In this document: positions 1 through 30,769 of the stretch, piece after piece
How the letters are laid out: the number at the start of each line of letters is the position of its first letter
Position numbering within the stretch: position 1 is the first letter of the stretch
The notes under the pieces: generated by a model
The model's input: the letters and a program-made list of their open reading frames with translations, nothing else
Told to the model about the DNA's origin: nothing
Database searches by the model: none
DNA from: a virus
Lineage: Duplodnaviria > Heunggongvirae > Uroviricota > Caudoviricetes
DNA: 30,769 nt
Virus record (IMG/VR): IMGVR_UViG_2802429253_000014
Coordinates: 1 to 30,769 of that record
Reading direction: 5' to 3' (one strand)
Position numbers and translations under genes: made by a program

Positions 1-237
1 ATGGAACTGTTTGTCATTTCTTCAAAACTCCCTTTGCGTAAACGCATTAAACTGGTCATCCCACTTTTTAAAGGTGTTATGACCATCCTCTGTGGTTACA
101 ACTGGTCGCTTAAATTCAGACCTGCTGGGAAAGCGCAGGCCGACGGGTTAAGCTTTGACGTCTATCAGGACGACGTTACATCGCAAGGTGCGCTTATCGT
201 CTTGGTCGATAGCAAACGGACTATGCTGCATGATTAG
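1..237 (+). CDS. hypothetical protein; possibly the 3' part of a flanking host gene next to attL (may be truncated by the window edge)
   Basis: Open frame from window position 1 to a TAG at 235-237, ending 3 bp before the int stop. No motif recognised. Not part of the canonical P2 map. Confidence 0.3.
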   Translation: MELFVISSKLPLRKRIKLVIPLFKGVMTILCGYNWSLKFRPAGKAQADGLSFDVYQDDVTSQGALIVLVDSKRTMLHD

Positions 238-240
238 TTA

Positions 241-1221
241 TCAAACCGTTAAACCTCCCTTTAGCGGGTTTAATGCTACTGCGTTTTGCAGGTAATCAGG
301 TGCAAGGTGCGCGTAGGCCATCGTCTGCTGAATGCTTGCGTGTCCGAGAATCTGTTGCAACGCAATAATATTGCCCCCGTTCATCATGAAATGGCTTGCG
401 AAGGTATGGCGCAGGATATGGGTTGCCTGATTGGGTGGGATATCAGGTTTTACTCTGCGTAAAATTCCACAAAACTTCTCATAATCGACCTTGAACAATT
501 TAGCGCTGGCCTCCTCTTTAACTTTCTTCTCCAGTTCCTCAGAAATCGGCACGGTTCGCTTTTTACCGTTTTTGGTTTTCAGGAAGGTAACCCTACAACT
601 TGTAATCTGTGCTGGTTTTAGCGTGGCAACTTCCGTCCATCTTCCTCCAGTGCTCAGACATAAAAGCGCGACAAGTAAGTCATCACCAGTCAAAACATTT
701 AACAGTTTTTTGATTTCTGCTTTTTCCAGGAACGTCATTTCCGGGTTGGCTTCCGCCAGTGGCGGCAGTCCGTGAATCGGATGTTGCCCGGAAAACTCAT
801 CTAGCTGGATTAGCTTGGTGAACATGCCCGATAAGCGGTACATGTCACGATTTATCGTCGCCGCGCTGATGCCATCGCGTAGACGAGCAGAGCGGTAATC
901 CATCAGGCATTTTTTATTTAACCTGCTGACCTGTATGTCACCCAATCCGCTGATGGTTTTGCGCAAATGCCCTCGCTCTTTTTCTCCGTGTTCGTGATTC
1001 TGGCCGTGATACTTCCACCATGCCTCTAACAGCTCTGACAGGGGGCGGCGGTCTGTTCGCTGGCCTGCCCATTCTTTCTGGCTGGCGTTGGCGATTGTGT
1101 ACCGCTCAAATGCCACCGCCTCAGCTTTTCTTTCAAACTTCCTGCGGATGCGTTTTCCGTCGCGACCGCGAGGTCTAATGTCCACTTCATAGCGACCATC
1201 ATCGAGCTTCTTAATTGACAT
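241..1221 (-). CDS. int: tyrosine integrase (P2 Int family)
   Basis: N-terminus MSIKKLDDGRYEVDIRP parallels P2 Int (MAIKKLDDGRYEVDIR) by recall; C-terminal HxLRHTFAS...ILGH...Y catalytic-type motifs. Start chosen at ATG 1219-1221 (GGAGGG upstream) rather than the ORF-track start at 1251. About half identical to P2 Int by eye, so a different integration specificity is likely. Confidence 0.9.
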   Translation of the reverse strand: MSIKKLDDGRYEVDIRPRGRDGKRIRRKFERKAEAVAFERYTIANASQKEWAGQRTDRRPLSELLEAWWKYHGQNHEHGEKERGHLRKTISGLGDIQVSRLNKKCLMDYRSARLRDGISAATINRDMYRLSGMFTKLIQLDEFSGQHPIHGLPPLAEANPEMTFLEKAEIKKLLNVLTGDDLLVALLCLSTGGRWTEVATLKPAQITSCRVTFLKTKNGKKRTVPISEELEKKVKEEASAKLFKVDYEKFCGILRRVKPDIPPNQATHILRHTFASHFMMNGGNIIALQQILGHASIQQTMAYAHLAPDYLQNAVALNPLKGGLTV

Positions 1222-1290
1222 AAGAAAGCCCTCCGGCGCTGTACTCACCATCTTGGTAACAAATGGTGAAAATGTAATGTTTATAGAGAG

Positions 1291-1584
1291 TTAACCAGTC
1301 TGTTTCTCGGAGCGGTCTGATTCTGTTGGTTCTCGCCCAATGTGTGCGAGAGCCGGTGCAATCTGACCAGCTTGCGGAGCTGTTTTATCTGTCATTAGCC
1401 AAAGGGTGTATTTCTGAAACTGAGGGGTGTTTGTGATTTTCATCACCACTCCCAAGCCGGGCTCTGCATGTCCTCCCTCGTAATTTTTTAACGTGCTAAG
1501 TGCTAGGCCGCTGATTTCACAAAACTTTACTTGAGTTAAACCCTCTGCTTTACGTATTGCCTTAATTTTATCGGCTACTTTCAT
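1291..1584 (-). CDS. C: immunity repressor C (P2 C-like, HTH)
   Basis: 97 aa; position and orientation match P2 C; C-terminal ...TPQFQKYTLWLMTDKTAPQAGQIAPALAH... resembles the P2 C C-terminus by recall, N-terminal HTH part diverged. Confidence 0.8.
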   Translation of the reverse strand: MKVADKIKAIRKAEGLTQVKFCEISGLALSTLKNYEGGHAEPGLGVVMKITNTPQFQKYTLWLMTDKTAPQAGQIAPALAHIGREPTESDRSEKQTG

Positions 1585-1738
1585 TTGACATGGTTCCTAG
1601 TTAAAGACTATATTGCCGCAAAAGGTCTAAAGGTAAGAACCTTTTGGGGTGCACAAACCAGTCCCTAGTAAGGACAGGAGCGACTTGTAAGGGACTGGAA
1701 CTAACAAGGGTAACACGAAAGCAAAAAGGGGCTAACCA
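1585..1738. promoter_or_regulatory. immunity switch region (expected Pc/Pe promoters and operator) between C and cox
   Basis: Intergenic region between divergently coded C and cox. Contains a perfect 9-bp inverted repeat CCAGTCCCT (1658-1666) / AGGGACTGG (1689-1697) enclosing two GTAAGG direct repeats, plus the palindrome AAAGGT-N5-ACCTTT at 1628-1644. Confidence 0.5.
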
Positions 1739-2011
1739 ATGGGAGTCAGTGACTATGTGATTCAGTACCCGCTTGATGCGGTACATACGGTTAAGTTTGC
1801 AGAGTTACTTGGTAAGCCAGAAACGGCTGTAGTCAAGATGGTAAAAGAGAATAAATTGCCAGTTATTGAGCTTCGGGATCCAAGTAAGCCGAACGCTCGT
1901 GTCGGTGAGAAGTGGGTTTTTATTCCAGAGTTTAATCGTGCTGTGCGTGAGGCATTCTACAACCGACCGGTTGAACAGCGCGACGCGTGGCTGCTGTGGA
2001 TGGGGCTTTAA
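1739..2011 (+). CDS. cox: Cox-like excisionase / early transcriptional regulator
   Basis: 90 aa; position after C; C-terminus ...RDAWLLWMGL and central ...ENKLPVIELRDP...GEKWVFIPEFN... parallel P2 Cox (...KLPVIDMTDP...GEYWVYLPAWN...RDGWLMWLGL) by recall. Confidence 0.75.
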   Translation: MGVSDYVIQYPLDAVHTVKFAELLGKPETAVVKMVKENKLPVIELRDPSKPNARVGEKWVFIPEFNRAVREAFYNRPVEQRDAWLLWMGL

Positions 2012-2065
2012 ATCATTGCTAAATCAGGCTGTCGGCAACGGGGCGGACGGCATAAGGGGAAAGTC

Positions 2066-2254
2066 ATGGCGAATAAAAATAGTGCGAACCAGTGCGGCAC
2101 AGATAAGGCACTGACGCAGAGAGAAATTTTAGAACTGGCGGTAAAAATCGGGGATTTCATTAAAGAAGAGGCCGGACGCTTAGATAAACAGGTGTCCGGC
2201 AAAGATATCAGCGTTATCGCTGGCGTCATTGATTTTCTGTCTTATGACGAATGA
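2066..2254 (+). CDS. hypothetical early protein (orf78 position)
   Basis: 62-aa ORF with AGGGGA Shine-Dalgarno about 7 nt upstream of the ATG; sits between cox and B. No motif recognised. Confidence 0.5.
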   Translation: MANKNSANQCGTDKALTQREILELAVKIGDFIKEEAGRLDKQVSGKDISVIAGVIDFLSYDE

Positions 2255-2258
2255 TGCA

Positions 2259-2432
2259 TTAACTGGAGGCTAATTTCTCCTCGAGCTTTTTTTCCAATAC
2301 TGGATAAATCGAGTCAAAGAGACGTTGAGTGTGCTTATCCAGCGTAACGTTGGGGTTCATGTGAGGTATGGAGGAGCTGATTACCACGCAAGTTTGCTCA
2401 AAGAGAAATTTTACCTTTTCTTCATTATTCAT
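2259..2432 (-). CDS. hypothetical small protein, antisense to the early operon
   Basis: 57 aa from internal ATG (MNNEEKVKF...) with AAGGGA Shine-Dalgarno upstream; AT-rich; convergent with the preceding plus-strand ORF. No homolog recalled. Confidence 0.35.
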   Translation of the reverse strand: MNNEEKVKFLFEQTCVVISSSIPHMNPNVTLDKHTQRLFDSIYPVLEKKLEEKLASS

Positions 2433-2548
2433 GATTTTTTCCCTTGTGTTATTAACTAATTGCATACATGTGGAGTGTAGCGTTTGGAGCATATCACAAG
2501 ACCATGTGCCGGACATGGCTAAAAACCGGCTCTGTTTCAGGAGGAGTT

Positions 2549-2719
2549 ATGCAGGAACCTCGTTGTATTGCTCAGTTATTGCGTAACGAAAGCCCCAGGG
2601 CGATTGACTTCACCATCACCCATGGGAAGGGGCGCAAAGGCATCATTATTCGCACCAAAAAACAGAGTCCGTTAAAGAAGGCTCTGACCTTTCTGAAAAG
2701 CCGGAGGGTATGGAAATGA
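2549..2719 (+). CDS. hypothetical small basic protein
   Basis: 56 aa from ATG 2549 with strong AGGAGG Shine-Dalgarno; lysine/arginine-rich; ends overlapping the B start. Confidence 0.5.
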   Translation: MQEPRCIAQLLRNESPRAIDFTITHGKGRKGIIIRTKKQSPLKKALTFLKSRRVWK

Positions 2720-3216
2720 CAGTGATGACGCTCAATCTCGTTGAAAAACAACCAGCAACTATGCGCCGGATAATTGGTAAGCATCTTGCAGTCCCTCGCT
2801 GGCAGGAGACATGTGATTATTATAATCAGATGATGGAGCGCGAACGGCTAACGGTTTGCTTCCATGCGCAGTTAAAACAGCGTCATGCAACGATGCGTTT
2901 TGAAGAAATGAACGACGTCGAACGTGAACGGCTGGTTTGTGCAATTGATGAATTGCGTGGGGCATTCTCAAAACGCCGTCAGGTCGGTGCAAGTGAGTAT
3001 GCATATATTAGCTTTTTAACTGTCAGTCAGCGCCGTACTTTATTTATGCATGCCGGATTGACTGAAAAAGAATTCAACCAGCCATACTGGCGAATTAATG
3101 AAGAGTCATGTTACTGGCGTGATGCTTTATTCCGTGCATTACGTGAATTGTTTAGCCTGTTTGAGTATGCACCGACAATTCTGACATCGGTAAAACCAGA
3201 GCAATATCTGCATTAA
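2710..3216 (+). CDS. B: replication protein B (helicase-loader-like)
   Basis: Near-identical to P2 gpB by recall (MTVMTLNLVEKQPA...RWQETCDYYNQMMERERLTVCFHAQLKQRH...). True start may be 2716 or 2722. Confidence 0.85.
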   Translation: MEMTVMTLNLVEKQPATMRRIIGKHLAVPRWQETCDYYNQMMERERLTVCFHAQLKQRHATMRFEEMNDVERERLVCAIDELRGAFSKRRQVGASEYAYISFLTVSQRRTLFMHAGLTEKEFNQPYWRINEESCYWRDALFRALRELFSLFEYAPTILTSVKPEQYLH

Positions 3217-3279
3217 ATAATTAACCAGAGTTTTTAACGCACTTAATCGTGCGGGGCTTCTTTTTGCCTGGAGAAAGTC

Positions 3280-3504
3280 ATGCATACAGTTTCTGAAAAT
3301 CAGTGCGGTAAATACGCATTACTGCTGCAACAGGCCAGAACCGAAGCACAGGCCGACGCTGCGACGCGCTTTTCTTCTCATCTTGACGCCATGATTCGCC
3401 ACATCACAAAGGCCGAGTTATCCCGCGTGGAGATAGTCGAGCTGCTCAGTCAGGAGTCGGAAAAATTTCACAATATCGGATTGTCTCGCGGGGAGGTACT
3501 TTGA
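3280..3504 (+). CDS. hypothetical protein (P2 orf80 position)
   Basis: 74-aa ORF in the B-A interval; stop overlaps the next start (ATGA-type coupling). Confidence 0.6.
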
Positions 3505-3803
3505 TGTCCTGTTCCCATTCAGTTGTATTACTGAATAACGCCTTAAAAATCGCCGTTATGGAAAATGGTGATTTGTCTCTTATTCAACTTTGTCTTGATA
3601 AAGAAAAACGCGACATAACTGAATCTGTTATCGCGATTTATCAGAATGAATTAAACCTCCTGTCTGATGTGGTCAATTTACTTGTTAAACGCGCTGTATT
3701 CCACAAGCAAATTTCCTCAGTGGATGAACTGACAAAATTAACGACAGAACTTGCCAGTTATTGCGCTGATGTATCCAGGAAACTTAACGATAAAAGGAGC
3801 TGA
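3501..3803 (+). CDS. hypothetical protein (P2 orf81 position)
   Basis: 100-aa ORF, coupled to neighbours. Confidence 0.6.
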
Positions 3804-3805
3804 TA

Positions 3806-4030
3806 ATGCAGGACAACGTAGATTTTATTCAGGAACAACAGGCTGAATTACTGGAGCGCCAGATTAACGCGTCAAGGGTAAAACATTTCGGTGCTTCTGC
3901 GCTGGTTTGCGAAGAGTGTGACGCGCCAATACCTGCTGCCCGTCGTGCGGCTTATCCGTCAGCCACGCGTTGTGTTTCCTGTCAGTCAGTCTTTGAAGCA
4001 AAAAACAAACATTACCGGAGAACGGCATGA
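3806..4030 (+). CDS. TraR/DksA-family C4 zinc-finger protein (P2 orf82 position)
   Basis: 74 aa with CEEC...CVSC four-cysteine motif in typical TraR spacing. Confidence 0.7.
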   Translation: MQDNVDFIQEQQAELLERQINASRVKHFGASALVCEECDAPIPAARRAAYPSATRCVSCQSVFEAKNKHYRRTA

Positions 4031-4302
4031 GTATTCGTATTGAAATTGGCGAACGTTATGTCGTTACCAGTGACAGCTTTCAGTTTATTCTCCACGAGAA
4101 AAAGAGAGCGGAAAGCGGTAAAAACGCCGGTCAGGAATGGCTGGCGGTGGTTGGTTATTACCCGAAATTAAGCCAGCTCGTTTCCGGCATGATGCATCAC
4201 GATATTCTGACCGGAAGCGCAAAATCTTTTGCTGATTTAAACGCGCAGGTTGAGCAACTCAGCAAGCGTTGTTCAGAGGCTTTTGGCTCACATGGCCGTT
4301 AA
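4027..4302 (+). CDS. hypothetical protein (P2 orf83 position)
   Basis: 91-aa ORF immediately upstream of and overlapping the A start. Confidence 0.6.
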   Translation: MSIRIEIGERYVVTSDSFQFILHEKKRAESGKNAGQEWLAVVGYYPKLSQLVSGMMHHDILTGSAKSFADLNAQVEQLSKRCSEAFGSHGR

Positions 4303-6601
4303 AGCCTCCGGGCGTTTTGTCCCTCCGTCAGCATTTGCCGCAGGCACCGGTAAGGCGTTTACCGGTGCTTATGCATGGAACGCGCCACGCGAGGCCGTCG
4401 GGCGAGAAAGACCTCTTACACGTGACGAGATGCGTCAGGTGCAAGGTGTTTTATCCACGATTAACCGCCTGCCTTACTTTTTGCGCTCGCTGTTTACTTC
4501 ACGCTATGACTACATCCGGCGCAATAAAAGCCCGGTGCACGGGTTTTATTTTCTCACATCCACTTTTCAGCGTCGTTTATGGCCGCGCATTGAGCGTGTG
4601 AATCAGCGCCATGAAATGAACACCGACGCGTCGTTGCTGTTTCTGGCAGAGCGTGACCATTATGCGCGTCTGCCGGGGATGAATGACAAGGAGCTGAAAA
4701 AGTTTGCCGCCCGTATCTCATCGCAGCTTTTCATGATGTATGAGGAACTCTGCGATGCCTGGGTGGATGCGCATGGCGAAAAAGAATCGCTGTTTACGGA
4801 TGAGGCGCAGGATCATCTGTATGGTCATGTTGCTGGCGCTGCACGTGCTTTCAATATTTCCCCGCTCTACTGGAAAAAATACCGTAAAGGACAGATAACC
4901 ACGAGGCAGGCATATTCTGCCATTGCCCGTCTGTTTAACGATGAGTGGTGGACTCATCAGCTTAAAGGCCAGCGTATGCGCTGGCATGAGGCGTTACTGA
5001 TTGCTGTCGGGGAGGTGAATAAAGACCGTTCTCCTTATGCCAGTAAACATGCCATTCGTGATGTACGTGCACGCCGCCAGGCAAATCTGGAATTTCTTAA
5101 ATCGTGTGACCTTGAAAACAGGGAAACCGGCGAGCGCATCGACCTTATCAGTAAGGTGATGGGCAGTATTTCTAATCCTGAAATTCGCCGGATGGAGCTG
5201 ATGAACACCATCGCCGGTATTGAGCGTTACGCCGCCGCAGAGGGTGATGTGGGGATGTTTATCACGCTGACCGCGCCGTCAAAGTATCATCCGACACGTC
5301 AGGTCAGAAAAGGCGAAAGTAAAACCGTCCAGCTAAATCACGGCTGGAATGATGAGGCATTTAATCCAAAGGATGCGCAGCGTTATCTCTGCCGTATCTG
5401 GAGCCTGATGCGCACGGCATTCAAGGATAATGATTTACAGGTCTACGGTTTGCGAGTCGTCGAGCCACACCACGACGGAACGCCGCACTGGCATATGATG
5501 CTTTTTTGTAATCCACGCCAGCGTAACCAGATTATCGAAATCATGCGTCGCTATGCGCTCAAAGAGGATGGCGACGAAAGAGGAGCCGCGCGAAACCGTT
5601 TTCAGGCGAAACACCTTAACCGGGGTGGTGCTGCGGGGTATATCGCGAAATACATCTCAAAAAATATCGACGGATATGCACTGGATGGTCAGCTCGATAA
5701 TGATACCGGCAGACCGCTGAAAGACACTGCCGCGGCTGTTACCGCATGGGCGTCAACGTGGCGCATCCCGCAATTTAAAACGGTTGGTCTGCCGACAATG
5801 GGGGCTTACCGTGAACTACGCAAATTGCCGCGCGGCGTCAGCATTGCTGATGAGTTTGACGAGCGCGTCGAGGCTGCACGCGCCGCCGCAGACAGTGGTG
5901 ATTTTGCGTTGTATATCAGCGCGCAGGGCGGGGCAAATGTCCCGCGCGATAGTCAGACTGTCAGGGTTGCCCGTAGTCCGTCGGATGACGTCAACGAATA
6001 CGAGGAGGAAGTCGAGAGAGTGGTCGGCATTTACGCGCCGCATCTCGGCGCGCGTCATATTCATATCACCAGAACGACGGACTGGCGCATTGTGCCGAAA
6101 GTTCCGGTCGTTGAGCCTTTGACTTTAAAAAGCGGCATCGCCGCGCCTCGGAGTCCTGTCAATAACTGTGGAAAGCTCACCGGTGGTGATACTTCGTTAC
6201 CGGCTCCCACACCTTCTGAGCACGCCGCAGCAGTGCTTAATCTGGTTGATGACGGTGTTATTGAATGGAATGAACCGGAGGTCGTGAGGGCGCTCAGGGG
6301 CGCATTAAAACACGGGCTGAGAACACCAAATCGTCAGCAGAGAAACGGAAGCCCGTTAAAACCGCATGAAATAGCGCCATCGGCCAGACTGACCCGGTCG
6401 GAACGATTGCAAATTACCCGTATCCGCGTTGATCTTGCTCAGAACGGTATCAGGCCTCAGCGATGGGAGCTTGAGGCGCTGGCGCGTGGGGCGACCGTAA
6501 ATTATGACGGGAAACAATTCACGTATCCGGTTGCTGATGAGTGGCCGGGATTTTTACAAACAGAAATTGTTTTTGGGATTAATAAGTTATCTCTAAGCTA
6601 A
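4292..6601 (+). CDS. A: replication initiation protein A (rolling-circle nickase)
   Basis: About 769 aa; near-identical to P2 gpA by recall (MAVKASGRFVPPSAFAAGTGKAF..., HWHMMLF HUH-type motif, ...AAGYIAKYISKN tyrosine region). Start chosen at ATG 4292, matching the P2 N-terminus, rather than the ORF-track start at 4250. Confidence 0.9.
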   Translation: MAVKASGRFVPPSAFAAGTGKAFTGAYAWNAPREAVGRERPLTRDEMRQVQGVLSTINRLPYFLRSLFTSRYDYIRRNKSPVHGFYFLTSTFQRRLWPRIERVNQRHEMNTDASLLFLAERDHYARLPGMNDKELKKFAARISSQLFMMYEELCDAWVDAHGEKESLFTDEAQDHLYGHVAGAARAFNISPLYWKKYRKGQITTRQAYSAIARLFNDEWWTHQLKGQRMRWHEALLIAVGEVNKDRSPYASKHAIRDVRARRQANLEFLKSCDLENRETGERIDLISKVMGSISNPEIRRMELMNTIAGIERYAAAEGDVGMFITLTAPSKYHPTRQVRKGESKTVQLNHGWNDEAFNPKDAQRYLCRIWSLMRTAFKDNDLQVYGLRVVEPHHDGTPHWHMMLFCNPRQRNQIIEIMRRYALKEDGDERGAARNRFQAKHLNRGGAAGYIAKYISKNIDGYALDGQLDNDTGRPLKDTAAAVTAWASTWRIPQFKTVGLPTMGAYRELRKLPRGVSIADEFDERVEAARAAADSGDFALYISAQGGANVPRDSQTVRVARSPSDDVNEYEEEVERVVGIYAPHLGARHIHITRTTDWRIVPKVPVVEPLTLKSGIAAPRSPVNNCGKLTGGDTSLPAPTPSEHAAAVLNLVDDGVIEWNEPEVVRALRGALKHGLRTPNRQQRNGSPLKPHEIAPSARLTRSERLQITRIRVDLAQNGIRPQRWELEALARGATVNYDGKQFTYPVADEWPGFLQTEIVFGINKLSLS

Positions 6602-6723
6602 GACGCTCAAAGCAAGAGATTATTTTACTGTACGTAGCCATCTGGAATTGTGGCTGTGTTAAAACGCTCGAGATTTTTTGGATATCCAGTTATACTCCGC
6701 TTAGAAATCATTCGGAGACTAAG

Positions 6724-7770
6724 ATGGCGGTAAAAGTTGTTGATCTTTTTTGCGGTGCTGGCGGTTTAACGCACGGCTTACATTTGGCCGGATTGGACGT
6801 TGTCGCAGGCATTGATTTAGAAGGTGAGTGTCGTGTTGCATACGAAAGCAATAATGATGCACTTTTTATTGAAAAAGATATATCTCTGGTGACAAAAGAT
6901 GAAATCGAAAATCTTTTTGAAGGGGCAAGTGTTAAAGTATTGGCCGGATGTGCACCTTGTCAGCCATTTTCTAAATATACTCAGGGAAAAGATAAAAAAA
7001 ATGATAAAAAGTGGCCGTTATTATATGAGTTTGAACGTTTAATAAAAGACACGAAACCAGAAATAGTTACAATGGAAAACGTTCCTGATGTGACAAAACA
7101 TTCTGTCTATGATGATTTTTATAATACCTTAATAGCATTGGGTTATTATGTTTGGGCAAATAAGATTGAATGTGTAGATTTTGAGGTTCCGCAAAACAGA
7201 GTGAGGCATGTATTACTCGCATCTAAATTTGCGCCGATTTCTCTGATGAAACCACAAACATCGGTAAAGCTGACAGTTAGGGATTGCATTGGTAATTTAC
7301 CTTCGATTGAAGCGGGACAAGCAGATCCAAAAGACCCTCTCCATAAGGCGAGTAGATTGAGTGAAATTAATCTCAAACGTATTCTACATTCAAAACCGGG
7401 GGGGACATGGAGGGATTGGCCTGCTGAATTAATCGCTTCATGTCATGCCAAGAAAAGTGGGCAGGGATATGCCAGTGTTTATGGTCGTATGTCTTGGGAT
7501 AAACCGAGTCCAACGATAACTACACTTTGTTATGGTTTTGGTAATGGACGTTTTGGTCATCCCGAGCAGCATCGTGCAATCTCACTTAGGGAAGCAGCAT
7601 TACTTCAAACGTTTCCTGTTACATATTCATTTACCCAACCGGGCGAGCCGATCAAAATGAAAAATGTCGGGCGTATGATAGGTAATGCTGTTCCTGTAAA
7701 CTTAGGTAAAGCGATTGGTCTTTCAATAGTACATCATTTGAAAGAGTTTCACCCCGCCGCTCTTAAATAA
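6724..7770 (+). CDS. DNA (cytosine-5) methyltransferase, Dcm-like
   Basis: 348 aa with canonical C5-MTase motifs in order: I FCGAGG, IV PCQPFS (catalytic Cys), VI ENV, VIII QNRVR, X GNAVP. GGAG Shine-Dalgarno; TATACT -10-like hexamer at 6691-6696. AT-rich relative to the phage core. Confidence 0.85.
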   Translation: MAVKVVDLFCGAGGLTHGLHLAGLDVVAGIDLEGECRVAYESNNDALFIEKDISLVTKDEIENLFEGASVKVLAGCAPCQPFSKYTQGKDKKNDKKWPLLYEFERLIKDTKPEIVTMENVPDVTKHSVYDDFYNTLIALGYYVWANKIECVDFEVPQNRVRHVLLASKFAPISLMKPQTSVKLTVRDCIGNLPSIEAGQADPKDPLHKASRLSEINLKRILHSKPGGTWRDWPAELIASCHAKKSGQGYASVYGRMSWDKPSPTITTLCYGFGNGRFGHPEQHRAISLREAALLQTFPVTYSFTQPGEPIKMKNVGRMIGNAVPVNLGKAIGLSIVHHLKEFHPAALK

Positions 7771-8468
7771 GCCTGAGTATCAAGATAAGTTTGTATATTT
7801 TCAAGGATGCAGTTGAGATAATGAAAAACTTCATCCTTCATTTCTGTTAGTGTATCAATAGATGTATCTCTGCCTTTGTTTCTAAATGATTCAGAACCAT
7901 GAGCAAGGTCGTTTCTGGCCTTTTTTATTGGAAGTAAATTGCAACCATTTCGCGTTATTTCTGAATCTGTATCTGCTGAGAAGCCATATTTTTCAGCGAC
8001 TTCTCTAATTTTTCTAGCATCAACATTTCCAGAAAATAACGGATTTTTATTTGATTGGATAAGTTTTTTGTGAGCGTTTAGCCACTCTTTAAATATAACT
8101 TTTGCAATGTTCCCTTGTGAGAAATCTATTTTCCCATTTGGTGATTGTAAACTATGAAATGCTACTCTTGTAAGGTTTTCATTTACAGTATCTGCACATA
8201 ATGATTCATTAGACATTAAAACATTATGAATGTCTTCTATTGCATTGGAAATGGTTGCTTCAATGAGATTGTACAATATAATAAATGCATTAGCCTTTAA
8301 AATATGAGTCATATCAATATCAATGGGTTGTTGTATAGGCGCATCGCTTGTATTCTCTTTATAGACTAGAGATGGTTTTTTGTTTATTAGTAACTGAATG
8401 AATGAGAAGTATTCATTAATATCTTGCATTCTTTCTTGGAAAAGAATTTTACTTGTCATCTCCTCCAT
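7749..8468 (-). CDS. HEPN-motif protein (predicted RNase-type effector)
   Basis: 239 aa; C-terminal ...KKARNDLAHGSESF... fits the HEPN Rx4-6H signature (R185, H190, coded at 7899-7916). Co-oriented 10 bp downstream of the DUF262 gene; very AT-rich. Family assignment is tentative and resembles what I recall as MAE_28990-type HEPN proteins. Confidence 0.65.
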   Translation of the reverse strand: MEEMTSKILFQERMQDINEYFSFIQLLINKKPSLVYKENTSDAPIQQPIDIDMTHILKANAFIILYNLIEATISNAIEDIHNVLMSNESLCADTVNENLTRVAFHSLQSPNGKIDFSQGNIAKVIFKEWLNAHKKLIQSNKNPLFSGNVDARKIREVAEKYGFSADTDSEITRNGCNLLPIKKARNDLAHGSESFRNKGRDTSIDTLTEMKDEVFHYLNCILENIQTYLDTQAYLRAAG

Positions 8469-8478
8469 TTACTTGGCC

Positions 8479-9630
8479 TCACTCCATATTTTCATCTTCA
8501 TCTTCATTTTCATCTTCGTCGACAATATTTTCTGGAATGTCTTTCCCAAGCAACTTGTTTTTTACATATTCAATGCGTGCTTTAACTTTGGGTTTAGAGT
8601 TGCTGGCATCTGAACGTGTGTGCGTGATAAACTCTTTCGAGTTGATCCAGTCATCAATATTTTTAGGAACTAAATTGGGTTCTTCCTCTAGTGCTAATGT
8701 TGCACCGACGGCAAGAGCTTCGAAACGAATCCTAGGAACAGTGGTGGCGTTTTTCACCTTTCTGAAACCATTTGGGAAATGTGTATTAATGAATTGGCAC
8801 ATTTTATGAAATTTTTCCGCCAGCATAGCTGCGTTTTCATCTGTATATTCGGCATTTTTACGTTTTAAATAGGTTGTAAGAAATTCATCAACGCTTTTTC
8901 TGAAATCAAGATATTCTTCAGTGTAGGCAAAGTAGCGTAGTGCCAATTCTGGATATTCAGAGCGACGTTTTCTTGCATCTCCCAAAGGACAGATGCTATG
9001 AAATAGAGGATCTTCGGAAATTTCATTGATAAATGCAAGGAATGGCCCATCATGGCTACCTTGCCGTTGTTCCATTGTTGTTAGTTTTTTTCCGCCAGTA
9101 TTCAGACGGTCAAAAATTTCCCTTCTTGTCTCTTCGTCACAATGTTCTGTAAGTTCAATCATTCGAATAGTTTTTCTATCAAAACGTAGGCGACGGGGAG
9201 TACTGAAATCAGAATATTTAAAACCATTGGCTGTGACTAATTTCTGCAGGCCTTCAAGAGTTAGTTTGTTATTGGTAAATTGGTGTAGGGTTCTTATTCG
9301 TTGGCTACCGTCAACAATTTCAAGTCTACCTTCATTTTCACCTGAACCAATATCGGCAACGAATATGTAAGGTATAGGAAGATTTAAAAGCAGAGATTCA
9401 ATGAAACGGGATTTTTGCTTGTTGTTCCAGATAAACTCCCTTTGGTAGTCAGGTATAAAAAGCTCTGCCTCATCTTCTTCAAGACCATTCTGAAATTTGT
9501 CCACAATAACACTTATCGGGAACTCACGTATTTCATGGTCAGTGATTTTTTGCATTTCAACTATGCTTTGATCTAAAAGCTCCTTTTCTTCTTTAGTTTT
9601 TGGGGTATGTTCTGCTTTTTTTCTCGCCAT
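8479..9630 (-). CDS. DUF262 (ParB/Srx-like, GmrS-type N-terminal domain) protein with poly-acidic C-terminal tail
   Basis: 383 aa; IPDYQREFIW, VDGSQR and FDRLNTGGKKL match the DUF262 signature (IPxYQRxxxW / DGQQR / RLNxxG). No His-Me/HNH (DUF1524) motifs found. C-terminus VDEDENEDEDENME. Confidence 0.8.
   Translation of the reverse strand: MARKKAEHTPKTKEEKELLDQSIVEMQKITDHEIREFPISVIVDKFQNGLEEDEAELFIPDYQREFIWNNKQKSRFIESLLLNLPIPYIFVADIGSGENEGRLEIVDGSQRIRTLHQFTNNKLTLEGLQKLVTANGFKYSDFSTPRRLRFDRKTIRMIELTEHCDEETRREIFDRLNTGGKKLTTMEQRQGSHDGPFLAFINEISEDPLFHSICPLGDARKRRSEYPELALRYFAYTEEYLDFRKSVDEFLTTYLKRKNAEYTDENAAMLAEKFHKMCQFINTHFPNGFRKVKNATTVPRIRFEALAVGATLALEEEPNLVPKNIDDWINSKEFITHTRSDASNSKPKVKARIEYVKNKLLGKDIPENIVDEDENEDEDENME
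8482..8520. repeat. imperfect hexanucleotide tandem repeat (TTCATC-like) encoding the acidic tail
   Basis: Plus strand ttcatcttcatcttcattttcatcttcgtc; reverse complement encodes DEDENEDEDE. Confidence 0.6.
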
Positions 9631-9769
9631 GAGCTTATTATCCTACTATGCGTGTGATTGCATTAAATTGCATGTTAAACAAAAGCATAATCTATATCAG
9701 TCAATCAGCCAGTGGCAAGGTGTTGTGATTACAATGCAACTGCATTAGAACCGACTCATGAAGCGGGCG

Positions 9770-9788
9770 GGCGAGGCGGGGAAAGCAC
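9770..9788. other. cos: cos site (19-nt P2 cohesive end sequence GGCGAGGCGGGGAAAGCAC)
   Basis: Exact match to the P2 cohesive-end sequence as I recall it, located just upstream of Q as in P2. Confidence 0.65.
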
Positions 9789-9930
9789 TGCGCGCTGGCG
9801 GTGGTGCTGATTTTATTTTTTCAGCGTCTCAGCGCGTCGTAATGGCGTTTAGATTGTGCGCCGGGGCGCTGGTGTGTCTGCGGGCTGTTTTGCGCGGAGG
9901 TGAGCGTGTGAGGGCGTGCTGACGGGGTGT

Positions 9931-9952
9931 AAAAAAGCCGCCCGCAGGCGGC
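9931..9952 (-). terminator. rho-independent terminator after Q (end of the P-Q operon)
   Basis: On the minus strand, GC hairpin GCCGCC-TGCG-GGCGGC followed by TTTTTT, starting 6 nt after the Q stop. Confidence 0.6.
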
Positions 9953-9957
9953 GATGT

Positions 9958-10992
9958 TCAGCCGTTGTCAGTGTCCAGTGAGTAGTTTTTAAAGCGGATG
10001 ACCTCCTGACCGAGCCAGCCGTTTATTTCCCGAATCCTGTCCTGTAGCGGGATAAGTTCATTGCGGACAAAGACCTTTGCCACTTTCTCAATATCACCCA
10101 GAGACCCGACGTTTTCCGGCTTGCCGCCCATCAACTGAAAGGGGATGCGGTGCGCATCCAGCAGGTCAGCGGCGCTGGCTTTTTTGATATTAAAAAAATC
10201 GTCCTTCGTCGCCACTTCACTGAGCGGGATAATTTTAATTCCGTCGGCTTTCCCCTGCGGGGCATAGAGAAACAGATTTTTAAAGTTATTGCGGCCTTTC
10301 GACTTAACCATGTTTTCGCGAAGCATTTCGATATCGTTGCGATCCTGCACGGCATCGGTGACGTACATGATGTATCCGGCATGTGCGCCGTTTTCGTAAT
10401 ACTTGCGGCGGAACAGCGTGGCCGACTCATTCAGCCAGGCAGAGTTAAGGGCGCTGAGATATTCCGGCAGGCCGTACAGCTCCTGATTAATATCCGGCTC
10501 CAGCAGGTGAAATACGGAGCCGGGCGCGAAAGGTGTCGGCTCGTTGAAGGACGGCACCCACCAGTAAACATCCTCCTCCACGCCACGGCGGGTATATTTT
10601 GCCGGTGAGGTTTCCAGTCTGATGACCTTACCGGTGGTGCTGTAACGCTTTTCCAGAAACGCATTACCGAACACCAGAAAATCCAGCACAAAGCGGCTGA
10701 AATCCTGCTGGGAAAGCCACGGGTGCGGGATAAACGTTGAAGCCAGAATATTGCGTTTGACGTAAATCGGTGAGCTGTGATGCACGGCAGCACGCAGGCT
10801 TTTTGCCAGACCGGTAAAGCTGATTGGTGGCTCATACCATCTGCCGTTACTGATGCATTCGACGTAATCCAGAATGTCACGGCGGTCGAGTACCGGCACC
10901 GGCTCACCAAAGGTGAATGCCTCCATTTTCGGAGCGCTGGCGGTGATTGTTTTTTCCGCAGGTTGCGGTGTTTTCCCTTTTTTCTTGCTCAT
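9958..10992 (-). CDS. Q: portal protein
   Basis: 344 aa, near-identical to P2 gpQ by recall (MSKKKGKTPQPA...); start overlaps the P stop (ATGA). Confidence 0.9.
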   Translation of the reverse strand: MSKKKGKTPQPAEKTITASAPKMEAFTFGEPVPVLDRRDILDYVECISNGRWYEPPISFTGLAKSLRAAVHHSSPIYVKRNILASTFIPHPWLSQQDFSRFVLDFLVFGNAFLEKRYSTTGKVIRLETSPAKYTRRGVEEDVYWWVPSFNEPTPFAPGSVFHLLEPDINQELYGLPEYLSALNSAWLNESATLFRRKYYENGAHAGYIMYVTDAVQDRNDIEMLRENMVKSKGRNNFKNLFLYAPQGKADGIKIIPLSEVATKDDFFNIKKASAADLLDAHRIPFQLMGGKPENVGSLGDIEKVAKVFVRNELIPLQDRIREINGWLGQEVIRFKNYSLDTDNG

Positions 10993-12764
10993 CAGTAAAA
11001 CTCCAGAATGGTGGATGTCAGCGGGGTGCTGATACCGGCGGTGAGTGGCTCATTTAACAGGGCGTGCATGGTCGCCCAGGCGAGGTCGGCGTGGCTGGCT
11101 TCCTCGCTGCGACTGGCCTCATAGGTGGCGCTGCGTCCGCTGCTGGTCATGGTCTTGCGGATAGCCATAAACGAGCTGGTGATGTCGGTGGCGCTGACGT
11201 CATATTCCAGACAGCCACGGCGGATAACGTCTTTGGCCTTGAGCACCATTGCGGTTTTCATTTCCGGCGTGTAGCGGATATCGCGCGCGGCAGGATAGAA
11301 CGAGCGCACGAGCTGGAACACGCCGACACCGAGGCCGGTGGCATCAATTCCGATGTATTCGACGTTGTATTTTTCGGTGAGTTTGCGGATGGATTCAGCC
11401 TGAGTGGCAAAGTCCATGCCTTTCCACTGGTGACGCTCAAGTATTCTGAATTTGCCACCGGCCACCACCGGCGGTGCCAGCACCACGCATCCGGCGCTGT
11501 CGCCACGGTGTGACGGGTCGTAACCAATCCAGACCGGGCGGGAGCCGAACGGATTGGCGGCAAACGGCGCATAGTCTTCCCATTCTTCCAGCGTGTCGAC
11601 CATGCAGCGTTGCAGCTCCTCGAACGGGAACACCGACGCCTTGTCGTCAACAAATTCACACATGAACAGGTTTTTAAAATCGTCGGCGCTGTTTTCGCGT
11701 TTAAGCTGCTCAATGTCGAACAGCGTGCAGCCACCTTTCAGGGCGTCCTCAATGGTGACAATCTGCCGCCACTGGCCGTCCGCACAGAGAAGCCCACCGG
11801 CAAGGGCGTTATGACTGACGTCGATTTCCACGCGTTCGGCGGCGCTGGCGCGTCCCCGGTTGAACAGTTCACCTGACCAGAACGGGTAGGCGTCGTGCGC
11901 CAGCGTGGACGGGGTGGAGAAATAGGTCGAGCGCAGGTGACTCTGTGAGGCCATACCTGATGCCACCTTACGCAGTACCTGAAAATTCGGGATCCAGAAA
12001 ATCTCATCGACGTACAGGTCGCCGTTATGGCTCTGCGCGGTGTTGGAGTTGGTGCCGAGAAAAATCAGTTTTGCGCCGTTATTGCCCAGGACAATCGGGT
12101 CACCGGTAAGGTCAACGTCCACCAGACGGGCAAAGGCGATGATGTATTCGCGGAACACATACGCCTGCGTTTTACTGGCCGACAGAAAAATCTGGTTATG
12201 ACCGGTTTTCAGGGCGCGCAGCAGTGCCTCGCGGGAAAAATAAAACGTCGCGCCAATCTGGCGGGATTTCAGGATATCGCGGATGCGGTGCTCAAGCCCG
12301 GCGCGATACCAGTGCAACTGATAGTCGAAAGACTGCTCAAAGAAAATCTGCTCCAGCTTTTCGATGGCCTCGTCACTGAAAAAATTCTTTTTCGGTTTGC
12401 GACGCCCGCCTTTGTTGCGGTTAGCGACGTTCGGATTAAGGTCTGCCTCGTTGCCGGTCTGGCTGTAGCGGTTTACCCGTGCCAGTCGTTCAATCTGGCG
12501 TCCCAGCAGGTCAATTTCCTTGAAGTCACCGCCGGTTTTCTGCGGTTTGATGATGAGCTGGGTCAGCCGCGCTTCCAGGCTCATTTCGACACGGCTGATG
12601 GGGGCAACGCTGTCCCAGCCGTCGCGCTGTTTCCAGCTCTGCACCGTCGGGCGTTTCATCTGCAACATGGCGGCAATCTGCGGCACGGAAAACCCCTGCC
12701 AGTACAACAGCGCCGCCTGACGACGCGGGTCGTGTAAAAGAGTGGTGTCTGTGGTGATGGTCAT
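10992..12764 (-). CDS. P: terminase large (ATPase) subunit
   Basis: About 590 aa, near-identical to P2 gpP by recall (MTITTDTTLLHDPRRQAALLYWQGF...). Start at ATG 12762-12764 with GAGG Shine-Dalgarno; the ORF-track start at 12794 is a TTG. Confidence 0.9.
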   Translation of the reverse strand: MTITTDTTLLHDPRRQAALLYWQGFSVPQIAAMLQMKRPTVQSWKQRDGWDSVAPISRVEMSLEARLTQLIIKPQKTGGDFKEIDLLGRQIERLARVNRYSQTGNEADLNPNVANRNKGGRRKPKKNFFSDEAIEKLEQIFFEQSFDYQLHWYRAGLEHRIRDILKSRQIGATFYFSREALLRALKTGHNQIFLSASKTQAYVFREYIIAFARLVDVDLTGDPIVLGNNGAKLIFLGTNSNTAQSHNGDLYVDEIFWIPNFQVLRKVASGMASQSHLRSTYFSTPSTLAHDAYPFWSGELFNRGRASAAERVEIDVSHNALAGGLLCADGQWRQIVTIEDALKGGCTLFDIEQLKRENSADDFKNLFMCEFVDDKASVFPFEELQRCMVDTLEEWEDYAPFAANPFGSRPVWIGYDPSHRGDSAGCVVLAPPVVAGGKFRILERHQWKGMDFATQAESIRKLTEKYNVEYIGIDATGLGVGVFQLVRSFYPAARDIRYTPEMKTAMVLKAKDVIRRGCLEYDVSATDITSSFMAIRKTMTSSGRSATYEASRSEEASHADLAWATMHALLNEPLTAGISTPLTSTILEFY

Positions 12765-12937
12765 GAATACCTCGCCGTGATGAATACACGGCAAGGCTAC
12801 TGAGTCGCGCCCCGCGATTCGCTAAGGTGCTGTTGTGTCAGTGATAAGCCATCCGGGACTGATGGCGGAGGATGCGCATCGTCGGGAAACTGATGCCGAC
12901 ATGTGACTCCTCTAATCACTATTCAGGACTCCTGACA
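12765..12937. promoter_or_regulatory. divergent late promoter region (P and O operons), presumed Ogr-dependent
   Basis: Intergenic region between divergent P and O, as in P2. Contains CTGTTGTGTCA (12830-12840), also found upstream of FI. The TGT-N12-ACA Ogr consensus could not be matched exactly by eye. Confidence 0.4.
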
Positions 12938-13792
12938 ATGGCAAAAAAAGTCTCAAAATTCTTTCGTATCGGCGTTGAGGGTGACACCTGTGACGGGCGT
13001 GTCATCAGTGCGCAGGATATTCAGGAAATGGCCGAAACCTTTGACCCGCGAGTCTATGGTTGCCGTATTAACCTGGAACATCTGCGCGGCATCCTGCCTG
13101 ACGGCATTTTTAAACGTTATGGCGATGTGGCCGAACTGAAGGCCGAAAAGATTGACGATGATTCGGCGCTGAAAGGCAAATGGGCGCTGTTTGCGAAAAT
13201 CACCCCGACCGATGACCTTATCGCGATGAACAAGGCCGCGCAGAAGGTCTATACCTCAATGGAAATTCAGCCGAACTTTGCCAATACAGGCAAATGTTAT
13301 CTGGTGGGGCTGGCCGTCACCGATGACCCGGCAAGCCTCGGCACGGAATACCTGGAATTCTGCCGCACGGCAAAACACAACCCCCTGAACCGCTTCAAAT
13401 TAAGCCCTGAAAACCTGATTTCAGTGGCAACGCCTGTTGAGCTGGAATTTGAAGACCTGCCTGAAACCGTGTTCACCGCCCTGACCGAAAAGGTGAAATC
13501 CATTTTTGGCCGCAAACAGGCCAGCGATGACGCCCGTCTGAATGACGTGCATGAAGCGGTGACCGCTGTCGCTGAGCATGTGCAGGAAAAACTGAGCGCC
13601 ACTGAGCAGCGCCTTGCTGAGATGGAAACCGCCTTTTCCGCACTTAAGCAGGATGTGACTGACAGGGCGGATGAAACCAGTCAGGCATTCACCCGCCTGA
13701 AAAGCAGTCTCGACCACACCGAAAGTCTGACCCAGCAGCGCCGCAGCAAAGCCACCGGCGGTGGCGGTGACGCCCTGATGACGAACTGCTGA
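12938..13792 (+). CDS. O: capsid scaffolding protein
   Basis: 284 aa from ATG 12938 (MAKKVSKFFRIGVEGDTCDGR...), near-identical to P2 gpO by recall. Confidence 0.9.
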   Translation: MAKKVSKFFRIGVEGDTCDGRVISAQDIQEMAETFDPRVYGCRINLEHLRGILPDGIFKRYGDVAELKAEKIDDDSALKGKWALFAKITPTDDLIAMNKAAQKVYTSMEIQPNFANTGKCYLVGLAVTDDPASLGTEYLEFCRTAKHNPLNRFKLSPENLISVATPVELEFEDLPETVFTALTEKVKSIFGRKQASDDARLNDVHEAVTAVAEHVQEKLSATEQRLAEMETAFSALKQDVTDRADETSQAFTRLKSSLDHTESLTQQRRSKATGGGGDALMTNC

Positions 13793-13850
13793 CCGGCGTC
13801 AGTCAGTCCGGGAAAACCTTCACGATTAACCCTTAATTTCAGGAAAAACT

Positions 13851-14924
13851 ATGCGCCAGGAAACCCGCTTTAAATTTAATGCCTACCTGTCCCGTGTTGC
13901 CGAACTGAACGGCATCGACGCCGGTGATGTGTCGAAAAAATTCACCGTTGAACCGTCGGTCACCCAGACCCTGATGAACACCATGCAGGAGTCCTCTGAC
14001 TTTCTGACCCGCATCAACATTGTGCCGGTCAGCGAAATGAAAGGGGAAAAAATTGGTATTGGTGTCACCGGCTCCATCGCCAGCACCACCGACACCGCCG
14101 GTGGCACCGAGCGTCAGCCGAAGGACTTCTCGAAGCTGGCGTCAAACAAGTACGAATGCGACCAGATTAACTTCGATTTTTATATCCGCTACAAAACGCT
14201 GGACCTGTGGGCGCGTTATCAGGATTTCCAGCTCCGTATCCGTAACGCCATTATCAAACGCCAGTCCCTTGATTTCATCATGGCCGGTTTTAACGGCGTG
14301 AAGCGTGCCGAAACCTCTGACCGCAACAGTAATCCGATGTTGCAGGATGTGGCGGTCGGCTGGCTGCAGAAATACCGCAATGAAGCCCCGGCGCGCGTGA
14401 TGAGCAAGGTCACTGACGAGGAAGGCCGCACCACCTCTGAAGTCATCCGCGTGGGTAAGGGCGGTGATTATGCCAGCCTCGATGCACTGGTGATGGATGC
14501 GACCAACAACCTGATTGAGCCGTGGTATCAGGAAGACCCTGACCTTGTGGTGATTGTGGGGCGTCAGCTACTGGCGGACAAGTATTTTCCCATCGTTAAC
14601 AAAGAGCAGGACAACAGCGAAATGCTGGCCGCTGACGTCATCATCAGCCAGAAACGCATCGGTAACCTGCCGGCGGTACGCGTCCCGTACTTCCCGGCGG
14701 ATGCGATGCTCATCACGAAGCTGGAAAACCTGTCCATCTACTACATGGATGACAGCCATCGTCGCGTGATTGAGGAAAACCCGAAACTCGACCGCGTGGA
14801 GAACTACGAGTCAATGAACATTGATTACGTGGTGGAAGACTACGCCGCCGGTTGTCTGGTGGAAAAAATTAAGGTCGGTGATTTCTCCACACCGGCTAAA
14901 GCGACCGCAGAGCCGGGAGCGTAA
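13851..14924 (+). CDS. N: major capsid protein
   Basis: 357 aa, near-identical to P2 gpN by recall (MRQETRFKFNAYLSRVAELNGID...). Confidence 0.92.
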   Translation: MRQETRFKFNAYLSRVAELNGIDAGDVSKKFTVEPSVTQTLMNTMQESSDFLTRINIVPVSEMKGEKIGIGVTGSIASTTDTAGGTERQPKDFSKLASNKYECDQINFDFYIRYKTLDLWARYQDFQLRIRNAIIKRQSLDFIMAGFNGVKRAETSDRNSNPMLQDVAVGWLQKYRNEAPARVMSKVTDEEGRTTSEVIRVGKGGDYASLDALVMDATNNLIEPWYQEDPDLVVIVGRQLLADKYFPIVNKEQDNSEMLAADVIISQKRIGNLPAVRVPYFPADAMLITKLENLSIYYMDDSHRRVIEENPKLDRVENYESMNIDYVVEDYAAGCLVEKIKVGDFSTPAKATAEPGA

Positions 14925-14927
14925 CCG

Positions 14928-15671
14928 ATGACGAGTCCCGCACAGCGCCACATGATGCGGGTCTCGGCAGCGATGACCGCGCAGCGGGAAGCCGCCCCGC
15001 TGCGACATGCAACTGTCTATGAGCAGATGCTGGTTAAGCTCGCCGCAGACCAGCGCACACTGAAAGCGATTTATTCAAAAGAGCTGAAGGCCGCGAAAAA
15101 ACGCGAACTGCTGCCGTTCTGGTTGCCGTGGGTGAACGGCGTGCTGGAGCAGGGCAAAGGTGCACAGGATGACATTCTGATGACGGTCATGCTGTGGCGT
15201 CTGGATACCGGCGATATTGCCGGTGCGCTGGAGATTGCCCGTTATGCCCTGAAGTACGGTCTGACCATGCCGGGTAAACACCGCCGTACCCCGCCGTACA
15301 TGTTCACCGAGGAGGTAGCGCTTGCGGCCATGCGCGCTCACGCTGCCGGTGAGTCTGTGGATACCCGCCTGCTGACGGAGACCCTTGAACTGACCGCCAC
15401 GGCTGACATGCCTGATGAAGTGCGCGCAAAGCTGCACAAAATTACCGGTCTGTTTCTGCGTGACGCTGGTGATGCCGCCGGTGCGCTGGCGCACCTGCAA
15501 CGTGCGACACAGCTCGACTGCCAGGCAGGCGTCAAAAAAGAGATTGAACGACTGGAGCGGGAGCTGAAACCGAAGCCGGAGCCGCAGCCAAAAGCGGCCA
15601 CCCGCGCCCCGCGTAAGACCCGGAGCGTGACACCGGCAAAACGTGGACGCCCGAAAAAGAAAGCCAGTTAA
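14928..15671 (+). CDS. M: terminase small / endonuclease subunit
   Basis: 247 aa, P2 gpM position and sequence by recall; basic lysine/arginine-rich C-terminus. Confidence 0.88.
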   Translation: MTSPAQRHMMRVSAAMTAQREAAPLRHATVYEQMLVKLAADQRTLKAIYSKELKAAKKRELLPFWLPWVNGVLEQGKGAQDDILMTVMLWRLDTGDIAGALEIARYALKYGLTMPGKHRRTPPYMFTEEVALAAMRAHAAGESVDTRLLTETLELTATADMPDEVRAKLHKITGLFLRDAGDAAGALAHLQRATQLDCQAGVKKEIERLERELKPKPEPQPKAATRAPRKTRSVTPAKRGRPKKKAS

Positions 15672-15770
15672 CAACCGAATGCGCCCCGCGCCAGGGCGGC
15701 ACGCCGGTCAGTGACGGTGAATCACCTGACACTGCACCGGCGTCCACCGCCCGACTTTTCAGAGGTAGTC

Positions 15771-16280
15771 ATGATGACGCTGATTATTCCGCGAAAGGAG
15801 GCTCCCGTGTCCGGTGAGGGTACGGTGGTTATCCCGCAACCGGCAGGCGACGAGCCGGTGATTAAAAACACGTTCTTTTTTCCCGATATCGACCCGAAGC
15901 GCGTCCGGGAACGTATGCGCCTTGAGCAGACCGTCGCCCCCGCCCGTCTGCGTGAGGCCATCAAGTCAGGCATGGCTGAAACGAATGCGGAGCTGTACGA
16001 GTACCGCGAACAGAAAATTGCTGCCGGTTTTACGCGTCTGGCGGACGTTCCGGCGGACGACATCGACGGTGAAAGCATCAAGGTTTTTTACTACGAGCGC
16101 GCCGTGTGCGCGATGGCGACCGCGTCGCTTTATGAGCGTTATCGCGGCGTGGATGCCAGTGCGAAAGGCGACAAGAAGGCTGACAGCATTGACAGCACCA
16201 TTGATGAACTGTGGCGGGATATGCGCTGGGCGGTGGCGCGTATCCAGGACAAGCCGCGCTGCATCGTGAGTCAAATCTGA
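15771..16280 (+). CDS. L: head completion/stabilisation protein
   Basis: 169 aa from ATG 15771 (MMTLIIPRKEAPVSGEG...), P2 gpL by recall; the ORF-track start at 15711 is a GTG. Confidence 0.88.
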   Translation: MMTLIIPRKEAPVSGEGTVVIPQPAGDEPVIKNTFFFPDIDPKRVRERMRLEQTVAPARLREAIKSGMAETNAELYEYREQKIAAGFTRLADVPADDIDGESIKVFYYERAVCAMATASLYERYRGVDASAKGDKKADSIDSTIDELWRDMRWAVARIQDKPRCIVSQI

Positions 16281-16483
16281 TGAAGACCTTTGCGCTACAG
16301 GGCGACACGCTCGACGCCATTTGTGTCCGGTATTACGGGCGCACTGAGGGCGTGGTTGAGACCGTGCTCGCCGCAAATCCGGGACTGGCTGAACTGGGTG
16401 CGGTGCTGCCACACGGCACCGCCGTCGAACTGCCCGACGTTCAGACCGCGCCCGTGGCTGAAACTGTCAATCTTTGGGAGTAA
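16280..16483 (+). CDS. X: tail protein X
   Basis: 67 aa from ATG 16280, overlapping the L stop (TGATG); MKTFALQGDTLDAICVRYYG... equals P2 gpX by recall. Confidence 0.85.
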   Translation: MKTFALQGDTLDAICVRYYGRTEGVVETVLAANPGLAELGAVLPHGTAVELPDVQTAPVAETVNLWE

Positions 16484-16486
16484 CGC

Positions 16487-16768
16487 ATGACAGCAGAAGA
16501 AAAAAGCGTCCTGTCGCTTTTCATGATTGGGGTGCTGATTGTTGTCGGCAAGGTGCTTGCCGGTGGTGAACCCATCACCCCGCGTCTGTTTATCGGGCGC
16601 ATGTTGCTCGGTGGTTTTGTCTCGATGGTTGCCGGTGTTGTTCTGGTGCAGTTTCCTGACCTGTCACTGCCTGCGGTGTGCGGCATCGGCTCCATGCTGG
16701 GTATCGCCGGTTATCAGGTGATTGAGATTGCCATTCAGCGCCGCTTTAAGGGCAGGGGGAAACCGTAA
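16487..16768 (+). CDS. Y: holin
   Basis: 93 aa, hydrophobic helices, P2 gpY position. Confidence 0.85.
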   Translation: MTAEEKSVLSLFMIGVLIVVGKVLAGGEPITPRLFIGRMLLGGFVSMVAGVVLVQFPDLSLPAVCGIGSMLGIAGYQVIEIAIQRRFKGRGKP

Positions 16769-17265
16769 TGCCGGTAATTAACACGCATCAGAATATCGCC
16801 GCCTTTCTCGACATGCTGGCCGTGTCCGAAGGGACGGCGAATCATCCGCTGACGAAAAACCGGGGCTATGACGTGATAGTCACCGGACTGGACGGGAAGC
16901 CGGAAATTTTCACTGACTACAGTGACCACCCGTTCGCGCATGGCCGACCGGCGAAGGTGTTTAACCGTCGCGGTGAAAAATCCACGGCCTCCGGTCGCTA
17001 TCAGCAGCTTTACCTGTTCTGGCCGCACTATCGCAAACAGCTTGCCCTGCCGGATTTCAGTCCGTTGTCACAGGACAGGCTCGCCATTCAGTTGATCCGC
17101 GAACGCGGTGCACTGGATGACATCCGGGCGGGACGCATTGAGCGCGCCATTTCACGCTGTCGCAATATCTGGGCGTCCCTGCCGGGTGCCGGTTACGGTC
17201 AGCGTGAGCATTCACTGGAAAAACTGGTCACCGTCTGGCGTACCGCCGGCGGTGTACCAGCTTAA
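16768..17265 (+). CDS. K: endolysin (lysozyme)
   Basis: 165 aa, P2 gpK position and sequence by recall. Confidence 0.88.
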   Translation: MPVINTHQNIAAFLDMLAVSEGTANHPLTKNRGYDVIVTGLDGKPEIFTDYSDHPFAHGRPAKVFNRRGEKSTASGRYQQLYLFWPHYRKQLALPDFSPLSQDRLAIQLIRERGALDDIRAGRIERAISRCRNIWASLPGAGYGQREHSLEKLVTVWRTAGGVPA

Positions 17266-17279
17266 ACGGAGTAAACACC

Positions 17280-17705
17280 ATGAAGAAATTATCCCTTTCA
17301 CTGATGCTGAATGTGTCGCTGGCGCTGATGCTGGCACTGTCCCTGATTTACCAGCAGAGCGTGGCCGTCAATTTTGTCGCCGCCTGGGCGATTCTGGCGA
17401 CGGTTATCTGTGTGGTTGCCGGTGGTGTCGGCGTGTATGCCACTGAGTATGTGCTGGAACGCTACGGGCGGGAGCTGCCACCGGAATCGCTGGCCGTGAA
17501 GATTGTCACGTCGCTGTTTTTGCAGCCGGTGCCGTGGCGCAGACGGGCGGCGGCTCTGGTAGTGATGGTGGCGACGTTTATCTCGCTGGTCGCTGCCGGG
17601 TGGATTTTTACCGCGCTGATTTATCTTGTGGCGTCGCTGTTTTTCCGGCTGATACGTAAAGCCTGTCGTCAGCGTCTTGAGGGGCGGGAACTATGTCAAA
17701 GCTGA
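17280..17705 (+). CDS. lysA: lysis timing membrane protein LysA
   Basis: 141 aa, multiple predicted transmembrane segments; P2 lysA position. Confidence 0.8.
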   Translation: MKKLSLSLMLNVSLALMLALSLIYQQSVAVNFVAAWAILATVICVVAGGVGVYATEYVLERYGRELPPESLAVKIVTSLFLQPVPWRRRAAALVVMVATFISLVAAGWIFTALIYLVASLFFRLIRKACRQRLEGRELCQS

Positions 17706-18118
17706 TGATTGTGCTGGTCGTGTTGTTATCGCTGGCGGTGACCGGTCTGTTTCTGGTGAAACACAAAAATGCCAGCCTGCGCGCCTCGCTGGACAGGGCG
17801 AATAACGTCGCCAGTGAACAGCAGACGACCATCACCATGCTGAAAAATCAGCTTCATGTTGCCATCACCAGGGCAGACAAAAACGAGCTGGCGCAGGTGG
17901 CACTGCGTCAGGAACTGGAGAACGCGGCGAAGCGTGAAGCACAGCGCGAGAAAACCATCACGAGGTTACTGAATGAAAACGAAGATTTTCGCCGCTGGTA
18001 CGGCGCTGGCCTGCCTGATGCTGTGCGCCGGTTGCACCAGCGCCCGGCCTGCACCGACGCCAGTGATTGTCGCCAACGCCTGCCCGAAAGTGAGCCTTTG
18101 CCCGATGCCGGGCAGTGA
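17693..18118 (+). CDS. lysB: Rz-like inner-membrane spanin LysB
   Basis: 141 aa, N-terminal transmembrane helix then a charged coiled-coil-like region; P2 lysB position. Confidence 0.8.
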   Translation: MSKLMIVLVVLLSLAVTGLFLVKHKNASLRASLDRANNVASEQQTTITMLKNQLHVAITRADKNELAQVALRQELENAAKREAQREKTITRLLNENEDFRRWYGAGLPDAVRRLHQRPACTDASDCRQRLPESEPLPDAGQ

Positions 18119-18263
18119 CCCGGAGACGAACGGCGATTTAAGTGCCGATATCCGACAGCTTGAGAACGCGCTGGCACGCTGTGCCAGCCAGGTAAAAATG
18201 ATTAAACACTGTCAGGACGAAAACGATGCTCAAACCCGACAGCCTGCGCAGGGCGCTGACTGA
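17973..18263 (+). CDS. lysC: Rz1-like outer-membrane lipoprotein spanin LysC, out of frame within the 3' part of lysB
   Basis: 96 aa, signal peptide with lipobox (LCAGC), proline-rich; begins inside lysB in another frame and runs into the R start, as in P2. Confidence 0.75.
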   Translation: MKTKIFAAGTALACLMLCAGCTSARPAPTPVIVANACPKVSLCPMPGSDPETNGDLSADIRQLENALARCASQVKMIKHCQDENDAQTRQPAQGAD

Positions 18264-18693
18264 TGCCGTCACGGTGCTGAAAACTAACCCCGATATGCTG
18301 CGGATATTCGTGGATAACGGGAGTATTGCCTCCACGCTGGCGGCGTCGTTGTCATTCGAAAAGCGTTACACGCTCAATGTCATTGTGACCGACTTTACCG
18401 GTGATTTTGACCTGCTCATCGTGCCGGTGCTGGCGTGGCTGCGGGAAAATCAGCCCGACATCATGACCACCGACGCAGGCCAGAAAAAGGGCTTCACGTT
18501 TTATGCAGACATCAACAATGACAGCAGCTTTGATATCAGTATCAGCCTGATGCTGACCGAGCGCACGCTGGTCAGTGAGGTTGACGGCGCACTGCATGTG
18601 AAGAATATCCCGGAACCTCCGCCGCCGGAGCCGGTCACCCGCCCGATGGAGCTGTATATCAATGGCGAACTGGTGAGTAAGTGGGATGAATGA
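18226..18693 (+). CDS. R: tail completion protein R
   Basis: 155 aa, P2 gpR position and size. Confidence 0.85.
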   Translation: MLKPDSLRRALTDAVTVLKTNPDMLRIFVDNGSIASTLAASLSFEKRYTLNVIVTDFTGDFDLLIVPVLAWLRENQPDIMTTDAGQKKGFTFYADINNDSSFDISISLMLTERTLVSEVDGALHVKNIPEPPPPEPVTRPMELYINGELVSKWDE

Positions 18694-19138
18694 GTTTAAG
18701 CGTTTTGAAGACCGGCTGACCGGACTTATTGAATCGCTGTCACCGTCAGGGCGTCGGCGACTGAGTGCCGAACTGGCGAAACGTCTGCGGCAGAGTCAGC
18801 AGCGTCGGGTGATGGCACAGAAAGCCCCGGACGGCACACCCTACGCGCCACGCCAGCAGCAGAGCGCCAGAAAAAAGACCGGTCGTGTTAAGCGAAAAAT
18901 GTTTGCGAAACTTATCACCAGTCGTTTTTTGCATATCCGTGCCAGCCCGGAACAGGCATCAATGGAATTTTACGGAGGGAAGTCACCGAAAATCGCCAGC
19001 GTGCATCAGTTCGGTCTGTCGGAAGAAACCCGGAAAGACGGTAAGAAAATTGATTATCCGGCGCGTCCTCTGCTCGGCTTTACCGGTGAGGATGTGCAGA
19101 TGATTGAAGAGATTATCCTGGCTCACCTTGAGCGTTAG
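18686..19138 (+). CDS. S: tail completion protein S
   Basis: 150 aa, P2 gpS position and size; overlaps the R end by 8 nt. Confidence 0.85.
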   Translation: MNEFKRFEDRLTGLIESLSPSGRRRLSAELAKRLRQSQQRRVMAQKAPDGTPYAPRQQQSARKKTGRVKRKMFAKLITSRFLHIRASPEQASMEFYGGKSPKIASVHQFGLSEETRKDGKKIDYPARPLLGFTGEDVQMIEEIILAHLER

Positions 19139-19204
19139 TTGTGCCATTCCCGACACCTCATCGTCACATTGCCGCCGGTATGACCCGGCGGCATCCTTCC
19201 CGTT

Positions 19205-19846
19205 ATGAACACTCTCGCAAATATTCAGGAACTCGCGCGCGCACTGCGCAACATGATTCGTACTGGCCTTGTCGTCGAAACCGACCTTAAAGCCGGTCGC
19301 TGCCGTGTGCAGACAGGTGGCATGTGCACCGACTGGCTTCAGTGGCTGACCCATCGTGCCGGTCGTTCGCGCACATGGTGGGCACCTTCCGTGGGGGAGC
19401 AGGTGCTGATTCTGGCCGTGGGTGGTGAACTCGACACGGCGTTCGTTCTGCCGGGGATTTATTCCGGCGATAACCCCGCGCCGTCTGCGTCGGCGGATGC
19501 CCTGCATATCCGTTTCCCTGACGGGGCGGTGATTGAGTATGAACCTGAAACCAGTGCACTCACGGTAAGCGGAATTAAAACGGCCAGCGTGACGGCTTCT
19601 GATTCTGTTACCGCCACGGTGCCGGTGGTCATGGTGAAAGCATCAACCCGCGTCACCCTGGACACACCAGAGGTGGTCTGCACTAACAAACTGACTACCG
19701 GCACGCTGGAAGTGCAGAAGGGCGGGAAGATGCACGGCAACATCGAGCATACCGACGGGAAATTCACGTCTAACGGCGTTCAGGTGGATAACCACGGTCA
19801 CGGTGGTGTTAAGTCAGGTGACAACTGGACGCAGGGGACAAAATGA
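19205..19846 (+). CDS. V: baseplate spike protein V
   Basis: 213 aa, P2 gpV position and sequence by recall. Confidence 0.88.
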   Translation: MNTLANIQELARALRNMIRTGLVVETDLKAGRCRVQTGGMCTDWLQWLTHRAGRSRTWWAPSVGEQVLILAVGGELDTAFVLPGIYSGDNPAPSASADALHIRFPDGAVIEYEPETSALTVSGIKTASVTASDSVTATVPVVMVKASTRVTLDTPEVVCTNKLTTGTLEVQKGGKMHGNIEHTDGKFTSNGVQVDNHGHGGVKSGDNWTQGTK

Positions 19847-20190
19847 CAGCGCGTTATCTCGGAATGAATCGCAGTGATGGCCTGACTGTCACTGACCTTG
19901 AGCATATCAGCCAGAGTATCGGCGATATCCTGCGCACACCGGTCGGCTCACGGGTGATGCGTCGTGATTACGGCTCGTTGCTGGCGTCAATGATTGACCA
20001 GCCGCAGACCCCGGCGCTTGAGTTGCAGATTAAGGTCGCCTGTTACATGGCCGTGCTGAAATGGGAACCCCGCGTCACCCTGTCATCCGTCACCACGGCG
20101 CGCAGTTTTGACGGGCGAATGACGGTCACGTTAACCGGCCAGCACAACGACACCGGCCAGCCACTTTCGTTAACCATCCCTGTGAGTTGA
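19843..20190 (+). CDS. W: baseplate wedge protein W (gp25-like)
   Basis: 115 aa, start overlaps the V stop (ATGA); P2 gpW. Confidence 0.88.
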   Translation: MTARYLGMNRSDGLTVTDLEHISQSIGDILRTPVGSRVMRRDYGSLLASMIDQPQTPALELQIKVACYMAVLKWEPRVTLSSVTTARSFDGRMTVTLTGQHNDTGQPLSLTIPVS

Positions 20191-20194
20191 AACC

Positions 20195-21103
20195 ATGCCG
20201 ATTATCGACCTGAACCAGCTACCCGCACCGGATGTGGTCGAGGAGCTGGACTTTGAAACCATTCTTGCCGAACGCAAGGCGACACTGATTTCCCTTTACC
20301 CGGAAGACCAGCAGGAGGCGGTCGCCCGTACCCTGACGCTGGAATCTGAGCCTCTCGTCAAACTGCTGGAGGAAAATGCTTATCGTGAGCTTATCTGGCG
20401 TCAGCGTGTGAATGAGGCTGCACGGGCGGTGATGCTGGCCTGTGCCGCCGGTAATGACCTTGATGTGATTGGTGCCAATTACAACACCACACGCCTGATT
20501 ATCACCCCGGCAGATGATTCGACCCTCCCGCCGACACCGGCCGTGATGGAATCTGACACCGATTATCGTCTGCGTATTCAGCAGGCGTTTGAAGGTTTAA
20601 GCGTCGCCGGGTCGGTGGGGGCCTATCAGTATCATGGTCGAAGTGCCGACGGGCGTGTCGCAGATATCTCTGTCACCAGTCCTTCTCCGGCCTGCGTCAC
20701 CATCTCTGTGCTGTCACGTGAAAATAACGGTGTGGCATCCGAAGACCTGCTGGCGGTGGTGCGCAACGCCCTTAATGGTGAGGACGTCAGACCGGTGGCC
20801 GACCGTGTGACCGTGCAGTCTGCCGTCATCGTTGAATACCAGATAAATGCCACGCTTTACCTTTACCCTGGCCCCGAAAGCGAACCCATTCGCGCTGCCG
20901 CCGTGAAAAAACTGGAAGCGTACATCACGGCACAGCACCGGCTTGGGCGCGACATCCGTCTGTCTGCCATTTATGCCGCTTTGCATGTGGAAGGCGTGCA
21001 GCGTGTCGAACTGGCTGCACCGCTGGCCGACATCGTGCTCAACAATACGCAGGCGTCTTTCTGTACCGAATACAGCGTCGTGACCGGAGGCTCGGATGAG
21101 TGA
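20195..21103 (+). CDS. J: baseplate protein J
   Basis: 302 aa, P2 gpJ position and sequence by recall. Confidence 0.88.
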   Translation: MPIIDLNQLPAPDVVEELDFETILAERKATLISLYPEDQQEAVARTLTLESEPLVKLLEENAYRELIWRQRVNEAARAVMLACAAGNDLDVIGANYNTTRLIITPADDSTLPPTPAVMESDTDYRLRIQQAFEGLSVAGSVGAYQYHGRSADGRVADISVTSPSPACVTISVLSRENNGVASEDLLAVVRNALNGEDVRPVADRVTVQSAVIVEYQINATLYLYPGPESEPIRAAAVKKLEAYITAQHRLGRDIRLSAIYAALHVEGVQRVELAAPLADIVLNNTQASFCTEYSVVTGGSDE

Positions 21104-21626
21104 TTCGCGACTGCTGCCGACCGGCTCATCACCGCTTGAAGTCGCTGCCGCAAAAGCCTGTGCGGAAATTGAAAAAACGCCGGTCAGGATTCGTGAGTTG
21201 TGGAACCCGGACACCTGCCCGGCAAATTTGCTGCCGTGGCTGGCGTGGGCGTTTTCGGTCGACAGGTGGGATGAAAAGTGGCCGGAAGCGACAAAACGCG
21301 CCGTTATCCGCGATGCGTATTTCATTCACTGCCATAAGGGCACTATTGGTGCGATTCGCCGTGTGGTGGAGCCGCTCGGCTATCTCATCAACGTGACGGA
21401 GTGGTGGGAAAACAGCGACCCGCCCGGCACCTTCCGGCTTGATATCGGCGTACTGGAAAGCGGCATCACGGAGGAGATGTATCTGGAAATGGAACGGCTG
21501 ATTGCCGATGCCAAACCTGCAAGTCGTCACCTTATTGGTCTGAATATTACCCAGGACATCCCCGGTTATCTGTTTGCCGGTGGTGTGGCTTATGACGGCG
21601 ATGTTATTACGGTTTACCCAGGATAA
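21096..21626 (+). CDS. I: baseplate / tail-fibre attachment protein I
   Basis: 176 aa, overlaps the J end by 8 nt; P2 gpI. Confidence 0.85.
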   Translation: MSDSRLLPTGSSPLEVAAAKACAEIEKTPVRIRELWNPDTCPANLLPWLAWAFSVDRWDEKWPEATKRAVIRDAYFIHCHKGTIGAIRRVVEPLGYLINVTEWWENSDPPGTFRLDIGVLESGITEEMYLEMERLIADAKPASRHLIGLNITQDIPGYLFAGGVAYDGDVITVYPG

Positions 21627-21636
21627 GTGAGGAATA

Positions 21637-23460
21637 ATGAGCGCAAAGTTCCAAACCGTTATCACTACTGCCGGTGCAGCAAAGCTGGCAGCGGCGACTG
21701 CACCGGGAGGCAGGAAGGTCAACATTACCACGATGGCCGTCGGGGACGGTGGCGGTCAATTGCCGGTGCCGGATGCCGGACAGACAAAACTTGTTAATGA
21801 GGTCTGGCGACATGCCCTGAATAAAATCAGTCAGGACAATCGACACAGTAATTATATTATCGCAGAGCTGGTCATCCCGCCGGAGGTGGGCGGTTTCTGG
21901 ATGCGTGAGCTTGGCCTGTACGATGATGCGGGAACGTTAATTGCTGTGGCGAACATGGCCGAAAGTTATAAGCCCGCTCTTGCCGAAGGCTCAGGGCGTT
22001 CGCAGACCTGCCGCATGGTCATCATCGTCAGCAGTGTGGCCTCAGTGGATCTGACCATCGACACCACAACGGTGATGGCGACGCAGGATTACGTTGATGA
22101 CAAAATTGCAGAGCACGAACAGTCACGACGCCACCCGGACGCCTCACTGACTGCAAAAGGTTTTACTCAGTTAAGCAGCGCGACCAATAGTGAATCTGAA
22201 ACGCTGGCCGCAACGCCGAAAGCGGTAAAGGCCGCCTATGACCTTGCTAACGGGAAATATACTGCACAGGATGCCACTACAGCGCGAAAAGGCCTTGTTC
22301 AGCTCAGTAGCGCCATCAACAGCGATTCTGAAACGCTTGCGGCAACGCCAAAGGCGGTTAAGACAGCGTATGACCTTGCTAACGGGAAATACACTGCGCA
22401 GGACGCTACTACAGCGCGAAAAGGGCTTGTTCAGCTCAGTAATGACACCAACAGCGATTCTGAAACATTTGCCGCGACTCCGAAAGCGGTGAAAGCTGCC
22501 AATGATAATGCAAACAGACGCGTTCCTGACGGGCGTAAGGTCAATGGCAAACCACTGACCAATGATGTCAATGTTACATCGCAGGATATTTTTAACAGTC
22601 AGAGTATTGAGATTGGTGCAAACCAGAATCTGGATAATTACAAAACGCCGGGACTGTACCATCAGCCACTGAATGCGAATACAAGCGCATCGCTGAAATA
22701 CCCGGAGAATCTTGCAGGTACTCTGGTTGTGCTTAAAAATGCCGGAATAACACAAATTTACTATGTCTATAACACATCAAGAAGCTATACCCGCAGCCAG
22801 TATTCAACGGGGGGCTGGACATCATGGACACCGCAGGATTCATTTCCGGTAGGTGCTCCAATCCCGTGGCCTTCTGATTCAGTACCTACAGGCTATGCCC
22901 TGATGCTGGGGCAGACTTTTGATAAAGCAGCCTATCCCCTGCTTGCAGCAGCTTATCCGTCAGGGGTGATTCCAGATATGCGCGGCTGGACAATCAAGGG
23001 CAAACCCGCCAGTGGTCGCGCCGTATTATCACAGGAACAGGACGGCATTAAATCGCATACTCACAGCGCTAGTGCGTCAAATACGGATTTGGGAACGAAA
23101 ACAACCAGTTCGTTTGATTACGGAACAAAAACGGTCAGCACATTTAACCATGGGACGAAATCTACTAATAGCACGGGGAATCATGCTCACTCATTTACAG
23201 TATTAAATGAAGAGCAGAAAGACGGGCCAAACGCCGCGGGGGCGACGGGGAAATCAGTAGGAACAGTAACGACCTCCTCAGCCGGTAACCATGCCCATAC
23301 TGTCGATATTGGTCAGCATAACCACACCGTAGGTATTGGTGCCCATGCACATACTGTGGCATTGGGGGCGCACGGACACACCATCACGGTCAATGCTACG
23401 GGGAATTCAGAGAACACCGTAAAAAATATTGCATATAACTATATTGTGAGGCTTGCATAA
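21637..23460 (+). CDS. H: tail fibre protein H; P2-like N-terminus with a different C-terminal receptor-binding region
   Basis: 607 aa. The N-terminal ~230 aa match P2 gpH by recall. The downstream part has a tail-collar-like motif ([34 protein letters not shown]) and His-x-His repeats (GNHAH..., [31 protein letters not shown]) that I do not recall in P2 gpH. Confidence 0.88.
22159..22512 (+). repeat. about 2.7 copies of a 132-bp (44-aa) tandem repeat inside H
   Basis: Units at 22159-22290, 22291-22422 and a partial unit at 22423-~22512, encoding G(F/L)(T/V)QLS...[30 protein letters not shown]. Confidence 0.8.
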
Positions 23461-24038
23461 TGGCTTTCAGAATGAGTGCAGAAGCACAAACTATCCGCGT
23501 TTTCAATTTACTTGATGGAACCAATGAGTTTATTGGCGAAAGTGATGCATATATTCCGCCGCATACAGGTCTGCCTGCAAACAGTACAGATATTGCACCG
23601 CCTGATATTCCTGCTGGTTATGCAGCCGTTTTCAATGCAGATGAAATGAAATGGGAACTGATGGAAGACCATCGCGGAAAGACCGTCTATGAAACGAAAA
23701 CGGGAGCAGCCATTTATATTTCTGAACTTGGCGTATTACCTCCAGACGTGACAGCCATTTCCCCGGATGGGGATTATCAGAAATGGAACGGAAATGCGTG
23801 GGTGAATGATGAGAATGCAGAGCGTGATGCGCTTGTCAGAGCGGCTGACTCTCAGAAGAAAGAGCTGATTGCATATGCAGGTGAAATTATTGCCACTCTG
23901 CAGGATGCTGTCGATTTAGATATGGCTACCGAGGAAGAAAAGTTAAGCCTGACACACTGGAAAAAATACCGTGTGCTACTGAATCGCGTTCAGCCGGAAG
24001 ATGCTCCGGATATAGAATGGCCTGAACTACCGCAATAA
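23460..24038 (+). CDS. G: tail fibre assembly chaperone
   Basis: 192 aa, start overlaps the H stop; position of P2 gpG. Confidence 0.8.
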
Positions 24039-24042
24039 ACAC

Positions 24043-24070
24043 AGGCGGGCTGATTGCCCGCCTTTTCTTT
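24043..24070 (+). terminator. rho-independent terminator after G
   Basis: Hairpin AGGCGGGC-TGATT-GCCCGCCT followed by TTTCTTT, starting 5 nt after the G stop. Confidence 0.7.
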
Positions 24071-24166
24071 ATCTGTTGTTTCATCCACTGGCCAGCCAGG
24101 TCAAATAGCGTCTCATGCTCTGCACAACAGAAAATAGTTGCACCCATTAACCACGGAGTTAAACGG

Positions 24167-25357
24167 ATGAGTGACTATCATCACGGCGTGCAGGTGCTGG
24201 AGATTAACGACGGCACCCGCGTCATTTCCACCGTATCCACGGCCATTGTCGGCATGGTCTGCACGGCCAGCGATGCGGATGCGGAAACCTTCCCCCTCAA
24301 TAAACCGGTGCTGATTACCAATGTGCAGAGCGCAATTGCAAAGGCTGGTAAAAAAGGCACGCTGGCGGCGTCGTTGCAGGCCATCGCTGACCAGTCAAAA
24401 CCGGTCACCGTTGTCGTGCGTGTTGAAGACGGCACCGGCGACGACGAAGAAACGAAACTTGCGCAGACCGTTTCCAATATCATCGGCACTACCGACGAAA
24501 ATGGTCAGTACACCGGACTGAAAGCCCTGCTGGCGGCGGAGTCGGTAACCGGTGTTAAACCGTGTATCCTCGGTGTGCCGGGGCTGGATACCAAAGAGGT
24601 GGCTGTTGCACTGGCATCAGTCTGTCAGAAGCTGCGCGCTTTCGGGTATATCAGCGCATGGGGCTGTAAGACCATTTCCGAGGTGAAAGCCTACCGTCAG
24701 AATTTCAGCCAGCGTGAGCTGATGGTCATCTGGCCGGATTTCCTCGCATGGGATACGGTCACCAGTACCACCGCCACCGCGTATGCCACCGCCCGTGCGC
24801 TGGGTCTGCGCGCTAAAATCGACCAGGAGCAGGGCTGGCATAAAACACTGTCCAACGTTGGGGTGAACGGTGTTACCGGCATCAGCGCATCTGTATTCTG
24901 GGATTTGCAGGAGTCCGGCACCGATGCTGACCTGCTTAACGAGTCAGGCGTCACAACGCTGATTCGCCGTGACGGTTTCCGCTTCTGGGGTAACCGTACC
25001 TGCTCTGATGACCCGCTGTTCCTCTTTGAAAACTACACCCGCACCGCGCAGGTGCTGGCCGACACGATGGCTGAGGCGCACATGTGGGCGGTGGACAAGC
25101 CCATCACCGCAACGCTGATTCGCGACATCGTTGACGGCATCAATGCCAAATTCCGTGAGCTGAAAACAAACGGCTATATCGTGGATGCGACCTGCTGGTT
25201 CAGCGAAGAATCCAACGATGCGGAAACCCTCAAGGCCGGAAAACTGTATATCGACTACGACTATACCCCGGTGCCTCCTCTCGAAAACCTGACCCTGCGC
25301 CAGCGTATCACCGATAAATACCTGGCAAATCTGGTCACCTCGGTTAACAGCAATTAA
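24167..25357 (+). CDS. FI: contractile tail sheath protein
   Basis: 396 aa, P2 gpFI by recall (MSDYHHGVQVLEINDGTR...). Confidence 0.92.
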   Translation: MSDYHHGVQVLEINDGTRVISTVSTAIVGMVCTASDADAETFPLNKPVLITNVQSAIAKAGKKGTLAASLQAIADQSKPVTVVVRVEDGTGDDEETKLAQTVSNIIGTTDENGQYTGLKALLAAESVTGVKPCILGVPGLDTKEVAVALASVCQKLRAFGYISAWGCKTISEVKAYRQNFSQRELMVIWPDFLAWDTVTSTTATAYATARALGLRAKIDQEQGWHKTLSNVGVNGVTGISASVFWDLQESGTDADLLNESGVTTLIRRDGFRFWGNRTCSDDPLFLFENYTRTAQVLADTMAEAHMWAVDKPITATLIRDIVDGINAKFRELKTNGYIVDATCWFSEESNDAETLKAGKLYIDYDYTPVPPLENLTLRQRITDKYLANLVTSVNSN

Positions 25358-25369
25358 GGAGCCTGACCG

Positions 25370-25888
25370 ATGGCAATGCCGCGCAAACTCAAATACATGA
25401 ATGTCTTTCTGAACGGCTACAGCTATCAGGGCGTTGCAAATTCCGTCACGCTGCCAAAACTGACCCGTAAGCTCGAAAATTATCGCGGTGCGGGAATGAA
25501 CGGCAGCGCACCGGTAGACCTCGGCCTTGATGATGATGCGCTGTCAATGGAGTGGTCGCTCGGTGGATTCCCGGATTCGGTTATCTGGGAGCTTTACGCT
25601 GCAACCAGTGCTGATGCCGTACCGATTCGTTTTGCTGGTTCTTACCAGCGCGACGATACCGGCGAAACGGTGGCCGTCGAAGTGGTCATGCGTGGGCGTC
25701 AGAAAGAAGTCGACACCGGAGAGGGTAAACAGGGAGAGGATACCGAATCGAAACTCCCGGTGATTTGTACTTATTTCCGGCTGACGATGGACGGTAAGGA
25801 GCTGGTCGAAATCGACACCATCAACATGATTGAGAAGGTGAACGGCGTCGACCGGCTGGAGCAACACCGCCGAAATATCGGCCTGTGA
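25370..25888 (+). CDS. FII: tail tube protein
   Basis: 172 aa, P2 gpFII position and sequence by recall. Confidence 0.9.
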   Translation: MAMPRKLKYMNVFLNGYSYQGVANSVTLPKLTRKLENYRGAGMNGSAPVDLGLDDDALSMEWSLGGFPDSVIWELYAATSADAVPIRFAGSYQRDDTGETVAVEVVMRGRQKEVDTGEGKQGEDTESKLPVICTYFRLTMDGKELVEIDTINMIEKVNGVDRLEQHRRNIGL

Positions 25889-25944
25889 TTTTCATACGGT
25901 CAGCCAGGCTGACCGGTTAACCCTGATTCAGAAGTGAGAAAACC

Positions 25945-26220
25945 ATGAACAAAGAAAATGTCATTACCCTGGAAAATCCGGTCAAACGTGGTGAGCAGGT
26001 TATCGAACAGGTCACGCTGATGAAACCCAATGCCGGGACGCTGCGCGGTGTCAGTCTGGCTGCGGTTGCAAACTCCGAAGTCGATGCACTGATTAAGGTG
26101 CTGCCGCGCATGACGGCACCGATGCTGACCGAGCAGGAAGTCGCCGCGCTGGAACTGCCTGACCTTGTGGCGCTGGCCAGTAAGGTGGTCGGTTTTTTGT
26201 CTCCGAACTCGGTGCAGTGA
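25945..26220 (+). CDS. E: tail assembly chaperone E
   Basis: 91 aa; contains the slippery heptamer TTTTTTG at 26193-26199 near its 3' end. Confidence 0.85.
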   Translation: MNKENVITLENPVKRGEQVIEQVTLMKPNAGTLRGVSLAAVANSEVDALIKVLPRMTAPMLTEQEVAALELPDLVALASKVVGFLSPNSVQ

Positions 26221-26372
26221 CGTTTCCGAAAAATCTGTCGGTCGATGACCTGATGGCGGATGTGGCAGTGATATTTCACTGGCCGCCATCAGAACTGTAT
26301 CCCATGAGCCTGACCGAACTCATCACATGGCGCGAAAAGGCGCTCCGGCGAAGCGGAAACACGAATGAGTAA
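25945..26372 (+). CDS. E+E': tail assembly chaperone E+E' made by programmed -1 ribosomal frameshift
   Basis: The -1 frame is open from the slippery site at 26193-26199 to TAA at 26370-26372 (hand translation ...FPKNLSVDDLMADVAVIFHWPPSELYPMSLTELITWREKALRRSGNTNE), overlapping the T start. Same arrangement as P2 E/E' and lambda G/GT. Confidence 0.75.
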
Positions 26373-28812
26373 CAATGTAAAATTACAGGTATTGCTCAGG
26401 GCTGTTGACCAGGCATCCCGCCCGTTTAAATCCATCCGTACAGCGAGTAAGTCGCTGTCGGGGGATATCCGGGACACACAAAAATCACTGCGCGAGCTGA
26501 ACGGTCAGGCATCCCGTATTGAGGGATTTCGCAAGACCAGCGCACAGCTCGCCGTGACTGGTCAGGAACTGAAAAAAGCCAGACAGGAAGCCGCAGCTCT
26601 GGCTGTCCAGTTTAAAAATACTGAACGACCGACAAATGCACAGGCAAAGGCAATGGAAGCCGCGCGTAAAAATGCGTCTGAGTTACAGGCGAAATATAAC
26701 AGCCTGAGATTGTCGGTACAGCGCCAGCGTCAGGAATTGAGTCAGGCGGGTATTAATACCCGTAATCTGGCGCATGATGAACGAGGGCTGAAAAACCGTA
26801 TCAGTGAAACCACCGCACAGCTTAACCGGCAGCGTGACGCGCTGGCGCGTGTCAGTGCACAACAGGCACAACTTAATGCAGTAAAACAGCGTTATCAGGC
26901 CGGAAAGGAACTGGCCGGAAACATGGCCTCAGTGGGCGCTGCTGGTGTGGGGATTGCGGCGGCGGGAACGATGGCCGGAGTTAAGCTGCTGATGCCCGGC
27001 TATGAGTTTGCGCAGAAAAACTCAGAATTGCAGGCCGTGCTGAGTGTGGCAAAAGACTCCGCCGAAATGACCGCACTCCGCAAGCAGGCGCGCCAGCTCG
27101 GCGACAATACCGCAGCCTCGGCAGATGATGCAGCCGGTGCACAGATTATCATTGCGAAAGCGGGTGGAGATGCTGCGGCTATTCAGGCAGCAACGCCGGT
27201 CACACTGAATATGGCACTGGCAAACCAGCGGTCGATGGAAGAAAACGCGCAATTGTTGCTGGGGACTAAGGCATCCTTTCAACTGTCAAATGATGATGTC
27301 AGCCATGTGGGCGACGTGTTGTCGGCAACGATGAATAAGTCGGCGGCTGATTTTCAGGGACTCAGTGATGCACTGACTTACCTCGGCCCGGTTGCGAGGA
27401 CGGCAGGTGTAAGTCTTGAGCAGGCAGCGGCCATGACCGGTGTGCTGCATGACAATAACATCAGGGGGTCAATGGCGGGTACGGGTAGCAGTGCCGTTGT
27501 CACCCGATTACAGGCACCGACTGGAAAAGCATGGGATGCACTCAAAGAGCTTGGCGTTAAAACCTCGGACAAAAAGGGGAATATGCGTCCGTTGTTCACC
27601 ATTCTGAAAGAGATTCAGGCCAGCTTTGATAAGCATAAGCTGGGAACGTCTCAGAAGGGGGAATACCTTAAAACCATTTTTGGTGAGGAAGCCCTGAAAT
27701 CAGCGAACGTTTTACTGGCAGCGGCAGCAAGCGGAAAACTGGATACGCTGACCGCCACGCTGAAAGCCTCGGACGGTAAAACGGAAGAGCTGGTTAAAAT
27801 CATGCAGGATAACCTCGGCGGTGACTTTAAGGAGTTTCAGTCCGCTTATGAGGCGGTAGGGACTGACCTGTTTGACCAGCAGGAAGGCGCACTGCGTAAT
27901 CTCACGCAGACGGCCACAAAGTATGTGTTAAAACTCGACGGCTGGATACAGAAAAACAAATCACTGGCGTCAACCATCGGCCTCATTGCCGGTGGCGCAC
28001 TGGTGCTGACTGGCATCATCGGTGCCATTGGTCTTGTAGCCTGGCCGGTTATCACCGGCATCAATGCCATCATCGCGGCAGCAGGCGCAATGGGGGCAAT
28101 CTTCACGACGGTTGGCAGTGCTGTTATGACCGCCATCGGGGCGATTAGCTGGCCGGTAGTGGCCGTGGTGGCCGCCATTGTCGCCGGGGCGTTACTTATC
28201 CGTAAATACTGGGAGCCTGTCAGCGCATTTTTTGGCGGTGTGGTTGAAGGGCTGAAAGCGGCATTTGCGCCGGTGGGGGAACTGTTCACGCCACTTAAAC
28301 CGGTGTTTGACTGGCTGGGTGAAAAGTTACAGGCCGCGTGGCAGTGGTTTAAAAACCTGATTGCCCCGGTCAAAGCCACCCAGGACACCCTGAACCGTTG
28401 CCGTGACACGGGCGTCATGTTCGGGCAGGCACTGGCTGACGCGCTGATGCTGCCGCTTAATGCGTTCAACAAACTGCGCAGTGGTATTGACTGGGTACTG
28501 GAAAAACTCGGTGTCATCAACAAAGAGTCAGACACACTTGACCAGACCGCCGCCAGAACTCAAGCCGCCACGTATGGCAGCGGTGGTTATATTCCGGCGA
28601 CCAGCTCTTATGCAGGTTATCAGGCTTATCAGCCGGTCACGGCACCGGCTGGCCGCTCTTATGTAGACCAGAGTAAAAACGAATATCACATCAGCCTGAC
28701 GGGTGGTACTGCGCCGGGGACACAGCTTGACCGCCAGTTACAGGATGCGCTCGAAAAATACGAGCGGGATAAACGTGCGCGCGCCCGTGCCAGCATGATG
28801 CATGACGGTTAA
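26365..28812 (+). CDS. T: tail tape measure protein
   Basis: 815 aa, coiled-coil N-terminal part, glycine/alanine-rich hydrophobic segment; P2 gpT size and position. Confidence 0.9.
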   Translation: MSNNVKLQVLLRAVDQASRPFKSIRTASKSLSGDIRDTQKSLRELNGQASRIEGFRKTSAQLAVTGQELKKARQEAAALAVQFKNTERPTNAQAKAMEAARKNASELQAKYNSLRLSVQRQRQELSQAGINTRNLAHDERGLKNRISETTAQLNRQRDALARVSAQQAQLNAVKQRYQAGKELAGNMASVGAAGVGIAAAGTMAGVKLLMPGYEFAQKNSELQAVLSVAKDSAEMTALRKQARQLGDNTAASADDAAGAQIIIAKAGGDAAAIQAATPVTLNMALANQRSMEENAQLLLGTKASFQLSNDDVSHVGDVLSATMNKSAADFQGLSDALTYLGPVARTAGVSLEQAAAMTGVLHDNNIRGSMAGTGSSAVVTRLQAPTGKAWDALKELGVKTSDKKGNMRPLFTILKEIQASFDKHKLGTSQKGEYLKTIFGEEALKSANVLLAAAASGKLDTLTATLKASDGKTEELVKIMQDNLGGDFKEFQSAYEAVGTDLFDQQEGALRNLTQTATKYVLKLDGWIQKNKSLASTIGLIAGGALVLTGIIGAIGLVAWPVITGINAIIAAAGAMGAIFTTVGSAVMTAIGAISWPVVAVVAAIVAGALLIRKYWEPVSAFFGGVVEGLKAAFAPVGELFTPLKPVFDWLGEKLQAAWQWFKNLIAPVKATQDTLNRCRDTGVMFGQALADALMLPLNAFNKLRSGIDWVLEKLGVINKESDTLDQTAARTQAATYGSGGYIPATSSYAGYQAYQPVTAPAGRSYVDQSKNEYHISLTGGTAPGTQLDRQLQDALEKYERDKRARARASMMHDG

Positions 28813-28826
28813 GGAGGTGACGAAAA

Positions 28827-29306
28827 ATGATGCTCGCGTTAGGTATGTTTGTTTTTATGCGCCAGACGCTGCCACACCAGACCATGCAGCGTGAATCAGA
28901 TTATCGCTGGCCGTCAAATTCCCGTATCGGTAAACGGGATGCCTACCAGTTTCTCGGTGTGGGTGAGGAAAACATGACGCTTGCCGGTGTGCTTTATCCT
29001 GAACTGACCGGCGGAAAGCTGACGGTGACCACGCTCAGACTGATGGCAGAGGAAGGCCGGGCGTGGCCGTTGCTGGATGGCACTGGCATGATTTACGGCA
29101 TGTATGTCATCAGCAAGGTGAGTGAAACAGGGAGTATTTTCTTTGCAGACGGCACACCCCGAAAAATTGATTTTACGCTGTCGCTCACCCGCGTTGACGA
29201 ATCACTGGCCGCGCTTTATGGCGATATCGGTAAACAGGCGGAATCGCTCATCGGTAAGGCTGGCAGTATGGCGACTAAATTCACAGGAATGACGGGGGCG
29301 GGATAA
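28827..29306 (+). CDS. U: tail protein U
   Basis: 159 aa, P2 gpU position. Confidence 0.88.
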   Translation: MMLALGMFVFMRQTLPHQTMQRESDYRWPSNSRIGKRDAYQFLGVGEENMTLAGVLYPELTGGKLTVTTLRLMAEEGRAWPLLDGTGMIYGMYVISKVSETGSIFFADGTPRKIDFTLSLTRVDESLAALYGDIGKQAESLIGKAGSMATKFTGMTGAG

Positions 29307-30469
29307 TGCTGGATGCACTGACATTTGATGCAGGCAGTACGCTGACGCCGGATTACATGCTGATGCTCGACAGCAGGGATATTACCGGCAATATCAGCGA
29401 CCGTCTGATGAGCATGACTCTGACGGATAACCGGGGCTTTGAGGCTGACCAGCTTGATATTGAACTGAACGATGCCGACGGGCAGGTCGGACTGCCGGTT
29501 CGTGGCGCTGTCCTGACGGTGTATATCGGCTGGAAAGGTTTTGCCCTGGTATGCAAAGGGAAATTTACCGTTGATGAGGTTGAACACCGGGGCGCGCCGG
29601 ATGTGGTCACCATCCGCGCCCGGAGTGCAGATTTTCGCGGGACGCTCAATTCCCGCCGGGAAGGCTCCTGGCATGACACCACGCTCGGTGCGATTGTTGA
29701 GGCGATAGCCACCCGTAACAGGCTGGAAGCCAGTGTCGCTCCGTCACTGGCCGGAATTAAAATCCCGCACATCGACCAGTCGCAGGAGTCCGATGTGAAA
29801 TTCCTGACCCGTCTTGCTGAACGCAACGGCGGTGAGGTGTCGGTAAAAATGGGAAAACTGCTGTTTCTCAAAGCGGGGCAGGGGGTGACGGCCAGCGGTA
29901 AAAAAATCCCTCAGATTACCATCACCCGCAGCGACGGTGACCGTCATCATTTTGCGATTGCTGACCGTGGAGCCTATACCGGCGTAACAGCAAAGTGGTT
30001 ACACACCAAAGACCCGAAGCCGCAAAAGCAGAAGGTAAAACTGAAACGCAAAAAGAAAGAGAAACACCTGCGCGCACTGGAGCACCCGAAAGCTAAACCG
30101 GTCACGCAGAAGAAAGCGCCAAAAGTACCGGAAGCGCGCGAAGGTGAATACATGGCCGGTGAGGCTGACAATGTTTTTGCCCTGACCACGGTATATGCCA
30201 CAAAAGCGCAGGCCATGCGCGCCGCTCAGGCGAAGTGGGATAAACTGCAACGGGGTGTGGCGGAGTTCTCCATCAGCCTGGCTACCGGTCGGGCAGATAT
30301 TTACACGGAAACACCGGTTAAAGTGTCAGGCTTTAAGCGCGTCATAGACGAGCAGGACTGGACAATCACTAAGGTGACACATTTTCTGAATAATAGCGGC
30401 TTCACGACGTCCTTAGAGCTTGAGGTCAGGCTTTCTGATGTGGAGTACGAAACAGAAGATGATGAGTGA
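29306..30469 (+). CDS. D: tail protein D (late control gene D)
   Basis: 387 aa, start overlaps the U stop; P2 gpD position and size. Confidence 0.88.
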   Translation: MLDALTFDAGSTLTPDYMLMLDSRDITGNISDRLMSMTLTDNRGFEADQLDIELNDADGQVGLPVRGAVLTVYIGWKGFALVCKGKFTVDEVEHRGAPDVVTIRARSADFRGTLNSRREGSWHDTTLGAIVEAIATRNRLEASVAPSLAGIKIPHIDQSQESDVKFLTRLAERNGGEVSVKMGKLLFLKAGQGVTASGKKIPQITITRSDGDRHHFAIADRGAYTGVTAKWLHTKDPKPQKQKVKLKRKKKEKHLRALEHPKAKPVTQKKAPKVPEAREGEYMAGEADNVFALTTVYATKAQAMRAAQAKWDKLQRGVAEFSISLATGRADIYTETPVKVSGFKRVIDEQDWTITKVTHFLNNSGFTTSLELEVRLSDVEYETEDDE

Positions 30470-30550
30470 TGCTTTTATTTTATCTGTTTGTTTTATAAGG
30501 ATAAATTAACTAAAATGGCAACATCAACAAAACCGGAAGAGGTGCTCGCG

Positions 30551-30769
30551 ATGTTTCATTGTCCTTTATGCCAGCATGCCGCACATGCGCGTACAAGCCG
30601 CTATATCACTGACACGACAAAAGAGCGTTATCACCAGTGCCAGAACGTGAATTGCAGCGCCACGTTCATCACCTATGAGTCGGTACAGAGATACATCGTG
30701 AAGCCGGGAGAAGTCCACGCCGTAAGGCCGCACCCGTTGCCGTCAGGGCAGCAAATTATGTGGATGTAA
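30551..30769 (+). CDS. ogr: Ogr late-gene transcriptional activator (C4 zinc finger)
   Basis: 72 aa from ATG 30551 (MFHCPLCQHAAHARTSRYITDTTKERYHQCQNVNCSATF...), equal to P2 Ogr by recall; the stop codon is the last 3 nt of the window. Confidence 0.88.
   Translation: MFHCPLCQHAAHARTSRYITDTTKERYHQCQNVNCSATFITYESVQRYIVKPGEVHAVRPHPLPSGQQIMWM

What the first reader, a model, noticed from the sequence alone, without database searches (positions are those of the whole stretch)
6602..9769. Foreign AT-rich cargo island in the P2 A-to-cos hotspot, replacing tin/old
In P2 the interval between replication gene A and cos carries orf91, tin and old, which are phage-exclusion genes. Here the same slot holds three unrelated genes (C5-MTase, HEPN-motif protein, DUF262 protein) whose base composition is visibly more AT-rich than the phage backbone. 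In P2-like prophages this position is a known hotspot for exchangeable anti-phage systems (Rousset et al. 2022), so whatever sits here is a priori a defence or exclusion candidate.
Basis: partly seen in the sequence, partly recalled or inferred. Interest (0 to 1): 0.8.

Follow-up and report, generated by a model that had tools for sequence, protein, structure and literature searches.

The report
Methylase-linked DUF262–HEPN defence cargo in P2
The AT-rich stretch between the replication gene and the packaging site of this P2-like prophage is a swapped-in three-gene cassette (a DNA cytosine methylase, a DNA-sensing DUF262 protein and a HEPN RNase-type protein). The cassette travels as one unit through many bacteria and phages and is most likely an untested, methylation-coupled anti-phage system.

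Summary
Window 6553-9730 has 37% GC against 54% for the rest, with GC3 of 0.24-0.30 against 0.54-0.71. It lies exactly between P2 gene A and cos (9770-9788), where P2 carries orf91, tin and old. The flanking portal backbone occurs in 1541 of 5426 complete E. coli genomes. This cargo occurs in 3, plus 4 with a 75%-identical variant. Five sampled backbones carried five different cargos.

The three genes are not independent. DUF262 and HEPN form a tight operon, and a convergent C5-methyltransferase is co-inherited with them (pairwise-identity correlation 0.94). The triad occurs in P2 hotspots, Moraxella phages, a Klebsiella plasmid, Tn7-like cargo and chromosomal islands. The methylase, including its target-recognition region, evolves slowest and HEPN fastest.

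The DUF262 protein matches the BrxU/SspE/NsnA sensor part and has no nuclease domain. The HEPN protein has an invariant Rx4H motif and a HEPN-toxin fold.

The pair is a remote architectural relative of the validated PD-T4-2 system but fails its HEPN model. The triad was noted in a 2013 table and, as far as I found, never tested.

Best reading: a methylation-coupled DUF262 sensor with a HEPN effector. I rate it a new variant of a known kind, of moderate interest.

The parts
4250..6601 (+). Left flank: P2 replication gene A. NCBI's annotated start corresponds to 4292. The last ~50 nt (6553-6601) already lie inside the variable slot.
   Evidence: PF05840 Phage_GPA 2e-122. Homology to other P2-like prophages ends at ~6552.
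6553..9730 (.). Variable cargo slot (P2 hotspot #1), 3.18 kb, AT-rich.
   Evidence: GC 0.371 against 0.537. Backbone homology breaks at 6552 and resumes at 9729-9741. Five different cargos in five sampled prophages.
6668..6696 (+). Sigma-70-like site 28 nt upstream of the MTase start. Weak, and not above chance for the region.
   Evidence: 9 of 12 matches, and 9 sites found against 9.5 expected.
6724..7770 (+). C5 DNA cytosine methyltransferase, 348 aa. All catalytic motifs are present: FCGAGG, PCQ, ENV, QNRVR, GNAVP. Its 3' end overlaps the HEPN gene by 22 nt, in convergent orientation.
   Evidence: PF00145 1.8e-54, TIGR00675 2.9e-36, PADLOC DrmMII 1.9e-89 and MTase_II 5e-84. Orthologues are 47-89% identical in all triads, and the target-recognition region is the best conserved part.
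7749..8468 (-). HEPN protein of the MAE_28990 family, 239 aa. This is the predicted RNase effector. The R185-N-D-L-A-H190 motif is invariant.
8479..9630 (-). DUF262 (ParB/Srx-like NTPase) plus a helical DNA-binding-type domain, 383 aa, NsnA-like. This is the predicted DNA or modification sensor. Motifs present: Y62-Q-R64, D107-G-S-Q-R111, F173-x3-N177. It has an acidic C-terminal tail and no nuclease domain.
9689..9718 (-). Sigma-70-like site about 60 nt upstream of the DUF262 start. It reads leftward from near cos, like the old-tin promoter of P2. Weak.
   Evidence: P2 old-tin mRNA starts lie ~150 nt left of cosR.
9770..9788 (+). Right flank: P2 cos, the 19-nt cohesive end GGCGAGGCGGGGAAAGCAC.
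   Evidence: Exact match to cosR of NC_001895.
9958..10992 (-). Right flank: portal gene Q.
   Evidence: PF04860. 95-99% identical in 1625 E. coli records.

Best explanation
The slot holds a self-contained, horizontally mobile three-gene defence or exclusion module carried as lysogenic-conversion cargo.

**Proposed mechanism.**
1. The C5-methyltransferase places a fixed m5C mark on resident DNA, both host and prophage.
2. The DUF262 protein has a ParB/Srx-type NTPase domain and a helical DNA-binding domain. This is the same sensor part as in BrxU, SspE and NsnA, and it lacks their nuclease. It reads DNA and its methylation state.
3. The DUF262 protein controls the co-translated HEPN protein. 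When foreign DNA is detected, HEPN cuts RNA and stops phage development, probably at a cost to the infected cell.

**Shown here.**
- The cargo status of the region.
- The domain identities and the intact catalytic motifs.
- The obligatory DUF262-HEPN operon.
- Co-inheritance and co-evolution of the methylase with that pair.

**Inferred.**
- Anti-phage activity.
- That HEPN is the effector and acts on RNA.
- That the mark is read by DUF262.

**Two sub-models for the mark.** I cannot separate them.
- Protective mark (restriction-modification logic): unmethylated sites trigger the system.
- Licensing mark (SspE logic): the self mark is needed to arm the sensor.

Methylase loss appears to be tolerated in some lineages. 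That leans towards the licensing model, or towards complementation by an unlinked methylase.
For: **Hotspot cargo.**
- GC 0.371 against 0.537.
- Backbone in 1541 genomes against cargo in 3+4.
- Five other cargos in the same slot.
- P2 has tin and old there.
- Four validated systems sit in this slot (PMC9519451).

**The three genes are one module.**
- The same triad, in the same orientation, is in the V. cholerae chromosome and in P2 hotspots of Serratia, Buttiauxella and Kluyvera.
- It is also in a Shewanella defence island, in Achromobacter next to Vsr, and in Pseudomonas Tn7-like cargo.
- It is in a Klebsiella plasmid and in Moraxella phages.
- 32 of 71 non-edge loci carry the orthologous MTase adjacent to the pair.
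- In the DUF262 tree, most MTase-less pairs form a single clade. The four MTase-less loci outside it are two cut by contig ends, one with an MTase remnant, and L055.
- The MTase-less clade retains an MTase relic.
- Pairwise-identity correlation is 0.94 for DUF262-MTase and 0.85-0.86 for the pairs involving HEPN.
- dN/dS is 0.07-0.23 for all three genes in triads.
- The MTase target-recognition region is the most conserved part. The MTase is 59-71% identical where HEPN is only 29-30%.

**Sensor and effector.**
- DUF262 motifs are invariant, and the fold matches BrxU, SspE and DndI without a nuclease domain.

**Precedents.**
- PD-T4-2 (DUF262 + HEPN) protects against T4 both natively and in K-12 (PMC9519451).
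- DUF262 acts as an NTPase-gated modification sensor in SspE, BrxU and GrwAB (PMC10952713; PMC12137116).
- Li et al. raise the idea that solitary methylases work with ParB-DUF262 against non-modified genomes (PMC12065111).
Against: - There is no experimental test of this triad.
- The methylation motif is unknown.
- No PADLOC model hits the HEPN protein, and the pair fails PD-T4-2_B. Homology to a validated system is therefore architectural and remote.
- 22 full-length DUF262-HEPN pairs lack an adjacent MTase. One locus keeps only a 76-aa MTase remnant beside an intact pair. These pairs are still under purifying selection, with dN/dS 0.11-0.72. PD-T4-2 also works without a linked MTase. So the methylase is not universally required, and a strict restriction-modification dependency is doubtful.
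- The public P24B2 phage record has a frameshifted MTase with an intact pair. This may be a homopolymer sequencing error.
- HEPN RNase activity is assumed from the family. A DNase role for the ParB-like domain cannot be excluded.
Confidence: 0.6

Rival explanations
1. Two-pronged restriction-modification system, as modelled by Anantharaman et al. in 2013. The ParB-like DUF262 protein is itself the DNase that cuts unmethylated DNA. The MTase protects self DNA. HEPN is a second-line suicidal RNase held in check by the restriction component and released when restriction fails.
For: [quoted passage not shown]
- The convergent MTase and nuclease layout, the co-inheritance and a fixed-specificity MTase are typical of type II systems.
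- There is a weak hit to a PADLOC 'REase_II' model (8.9e-07).
- Vsr sits next to the Achromobacter triad.
Against: - DUF262 domains that have been characterised (BrxU, SspE, GrwA) are NTPase sensors. In those enzymes cleavage comes from a separate His-Me domain, which is absent here.
- MTase loss with an intact DUF262-HEPN pair (L091, and the relic in L088) would be lethal under strict restriction-modification logic, unless it is complemented in trans.
Confidence: 0.2
2. Two independent cargos that happen to travel together. One is a PD-T4-2-like, modification-independent or type IV-like DUF262-HEPN abortive-infection pair. The other is a separate orphan methylase that serves the phage or host, for example as anti-restriction protection of P2 DNA or for epigenetic regulation.
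For: - PD-T4-2 and many homologous pairs function or persist without a linked MTase.
- The MTase is on the opposite strand with its own promoter region.
- Phage-borne orphan C5-MTases are common (phrog_116).
Against: - The same orthologous MTase (47-89% identical) sits directly against the pair, often with overlapping 3' ends, in unrelated contexts across at least four phyla.
- The identity correlation between MTase and DUF262 is 0.94.
- MTase-less pairs are mostly one derived clade with an MTase relic and relaxed constraint.
Confidence: 0.12
3. A selfish addiction module. The methylase and the toxic pair act mainly as a post-segregational killing or stabilisation cassette for the mobile elements that carry them, with little role against phages.
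For: - The module is present on prophages, plasmids and Tn7-like elements.
- Type II restriction-modification systems are known to behave this way (established knowledge).
Against: - The module sits in a slot where tested cargos are anti-phage.
- The closest tested architecture, PD-T4-2, protects against T4 in its native host.
- MTase loss is tolerated in several lineages.
Confidence: 0.08

Closest known systems
PD-T4-2 (Vassallo et al. 2022; E. coli ECOR65; DUF262 + HEPN)
   Same: - A two-gene operon with a DUF262 protein followed by a small HEPN protein of the RiboL-PSP / MAE_28990 clade.
- No DUF1524 nuclease.
- Found in E. coli mobile DNA.
- The DUF262 protein here hits the PD-T4-2_A model over nearly its full length (9.3e-35).
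   Different: - The HEPN protein here does not hit PD-T4-2_B. It is 239 aa, against about 165 aa for PD-T4-2B.
- The DUF262 protein scores higher against NsnA than against PD-T4-2_A.
- PD-T4-2 was cloned and is active without any methylase. Here an orthologous C5-MTase is a conserved third component.
MAE_28990 HEPN / ParB / methylase neighbourhood (Anantharaman et al. 2013, Table 1)
   Same: This is that neighbourhood. PF18737 is matched at 65.9 bits, and the gene sits with a ParB-like DUF262 gene and a DNA methylase gene.
   Different: The 2013 entry is one table line with no dissection and no experiment. Added here:
- the P2-hotspot context;
- the co-evolution statistics;
- the fixed MTase specificity;
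- the derived MTase-less clade;
- the structural assignment of DUF262 as a nuclease-less sensor.
GmrSD family (GmrSD, BrxU, SspE, GrwAB, DndI)
   Same: - An N-terminal DUF262 ParB/Srx NTPase with the QR, DGxQR and FxxxN motifs, followed by a helical DNA-binding middle domain.
- SspE and DndI are likewise coupled to a self-modification module.
   Different: - There is no DUF1524 His-Me nuclease. A separate HEPN protein takes the effector position.
- The linked modification is m5C made by a single MTase, not phosphorothioation.
- GmrSD and BrxU attack modified DNA and have no cognate methylase.
Menshen (NsnABC)
   Same: The DUF262 protein is NsnA-like over its full length (PADLOC NsnA 5e-55, model positions 41-377 of 385). 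It has the ParB-DUF262 plus ParBDB architecture that has been proposed as the sensor.
   Different: There is no NsnB ABC-ATPase and no NsnC inPIN-nuclease. HEPN and an MTase are present instead.
P2 hotspot #1 cargos (old, tin and the systems of Rousset 2022 / Vassallo 2022)
   Same: - The same slot between gene A and cos/Q.
- A leftward operon starting near cos.
- AT-rich, exchangeable and rare among backbones.
   Different: The gene content differs. This triad is not mentioned in the main text of Rousset 2022.
PrrC-EcoprrI (HEPN anticodon nuclease embedded in a type Ic restriction-modification system)
   Same: A HEPN RNase that is genetically and functionally tied to a DNA-modification-based discrimination system.
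   Different: - PrrC has its own ABC-ATPase and sits inside hsdMSR.
- Here the partner is a DUF262 NTPase and a stand-alone C5-MTase.
- There is no recognised restriction endonuclease.

Membership tests
P2 hotspot #1 cargo (A-to-cos/Q variable locus) | Lies between replication gene A and cos / portal gene Q. | tested here: met
   GPA ends at 6601, cos is at 9770-9788 and Q at 9958-10992. P2 has orf91, tin and old there.
P2 hotspot #1 cargo (A-to-cos/Q variable locus) | Flanks are conserved while the content varies between prophages. | tested here: met
   1541 genomes have the backbone and 3+4 have this cargo. Five sampled loci hold five cargos. Homology breaks at 6552 and 9729-9741.
P2 hotspot #1 cargo (A-to-cos/Q variable locus) | The cargo confers anti-phage defence or exclusion. 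| not testable with these tools
   Needs plaque or infection assays.
PD-T4-2 | Operon of a DUF262 protein followed by a HEPN protein, with no DUF1524. | tested here: met
   The same order is seen in all related loci where the DUF262 position is readable.
PD-T4-2 | Sequence membership of component A (PADLOC PD-T4-2_A). | tested here: inconclusive
   9.3e-35 and 118 bits over model positions 55-357 of 363, but outscored by NsnA at 185 bits.
PD-T4-2 | Sequence membership of component B (PADLOC PD-T4-2_B). | tested here: not met
   No PADLOC family at E<=0.1 for the HEPN protein, and none at E<=0.001 for three more distant MAE_28990-type partners.
PD-T4-2 | Protection against T4. | not testable with these tools
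   Shown for PD-T4-2 only (PMC9519451).
Menshen (NsnABC) | NsnA: ParB-DUF262 plus ParBDB. | tested here: met
   PADLOC NsnA 5e-55, full length.
Menshen (NsnABC) | An NsnB ABC-ATPase and an NsnC inPIN-nuclease downstream. | tested here: not met
   Only three genes are in the slot. The HEPN protein has no PADLOC hit at all, and the 25 MTase hits shown (of 60) are all methylase models.
GmrSD-type type IV restriction enzymes | A DUF262 domain with the QR, DGxQR and FxxxN motifs. | tested here: met
GmrSD-type type IV restriction enzymes | A C-terminal DUF1524 His-Me nuclease. | tested here: not met
HEPN superfamily, MAE_28990 family (PF18737) | Pfam match above the gathering score, and the Rx4-6H motif. 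| tested here: met
HEPN superfamily, MAE_28990 family (PF18737) | Metal-independent endoRNase activity. | not testable with these tools
   Inferred from the family (PMC3710099).
Type II restriction-modification system | A catalytically competent DNA methyltransferase. | tested here: met
   PF00145 1.8e-54 covering profile positions 2-323 of 324. Motifs I, IV (PCQ), VI (ENV), VIII (QNRVR) and X (GNAVP) are read directly from the sequence.
Type II restriction-modification system | An adjacent, co-inherited restriction endonuclease of a recognised nuclease fold. | tested here: inconclusive
   The partners are co-inherited (r 0.94). No PD-(D/E)xK, HNH, GIY-YIG or PLD domain was found. There is only a weak REase_II model hit at 8.9e-07.
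Type II restriction-modification system | Methylation protects self DNA, and loss of the MTase is lethal. | tested here: inconclusive
   MTase remnants beside intact pairs (L091, L088) and an MTase-less clade with dN/dS below 1 argue against strict dependence. Complementation in trans was not excluded.

The most novel reading that the evidence does not exclude
The triad is a restriction-modification-like immune system that does not cut DNA. A nuclease-less DUF262 NTPase reads one fixed m5C mark written by its cognate methylase to tell resident DNA from incoming DNA. It converts that DNA-level decision into activation of a HEPN RNase. This would be epigenetic self-marking coupled to RNA-targeting abortive defence. 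The methylase specificity is frozen across phyla, while the sensor and effector diversify under phage pressure.
Probability: 0.3. Interest if true: 0.8.

Novelty: new variant of a known kind. Interest (0 to 1): 0.55.

Why it matters
- P2-like prophages are in about 30% of complete E. coli genomes. Their A-to-cos slot is a major reservoir of immunity genes, so each uncharacterised cargo is a candidate new system.
- This cargo belongs to a widespread family. The scan found 407 related loci in the species-representative genome collection (185,579 species), plus phages, plasmids and Tn7-like elements. The PADLOC v2.0.0 models tested here do not recognise it as a system.
- It joins three well-studied parts in a combination that has not been tested: a C5-methylase, a GmrSD-type DUF262 sensor without its nuclease, and a HEPN protein.
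- If the methylase really gates the sensor, this would be a simple three-gene model for how a DNA modification state is converted into an RNA-level or abortive response. It would also help explain what DUF262 does in PD-T4-2, Menshen and Dazbog, whose mechanisms are still open.
- The unusual evolutionary pattern gives concrete predictions for experiments. The methylase and its target-recognition region are nearly frozen, while HEPN evolves fast.

Tried and rejected
- **Rfam.** A scan of 6000-10200 at E<=0.1 found nothing.
- **Repeats and regulatory signals.** Repeat and inverted-repeat scans found only short chance-level matches and no att-like or transposon ends. Promoter-like sites are at chance frequency. 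Two are well placed but weak, and no terminator lies between the convergent genes.
- **Sequence search of the PDB.** It found nothing for the DUF262 or HEPN proteins. The MTase's nearest solved relatives (Dnmt1, M.HaeIII, M.HhaI) do not reveal its target motif.
- **WonAB / GrwAB paper.** I checked it as a possible match for the V. cholerae triad. WonAB is unrelated (ABC-ATPase plus PD-(D/E)xK), and GrwAB is a DUF1524-containing type IV enzyme.
- **Rousset 2022.** The main text does not mention DUF262 or methylases. Its supplementary tables were not searched.
- **PD-T4-2 sequences.** I could not obtain them (RCO39066.1 and the unnumbered second ORF), so the comparison rests on PADLOC models and the authors' HHpred table.
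- **Literature on phage P24B2.** Nothing relevant was found.
- **Menshen and GmrSD membership.** Both rejected, because defining components are absent.


Full report

Yes. The window is a nearly complete P2-like prophage. Region 6602-9769 is 99.7% identical to Peduovirus P24B2.

Gene A (PF05840, 2e-122) ends at 6601. The exact 19-nt P2 cohesive end GGCGAGGCGGGGAAAGCAC lies at 9770-9788. Portal gene Q is at 9958-10992. In the P2 reference the same interval holds orf91, tin and old, with the old-tin transcript reading leftward from near cos.

Between these landmarks GC drops to 0.371, against 0.537 for the rest of the window. The lowest same-sized window elsewhere is 0.455. GC3 is 0.24-0.30, against 0.54-0.71 in A, Q and P.

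Alignment to five other P2-like prophages places the homology breakpoints at about 6552 and 9729-9741.

**2. Is it variable cargo or backbone?**

It is cargo.
- The portal/cos flank is found at 95-99% identity in 1541 of 5426 complete E. coli genomes.
- The cargo itself is found in 3 of them. Four more carry a ~75%-identical variant of the same three genes in the same slot.
- Five backbones sampled across the ranking carried five different contents:
  - a methylase plus an ATP-binding protein;
  - a single hypothetical gene;
  - ImmA/IrrE plus hypotheticals;
  - three hypotheticals;
  - a DEAD/DEAH helicase.

**3. What are the three genes?**

*6724-7770 (+), C5-methyltransferase.* It is a complete enzyme: PF00145 at 1.8e-54, and PADLOC DrmMII and MTase_II models at 1e-84 to 1e-89. 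All catalytic motifs can be read in the sequence. It is not Dcm (NF007772 only 2e-4).

*8479-9630 (-), DUF262 protein.*
- It matches PF03235 at 4.7e-28.
- The three DUF262 motifs are invariant across 25 homologues: Y62-Q-R64, D107-G-S-Q-R111 and F173-x3-N177.
- It matches the Menshen sensor model NsnA over its full length (5e-55) and PD-T4-2_A more weakly (9.3e-35).
- No nuclease domain follows.

*7749-8468 (-), HEPN protein.*
- It begins 10 nt after the DUF262 stop.
- It is a MAE_28990-family HEPN protein (PF18737, 65.9 bits against a cut-off of 26.8).
- It has an invariant R185-x4-H190.
- No PADLOC model hits it.
- In PHROGs both the DUF262 and HEPN proteins fall in families of unknown function.

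**4. The three genes are one module.**

The HEPN protein has 548 relatives in the protein collection. A scan of one genome per species found 407 loci, and I analysed the best 79.

*The pair.* In each of the 72 loci where the upstream region is present, the DUF262 gene lies directly upstream of HEPN, overlapping or abutting it.

*The methylase.*
- An orthologue of this particular methylase (phmmer 1e-104 to 1e-222, 49-89% identity) lies against the pair in 32 of 71 non-edge loci.
- In 28 of these it is convergent, as here. In 4 it is upstream and co-directional.
- Its 3' end overlaps HEPN by 4 nt in 15 loci and by 22 nt in the window.

*Contexts where the same triad occurs.*
- A non-phage site of the V. 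cholerae chromosome.
- P2 hotspots of Serratia, Buttiauxella and Kluyvera.
- A Shewanella island next to another restriction-modification system.
- Achromobacter, with a Vsr mismatch-repair gene directly upstream.
- A Pseudomonas Tn7-like element, with an added GHKL ATPase.
- More distantly, a Klebsiella linear plasmid and nine Moraxella catarrhalis phages.

*Co-evolution.* Among 34 triads, pairwise identities of DUF262 and MTase correlate at r = 0.94. DUF262-HEPN gives 0.86 and HEPN-MTase gives 0.85. All three genes have dN/dS of 0.07-0.23.

*Unequal rates.* Against the Klebsiella and Moraxella triads the MTase is 71% and 59% identical, DUF262 44% and 46%, and HEPN 30% and 29%. The MTase target-recognition region is its best conserved part. 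This points to one frozen methylation specificity, with a rapidly diverging effector.

**5. Is the methylase obligatory?**

Not everywhere.
- 22 full-length pairs and 17 Microcoleus loci with a truncated DUF262 gene lack an adjacent MTase. Their neighbours are housekeeping genes.
- In the DUF262 tree, most MTase-less pairs form a single cyanobacterial clade. Outside it there are four MTase-less loci: two at contig edges, one with an MTase remnant, and L055.
- That clade still carries a C-terminal MTase relic right after HEPN (L088). Another locus keeps only the first 76 residues of the MTase beside an intact pair (L091).

So the triad is ancestral and the MTase can be lost.

The MTase-less pairs remain under purifying selection, but it is relaxed: dN/dS 0.11-0.72, median about 0.27. 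An E. coli IncF plasmid also carries an MTase-less pair, and PD-T4-2 was cloned without any methylase.

These facts argue against strict restriction-modification dependence, in which loss of methylation would be lethal. The exception would be an unlinked methylase that complements, which I could not test. The facts fit better a model in which the mark arms or tunes the sensor, as phosphorothioation does for SspE (PMC10952713).

**6. Mechanism.**

My best reading is as follows, at confidence 0.6 for the overall scheme.
1. The MTase writes a fixed m5C mark on resident DNA.
2. The DUF262 protein is the NTPase-gated sensor part of GmrSD-type enzymes, without their nuclease. It reads DNA and its modification state.
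3. It controls the co-expressed HEPN protein, which by family precedent is an endoRNase that halts infection.

What is shown: cargo status, domain identities, intact motifs, operon structure, co-inheritance and co-evolution.

What is inferred: anti-phage activity, RNase activity, and that the m5C mark is what DUF262 reads.

Rival explanations and their confidence:
- The 2013 two-pronged model, in which the ParB-like protein is itself the DNase and HEPN is a back-up (0.2).
- Two independent cargos (0.12).
- A mainly selfish addiction cassette (0.08).

**7. Comparison with known systems.**

- **PD-T4-2.** It works like this validated system and is architecturally related to it. It is not a member by sequence, because the HEPN component fails PD-T4-2_B. 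It also adds a methylase.
- **Menshen.** It shares its sensor protein with Menshen but lacks NsnB and NsnC.
- **GmrSD / BrxU / SspE.** It shares the DUF262 sensor but lacks the DUF1524 nuclease.
[quoted passage not shown] I found no experimental follow-up of it in the held literature.
- **Li et al. 2025.** They independently speculate that solitary methylases next to DUF262 systems may let ParB-DUF262 target non-modified genomes.

**8. Verdict.**

The finding is correct, and its interpretation is supported. What lies in the slot is more specific than 'three unrelated genes'. It is a widespread, mobile, methylase-coupled DUF262-HEPN module that has not been tested experimentally and that the PADLOC models tested here do not call as a system.

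The hotspot concept and each domain are known. The novelty lies in the combination and its evolutionary pattern, so I rate it a new variant of a known kind, with interest 0.55.

Noticed in passing
window 7391-7397 (MTase gene); NC_049387 / LR595873 positions ~29780: The public Peduovirus P24B2 record has G7 where the window and three E. coli chromosomes have G6. This frameshifts the methylase into a 235-aa ORF plus a fragment, while DUF262 and HEPN stay intact. It is either a homopolymer sequencing error or a viable MTase-null phage. The second case would bear on whether the methylase is needed to tolerate the pair.
   Followed up: partly
window 8491-8496: The window has an extra TTCATC unit relative to P24B2 and E. 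coli 2023CK-01509. It adds two residues to the acidic Asp/Glu tail of the DUF262 protein (383 aa against 381 aa). This looks like short tandem-repeat slippage in the tail.
   Followed up: partly
window 6553-6601: The last ~50 nt of replication gene A lie inside the variable slot. Homology to other P2-like prophages stops at ~6552, so the C-terminal ~16 residues of protein A are exchanged together with the cargo.
   Followed up: partly
window 24039-24166: The second P2 defence hotspot lies between tail-fibre assembly gene G (23460-24038) and sheath gene FI (24167-25357). That P2 carries Z/fun at this position is from my own knowledge. The hotspot is empty here, with only a 128-nt gap.
   Followed up: partly
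L099 6978-8927 (Pseudomonas, Tn7-like element) and L098 4492-4869 (Achromobacter): Two variants of the triad. One has an extra 649-aa GHKL/MORC-type ATPase (HATPase_c_3, 1.1e-19) inserted between HEPN and the MTase, on TnsC/TnsD/TnsE-type transposon cargo. The other has a Vsr very-short-patch repair gene directly upstream of DUF262, consistent with active m5C methylation of the host.
   Followed up: partly
L021, L023, L031, L036, L040-L042, L045, L047-L050, L054, L056, L059, L071, L094 (Microcoleus and relatives): In 17 cyanobacterial loci the DUF262 gene is cut to about 177 aa (N-terminal ParB part only), next to a full or shortened HEPN gene. No MTase is present, and the loci sit at a conserved chromosomal site near clpB. 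This looks like a decaying or re-purposed remnant of the system.
   Followed up: partly
L104 (Moraxella phage Mcat32 19323-22220, and 8 sister phages); L105 (K. pneumoniae plasmid NZ_CP069825): A deep-branching copy of the same triad (DUF262, MAE_28990 HEPN, convergent C5-MTase), annotated only as hypothetical proteins in the Moraxella phages. The MTase is 59-71% identical to the window's, while HEPN is only 29-30% identical.
   Followed up: yes
L004 3842-6887 (E. coli A13, same P2 slot): Another P2 hotspot cargo pairs a different C5-methyltransferase (phmmer 2e-57 to the window's MTase) with a 670-aa 'ATP-binding protein'. Methylase-containing cargos therefore recur in this slot with different partners.
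   Followed up: no
window 22250-24000: There is a second, milder GC dip (0.46-0.50) over the 3' half of tail-fibre gene H and over gene G. This is the usual signature of an exchanged host-range cassette in P2-like phages.
   Followed up: no

What the first reader, a model, noticed from the sequence alone, without database searches (positions are those of the whole stretch)
7749..9630. Candidate uncharacterised defence operon: DUF262 (ParB/Srx-like) protein plus HEPN-motif protein
The two minus-strand genes are co-oriented and 10 bp apart, which indicates an operon. The upstream product has the DUF262 signature (IPDYQREFIW, VDGSQR, FDRLNTGGKKL) but lacks the DUF1524 His-Me nuclease that completes GmrSD/BrxU/SspE-type enzymes. 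The downstream product has a single C-terminal Rx4H motif (KKARNDLAHG) typical of HEPN RNases. DUF262 modules act as NTP-dependent DNA or modification sensors in type IV restriction and BrxU/SspE, and HEPN domains are RNase effectors in Abi, toxin-antitoxin and CRISPR accessory systems. A sensor plus HEPN effector pair in a prophage defence hotspot is a plausible abortive-infection or restriction-like system that I cannot match to any named system.
Basis: partly seen in the sequence, partly recalled or inferred. Interest (0 to 1): 0.9.

Follow-up and report, generated by a model that had tools for sequence, protein, structure and literature searches.

The report
Methylase-linked DUF262–HEPN phage defence cassette
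The two genes are real and sit in the known defence hotspot of a P2-like prophage, but they travel with a neighbouring DNA cytosine methylase as a three-gene, restriction-modification-like cassette that was predicted in 2013, resembles the validated anti-T4 system PD-T4-2, and has never itself been tested.

Summary
Gene 8479-9630(-) encodes a DUF262/ParB-like protein (Pfam PF03235, 4.7e-28; best fold match BrxU, then SspE). It has no DUF1524 nuclease. Gene 7749-8468(-) encodes a HEPN protein (PF18737, 7.6e-18; fold matches to HEPN toxins; invariant R185/H190).

DUF262 plus HEPN is the architecture of PD-T4-2, a named and validated system (Vassallo 2022). Anantharaman et al. [quoted passage not shown]

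It converges on the HEPN gene and overlaps it by 22 bp.
- In 79 related loci, DUF262 lies directly upstream of HEPN in all 79.
- In the clades that contain this window, 28 of 30 loci carry the orthologous methylase, across four phyla.
- The tail-to-tail geometry is conserved, and so is the methylase target-recognition region.

The cassette lies between gpA and cos in a Peduovirus P24B2-like prophage.

Best reading: a methylation-coupled, restriction-modification-like defence. The methylase marks self DNA, the DUF262 NTPase senses DNA, and the HEPN nuclease is the effector. It fails the PADLOC tests for PD-T4-2 (no B hit) and Menshen (no NsnB/NsnC). I rate it a new variant of a known kind, of moderate interest.

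The parts
8479..9630 (-). DUF262/ParB-like NTPase domain (about aa 50-195) followed by a helical C-terminal domain of the NsnA 'ParBDB' type and an acidic tail. Proposed DNA and modification sensor.
7749..8468 (-). Stand-alone HEPN protein of the MAE_28990 family, with the Rx4H motif R185-N-D-L-A-H190. Proposed nuclease (RNase) effector. The true start may be M4 at 8459.
6724..7770 (+). C5-cytosine DNA methyltransferase, convergent with the HEPN gene. Proposed self-marking (modification) component.
   Evidence: PF00145 at 1.8e-54 and TIGR00675 above its cut-off. Catalytic motifs FCGAGG, PCQ, ENV, QNRVR and GNAVP are readable in the translation. An orthologue is adjacent in 28 of 30 loci of the window's clades. 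The target-recognition region is as conserved as the catalytic core.
7749..7770 (.). 22-bp tail-to-tail overlap of the methylase and HEPN coding regions, with no terminator between them.
   Evidence: Coordinates and sequence. In 28 of 30 convergent related loci the two stop codons lie between -89 and +9 bp of each other.
9689..9718 (-). Weak sigma-70-like promoter match (TTGCCA-N18-TAGATT) between cos and the DUF262 start. A candidate operon promoter only.
   Evidence: The number of promoter-like sites in the region is no higher than in shuffled sequence, so this is a position-based guess.
6602..9769 (.). Low-GC accessory island between gpA and the cos site, i.e. the P2 tin/old defence hotspot, filled by the three genes.
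   Evidence: GC 0.35-0.39 against about 0.55 in the flanks. gpA, portal and terminase ORFs. Exact P2 cos 19-mer at 9770-9788. Peduovirus P24B2 is 99.7% identical over the match, which covers 95% of the queried 6600-9950 region.

Best explanation
This is a three-gene, phage-borne, methylation-coupled defence cassette in the P2 gpA-cos hotspot. It is a relative of PD-T4-2 that works like a restriction-modification system.

Shown here: the genes, their domains and folds, the intact catalytic motifs, the operon structure, and the conserved linkage of the three genes across phyla.

Inferred mechanism:
1. The m5C methyltransferase methylates one fixed target sequence on the host and prophage DNA, marking it as self.
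2. The DUF262-ParBDB protein is an NTP-dependent DNA-binding sensor of the GmrSD/BrxU/SspE/NsnA type. It reads the modification state of DNA.
3. Incoming DNA that lacks the mark, or carries a different cytosine modification, triggers the co-translated HEPN partner.
4. The HEPN partner acts as a metal-independent nuclease, most likely an RNase working as a dimer through R185/H190. It cleaves phage or host RNA and so stops the infection, probably by abortive infection or growth arrest.

The tail-to-tail overlap with the methylase gene may couple expression of the two arms, as in convergent type II restriction-modification systems.
For: Domains and folds.

DUF262-HEPN pairing: DUF262 lies directly upstream of HEPN in 79 of 79 loci found with the HEPN profile. 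The two genes abut or overlap by 1-4 nt in many loci, which suggests translational coupling.

Methylase linkage:
- On a DUF262 tree, the loci with a methylase form their own clades: Enterobacterales, Thalassotalea, Cytophagales, Parabeggiatoa, Pyrinomonadaceae and one cyanobacterial clade. In those clades 28 of 30 loci have the orthologous methylase; one exception keeps a remnant.
- The same three-gene set occurs in Shewanella, Achromobacter, Pseudomonas protegens (as cargo of a Tn7-like element) and Moraxella phage Mcat29.
- The stop-to-stop distance is -89 to +9 bp in 28 of 30 convergent loci.
- The methylase target-recognition region is as conserved as the catalytic motifs over 29 orthologues, implying one shared specificity. 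This fits the very conserved sensor, which is 63% identical between E. coli and Cytophagales.
- A Vsr mismatch endonuclease lies next to the cassette in two loci, the usual sign of a methylase that acts on the host genome.

Mobility: loci with a methylase sit in unrelated neighbourhoods, as mobile restriction-modification cassettes do. A copy about 76% identical in DNA fills the same P2 hotspot in other E. coli.

Precedents: PD-T4-2 (DUF262 plus HEPN) protects against T4 both natively and in K-12. Anantharaman 2013 lists MAE_28990 HEPN with a ParB nuclease and a DNA methylase. SspE shows that a DUF262 domain can read a host-imposed DNA modification.
Against: Nothing here has been tested experimentally.
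- PD-T4-2 works without a methylase.
- A whole cyanobacterial clade of DUF262-HEPN pairs lacks any adjacent methylase and sits among housekeeping genes. The pair is therefore not intrinsically lethal without a linked methylase, and the methylase may be dispensable for triggering.
- The HEPN protein has no hit to any PADLOC model.
- No known DNA-cleaving domain is present, so restriction of DNA in the classical sense is unsupported.
- The methylase specificity is unknown, and whether the DUF262 protein reads that site is pure inference.
- The promoter calls are at chance level.
Confidence: 0.55

Rival explanations
1. A two-gene, PD-T4-2-like abortive-infection system that acts on its own. DUF262 senses a phage feature, such as hypermodified T-even DNA, and HEPN kills or arrests the cell. 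The methylase is an independent passenger, for example a phage anti-restriction or orphan methylase, that merely shares the hotspot.
For: PD-T4-2 has no methylase and works in K-12. DUF262-HEPN clades without a methylase exist. In GmrSD and BrxU the DUF262 domain serves recognition of modified cytosines. The methylase is on the opposite strand with its own presumed promoter.
Against: An orthologous methylase with a conserved target-recognition region is present in 28 of 30 loci of this clade, across four phyla and several kinds of mobile element. The tail-to-tail spacing is nearly fixed. Chance co-residence in a hotspot cannot explain this in cyanobacterial chromosomes, Tn7-like elements and Moraxella phages alike.
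Confidence: 0.2
2. A restriction-modification system in which the ParB-like DUF262 protein is itself the DNA endonuclease or nickase acting on unmethylated sites. The HEPN RNase is a PrrC-like second line, released only when restriction is inhibited. This is the model of Anantharaman et al. 2013.
For: The 2013 paper calls the partner a 'ParB nuclease' and proposes multi-pronged restriction-modification plus HEPN defence. A PADLOC model built from type II restriction enzymes matches the DUF262 N-terminal domain at 8.9e-7. Methylase linkage as above.
Against: In the solved and characterised relatives (GmrSD, BrxU, SspE) the DUF262 domain is an NTPase/sensor, and cleavage is done by a separate DUF1524 His-Me domain that is absent here. 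HEPN is strictly and tightly coupled to DUF262 in 79 of 79 loci. That looks like an obligate partner rather than an optional back-up.
Confidence: 0.15
3. Primarily a selfish addiction module (post-segregational killing) that stabilises the prophage or cassette, with no significant anti-phage role. Loss of the methylase unleashes the DUF262-HEPN toxin.
For: HEPN proteins are common toxins of toxin-antitoxin systems. Restriction-modification cassettes behave as addiction modules (established knowledge). The cassette is mobile and found in many contexts.
Against: Its position in the P2 tin/old hotspot, where validated defence systems reside. Its kinship with PD-T4-2, which protects. The stable pairs without a methylase argue against obligate toxicity.
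Confidence: 0.05

Closest known systems
PD-T4-2 (Vassallo et al. 2022; E. coli ECOR65)
   Same: A two-gene core of a DUF262 protein without DUF1524 followed by a HEPN protein. It is found in E. coli accessory DNA. The window DUF262 protein hits PD-T4-2_A at 9.3e-35 over nearly the full length. PD-T4-2's HEPN is assigned to PF18735, and the window HEPN also passes that model (29.6 bits against a cut-off of 28.4).
   Different: There is no hit to the PD-T4-2_B model. The two PD-T4-2 genes together span only 1540 bp, against 1882 bp here, so its HEPN must be much shorter. PD-T4-2 has no methylase. The best Pfam family here is PF18737 (MAE_28990). The DUF262 protein scores higher against NsnA than against PD-T4-2_A.
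MAE_28990 HEPN / ParB / DNA methylase operon (Anantharaman et al. 2013, Table 1)
   Same: Exactly this gene neighbourhood: a MAE_28990-family HEPN with Rx4H, a ParB-superfamily (DUF262) gene and a DNA methylase gene.
   Different: It is only a comparative-genomics entry, with no name as a defence system, no experiments and no mechanism beyond the general 'HEPN as second line to restriction-modification' proposal. The phage P2-hotspot location and the split into clades with and without a methylase were not described.
Menshen (NsnABC)
   Same: The sensor has the same architecture, ParB-DUF262 plus a helical ParBDB-type C-terminal domain. The best PADLOC hit is NsnA at 5e-55, aligning residues 31-358 to model positions 41-377 of 385. 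About 28% of Menshen operons are linked to other defence systems or methylase genes, and its authors raise the idea that ParB-DUF262 might target non-modified DNA.
   Different: There is no NsnB ABC/OLD-type ATPase transducer and no inPIN-effector NsnC. Here a HEPN protein follows the sensor directly.
GmrSD / BrxU / SspE (DUF262-DUF1524 enzymes)
   Same: The N-terminal DUF262 fold and the DGxQR-type motif. BrxU and SspE are the closest solved structures. SspE shows coupling of a DUF262 sensor to a host-encoded DNA modification.
   Different: There is no DUF1524 His-Me nuclease. The effector is a separate HEPN protein. The modification partner is an m5C methylase rather than phosphorothioation.
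PrrC-EcoprrI and other HEPN nucleases embedded in restriction-modification loci
   Same: A HEPN nuclease that is genetically and functionally tied to a modification-dependent DNA surveillance system.
   Different: [quoted passage not shown] Here no separate restriction endonuclease is present.

Membership tests
PD-T4-2 (PADLOC definition) | Component A (DUF262 protein) matches the PD-T4-2_A model | tested here: met
   E 9.3e-35, residues 59-356 against model positions 55-357 of 363. NsnA scores higher (5e-55).
PD-T4-2 (PADLOC definition) | Component B (HEPN protein) matches the PD-T4-2_B model | tested here: not met
   The HEPN protein has no PADLOC hit at E <= 0.1. The same is true of its homologues in Moraxella phage Mcat29 and Achromobacter, tested at E <= 0.01.
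PD-T4-2 (PADLOC definition) | A self-sufficient two-gene system that protects against T-even phages | not testable with these tools
   This needs plaque assays. Genomically, the pair here is linked to a methylase, unlike PD-T4-2.
Menshen (NsnABC) | NsnA-like ParB-DUF262 plus ParBDB protein | tested here: met
   PADLOC NsnA at 5e-55 over the full length.
Menshen (NsnABC) | Adjacent NsnB ABC ATPase (AAA_15/DUF3696) and NsnC effector | tested here: not met
   The island holds only the three ORFs. None has an ATPase domain.
GmrSD / BrxU / SspE type IV-like enzymes | N-terminal DUF262 domain | tested here: met
GmrSD / BrxU / SspE type IV-like enzymes | C-terminal DUF1524 His-Me (HNH-like) nuclease domain | tested here: not met
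   No Pfam hit beyond residue 190. The C-terminal half is all-helical in the model.
HEPN superfamily | Rx4-6H motif in the last core helix | tested here: met
   R185-NDLA-H190 is invariant in 19 homologues and kept as RRNQLAHG in a partner only 23% identical.
HEPN superfamily | Four-helix up-down HEPN fold | tested here: met
HEPN superfamily | Metal-independent endoribonuclease activity | not testable with these tools
   Needs biochemistry or RNA-end sequencing.
MAE_28990 HEPN-ParB-methylase operon (Anantharaman 2013) | HEPN protein of the MAE_28990 family | tested here: met
   PF18737 scores 65.9 bits against a cut-off of 26.8.
MAE_28990 HEPN-ParB-methylase operon (Anantharaman 2013) | ParB-superfamily gene in the same operon | tested here: met
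   DUF262 gene 10 nt upstream, and directly upstream in 79 of 79 related loci.
MAE_28990 HEPN-ParB-methylase operon (Anantharaman 2013) | Adjacent DNA methylase gene | tested here: met
   m5C methylase at 6724-7770, overlapping the HEPN 3' end. Present in 28 of 30 loci of the window's clades.
Type II restriction-modification system | Active DNA methyltransferase with the full motif set | tested here: met
   PF00145 at 1.8e-54 and TIGR00675 at 125.8 bits against a cut-off of 100.65. Motifs I, IV (PCQ), VI (ENV), VIII (QNRVR) and X (GNAVP) are readable. Activity itself was not assayed.
Type II restriction-modification system | Cognate endonuclease with a recognised DNA-cleaving fold and the same sequence specificity | tested here: inconclusive
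   No PD-(D/E)XK, HNH, GIY-YIG or PLD domain was found. There is only a weak match of the DUF262 N-terminal domain to a PADLOC REase_II model, at 8.9e-7. Specificity cannot be derived here.

The most novel reading that the evidence does not exclude
This is a restriction-modification system whose restriction arm is not a DNase. A ParB/DUF262 NTPase scans DNA for the absence of a specific m5C mark laid down by its partner methylase. On finding unmarked, foreign DNA it switches on a HEPN RNase. Self/non-self discrimination is then epigenetic and read on DNA, while execution is at the RNA level (abortive infection or translation arrest). The family is large, phage-borne and spread across phyla.
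Probability: 0.3. Interest if true: 0.75.

Novelty: new variant of a known kind. Interest (0 to 1): 0.5.

Why it matters
DUF262-HEPN pairs are common. The HEPN partner family alone has more than 1600 clusters at 50% identity, and the DUF262 search returned more than 4000 clusters at 90% identity. PD-T4-2 shows that such pairs can block T4, yet none of the papers retrieved here describes a mechanism for it.

The methylase-linked form described here has a natural genetic handle. The methylase should define what counts as self. One experiment can therefore test whether a ParB-type NTPase reads DNA methylation and whether an RNase can serve as the restriction arm of a modification-based immune system: compare phage grown with and without the methylase, and compare cassettes with and without it.

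The cassette is also another defence cargo of the P2 hotspot, carried by a cultured phage (Peduovirus P24B2). PADLOC v2 models do not fully detect it.

Tried and rejected
- Direct comparison with the PD-T4-2 proteins was not possible, because their sequences (ECOR65 contig QOYX01000002) were not retrievable with these tools. I relied on the PADLOC models instead.
- A tblastn search of phage genomes for a PD-T4-2-like pair found a Vibrio phage with a DUF262 protein plus a 355-aa RiboL-PSP HEPN. Its HEPN does not match PD-T4-2_B either.
- Sequence searches against solved structures gave nothing useful for the HEPN protein, and only marginal hits for DUF262: an 818-aa DUF262 protein at E 0.0076 and BrxU at E 0.07.
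- I looked for an alternative methylase in the loci without one. Clustering of flanking ORFs and a Pfam scan showed housekeeping genes (ClpB, aconitase B, ABC1 kinase). No methylase was among the listed families, but only the top 25 of 105 families were displayed, so a singleton methylase cannot be fully excluded.
- The promoter and terminator scans are at or near chance level and add little.
- The methylase specificity could not be inferred. The PDB hits (DNMT1, M.HaeIII, M.HhaI) and the best PADLOC hit (DrmMII, 1.9e-89) do not define a target site.
- A GmrSD-type type IV enzyme was rejected because there is no DUF1524 domain. Menshen was rejected because there is no NsnB or NsnC.
- Literature searches for an experimental study of the methylase plus DUF262 plus MAE_28990 HEPN combination found none.
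Full report
**1. What is there**

The window is a nearly complete P2-like prophage. It runs from the integrase at 241-1251, through gpA at 4250-6601, portal at 9958-10992 and terminase at 10992-12794, to the tail genes ending at gpD.

Between gpA and the exact P2 cos 19-mer (9770-9788) lies a low-GC island, 35-39% against about 55% in the flanks. Peduovirus P24B2 matches 95% of the queried 6600-9950 region at 99.7% identity. Three of 5426 complete E. coli genomes carry a copy more than 99% identical, and four more have a version about 76% identical in the same hotspot.

The island holds three genes:
- an m5C methyltransferase, 6724-7770(+);
- a HEPN protein, 7749-8468(-);
- a DUF262 protein, 8479-9630(-).

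**2. Check of the observation**

The ORFs, the spacing and every quoted motif are present.

DUF262 protein:
- PF03235 at 4.7e-28, with no DUF1524.
- The C-terminal half is helical. The whole protein aligns with the PADLOC NsnA model (5e-55) and with PD-T4-2_A (9.3e-35). This is the ParB-DUF262 plus ParBDB architecture described for Menshen NsnA.

HEPN protein:
- PF18737 (MAE_28990) at 7.6e-18, and PF18735 (RiboL-PSP) just above its threshold.
- The model (pLDDT 90.8) best matches bona fide HEPN proteins, including the SO_3166 and HepT toxins and Csm6.
- R185 and H190 are invariant. The motif is retained even in an Achromobacter partner only 23% identical (hhalign probability 99.2%).

**3. The missing third gene**

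The methylase has all the catalytic motifs. It converges on the HEPN gene with a 22-bp overlap.

A scan of one genome per species with the HEPN profile gave 79 loci.
- DUF262 lies directly upstream of HEPN in all 79.
- An orthologous m5C methylase is adjacent in 29 of them, one of those only as a remnant.

On a DUF262 tree the loci split cleanly.
- Loci with the methylase form clades of Enterobacterales, Thalassotalea, Cytophagales, Parabeggiatoa, Pyrinomonadaceae and one cyanobacterial group. Counting the window, 28 of 30 members have the methylase; one exception keeps a remnant.
- All remaining loci without a methylase that have a full-length DUF262 gene form a separate cyanobacterial clade. 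That clade is inherited in syntenic housekeeping neighbourhoods (ClpB, aconitase B, ABC1 kinase).

Look-ups starting from DUF262 homologues gave the same trio elsewhere:
- Shewanella;
- Achromobacter, with a Vsr gene alongside;
- Pseudomonas protegens, as cargo of a Tn7-like element, with an extra MORC-like ATPase and a Vsr homologue;
- Moraxella phage Mcat29, where all three genes are annotated as hypothetical.

Further support for a co-adapted unit:
- The two stop codons lie within -89 to +9 bp of each other in 28 of 30 convergent loci.
- The methylase target-recognition region is as conserved as its catalytic core over 29 orthologues. This predicts one shared specificity.
- That prediction fits the strong conservation of the sensor. 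The Cytophagales copy is 63% identical for DUF262, against 51% for the methylase and 36% for HEPN.
- Loci with the methylase have unrelated neighbours, as expected of a mobile cassette.

**4. How it most likely works**

Shown here: three intact genes, their folds and motifs, the tight operon of sensor and HEPN, and the conserved linkage to a methylase that probably acts on the genome (Vsr association).

Inferred: the methylase marks self DNA. The DUF262-ParBDB NTPase reads the state of DNA, as DUF262 domains do in GmrSD and BrxU for modified cytosines and in SspE for host phosphorothioate. When it meets DNA lacking the mark, it activates the HEPN nuclease, which by analogy with every characterised HEPN enzyme is an RNase. 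The outcome would be abortive infection or growth arrest.

I put this at about 0.55. The rivals are:
- **An autonomous PD-T4-2-like pair with a passenger methylase (0.2).** It is favoured by the existence of clades without a methylase and by PD-T4-2 working alone. It is disfavoured by the cross-phylum linkage.
- **The 2013 model (0.15).** Here the ParB-like protein is the DNase and HEPN is a PrrC-like second line. It is disfavoured because DUF262 domains in solved relatives are NTPase sensors and because HEPN coupling is obligate.
- **A pure addiction module (0.05).**

**5. Comparison with what is known**

The DUF262 plus HEPN architecture is that of PD-T4-2. That system was validated against T4 in ECOR65 and in K-12.

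This locus fails the PADLOC membership test for PD-T4-2 because nothing matches PD-T4-2_B. It is also larger and is linked to a methylase. It is not Menshen, because NsnB and NsnC are absent. It is not a GmrSD-type enzyme, because DUF1524 is absent.

[quoted passage not shown] RefSeq names the proteins accordingly. PHROGs lists both families as of unknown function. I found no experimental study of this three-gene form.

**6. Verdict**

The feature is real and correctly located, and the domain calls are right. The claim that it matches no named system is wrong, and the functional unit is three genes.

I rate it a new, untested variant of a known kind, a methylase-coupled DUF262-HEPN system. It is widespread; the HEPN family has 1643 clusters at 50% identity. 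It is also experimentally tractable. Interest 0.5.

The most novel reading still open is a restriction-modification system whose restriction arm is an RNase gated by a ParB-type reader of DNA methylation. I give that a probability of about 0.3 and an interest of 0.75 if true.

Noticed in passing
window 9770-9788 (+): An exact match to the 19-nt P2 cohesive-end sequence GGCGAGGCGGGGAAAGCAC (the identification as cos is from memory). It lies between the DUF262 gene and the portal terminator at 9937-9952, so the cassette sits at the right end of the packaged genome.
   Followed up: yes
L080 (Pseudomonas protegens-like contig) 5001-10358: A variant of the cassette carried as cargo of a Tn7-like element (TnsC, TnsD and TnsE upstream). 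An extra 649-aa GHKL/MORC-like ATPase (HATPase_c_3) and a Vsr homologue are inserted between the HEPN gene and the methylase.
   Followed up: partly
L005, L007, L014, L019, L025-L027 and about 16 other Microcoleus/Oscillatoriales loci, around 5350-6650: A syntenic chromosomal locus next to clpB. The DUF262 gene matches only residues 12-178, so it has the ParB-like domain and lacks the ParBDB half. It is followed by a full HEPN gene, with no methylase. This is either a minimal sensor variant or a decaying copy.
   Followed up: partly
L086 (Moraxella phage Mcat29) 3510-6407: The same three-gene cassette (378-aa DUF262, 246-aa HEPN, convergent 343-aa methylase, with overlaps of 8 and 4 nt) in temperate Moraxella catarrhalis phages Mcat24-32. 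All three genes are annotated as hypothetical.
   Followed up: partly
L087 (Vibrio phage 10N.286.55.C7_PE004) 2809-5080: A 340-aa DUF262 protein followed by a 355-aa protein annotated as RiboL-PSP-HEPN. The pair sits beside the CI repressor of a P2/186-like phage. This looks like another DUF262-HEPN variant with a longer effector, and its HEPN has no PADLOC hit.
   Followed up: partly
window 8479-8535 (-), DUF262 residues about 365-383: An acidic, low-complexity C-terminal tail (DEDENEDEDENME). It has low model confidence and varies in length and presence among homologues; some betaproteobacterial copies carry longer acidic, proline-rich tails. It could be an autoinhibitory or DNA-mimicking tail.
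   Followed up: no
window 7905-7922 (+): A terminator-like hairpin followed by a T-run on the methylase strand, 135 nt past the methylase stop and inside the HEPN coding region. Methylase transcripts would then be antisense to the 3' end of the HEPN mRNA, giving a possible regulatory coupling of the two arms.
   Followed up: no
L084 (Achromobacter aegrifaciens) 4492-7971: A Vsr very-short-patch repair endonuclease gene lies immediately upstream of the cassette. The HEPN partner there has diverged beyond Pfam detection but keeps the RRNQLAHG motif.
   Followed up: yes

What the first reader, a model, noticed from the sequence alone, without database searches (positions are those of the whole stretch)
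6724..7770. Dcm-like C5 methyltransferase linked to the DUF262/HEPN operon: modification partner or stand-alone anti-restriction enzyme
All hallmark C5-MTase motifs are present (FCGAGG, PCQPFS, ENV, QNRVR, GNAVP), so the enzyme is probably active. It sits convergently next to a putative nuclease module, an arrangement typical of restriction-modification cassettes. Either it protects self DNA from the neighbouring module, or it is an independent phage MTase that shields the phage from host restriction. A modification-dependent (type IV-like) DUF262 system next to a MTase would be an unusual pairing and would constrain the specificity of both.
Basis: partly seen in the sequence, partly recalled or inferred. 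Interest (0 to 1): 0.7.

Follow-up and report, generated by a model that had tools for sequence, protein, structure and literature searches.

The report
Methylase partner of DUF262–HEPN defence cassette
The cytosine methyltransferase gene is real and intact, and comparison with about 160 related loci shows it is the regular third gene of a widespread, experimentally untested three-gene defence cassette (methylase + DUF262 + HEPN) that this P2-like prophage carries in its cargo hotspot, not a chance neighbour.

Summary
Observation confirmed. ORF 6724-7770(+) is an intact 348-aa C5 DNA methyltransferase with all five quoted motifs (Pfam PF00145, E=1.8e-54). Its 3' end overlaps by 22 bp a convergent HEPN (MAE_28990) gene, which follows a DUF262 gene.

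The window is a P2-like E. coli prophage. The low-GC three-gene cassette sits in the known cargo hotspot between replication gene A and the portal gene.

Among 80 loci from many phyla anchored on the DUF262 orthologue, HEPN always follows it. An orthologous methylase (45-89% identical) is directly adjacent in 68, in three different gene orders. One locus has a different C5 methylase, five are embedded in DISARM operons, five are cut by contig ends, and one has no methylase. The same methylase family also pairs with REase-like GHKL proteins and with DISARM.

The methylase is therefore a functional partner, most likely the self-marking arm of a restriction-modification-like system with an RNase effector. 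This triad was noted computationally in 2013. A distant two-gene relative (PD-T4-2) defends against T4 without a methylase.

The mechanism is inferred. An SspE-like model, in which the methyl mark licenses defence, is not excluded. This is a new member of a known but uncharacterised kind, of moderate interest.

The parts
6602..9713 (.). Low-GC three-gene cargo cassette in the P2 hotspot between replication gene A (4250-6601 +) and the conserved P2 cos/portal region
   Evidence: GC is 0.35-0.48 here against 0.51-0.60 in the phage backbone. Window 9714-9957 is conserved in about 2,150 E. coli genomes and 74 P2-like phages, whereas 6602-9713 is found in only 3 genomes at >=99% identity plus 4 at about 76%. 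RefSeq neighbours are the replication endonuclease and the portal protein.
6668..6696 (+). Candidate sigma-70 promoter for the methylase (TCGAGA-17-TATACT)
   Evidence: Consensus scan, 9 of 12 matches. The number of such sites in the region is not above chance, so the evidence is weak. No + strand terminator-like site lies between the gene A stop and the methylase start, so read-through from the P2 early operon is also possible (inference).
6724..7770 (+). C5 DNA cytosine methyltransferase, 348 aa, intact, all catalytic motifs present
   Evidence: PF00145 E=1.8e-54. Best PADLOC matches are DrmMII 1.9e-89 and MTase_II 5e-84. It is 45-89% identical to the methylase adjacent to DUF262-HEPN in 64 other genomes. 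The region between motifs VIII and X, which includes the target-recognition domain, is the best conserved part.
7397..7403 (+). G7 homopolymer inside the methylase ORF (codons Pro-Gly-Gly)
   Evidence: This is the only difference from phage P24B2 over 1,150 bp. P24B2 has G8 there, which frameshifts its methylase. The tract is G2-G3 in most orthologues, so it is lineage-specific.
7749..7770 (.). 22-bp overlap of the convergent 3' ends of the methylase and HEPN genes
   Evidence: ORF coordinates. In the convergent arrangement 29 of 37 loci overlap stop-to-stop, median -25 bp. No intrinsic terminator can sit between the genes.
7749..8468 (-). HEPN protein of the MAE_28990 family, 239 aa (RefSeq starts it at Met4, window 8459); predicted RNase effector
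   Evidence: PF18737 E=7.6e-18, 65.9 bits against a cut-off of 26.8. The Rx4H motif R185-N-D-L-A-H190-G is at least 95% conserved in 65 family members, apart from D187. No PADLOC model matches even at E<=10. PHROG 3846, unknown function.
8479..9630 (-). DUF262 (ParB/Srx-fold, GmrSD N-terminal type) protein, 383 aa, without DUF1524; predicted NTP-dependent DNA sensor
   Evidence: PF03235 E=4.7e-28. PADLOC NsnA 5e-55 and PD-T4-2_A 9.3e-35. Motifs YQR..W (62-68) and DGSQR (107-111) are invariant in 20 sequences. AlphaFold2 model pLDDT 79.5, with only weak ParB and SspE fold matches.
9689..9718 (-). Candidate sigma-70 promoter for the DUF262-HEPN operon (TTGCCA-18-TAGATT)
   Evidence: Consensus scan; weak evidence. 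The DUF262 stop and the HEPN start are 10 nt apart here, and the family median is a 4-nt overlap, which indicates an operon.

Best explanation
The methylase is the modification component of a conserved three-gene defence cassette (C5 methylase + DUF262 ParB-like NTPase + MAE_28990 HEPN). The P2-like prophage carries this cassette as cargo in its A-Q hotspot.

Proposed mechanism:
1. The methylase uses SAM to place 5-methylcytosine at a fixed short motif on the chromosome and the prophage, marking self. This is inferred from the intact catalytic motifs. The motif is unknown; a TCGA core is an untested lead.
2. The DUF262 protein reads the methylation state of DNA in an NTP-dependent way (inferred from what is known of GmrSD, BrxU and SspE).
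3. Incoming DNA that lacks the mark causes the co-translated HEPN partner to be released or activated. HEPN then cuts RNA and stops the infection or the infected cell (inferred from the conserved Rx4H motif). In the 2013 variant of this model, the ParB-like protein cuts DNA first and HEPN is a PrrC-like second line of defence.

The genetic partnership is shown. The direction of the logic (unmethylated DNA as the target) and the effector chemistry are not.
For: 1. Linkage. 80 loci from species-representative genomes of Proteobacteria, Bacteroidota, Acidobacteriota, Planctomycetota, Verrucomicrobiota and Cyanobacteria were anchored on the DUF262 orthologue, taken as the best 80 of 524 relatives. 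HEPN follows DUF262 in every locus. An orthologous C5 methylase is adjacent in 68: convergent downstream in 37, co-directional upstream in 29, co-directional downstream in 2. One locus has a non-orthologous C5 methylase in the same place. Five are inside DISARM operons, two of which show the orthologue at the operon head. Five are cut by contig ends and one has no methylase.
2. Tight packing. Median gaps are -4 nt for methylase-to-DUF262 and for DUF262-to-HEPN. The convergent 3' ends overlap in 29 of 37 loci.
3. Co-evolution. Mantel r=0.66 between the methylase and DUF262 identity matrices, p=0.001.
4. The triad moves as a unit. It is a bare three-gene island between housekeeping genes in Vibrio cholerae, sits in Moraxella phages, and occurs in a second E. 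coli P2 lineage at about 76% nucleotide identity.
5. The same methylase family is the modification arm of other restriction-type modules: GHKL-ATPase proteins that match PADLOC REase_II models at about 1e-91 to 1e-94, and SNF2/DISARM. Methylases paired with GHKL proteins are up to 73% identical to those paired with DUF262-HEPN.
6. Literature. Table 1 of PMC3710099 lists this neighbourhood and proposes R-M plus HEPN multi-pronged defence. A distant DUF262+HEPN pair, PD-T4-2, protects against T4 (PMC9519451). A C5 methylase called DrmMII in a Serratia class 1 DISARM makes m5C at MTCGAK, and unmethylated sites enhance that defence (bioRxiv 10.1101/2021.12.28.474362).
Against: No experiment exists on this triad.
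- PD-T4-2 was cloned as 1,824 bp without a methylase. It protects and is tolerated in K-12, so a DUF262-HEPN pair need not be autotoxic.
- In the Serratia class 1 DISARM, loss of both methylases causes no autoimmunity.
- Two natural loci have a frameshifted methylase next to intact DUF262 and HEPN ORFs: phage P24B2 (G7 to G8) and Neisseria weixii (C4 to C3). Both changes are in homopolymers and could be sequencing errors.
- One cyanobacterial locus (L073) has an intact pair and no methylase within 7 kb.
- The only DUF262 protein known to be genetically coupled to a modification module, SspE, is activated by the self mark rather than blocked by it (PMC10952713).
- The 80 loci are those most similar to the query, not a random sample of the 524.
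Confidence: 0.6

Rival explanations
1. SspE-like licensing. The methylase is still an obligate partner, but its m5C mark on host DNA is what the DUF262 domain senses. The mark positions or activates the DUF262-HEPN complex, as phosphorothioate does for SspE. Under this model, losing the methylase abolishes defence instead of causing self-killing.
For: DUF262 domains in GmrSD, BrxU and SspE recognise modified DNA: BrxU acts on 5mC and SspE senses phosphorothioate on self DNA (PMC10952713; PMC12707154). Loci with a frameshifted methylase and intact partners exist. PD-T4-2 is tolerated without a methylase and acts on T4, whose cytosines are modified (the T4 modification is stated from my own knowledge). 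The linkage data fit this model as well as the R-M-like one.
Against: The same methylase family serves REase-like GHKL partners and DISARM, where methylation protects self or marks non-targets. Methylases swap between these partners and DUF262-HEPN, which suggests a shared logic. This protein has no DUF1524 nickase domain like that of SspE.
Confidence: 0.22
2. Coincidental neighbours. The methylase is an independent phage anti-restriction or orphan enzyme, and DUF262-HEPN is a self-sufficient (type IV-like or abortive-infection) system that happens to share the P2 hotspot.
For: P2 hotspots do stack unrelated cargo (PMC9519451). The genes are convergent here and so not one transcript. PD-T4-2 works alone. 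29 of the 80 nearest methylase relatives on viral contigs lack both DUF262 and HEPN.
Against: Adjacency holds in 69 of 75 evaluable loci across phyla, in three gene orders, and outside phages. Methylase and DUF262 co-evolve. In 29 loci the methylase is in the same operon with 4-nt overlaps. Most methylase loci that lack DUF262 and HEPN have another restriction-type partner instead: 16 GHKL and 7 SNF2 of 29.
Confidence: 0.07
3. Addiction module. The triad mainly stabilises the prophage or island by post-segregational killing, with HEPN as the toxin released when methylation decays. Phage defence would be a by-product.
For: The cassette is compact and mobile and occurs as a bare island. Its logic resembles R-M systems, which can act as selfish elements (general knowledge). 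HEPN toxins occur in toxin-antitoxin systems (PMC3710099).
Against: The cassette sits in hotspots and operons dedicated to defence: the P2 A-Q hotspot and DISARM. The relative PD-T4-2 defends in its native strain. This model is not mutually exclusive with the best explanation.
Confidence: 0.1

Closest known systems
MAE_28990 HEPN / ParB-like nuclease / DNA methylase gene neighbourhood (Anantharaman et al. 2013, Biol Direct 8:15, Table 1)
   Same: The three components and their adjacency are the same. HEPN passes the Pfam PF18737 threshold, the DUF262 protein is ParB-like, and a DNA methylase is adjacent.
   Different: That entry is a single table line with a generic 'multi-pronged R-M plus RNase' proposal. 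It gives no gene orders, no counts, no phage or P2 context and no experiments. This work adds the three arrangements, the DISARM embedding and the partner swapping.
PD-T4-2 (Vassallo et al. 2022; E. coli ECOR65)
   Same: It is a two-gene DUF262 + HEPN pair that defends against T4. The DUF262 protein here matches the PD-T4-2_A model at 9.3e-35 over nearly its full length.
   Different: PD-T4-2 was cloned and works without a methylase. Its two ORFs span 1,540 bp against 1,882 bp here. The HEPN here has no match to any PADLOC model, including PD-T4-2_B, even at E<=10.
DISARM methylase DrmMII (class 2 Bacillus; class 1 Serratia sp. SCBI)
   Same: The best PADLOC hit of the methylase is a DrmMII model (1.9e-89, full length). 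Orthologues head class 1 DISARM operons. The Serratia DrmMII makes m5C at MTCGAK as a self mark.
   Different: The window has no DrmA, DrmB, DrmC or DrmD. I could not obtain the Serratia sequence, so orthology to that characterised enzyme is not tested.
Menshen (NsnABC)
   Same: The DUF262 protein matches the NsnA model best (5e-55, positions 41-377 of 385). Menshen loci are often next to methylases, and their authors ask whether ParB-DUF262 targets unmodified DNA (PMC12065111).
   Different: There is no NsnB ATPase and no NsnC. The partner here is a HEPN protein.
GmrSD / BrxU type IV restriction and SspABCD-SspE
   Same: They share the N-terminal DUF262 NTPase domain with a DGQQR-type motif (DGSQR here). 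SspE is coupled to a DNA-modification module.
   Different: There is no DUF1524 His-Me nuclease domain. The modification is m5C made by a single methylase rather than phosphorothioate. Coupling to a methylase is the opposite of type IV logic.
Type II R-M pairs of the same methylase family with GHKL-ATPase REase-like proteins
   Same: The methylase family is the same (52-73% identical). Some of these pairs occupy the same P2 A-Q hotspot (L129-L132), in the same convergent or tandem layout.
   Different: The effector is one protein of about 650 aa that matches REBASE-derived REase_II models, not a DUF262 + HEPN pair.

Membership tests
C5 DNA cytosine methyltransferase (PF00145 / TIGR00675 superfamily) | Full-length profile match above the curated cut-off, with motifs I (FxGxG), IV (PCQ), VI (ENV), VIII (QxRxR) and X (GNAVP) | tested here: met
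   PF00145 scores 185.8 bits against 22. TIGR00675 scores 125.8 against 100.65. All motifs are present and invariant in orthologues.
E. coli Dcm / EcoRII-type CCWGG methylase (NF007772 PRK10458) | Subfamily model score above its cut-off | tested here: not met
   20 bits against a cut-off of 710. 'Dcm-like' holds only at superfamily level.
MAE_28990 HEPN-ParB-methylase neighbourhood (Anantharaman 2013) | HEPN of family PF18737 with an Rx4H motif | tested here: met
   65.9 bits against 26.8. The motif RNDLAH at residues 185-190 is conserved.
MAE_28990 HEPN-ParB-methylase neighbourhood (Anantharaman 2013) | Adjacent ParB-like (DUF262) gene and adjacent DNA methylase gene | tested here: met
   Window gene order. 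The same triad occurs in 68 of 80 related genome loci.
PD-T4-2 | Component A (DUF262) | tested here: met
   PADLOC PD-T4-2_A at 9.3e-35, positions 55-357 of 363.
PD-T4-2 | Component B (its HEPN protein) | tested here: not met
   No PADLOC family matches the HEPN even at E<=10.
GmrSD / BrxU type IV restriction enzyme | DUF262 plus the DUF1524 His-Me nuclease domain | tested here: not met
   Only PF03235 is found in the 383-aa protein. HEC-05, HEC-06 and SspE models match only the first 30-70 residues of the domain.
Menshen (NsnABC) | NsnA together with an NsnB ATPase and NsnC | tested here: not met
   An NsnA-like match is present (5e-55). The neighbouring genes are a HEPN protein with no PADLOC hit and a methylase.
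DISARM | Core DrmA, DrmB and DrmC | tested here: not met
   The methylase matches DrmMII, but the flanking window genes are P2 replication and portal genes. DrmA, DrmB, DrmC and DrmD are present only in related loci such as L033.
Classical type II restriction-modification system | A cognate DNA endonuclease with the same specificity as the methylase | tested here: inconclusive
   The DUF262 protein has only a weak, partial hit to a REase_II model (8.9e-07). DNA cleavage cannot be tested with these tools.
Classical type II restriction-modification system | Methylation of the target motif protects DNA from the partner | not testable with these tools
   This needs a methylome and plaque or transformation assays.
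SspABCD-SspE type modification-sensing defence | A DUF262-DUF1524 effector with phosphorothioation genes | tested here: not met
   The cassette has no DUF1524 and no ssp or dnd genes. Only the logic remains a candidate.

The most novel reading that the evidence does not exclude
The triad is a widespread restriction-modification system whose restriction arm is not a DNase. A ParB-fold NTPase would read cytosine methylation at a family-wide fixed (possibly TCGA-core) motif and gate a HEPN RNase, so the DNA methylation state is converted into RNA cleavage or abortive infection. As a corollary, the extra 'DrmMII' of class 1 DISARM and the embedded DUF262-HEPN pair would belong together as one module.
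Probability: 0.3. Interest if true: 0.7.

Novelty: new member of a known kind. Interest (0 to 1): 0.45.

Why it matters
If the partnership works as proposed, a common prophage cargo gives E. coli and many other bacteria an epigenetically gated RNase defence. Relatives occur in at least 524 species-representative genomes. It would also explain why a highly conserved C5 methylase family travels with several different effector modules.

The work gives three clear, cheap experiments (methylome, cloning with and without the methylase, host-controlled modification) that separate an R-M-like mechanism from an SspE-like one for DUF262 proteins. The function of DUF262 proteins outside GmrSD and SspE is still open.

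For annotation, it warns against labelling such methylases as 'orphan Dcm', or as 'DrmMII', without looking at the neighbours.

Tried and rejected
- **Motif depletion as a clue to specificity.** MTCGAK is rare in the window (8 observed against 25.9 +/- 5.2 expected). A P2-like phage without any methylase shows the same depletion (6 of 78 TCGA sites), so this is a backbone property and uninformative.
- **Fold search of the DUF262 model against the PDB.** Only weak ParB and SspE matches came back, none at E<=0.001. The C-terminal helical domain has no assignable function.
- **Finding the Serratia sp. SCBI DrmMII sequence, to test orthology with a methylase of known motif.** The last protein search, seeded with a DISARM-linked orthologue, returned no Serratia entry in its top 120. 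One Burkholderia member is labelled 'modification methylase HgiDII' by its source. This is a lead to a TCGA core, not a test.
- **Poly-G phase variation.** The G7 tract is not conserved in the family, so I do not propose it as a designed switch.
- **Promoter and terminator scans.** Candidate sites exist, but their number is at chance level.
- **Literature searches for an experimental study of the triad.** None was found. Rousset 2022 mentions neither DUF262 nor a methyltransferase.
- **PADLOC, PHROGs and NCBIfam for the HEPN protein.** They give no functional name.

Full report
**Setting**

The window is a P2-like (Peduovirus) prophage of Escherichia coli.
- The stretch 6602-9957 occurs at 99.2-99.5% identity in three complete E. 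coli genomes and at 99.7% in phage P24B2.
- RefSeq annotation of those genomes places the three genes between the P2 replication endonuclease (gene A, window 4250-6601) and the portal protein (window 9958-10992).
- This is the known A-Q cargo hotspot that holds tin and old in P2 and many defence systems in its relatives (PMC9519451).
- GC content drops to 0.35-0.48 across the cassette, against 0.51-0.60 in the backbone, so the cassette is foreign cargo.
- Only the last 244 bp or so before the portal gene (9714-9957) are shared with other P2 phages. The end of the linear P24B2 record maps to window 9769, which marks cos.

ORF 6724-7770(+) encodes 348 aa with FCGAGG (residues 9-14), PCQPFS (78-83), ENV (118-120), QNRVR (157-161) and GNAVP (320-324).
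- It matches Pfam PF00145 over the whole profile at E=1.8e-54, and the TIGR00675 dcm superfamily above its cut-off.
- It is not a member of the E. coli Dcm subfamily: 20 bits against a cut-off of 710.
- The N-terminal half resembles M.HaeIII and M.HhaI. Residues 245-335 resemble the corresponding part of DNMT1.

The neighbours on the minus strand are as follows.
- A 239-aa HEPN protein of the MAE_28990 family (PF18737, 65.9 bits against 26.8). Its Rx4H motif RNDLAH (185-190) is at least 95% conserved, apart from D187, in 65 relatives.
- A 383-aa DUF262/GmrSD_N protein (PF03235, 4.7e-28) whose YQR..W and DGSQR motifs are invariant.
- The DUF262 protein has no DUF1524 nuclease domain, so it is not a GmrSD-type type IV enzyme.
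- The methylase and HEPN genes converge and overlap by 22 bp.

**Is the methylase a partner or a bystander?**

I anchored a search on the DUF262 protein. An alignment of 20 homologues found 524 relatives in species-representative genomes, and I examined the 80 best, drawn from at least six phyla. ORFs in each locus were scored with the three window proteins and a HEPN profile. HEPN follows DUF262 in all 80. The methylase tally is in the table.

| Arrangement | Loci |
|---|---|
| Orthologous methylase convergent downstream, as in the window | 37 |
| Orthologous methylase co-directional upstream (methylase, DUF262, HEPN) | 29 |
| Orthologous methylase co-directional downstream | 2 |
| A different C5 methylase in the convergent position | 1 |
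| Pair embedded in a class 1 DISARM operon | 5 |
| Contig ends next to the pair | 5 |
| Intact pair, no methylase within 7 kb (Microseira, L073) | 1 |

- The adjacent orthologues score E=1e-99 to 1e-221 and are 45-89% identical to the window enzyme.
- Two of the five DISARM-embedded loci show the orthologous methylase at the head of the operon. In the other three the fetched flank does not reach that far.
- Gene junctions are tight. The median is a 4-nt overlap for methylase-to-DUF262 and for DUF262-to-HEPN. In the convergent class, 29 of 37 loci overlap at their 3' ends.
- Methylase and DUF262 identity matrices are correlated (Mantel r=0.66, p=0.001).
- The triad also occurs as a bare three-gene island between housekeeping genes in Vibrio cholerae, in Moraxella phages, and in a second E. 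coli P2 lineage at about 76% nucleotide identity.

Linkage that survives changes of gene order, host phylum and genomic context is the classical signature of a functional unit.

**The reverse direction**

I anchored on the methylase in viral contigs (alignment A2). Of the 80 closest relatives, 50 sit next to both DUF262 and HEPN. Most of the 29 with neither are not orphans:
- 16 sit next to a GHKL-ATPase protein of about 650-760 aa. Three of these were checked against PADLOC and match REase_II models at about 1e-91 to 1e-94. Four of the 16 are in P2-like A-Q hotspots.
- 7 sit next to an SNF2 or DrmD-type helicase, which is DISARM-like.
- 1 sits next to a NERD helicase.

Methylases paired with GHKL proteins nest among those paired with DUF262-HEPN, at up to 73% identity. 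The methylase is therefore an exchangeable modification module used by several restriction-type effector modules.

**Specificity**

The stretch between motifs VIII and X, which includes the target-recognition domain, is the most conserved part of the family: mean column conservation is 0.72-0.84 for residues 221-300. This suggests one shared or closely related target motif.

There are two leads, and neither is tested.
- A class 1 DISARM from Serratia carries an extra C5 methylase (DrmMII) that makes m5C at MTCGAK. The best PADLOC hit of the window enzyme is a DrmMII model.
- One DISARM-linked orthologue is labelled 'HgiDII' by its source. From my own knowledge HgiDII recognises GTCGAC.

Site depletion in the window is not informative, because a methylase-free P2 phage shows the same depletion.

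**Mechanism**

The genetic partnership is shown. The following is inferred.
- The methylase marks self DNA.
- The DUF262 ParB-fold NTPase reads DNA modification state, as its relatives in GmrSD, BrxU and SspE do.
- HEPN is the effector RNase.

The 2013 survey of HEPN domains listed exactly this neighbourhood and proposed that HEPN acts as a PrrC-like second line behind a ParB-type DNase.

I favour R-M-like logic, in which unmethylated DNA is the target, because the same methylase serves REase-like partners and DISARM.

Several facts keep an SspE-like alternative alive, in which the self mark licenses defence:
- PD-T4-2, a distant DUF262+HEPN pair, was cloned without a methylase. It is tolerated and protects against T4.
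- The Serratia DISARM shows no autoimmunity without its methylases.
- The methylase is frameshifted next to intact partners in phage P24B2 (G7 to G8 at window 7397-7403) and in Neisseria weixii. Both changes are in homopolymers and may be sequencing errors.

In this prophage the methylase lies directly downstream of the early operon, on the same strand, with no predicted terminator between them. It could therefore be made early after infection, before the opposing DUF262-HEPN operon. That would help a new lysogen survive. This is inference only.

**Comparison with known systems**

- The cassette meets every tested feature of the MAE_28990 / ParB / methylase neighbourhood.
- It fails the tests for GmrSD (no DUF1524), Menshen (no NsnB or NsnC), DISARM (no DrmABC) and PD-T4-2 (no match to component B at E<=10).
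- PADLOC 2.0, PHROGs and NCBIfam give the HEPN and DUF262 proteins no functional name.
- I found no experimental paper on the triad.

**Verdict**

The finding is real. Its first interpretation (modification partner) is well supported, and its second (a stand-alone enzyme by coincidence) is disfavoured. The pairing is typical rather than unusual. It is a new member of a computationally known but experimentally uncharacterised kind. Interest is moderate, because simple experiments could show whether a DNA methylation mark gates an RNase-based defence.

Noticed in passing
window 7397-7403; L085 (phage P24B2): A G7 run inside the methylase ORF is G8 in the otherwise identical phage P24B2. This splits its methylase while DUF262 and HEPN stay intact. 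It is either a homopolymer sequencing error or a natural methylase-off variant.
   Followed up: partly
L025, L026, L027, L033, L068 (e.g. L033 61-16449): The DUF262-HEPN pair is embedded inside class 1 DISARM operons in the order C5 methylase, DrmD, DrmMI, DUF262, HEPN, DrmA, DrmB, DrmC. The extra 'DrmMII' of such loci may really belong with the embedded pair.
   Followed up: partly
L129-L132 (IMG/VR P2-like contigs), about 5000-8055: Other P2-like phages carry, in the same A-Q hotspot, an orthologous methylase (56% identical) paired with a convergent 652-aa GHKL-ATPase protein. One of the four (L130) was checked, and it matches PADLOC type II REase models.
   Followed up: partly
L170-L173 (Vibrio cholerae), 3907-6784: The triad occurs as a bare three-gene island (DUF262, HEPN, convergent methylase) inserted between housekeeping genes (an AbrB-family gene and a SpoU methylase gene), with no phage genes nearby.
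   Followed up: no
L166-L168 (Microcoleus), 4324-5693 in L166: These cyanobacterial loci keep an intact HEPN next to a truncated DUF262 (177-187 aa) and have no methylase. They look like decayed remnants of the system.
   Followed up: no
L022 (Neisseria weixii CP023429), about 10085: The methylase is split by a C4 to C3 change within the conserved KP(S/A)PTITT stretch, while the DUF262 and HEPN ORFs are intact.
   Followed up: partly
window 9714-9957: This non-coding stretch is conserved in about 2,150 E. coli genomes and 74 P2-like phages. The linear end of P24B2 maps to about 9769, so it contains cos. A strong terminator-like hairpin for the portal operon lies at 9937-9952 (-).
   Followed up: partly
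window 24038-24167: The second P2 cargo hotspot (the Z/fun position between tail-fibre assembly gene G and sheath gene FI) is empty here, with only a 128-bp gap.
   Followed up: partly
window 8479-8530 (C-terminus of the DUF262 protein): The protein ends in an acidic low-complexity tail (DEDENEDEDENME). The tail is unconserved and of variable length among relatives (381-383 aa in near-identical E. coli copies).
   Followed up: no
L035 (Holophagaceae), 9956-11194: A non-orthologous C5 methylase (412 aa, PF00145) occupies the convergent position next to DUF262-HEPN. This appears to be a replacement of the modification module.
   Followed up: partly

What the first reader, a model, noticed from the sequence alone, without database searches (positions are those of the whole stretch)
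22800..23460. Tail fibre H carries a non-P2 receptor-binding tip (collar motif plus His-x-His repeats)
After the P2-like N-terminus and repeat shaft, the C-terminal ~220 aa contain a tail-collar-type motif ([34 protein letters not shown]) and several HxH repeats ([38 protein letters not shown]) like the metal-binding repeats of T4 gp37/gp12 and lambda Stf-type fibre tips. I do not recall these in the P2 gpH C-terminus. This indicates a mosaic host-range module and predicts a different receptor from P2.
Basis: partly seen in the sequence, partly recalled or inferred. Interest (0 to 1): 0.45.

Follow-up and report, generated by a model that had tools for sequence, protein, structure and literature searches.

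The report
P2-type tail fibre with T4-type tip
The tail-fibre gene of this P2-like prophage has swapped its far end for the well-known needle-shaped receptor-binding tip of phage T4 and lambda side fibres, together with the matching assembly gene; this kind of host-range swap is ordinary and already described, and the only new element is a rare variant of the very end of the tip.

Summary
ORF 21637..23460 (607 aa) is P2 gpH-like only over residues 1-251 (92%). Nothing after that aligns to P2 gpH, which has no HxH motif. Residues 401-607 are a close homologue, not just a look-alike, of the solved T4 gp37 receptor-binding tip (PDB 2XGF, E 2.8e-77, about 65-70% identity). They hold a collar domain (Pfam PF07484) and a needle stem with six HxH motifs (T4 has seven; 0.74 expected by chance). 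They also hold a 27-residue distal head (519-545) that is only 8-13% identical to any of seven comparators, while the flanks are 49-99% identical. The next gene (23460..24038, start overlapping the H stop as TAATG) is a lambda-Tfa/T4-gp38-type assembly protein. It belongs to the same imported, lower-GC module, which ends at a terminator-like hairpin (24043-24063). This "T4- and lambda-based" tip family, P2-like members included, was described in 2022, and the exact protein is already in RefSeq (WP_105264063.1). Salmonella phage STYP1 carries the same fibre (91%) with a different head cassette. The head variant here is rare: I found it in no deposited phage record and no complete E. coli genome, only in a few Escherichia draft assemblies. 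Its receptor is unknown. Verdict: real, interpretation supported, low novelty.

The parts
21637..23460 (+). Tail fibre gene (P2 gene H position), 607 aa, a mosaic of at least three origins
   Evidence: ORF list. It follows the baseplate J and I genes and precedes the sheath gene. PHROG tail fibre families match, phrog_295 at E 1e-249. The exact protein is WP_105264063.1.
21637..22089 (+). Residues 1-151: P2-type N-terminal domain (Phage_tail_fib); inferred to attach the fibre to the baseplate
   Evidence: Pfam PF12571, E 3.1e-58. 92% identical to P2 gpH over residues 1-251.
22144..22515 (+). Residues 170-293: shaft of three Phage_fiber_2 repeats (canonical P2 aligns through only two); includes the 132-nt tandem repeat at 22177-22495
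   Evidence: Pfam PF03406, three stretches, E 2.1e-59. TRF reports period 132, 2.4 copies, 83% matches. The P2 alignments end inside this repeat region.
22516..22836 (+). Residues 294-400: linker plus a knob-like domain (about 325-400) that is neither P2 gpH-like nor T4 gp37-like
   Evidence: No Pfam family and no similarity to T4 gp37. Weak sequence matches to the R1/R2 pyocin fibre knob, E 0.05-0.12. Foldseek on the confident part of the model (pLDDT about 80) gives 6ct8/6cl5 at E 5.9e-4. The DNA is 97-100% identical to STYP1.
22837..23052 (+). Residues 401-472: collar domain, equivalent to T4 gp37 residues 811-881
   Evidence: Pfam Collar PF07484 at residues 406-453. Aligned to 2XGF. 79-99% identical to seven homologues.
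23053..23190 (+). Residues 473-518: descending strand of the needle stem, with HxH motifs at 474 and 516
   Evidence: Aligned to the T4 gp37 stem (882-931; PMC6957217). The T4 HxH at 915 has no counterpart here.
23191..23271 (+). Residues 519-545: distal head (tip subdomain), hypervariable; the predicted receptor-contact site
   Evidence: It sits at the position of T4 gp37 residues 932-959, whose residues bind LPS and OmpC (PMC6957217). It is 8-13% identical to all seven comparators, against 49-99% in the flanks. DNA identity to STYP1 falls to about 40% here.
23272..23406 (+). Residues 546-590: ascending strand of the needle stem, with HxH motifs at 552, 561, 570 and 579
   Evidence: Aligned to the T4 gp37 stem (960-1009). 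The His positions are invariant across 54 homologues.
23407..23457 (+). Residues 591-607: conserved C-terminal end (...[16 protein letters not shown])
   Evidence: 82-100% identical in all comparators.
23460..24038 (+). Tail fibre assembly gene, 192 aa, lambda Tfa / T4 gp38 type; its start overlaps the H stop codon (TAATG)
   Evidence: Pfam Caudo_TAP PF02413, E 6e-40. 66% identical to the lambdoid HK629 Tfa and 29-31% to T4 gp38 over nearly the whole length. P2 gpG matches only over the C-terminal 70 aa. The overlap was read from the sequence.
24043..24063 (+). Terminator-like G+C-rich hairpin followed by a T run, just after the assembly gene
   Evidence: Consensus scan: 8 pairs, 7 of them G-C, then TTTCTTTATC. 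In P2 a terminator for the V operon is annotated downstream of gene G.

Best explanation
The gene encodes a trimeric P2-type tail fibre whose distal end has been replaced by recombination. The P2-like N-terminus (1-151) and repeat shaft (to about 293) keep it attached to the P2 baseplate. After a knob-like domain (about 325-400), residues 401-607 form a T4 gp37-type tip. That tip has a collar domain and a needle of descending and ascending strands from three chains. The needle is held together by metal ions bound to stacked HxH motifs, six rungs here against seven in T4. At the far pole sits a small head (519-545) that contacts the host receptor. The co-transferred downstream Tfa/gp38-type protein, translationally coupled to H, is inferred to be the chaperone that folds this tip. 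Host range is set mainly by the head, which is exchanged as a cassette between conserved stem sequences. The sister fibre in Salmonella phage STYP1 differs essentially only there. Shown here: the homology, the domain boundaries, the mosaic junctions, the cassette pattern and the rarity of this head. Inferred: trimer formation, metal binding, the chaperone requirement and receptor binding by the head. The receptor itself is not determined. By analogy it is an outer-membrane porin such as OmpC and/or an LPS-core sugar.
For: 2XGF matches residues 401-607 at E 2.8e-77. The eight-sequence alignment shows conserved collar and stems with a divergent centre. There are six HxH motifs against 0.74 expected, and the His positions are invariant in 54 homologues. 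T4's extra HxH at 915 and a 5-residue segment on its ascending strand are both missing here, which fits the loss of one whole rung. P2 gpH aligns only to residue 251. The assembly protein is 66% identical to lambda-type Tfa and 29% to T4 gp38 over its full length. The module has 46-50% GC against 54-57% for neighbouring tail genes. DNA identity to STYP1 is 97-100%, drops to about 40% over 23137-23260, then returns above 90%. On function, T4 tip residues 932-959 bind LPS and OmpC and seven irons line the needle (PMC6957217). Lambda Stf binds OmpC (PMC12617516). The family and its adjacent gp38-like gene were described in PMC9659904. The prophage shows a complete set of P2-sized ORFs, and the fibre ORF is intact in several Escherichia species.
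Against: Nothing here tests trimerisation, metal content, chaperone dependence or adsorption. The single-chain AlphaFold2 model of the needle is poor (mean pLDDT 59, needle 40-60), as expected for an intertwined trimer, so the fold rests on sequence homology alone. No relative carrying this head allele has a known receptor.
Confidence: 0.85

Rival explanations
1. The tip still targets LPS core, as P2 does, so the swap changes the binding structure and the sugar epitope but not the class of receptor.
For: Members of this tip family bind LPS-core glucose. T4 uses it on E. coli B (PMC6957217), and Citrobacter phage PhiNP uses Glc-II of the LPS (PMC9659904). P2's native target is LPS (PMC9594776).
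Against: Other members use OmpC: T4 on K-12 and lambda Stf (PMC6957217, PMC12617516). The head here shares only 8-13% identity with any of them, so no receptor can be carried over by homology.
Confidence: 0.3
2. The downstream 192-aa protein stays on the fibre tip and is itself the adhesin, as gp38 is in T2/S16-type phages, rather than acting only as a chaperone.
For: From my own knowledge, not tested here: in T2/S16-type phages gp38 caps gp37 and binds the receptor, and the Mu Tfa remains bound to its fibre tip.
Against: The protein matches only Caudo_TAP assembly families. It is 97% identical to the Tfa of phage P24A7b, whose fibre has a different head. It therefore does not co-vary with the hypervariable segment. 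It aligns with T4 gp38, annotated 'assembly catalyst for gp37'.
Confidence: 0.08
3. The fibre is a non-functional relic of a decaying prophage, and the His-rich run is just low-complexity sequence.
For: No expression or induction data are available. A close relative in E. coli CE0011b is interrupted by IS2.
Against: The ORF is intact and nearly identical in E. coli, E. marmotae, E. albertii and unclassified Escherichia. All P2-sized structural ORFs are present. The HxH positions align column for column with those of the T4 structure and are invariant in 54 homologues. Shuffling never reproduces six motifs.
Confidence: 0.04

Closest known systems
T4 gp37 long-tail-fibre receptor-binding tip (PDB 2XGF; residues 811-1026)
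   Same: Collar, needle and head layout; about 65-70% identity over 207 residues; HxH motifs aligned; identical C-terminal NYIVRLA end; a gp38-related gene immediately downstream.
   Different: It sits on a 607-aa P2 fibre, not the 1026-aa gp37. It has six HxH rungs, not seven. The head is unrelated in sequence (3 of 23 aligned residues identical). The assembly protein is lambda-Tfa-like (66%) rather than gp38-like (29%).
Lambda side tail fibre Stf C-terminus (orf-314) plus Tfa, as in lambdoid phage HK629
   Same: The same tip family (71% identity over the aligned tip; 58% by tblastn). The Tfa is 66% identical and directly downstream. Lambda Stf binds OmpC (PMC12617516).
   Different: The lambdoid needle is longer, with a large insertion in the central region. 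It is attached to a siphovirus side fibre, not a myovirus baseplate fibre.
Salmonella phage STYP1 (Peduovirus) tail fibre, 605 aa
   Same: 91% identical along the full length, with the same three-part mosaic and the same gene order H-tfa-sheath.
   Different: It carries a different needle and head cassette. DNA identity falls to about 40% at 23137-23260, and head identity is 2 of 25 residues.
The 'T4- and lambda-based RBP family' of Magaziner and Salmond 2022 (PMC9659904), including P2-like Salmonella phage SEN5 and Citrobacter phage PhiNP ORF6
   Same: Homology is confined to the last ~215 aa, divergence is centred on the T4 specificity segment, and a gp38/Tfa-like gene of 184-207 aa lies directly downstream. 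All three features are seen here.
   Different: This particular head allele does not appear among the comparators I examined. SEN5 is only 66% identical over the tip.
P2 gpH (canonical, 669 aa) with gpG
   Same: N-terminal 251 residues 92% identical, the same gene position, and a conserved C-terminal 70 aa in the assembly protein (44%).
   Different: No similarity after residue ~251. P2 gpH has no collar domain and no HxH motif.

Membership tests
T4 gp37 / lambda Stf-type receptor-binding tip (2XGF fold; RBP family of PMC9659904) | Sequence homology over the C-terminal ~215 residues, reaching the ...NYIVRLA end | tested here: met
   phmmer against PDB: 2XGF E 2.8e-77, query 401-607. The alignment shows 70% identity to T4 and 71% to HK629.
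T4 gp37 / lambda Stf-type receptor-binding tip (2XGF fold; RBP family of PMC9659904) | Collar domain (Pfam PF07484) preceding the needle | tested here: met
   PF07484, E 2.5e-10, 40.6 bits (cut-off 24), residues 406-453.
T4 gp37 / lambda Stf-type receptor-binding tip (2XGF fold; RBP family of PMC9659904) | Stacked HxH motifs on both strands of the needle (seven in T4, each binding one iron) | tested here: met
   Six of T4's seven motifs are present and aligned. The one at T4 915 is absent, together with a 5-residue segment of the ascending strand. Metal binding itself was not tested.
T4 gp37 / lambda Stf-type receptor-binding tip (2XGF fold; RBP family of PMC9659904) | Divergent specificity segment inserted between conserved stem halves (T4 932-959/965) | tested here: met
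   Residues 519-545 are 8-13% identical to seven homologues, against 49-99% in the flanks.
T4 gp37 / lambda Stf-type receptor-binding tip (2XGF fold; RBP family of PMC9659904) | gp38/Tfa-like assembly gene directly downstream (184-207 aa) | tested here: met
   192-aa Caudo_TAP protein that overlaps the H stop codon; 66% identical to lambda-type Tfa and 29% to T4 gp38.
T4 gp37 / lambda Stf-type receptor-binding tip (2XGF fold; RBP family of PMC9659904) | Intertwined homotrimer with iron ions on the threefold axis | not testable with these tools
   Only single-chain prediction is available, and the needle came out at pLDDT 40-60. Foldseek still ranks 2XGF first, but at TM 0.18-0.24.
P2 gpH tail fibre | P2-type N-terminal domain and Phage_fiber_2 shaft, encoded after baseplate genes J and I | tested here: met
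   PF12571 and PF03406; 92% identity over residues 1-251; gene order.
P2 gpH tail fibre | P2 gpH C-terminal receptor-binding region (residues ~252-669) | tested here: not met
   BLASTP finds no alignment beyond residue 251, apart from repeat self-similarity. The same holds for a second P2 isolate beyond residue 293.
T2/S16-type fibre with gp38 adhesin | Downstream gene encodes a gp38 adhesin rather than a Caudo_TAP chaperone | tested here: not met
   The downstream protein matches Caudo_TAP (E 6e-40) and tail fibre assembly PHROGs only.

The most novel reading that the evidence does not exclude
The head allele here ([28 protein letters not shown]) has no counterpart in any deposited phage record or complete E. 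coli genome I searched. It turns up mainly in non-coli or cryptic Escherichia lineages (E. marmotae, E. albertii, unclassified Escherichia), on at least two fibre scaffolds. It may recognise a surface structure that no characterised T4/lambda-type tip uses. If so, it is a ready-made new specificity cassette for this engineerable tip family.
Probability: 0.4. Interest if true: 0.3.

Novelty: new member of a known kind. Interest (0 to 1): 0.2.

Why it matters
The result matters mainly as a clean worked example. One gene shows three recombination layers: a P2 scaffold, a knob plus T4/lambda-type tip with its chaperone, and inside the tip a swappable head cassette. On the practical side, the 605-aa (STYP1-type) and 607-aa (this) fibres form a natural near-isogenic pair that differs almost only in the needle and head. 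That makes them a convenient system for assigning receptor specificity to the head, and for retargeting P2-based particles. It does not change what is known about tail-fibre evolution.

Tried and rejected
1. A full-length relationship to P2 gpH is rejected. Neither canonical P2 nor a second isolate aligns past residue 251 or 293.

2. Origin of the knob region (294-400) in T4 gp37 is rejected. BLASTP against full-length gp37 finds nothing, and Pfam finds nothing. Only weak pyocin-fibre knob similarity remains, which I leave as tentative.

3. A single-chain AlphaFold2 model of residues 295-607 with a 54-sequence alignment was poor for the needle (pLDDT 59 overall). I did not use it as evidence for the needle fold.

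4. Three searches for the head allele found no copy of it. tblastn of the 39-aa head against 50,697 phage records gave no match; the low-complexity filter may have contributed. The species-representative genome scan with a 56-aa query around the head confirmed no relative. blastn of the head DNA against 5,426 complete E. coli genomes gave one 68% match only.

5. The apparently broad spread of the tip beyond Enterobacterales is rejected as real. Those hits look like lambda DNA contamination.

6. A T2-type gp38 adhesin is rejected on domain content.

Full report
**What is there**

The finding lies in ORF 21637..23460 (+), 607 aa. This is the tail-fibre gene of a P2-like prophage. It follows the baseplate genes (W, J and I homologues at 19843..21626) and precedes a 192-aa ORF (23460..24038) and the tail sheath gene (24167..25357).

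Pfam finds four features:
- the P2-type N-terminal domain, PF12571, residues 1-151, E 3.1e-58
- three Phage_fiber_2 repeats, PF03406, E 2.1e-59
- a Collar domain, PF07484, residues 406-453, E 2.5e-10, above the curated cut-off
- Caudo_TAP, PF02413, E 6e-40, in the downstream protein

Six HxH motifs start at residues 474, 516, 552, 561, 570 and 579. Shuffling residues 401-607 gives 0.74 on average, and none of 20,000 shuffles reached six.

**Is it non-P2?**

Yes. Canonical P2 gpH (NC_001895, 669 aa) aligns at 92% identity over residues 1-251 and then not at all. It contains no HxH motif. A second record named P2 (NC_070905, 736-aa fibre) aligns to residue 293 and no further.

**What the C-terminus is**

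A sequence search of the Protein Data Bank places residues 401-607 on the T4 gp37 receptor-binding tip. This is 2XGF, the long tail fibre needle, at E 2.8e-77, covering the chain almost end to end.

I used the T4 subdomain limits given in PMC6957217: stem 882-931 and 960-1009, tip 932-959, seven iron atoms along the needle. With those and an eight-sequence alignment, the window protein divides as follows:

| Residues | Subdomain | Identity to seven homologues |
|---|---|---|
| 401-472 | collar | 79-99% |
| 473-518 | descending stem | 72-93% |
| 519-545 | head | 8-13% |
| 546-590 | ascending stem | 49-96% |
| 591-607 | conserved end | 82-100% |

The seven homologues are P2-like STYP1, P24A7b, Chuche and SEN5, T4-like T4 and Lv5cm, and lambdoid HK629. 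The head identity of 8-13% means it is unrelated to all of them.

T4's seven needle HxH motifs are at 883, 915, 929, 966, 980, 989 and 998. The window keeps six. It lacks the one at 915 and also a five-residue segment on the returning strand. I read this as a needle one rung shorter than T4's. That reading is an inference.

The His positions are invariant across 54 homologues.

**The module is larger than the finding**

The downstream 192-aa protein compares as follows:

| Comparator | Identity |
|---|---|
| P24A7b Tfa | 97% |
| STYP1 Tfa | 90% |
| lambda-type Tfa of HK629 | 66% |
| T4 gp38 | 29-31% over almost its whole length (E 3e-19) |
| P2 gpG | 44% over the C-terminal 70 residues only |

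Its ATG overlaps the fibre's stop codon (TAATG). A terminator-like hairpin follows at 24043-24063.

GC content is 46-50% for residues 294-607 of the fibre and for tfa. It is 54-57% for the P2-like part of the fibre and the flanking tail genes.

Between the P2 shaft and the T4-type tip lies a third piece, residues 294-400. It has no Pfam family and no similarity to T4 gp37. It weakly resembles the knob domains of R1/R2 pyocin fibres, both by sequence (E 0.05-0.12) and by fold on the confident part of the model (E 5.9e-4). That assignment is tentative.

**How common is this arrangement?**

The tip is widespread. tblastn finds it in 643 phage records:
- T4-like phages (T4 65%, Salmonella phage Lv5cm 75%)
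- lambdoid side tail fibres (58-63%)
- P2-like phages (STYP1 87%, SEN5 57%)
- others, such as Yersinia phage PY100

More than 1,000 proteins match at E <= 1e-20 in the large protein collection.

Magaziner and Salmond (PMC9659904) described exactly this in 2022 as a 'T4- and lambda-based RBP family' of over 200 phages. In their account, homology is confined to the last ~215 residues, divergence is centred on the T4 specificity segment, and a gp38-like gene lies immediately downstream. P2-like phage SEN5 is a named member.

The exact window protein is already in RefSeq as WP_105264063.1, 'phage tail protein' from unclassified Escherichia.

**What is particular here**

The 90%-identity cluster of this protein holds two forms:
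- 607-aa fibres with the head ...[29 protein letters not shown]..., from E. coli, E. marmotae, E. albertii and unclassified Escherichia
- 605-aa fibres with the STYP1 head ...HTVGGRYGGDSIGGKQRVQVSGTNQV..., from S. Typhi, E. coli and E. albertii

At the DNA level, window and STYP1 are 97-100% identical from 22237 to about 23010. Identity falls to about 40% at 23137-23260 and is above 90% again after about 23400. This is a clean cassette replacement inside an otherwise shared gene.

Among the 120 best tip homologues there are 54 distinct central segments, falling into roughly ten or more types.

The window's head type is rare:
- no match among 50,697 phage records
- one distant (68%) DNA match among 5,426 complete E. 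coli genomes
- none among species-representative genomes

It does occur on a different, 284-aa fibre scaffold (P0002). A diverged version occurs on two more proteins (P0089, P0093).

**Mechanism**

*Shown:* homology, boundaries, junctions and cassette structure.

*Inferred from the T4 and lambda literature:* the fibre trimerises, and the HxH pairs of the three chains bind metal ions that staple the needle. The Tfa/gp38-type protein is needed for folding. The head at the distal pole contacts the receptor.

In T4 the head residues 932-959 bind both LPS glucose and OmpC (PMC6957217). Lambda Stf binds OmpC (PMC12617516). PhiNP, another family member, uses LPS Glc-II (PMC9659904). P2 itself binds LPS (PMC9594776).

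Because the head here is unrelated in sequence to all of these, the receptor cannot be assigned. A porin or an LPS-core sugar are the likely classes. The claim 'different from P2' is probable for the epitope, but unproven for the class of molecule.

**Rivals**

- A T2/S16-type arrangement, in which the downstream protein is the adhesin, is unlikely. That protein is a Caudo_TAP chaperone and is 97% identical between fibres with different heads.
- A decayed relic is unlikely, given intact and conserved ORFs across species and a complete set of P2-sized ORFs.

**Verdict**

The kind of element is well known. The only new element is an uncharacterised, rare head allele. Interest is low.

Noticed in passing
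window 6500-9700: A low-GC island (30-39% against about 55%) sits between the P2-type replication gene and the portal gene. It has three ORFs: a C-5 cytosine DNA methylase (6724..7770 +, PF00145, E 1.8e-54), a HEPN MAE_28990-type protein (7749..8468 -, E 7.6e-18) and a GmrSD_N/DUF262 protein (8479..9630 -, E 4.7e-28). It looks like anti-phage defence cargo at a P2 variable locus.
   Followed up: partly
L002:3701-4315 (Salmonella phage STYP1) and L008:1489-2109 (T4-like Salmonella phage Lv5cm): A temperate P2-like phage of S. Typhi and a virulent T4-like Salmonella phage share an identical head peptide. The central ~180 nt of the tip is 93-98% identical at the DNA level, while the flanks are only 58-84% identical. 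This suggests recent exchange of just the head cassette between a temperate and a lytic phage.
   Followed up: partly
L016-L026, L029, L038, L042-L044 and similar loci: Hits with the same score (62% identity over a 738-nt match) lie on contigs of about 48.4-48.5 kb, or on short low-coverage contigs. The assemblies are from unrelated taxa, including Chromatiales, Leeuwenhoekiella, Pseudomonas, Neobacillus, Paenibacillus, Shewanella, Kitasatospora and Bradyrhizobium. The contig size matches the lambda genome, so this is most likely lambda control-DNA contamination and not real distribution of the tip.
   Followed up: no
H91, E. coli CE0011b NZ_CP119008.1 15033-18722: The only complete E. coli genome covering at least 80% of the H-tfa query (93.5% identity) has an IS2 transposase annotated inside the matching stretch. 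The fibre is annotated as two 'tail fiber protein' features, so that copy is probably disrupted.
   Followed up: no
window 22177-22495: A 132-nt tandem repeat (2.4 copies, 83% matches) encodes the Phage_fiber_2 units. The window has three units where canonical P2 aligns through two. Both P2 alignments end inside this repeat, which makes it a plausible recombination and slippage site.
   Followed up: partly
L010:3073-3897 (SEN5) and L012:4099-4968 (Chuche): Two P2-like relatives carry an extra ORF of about 270-290 aa between the fibre gene and the assembly gene. It is annotated 'tail fiber protein' in SEN5 and 'hypothetical protein' in Chuche. The window and STYP1 lack it.
   Followed up: no
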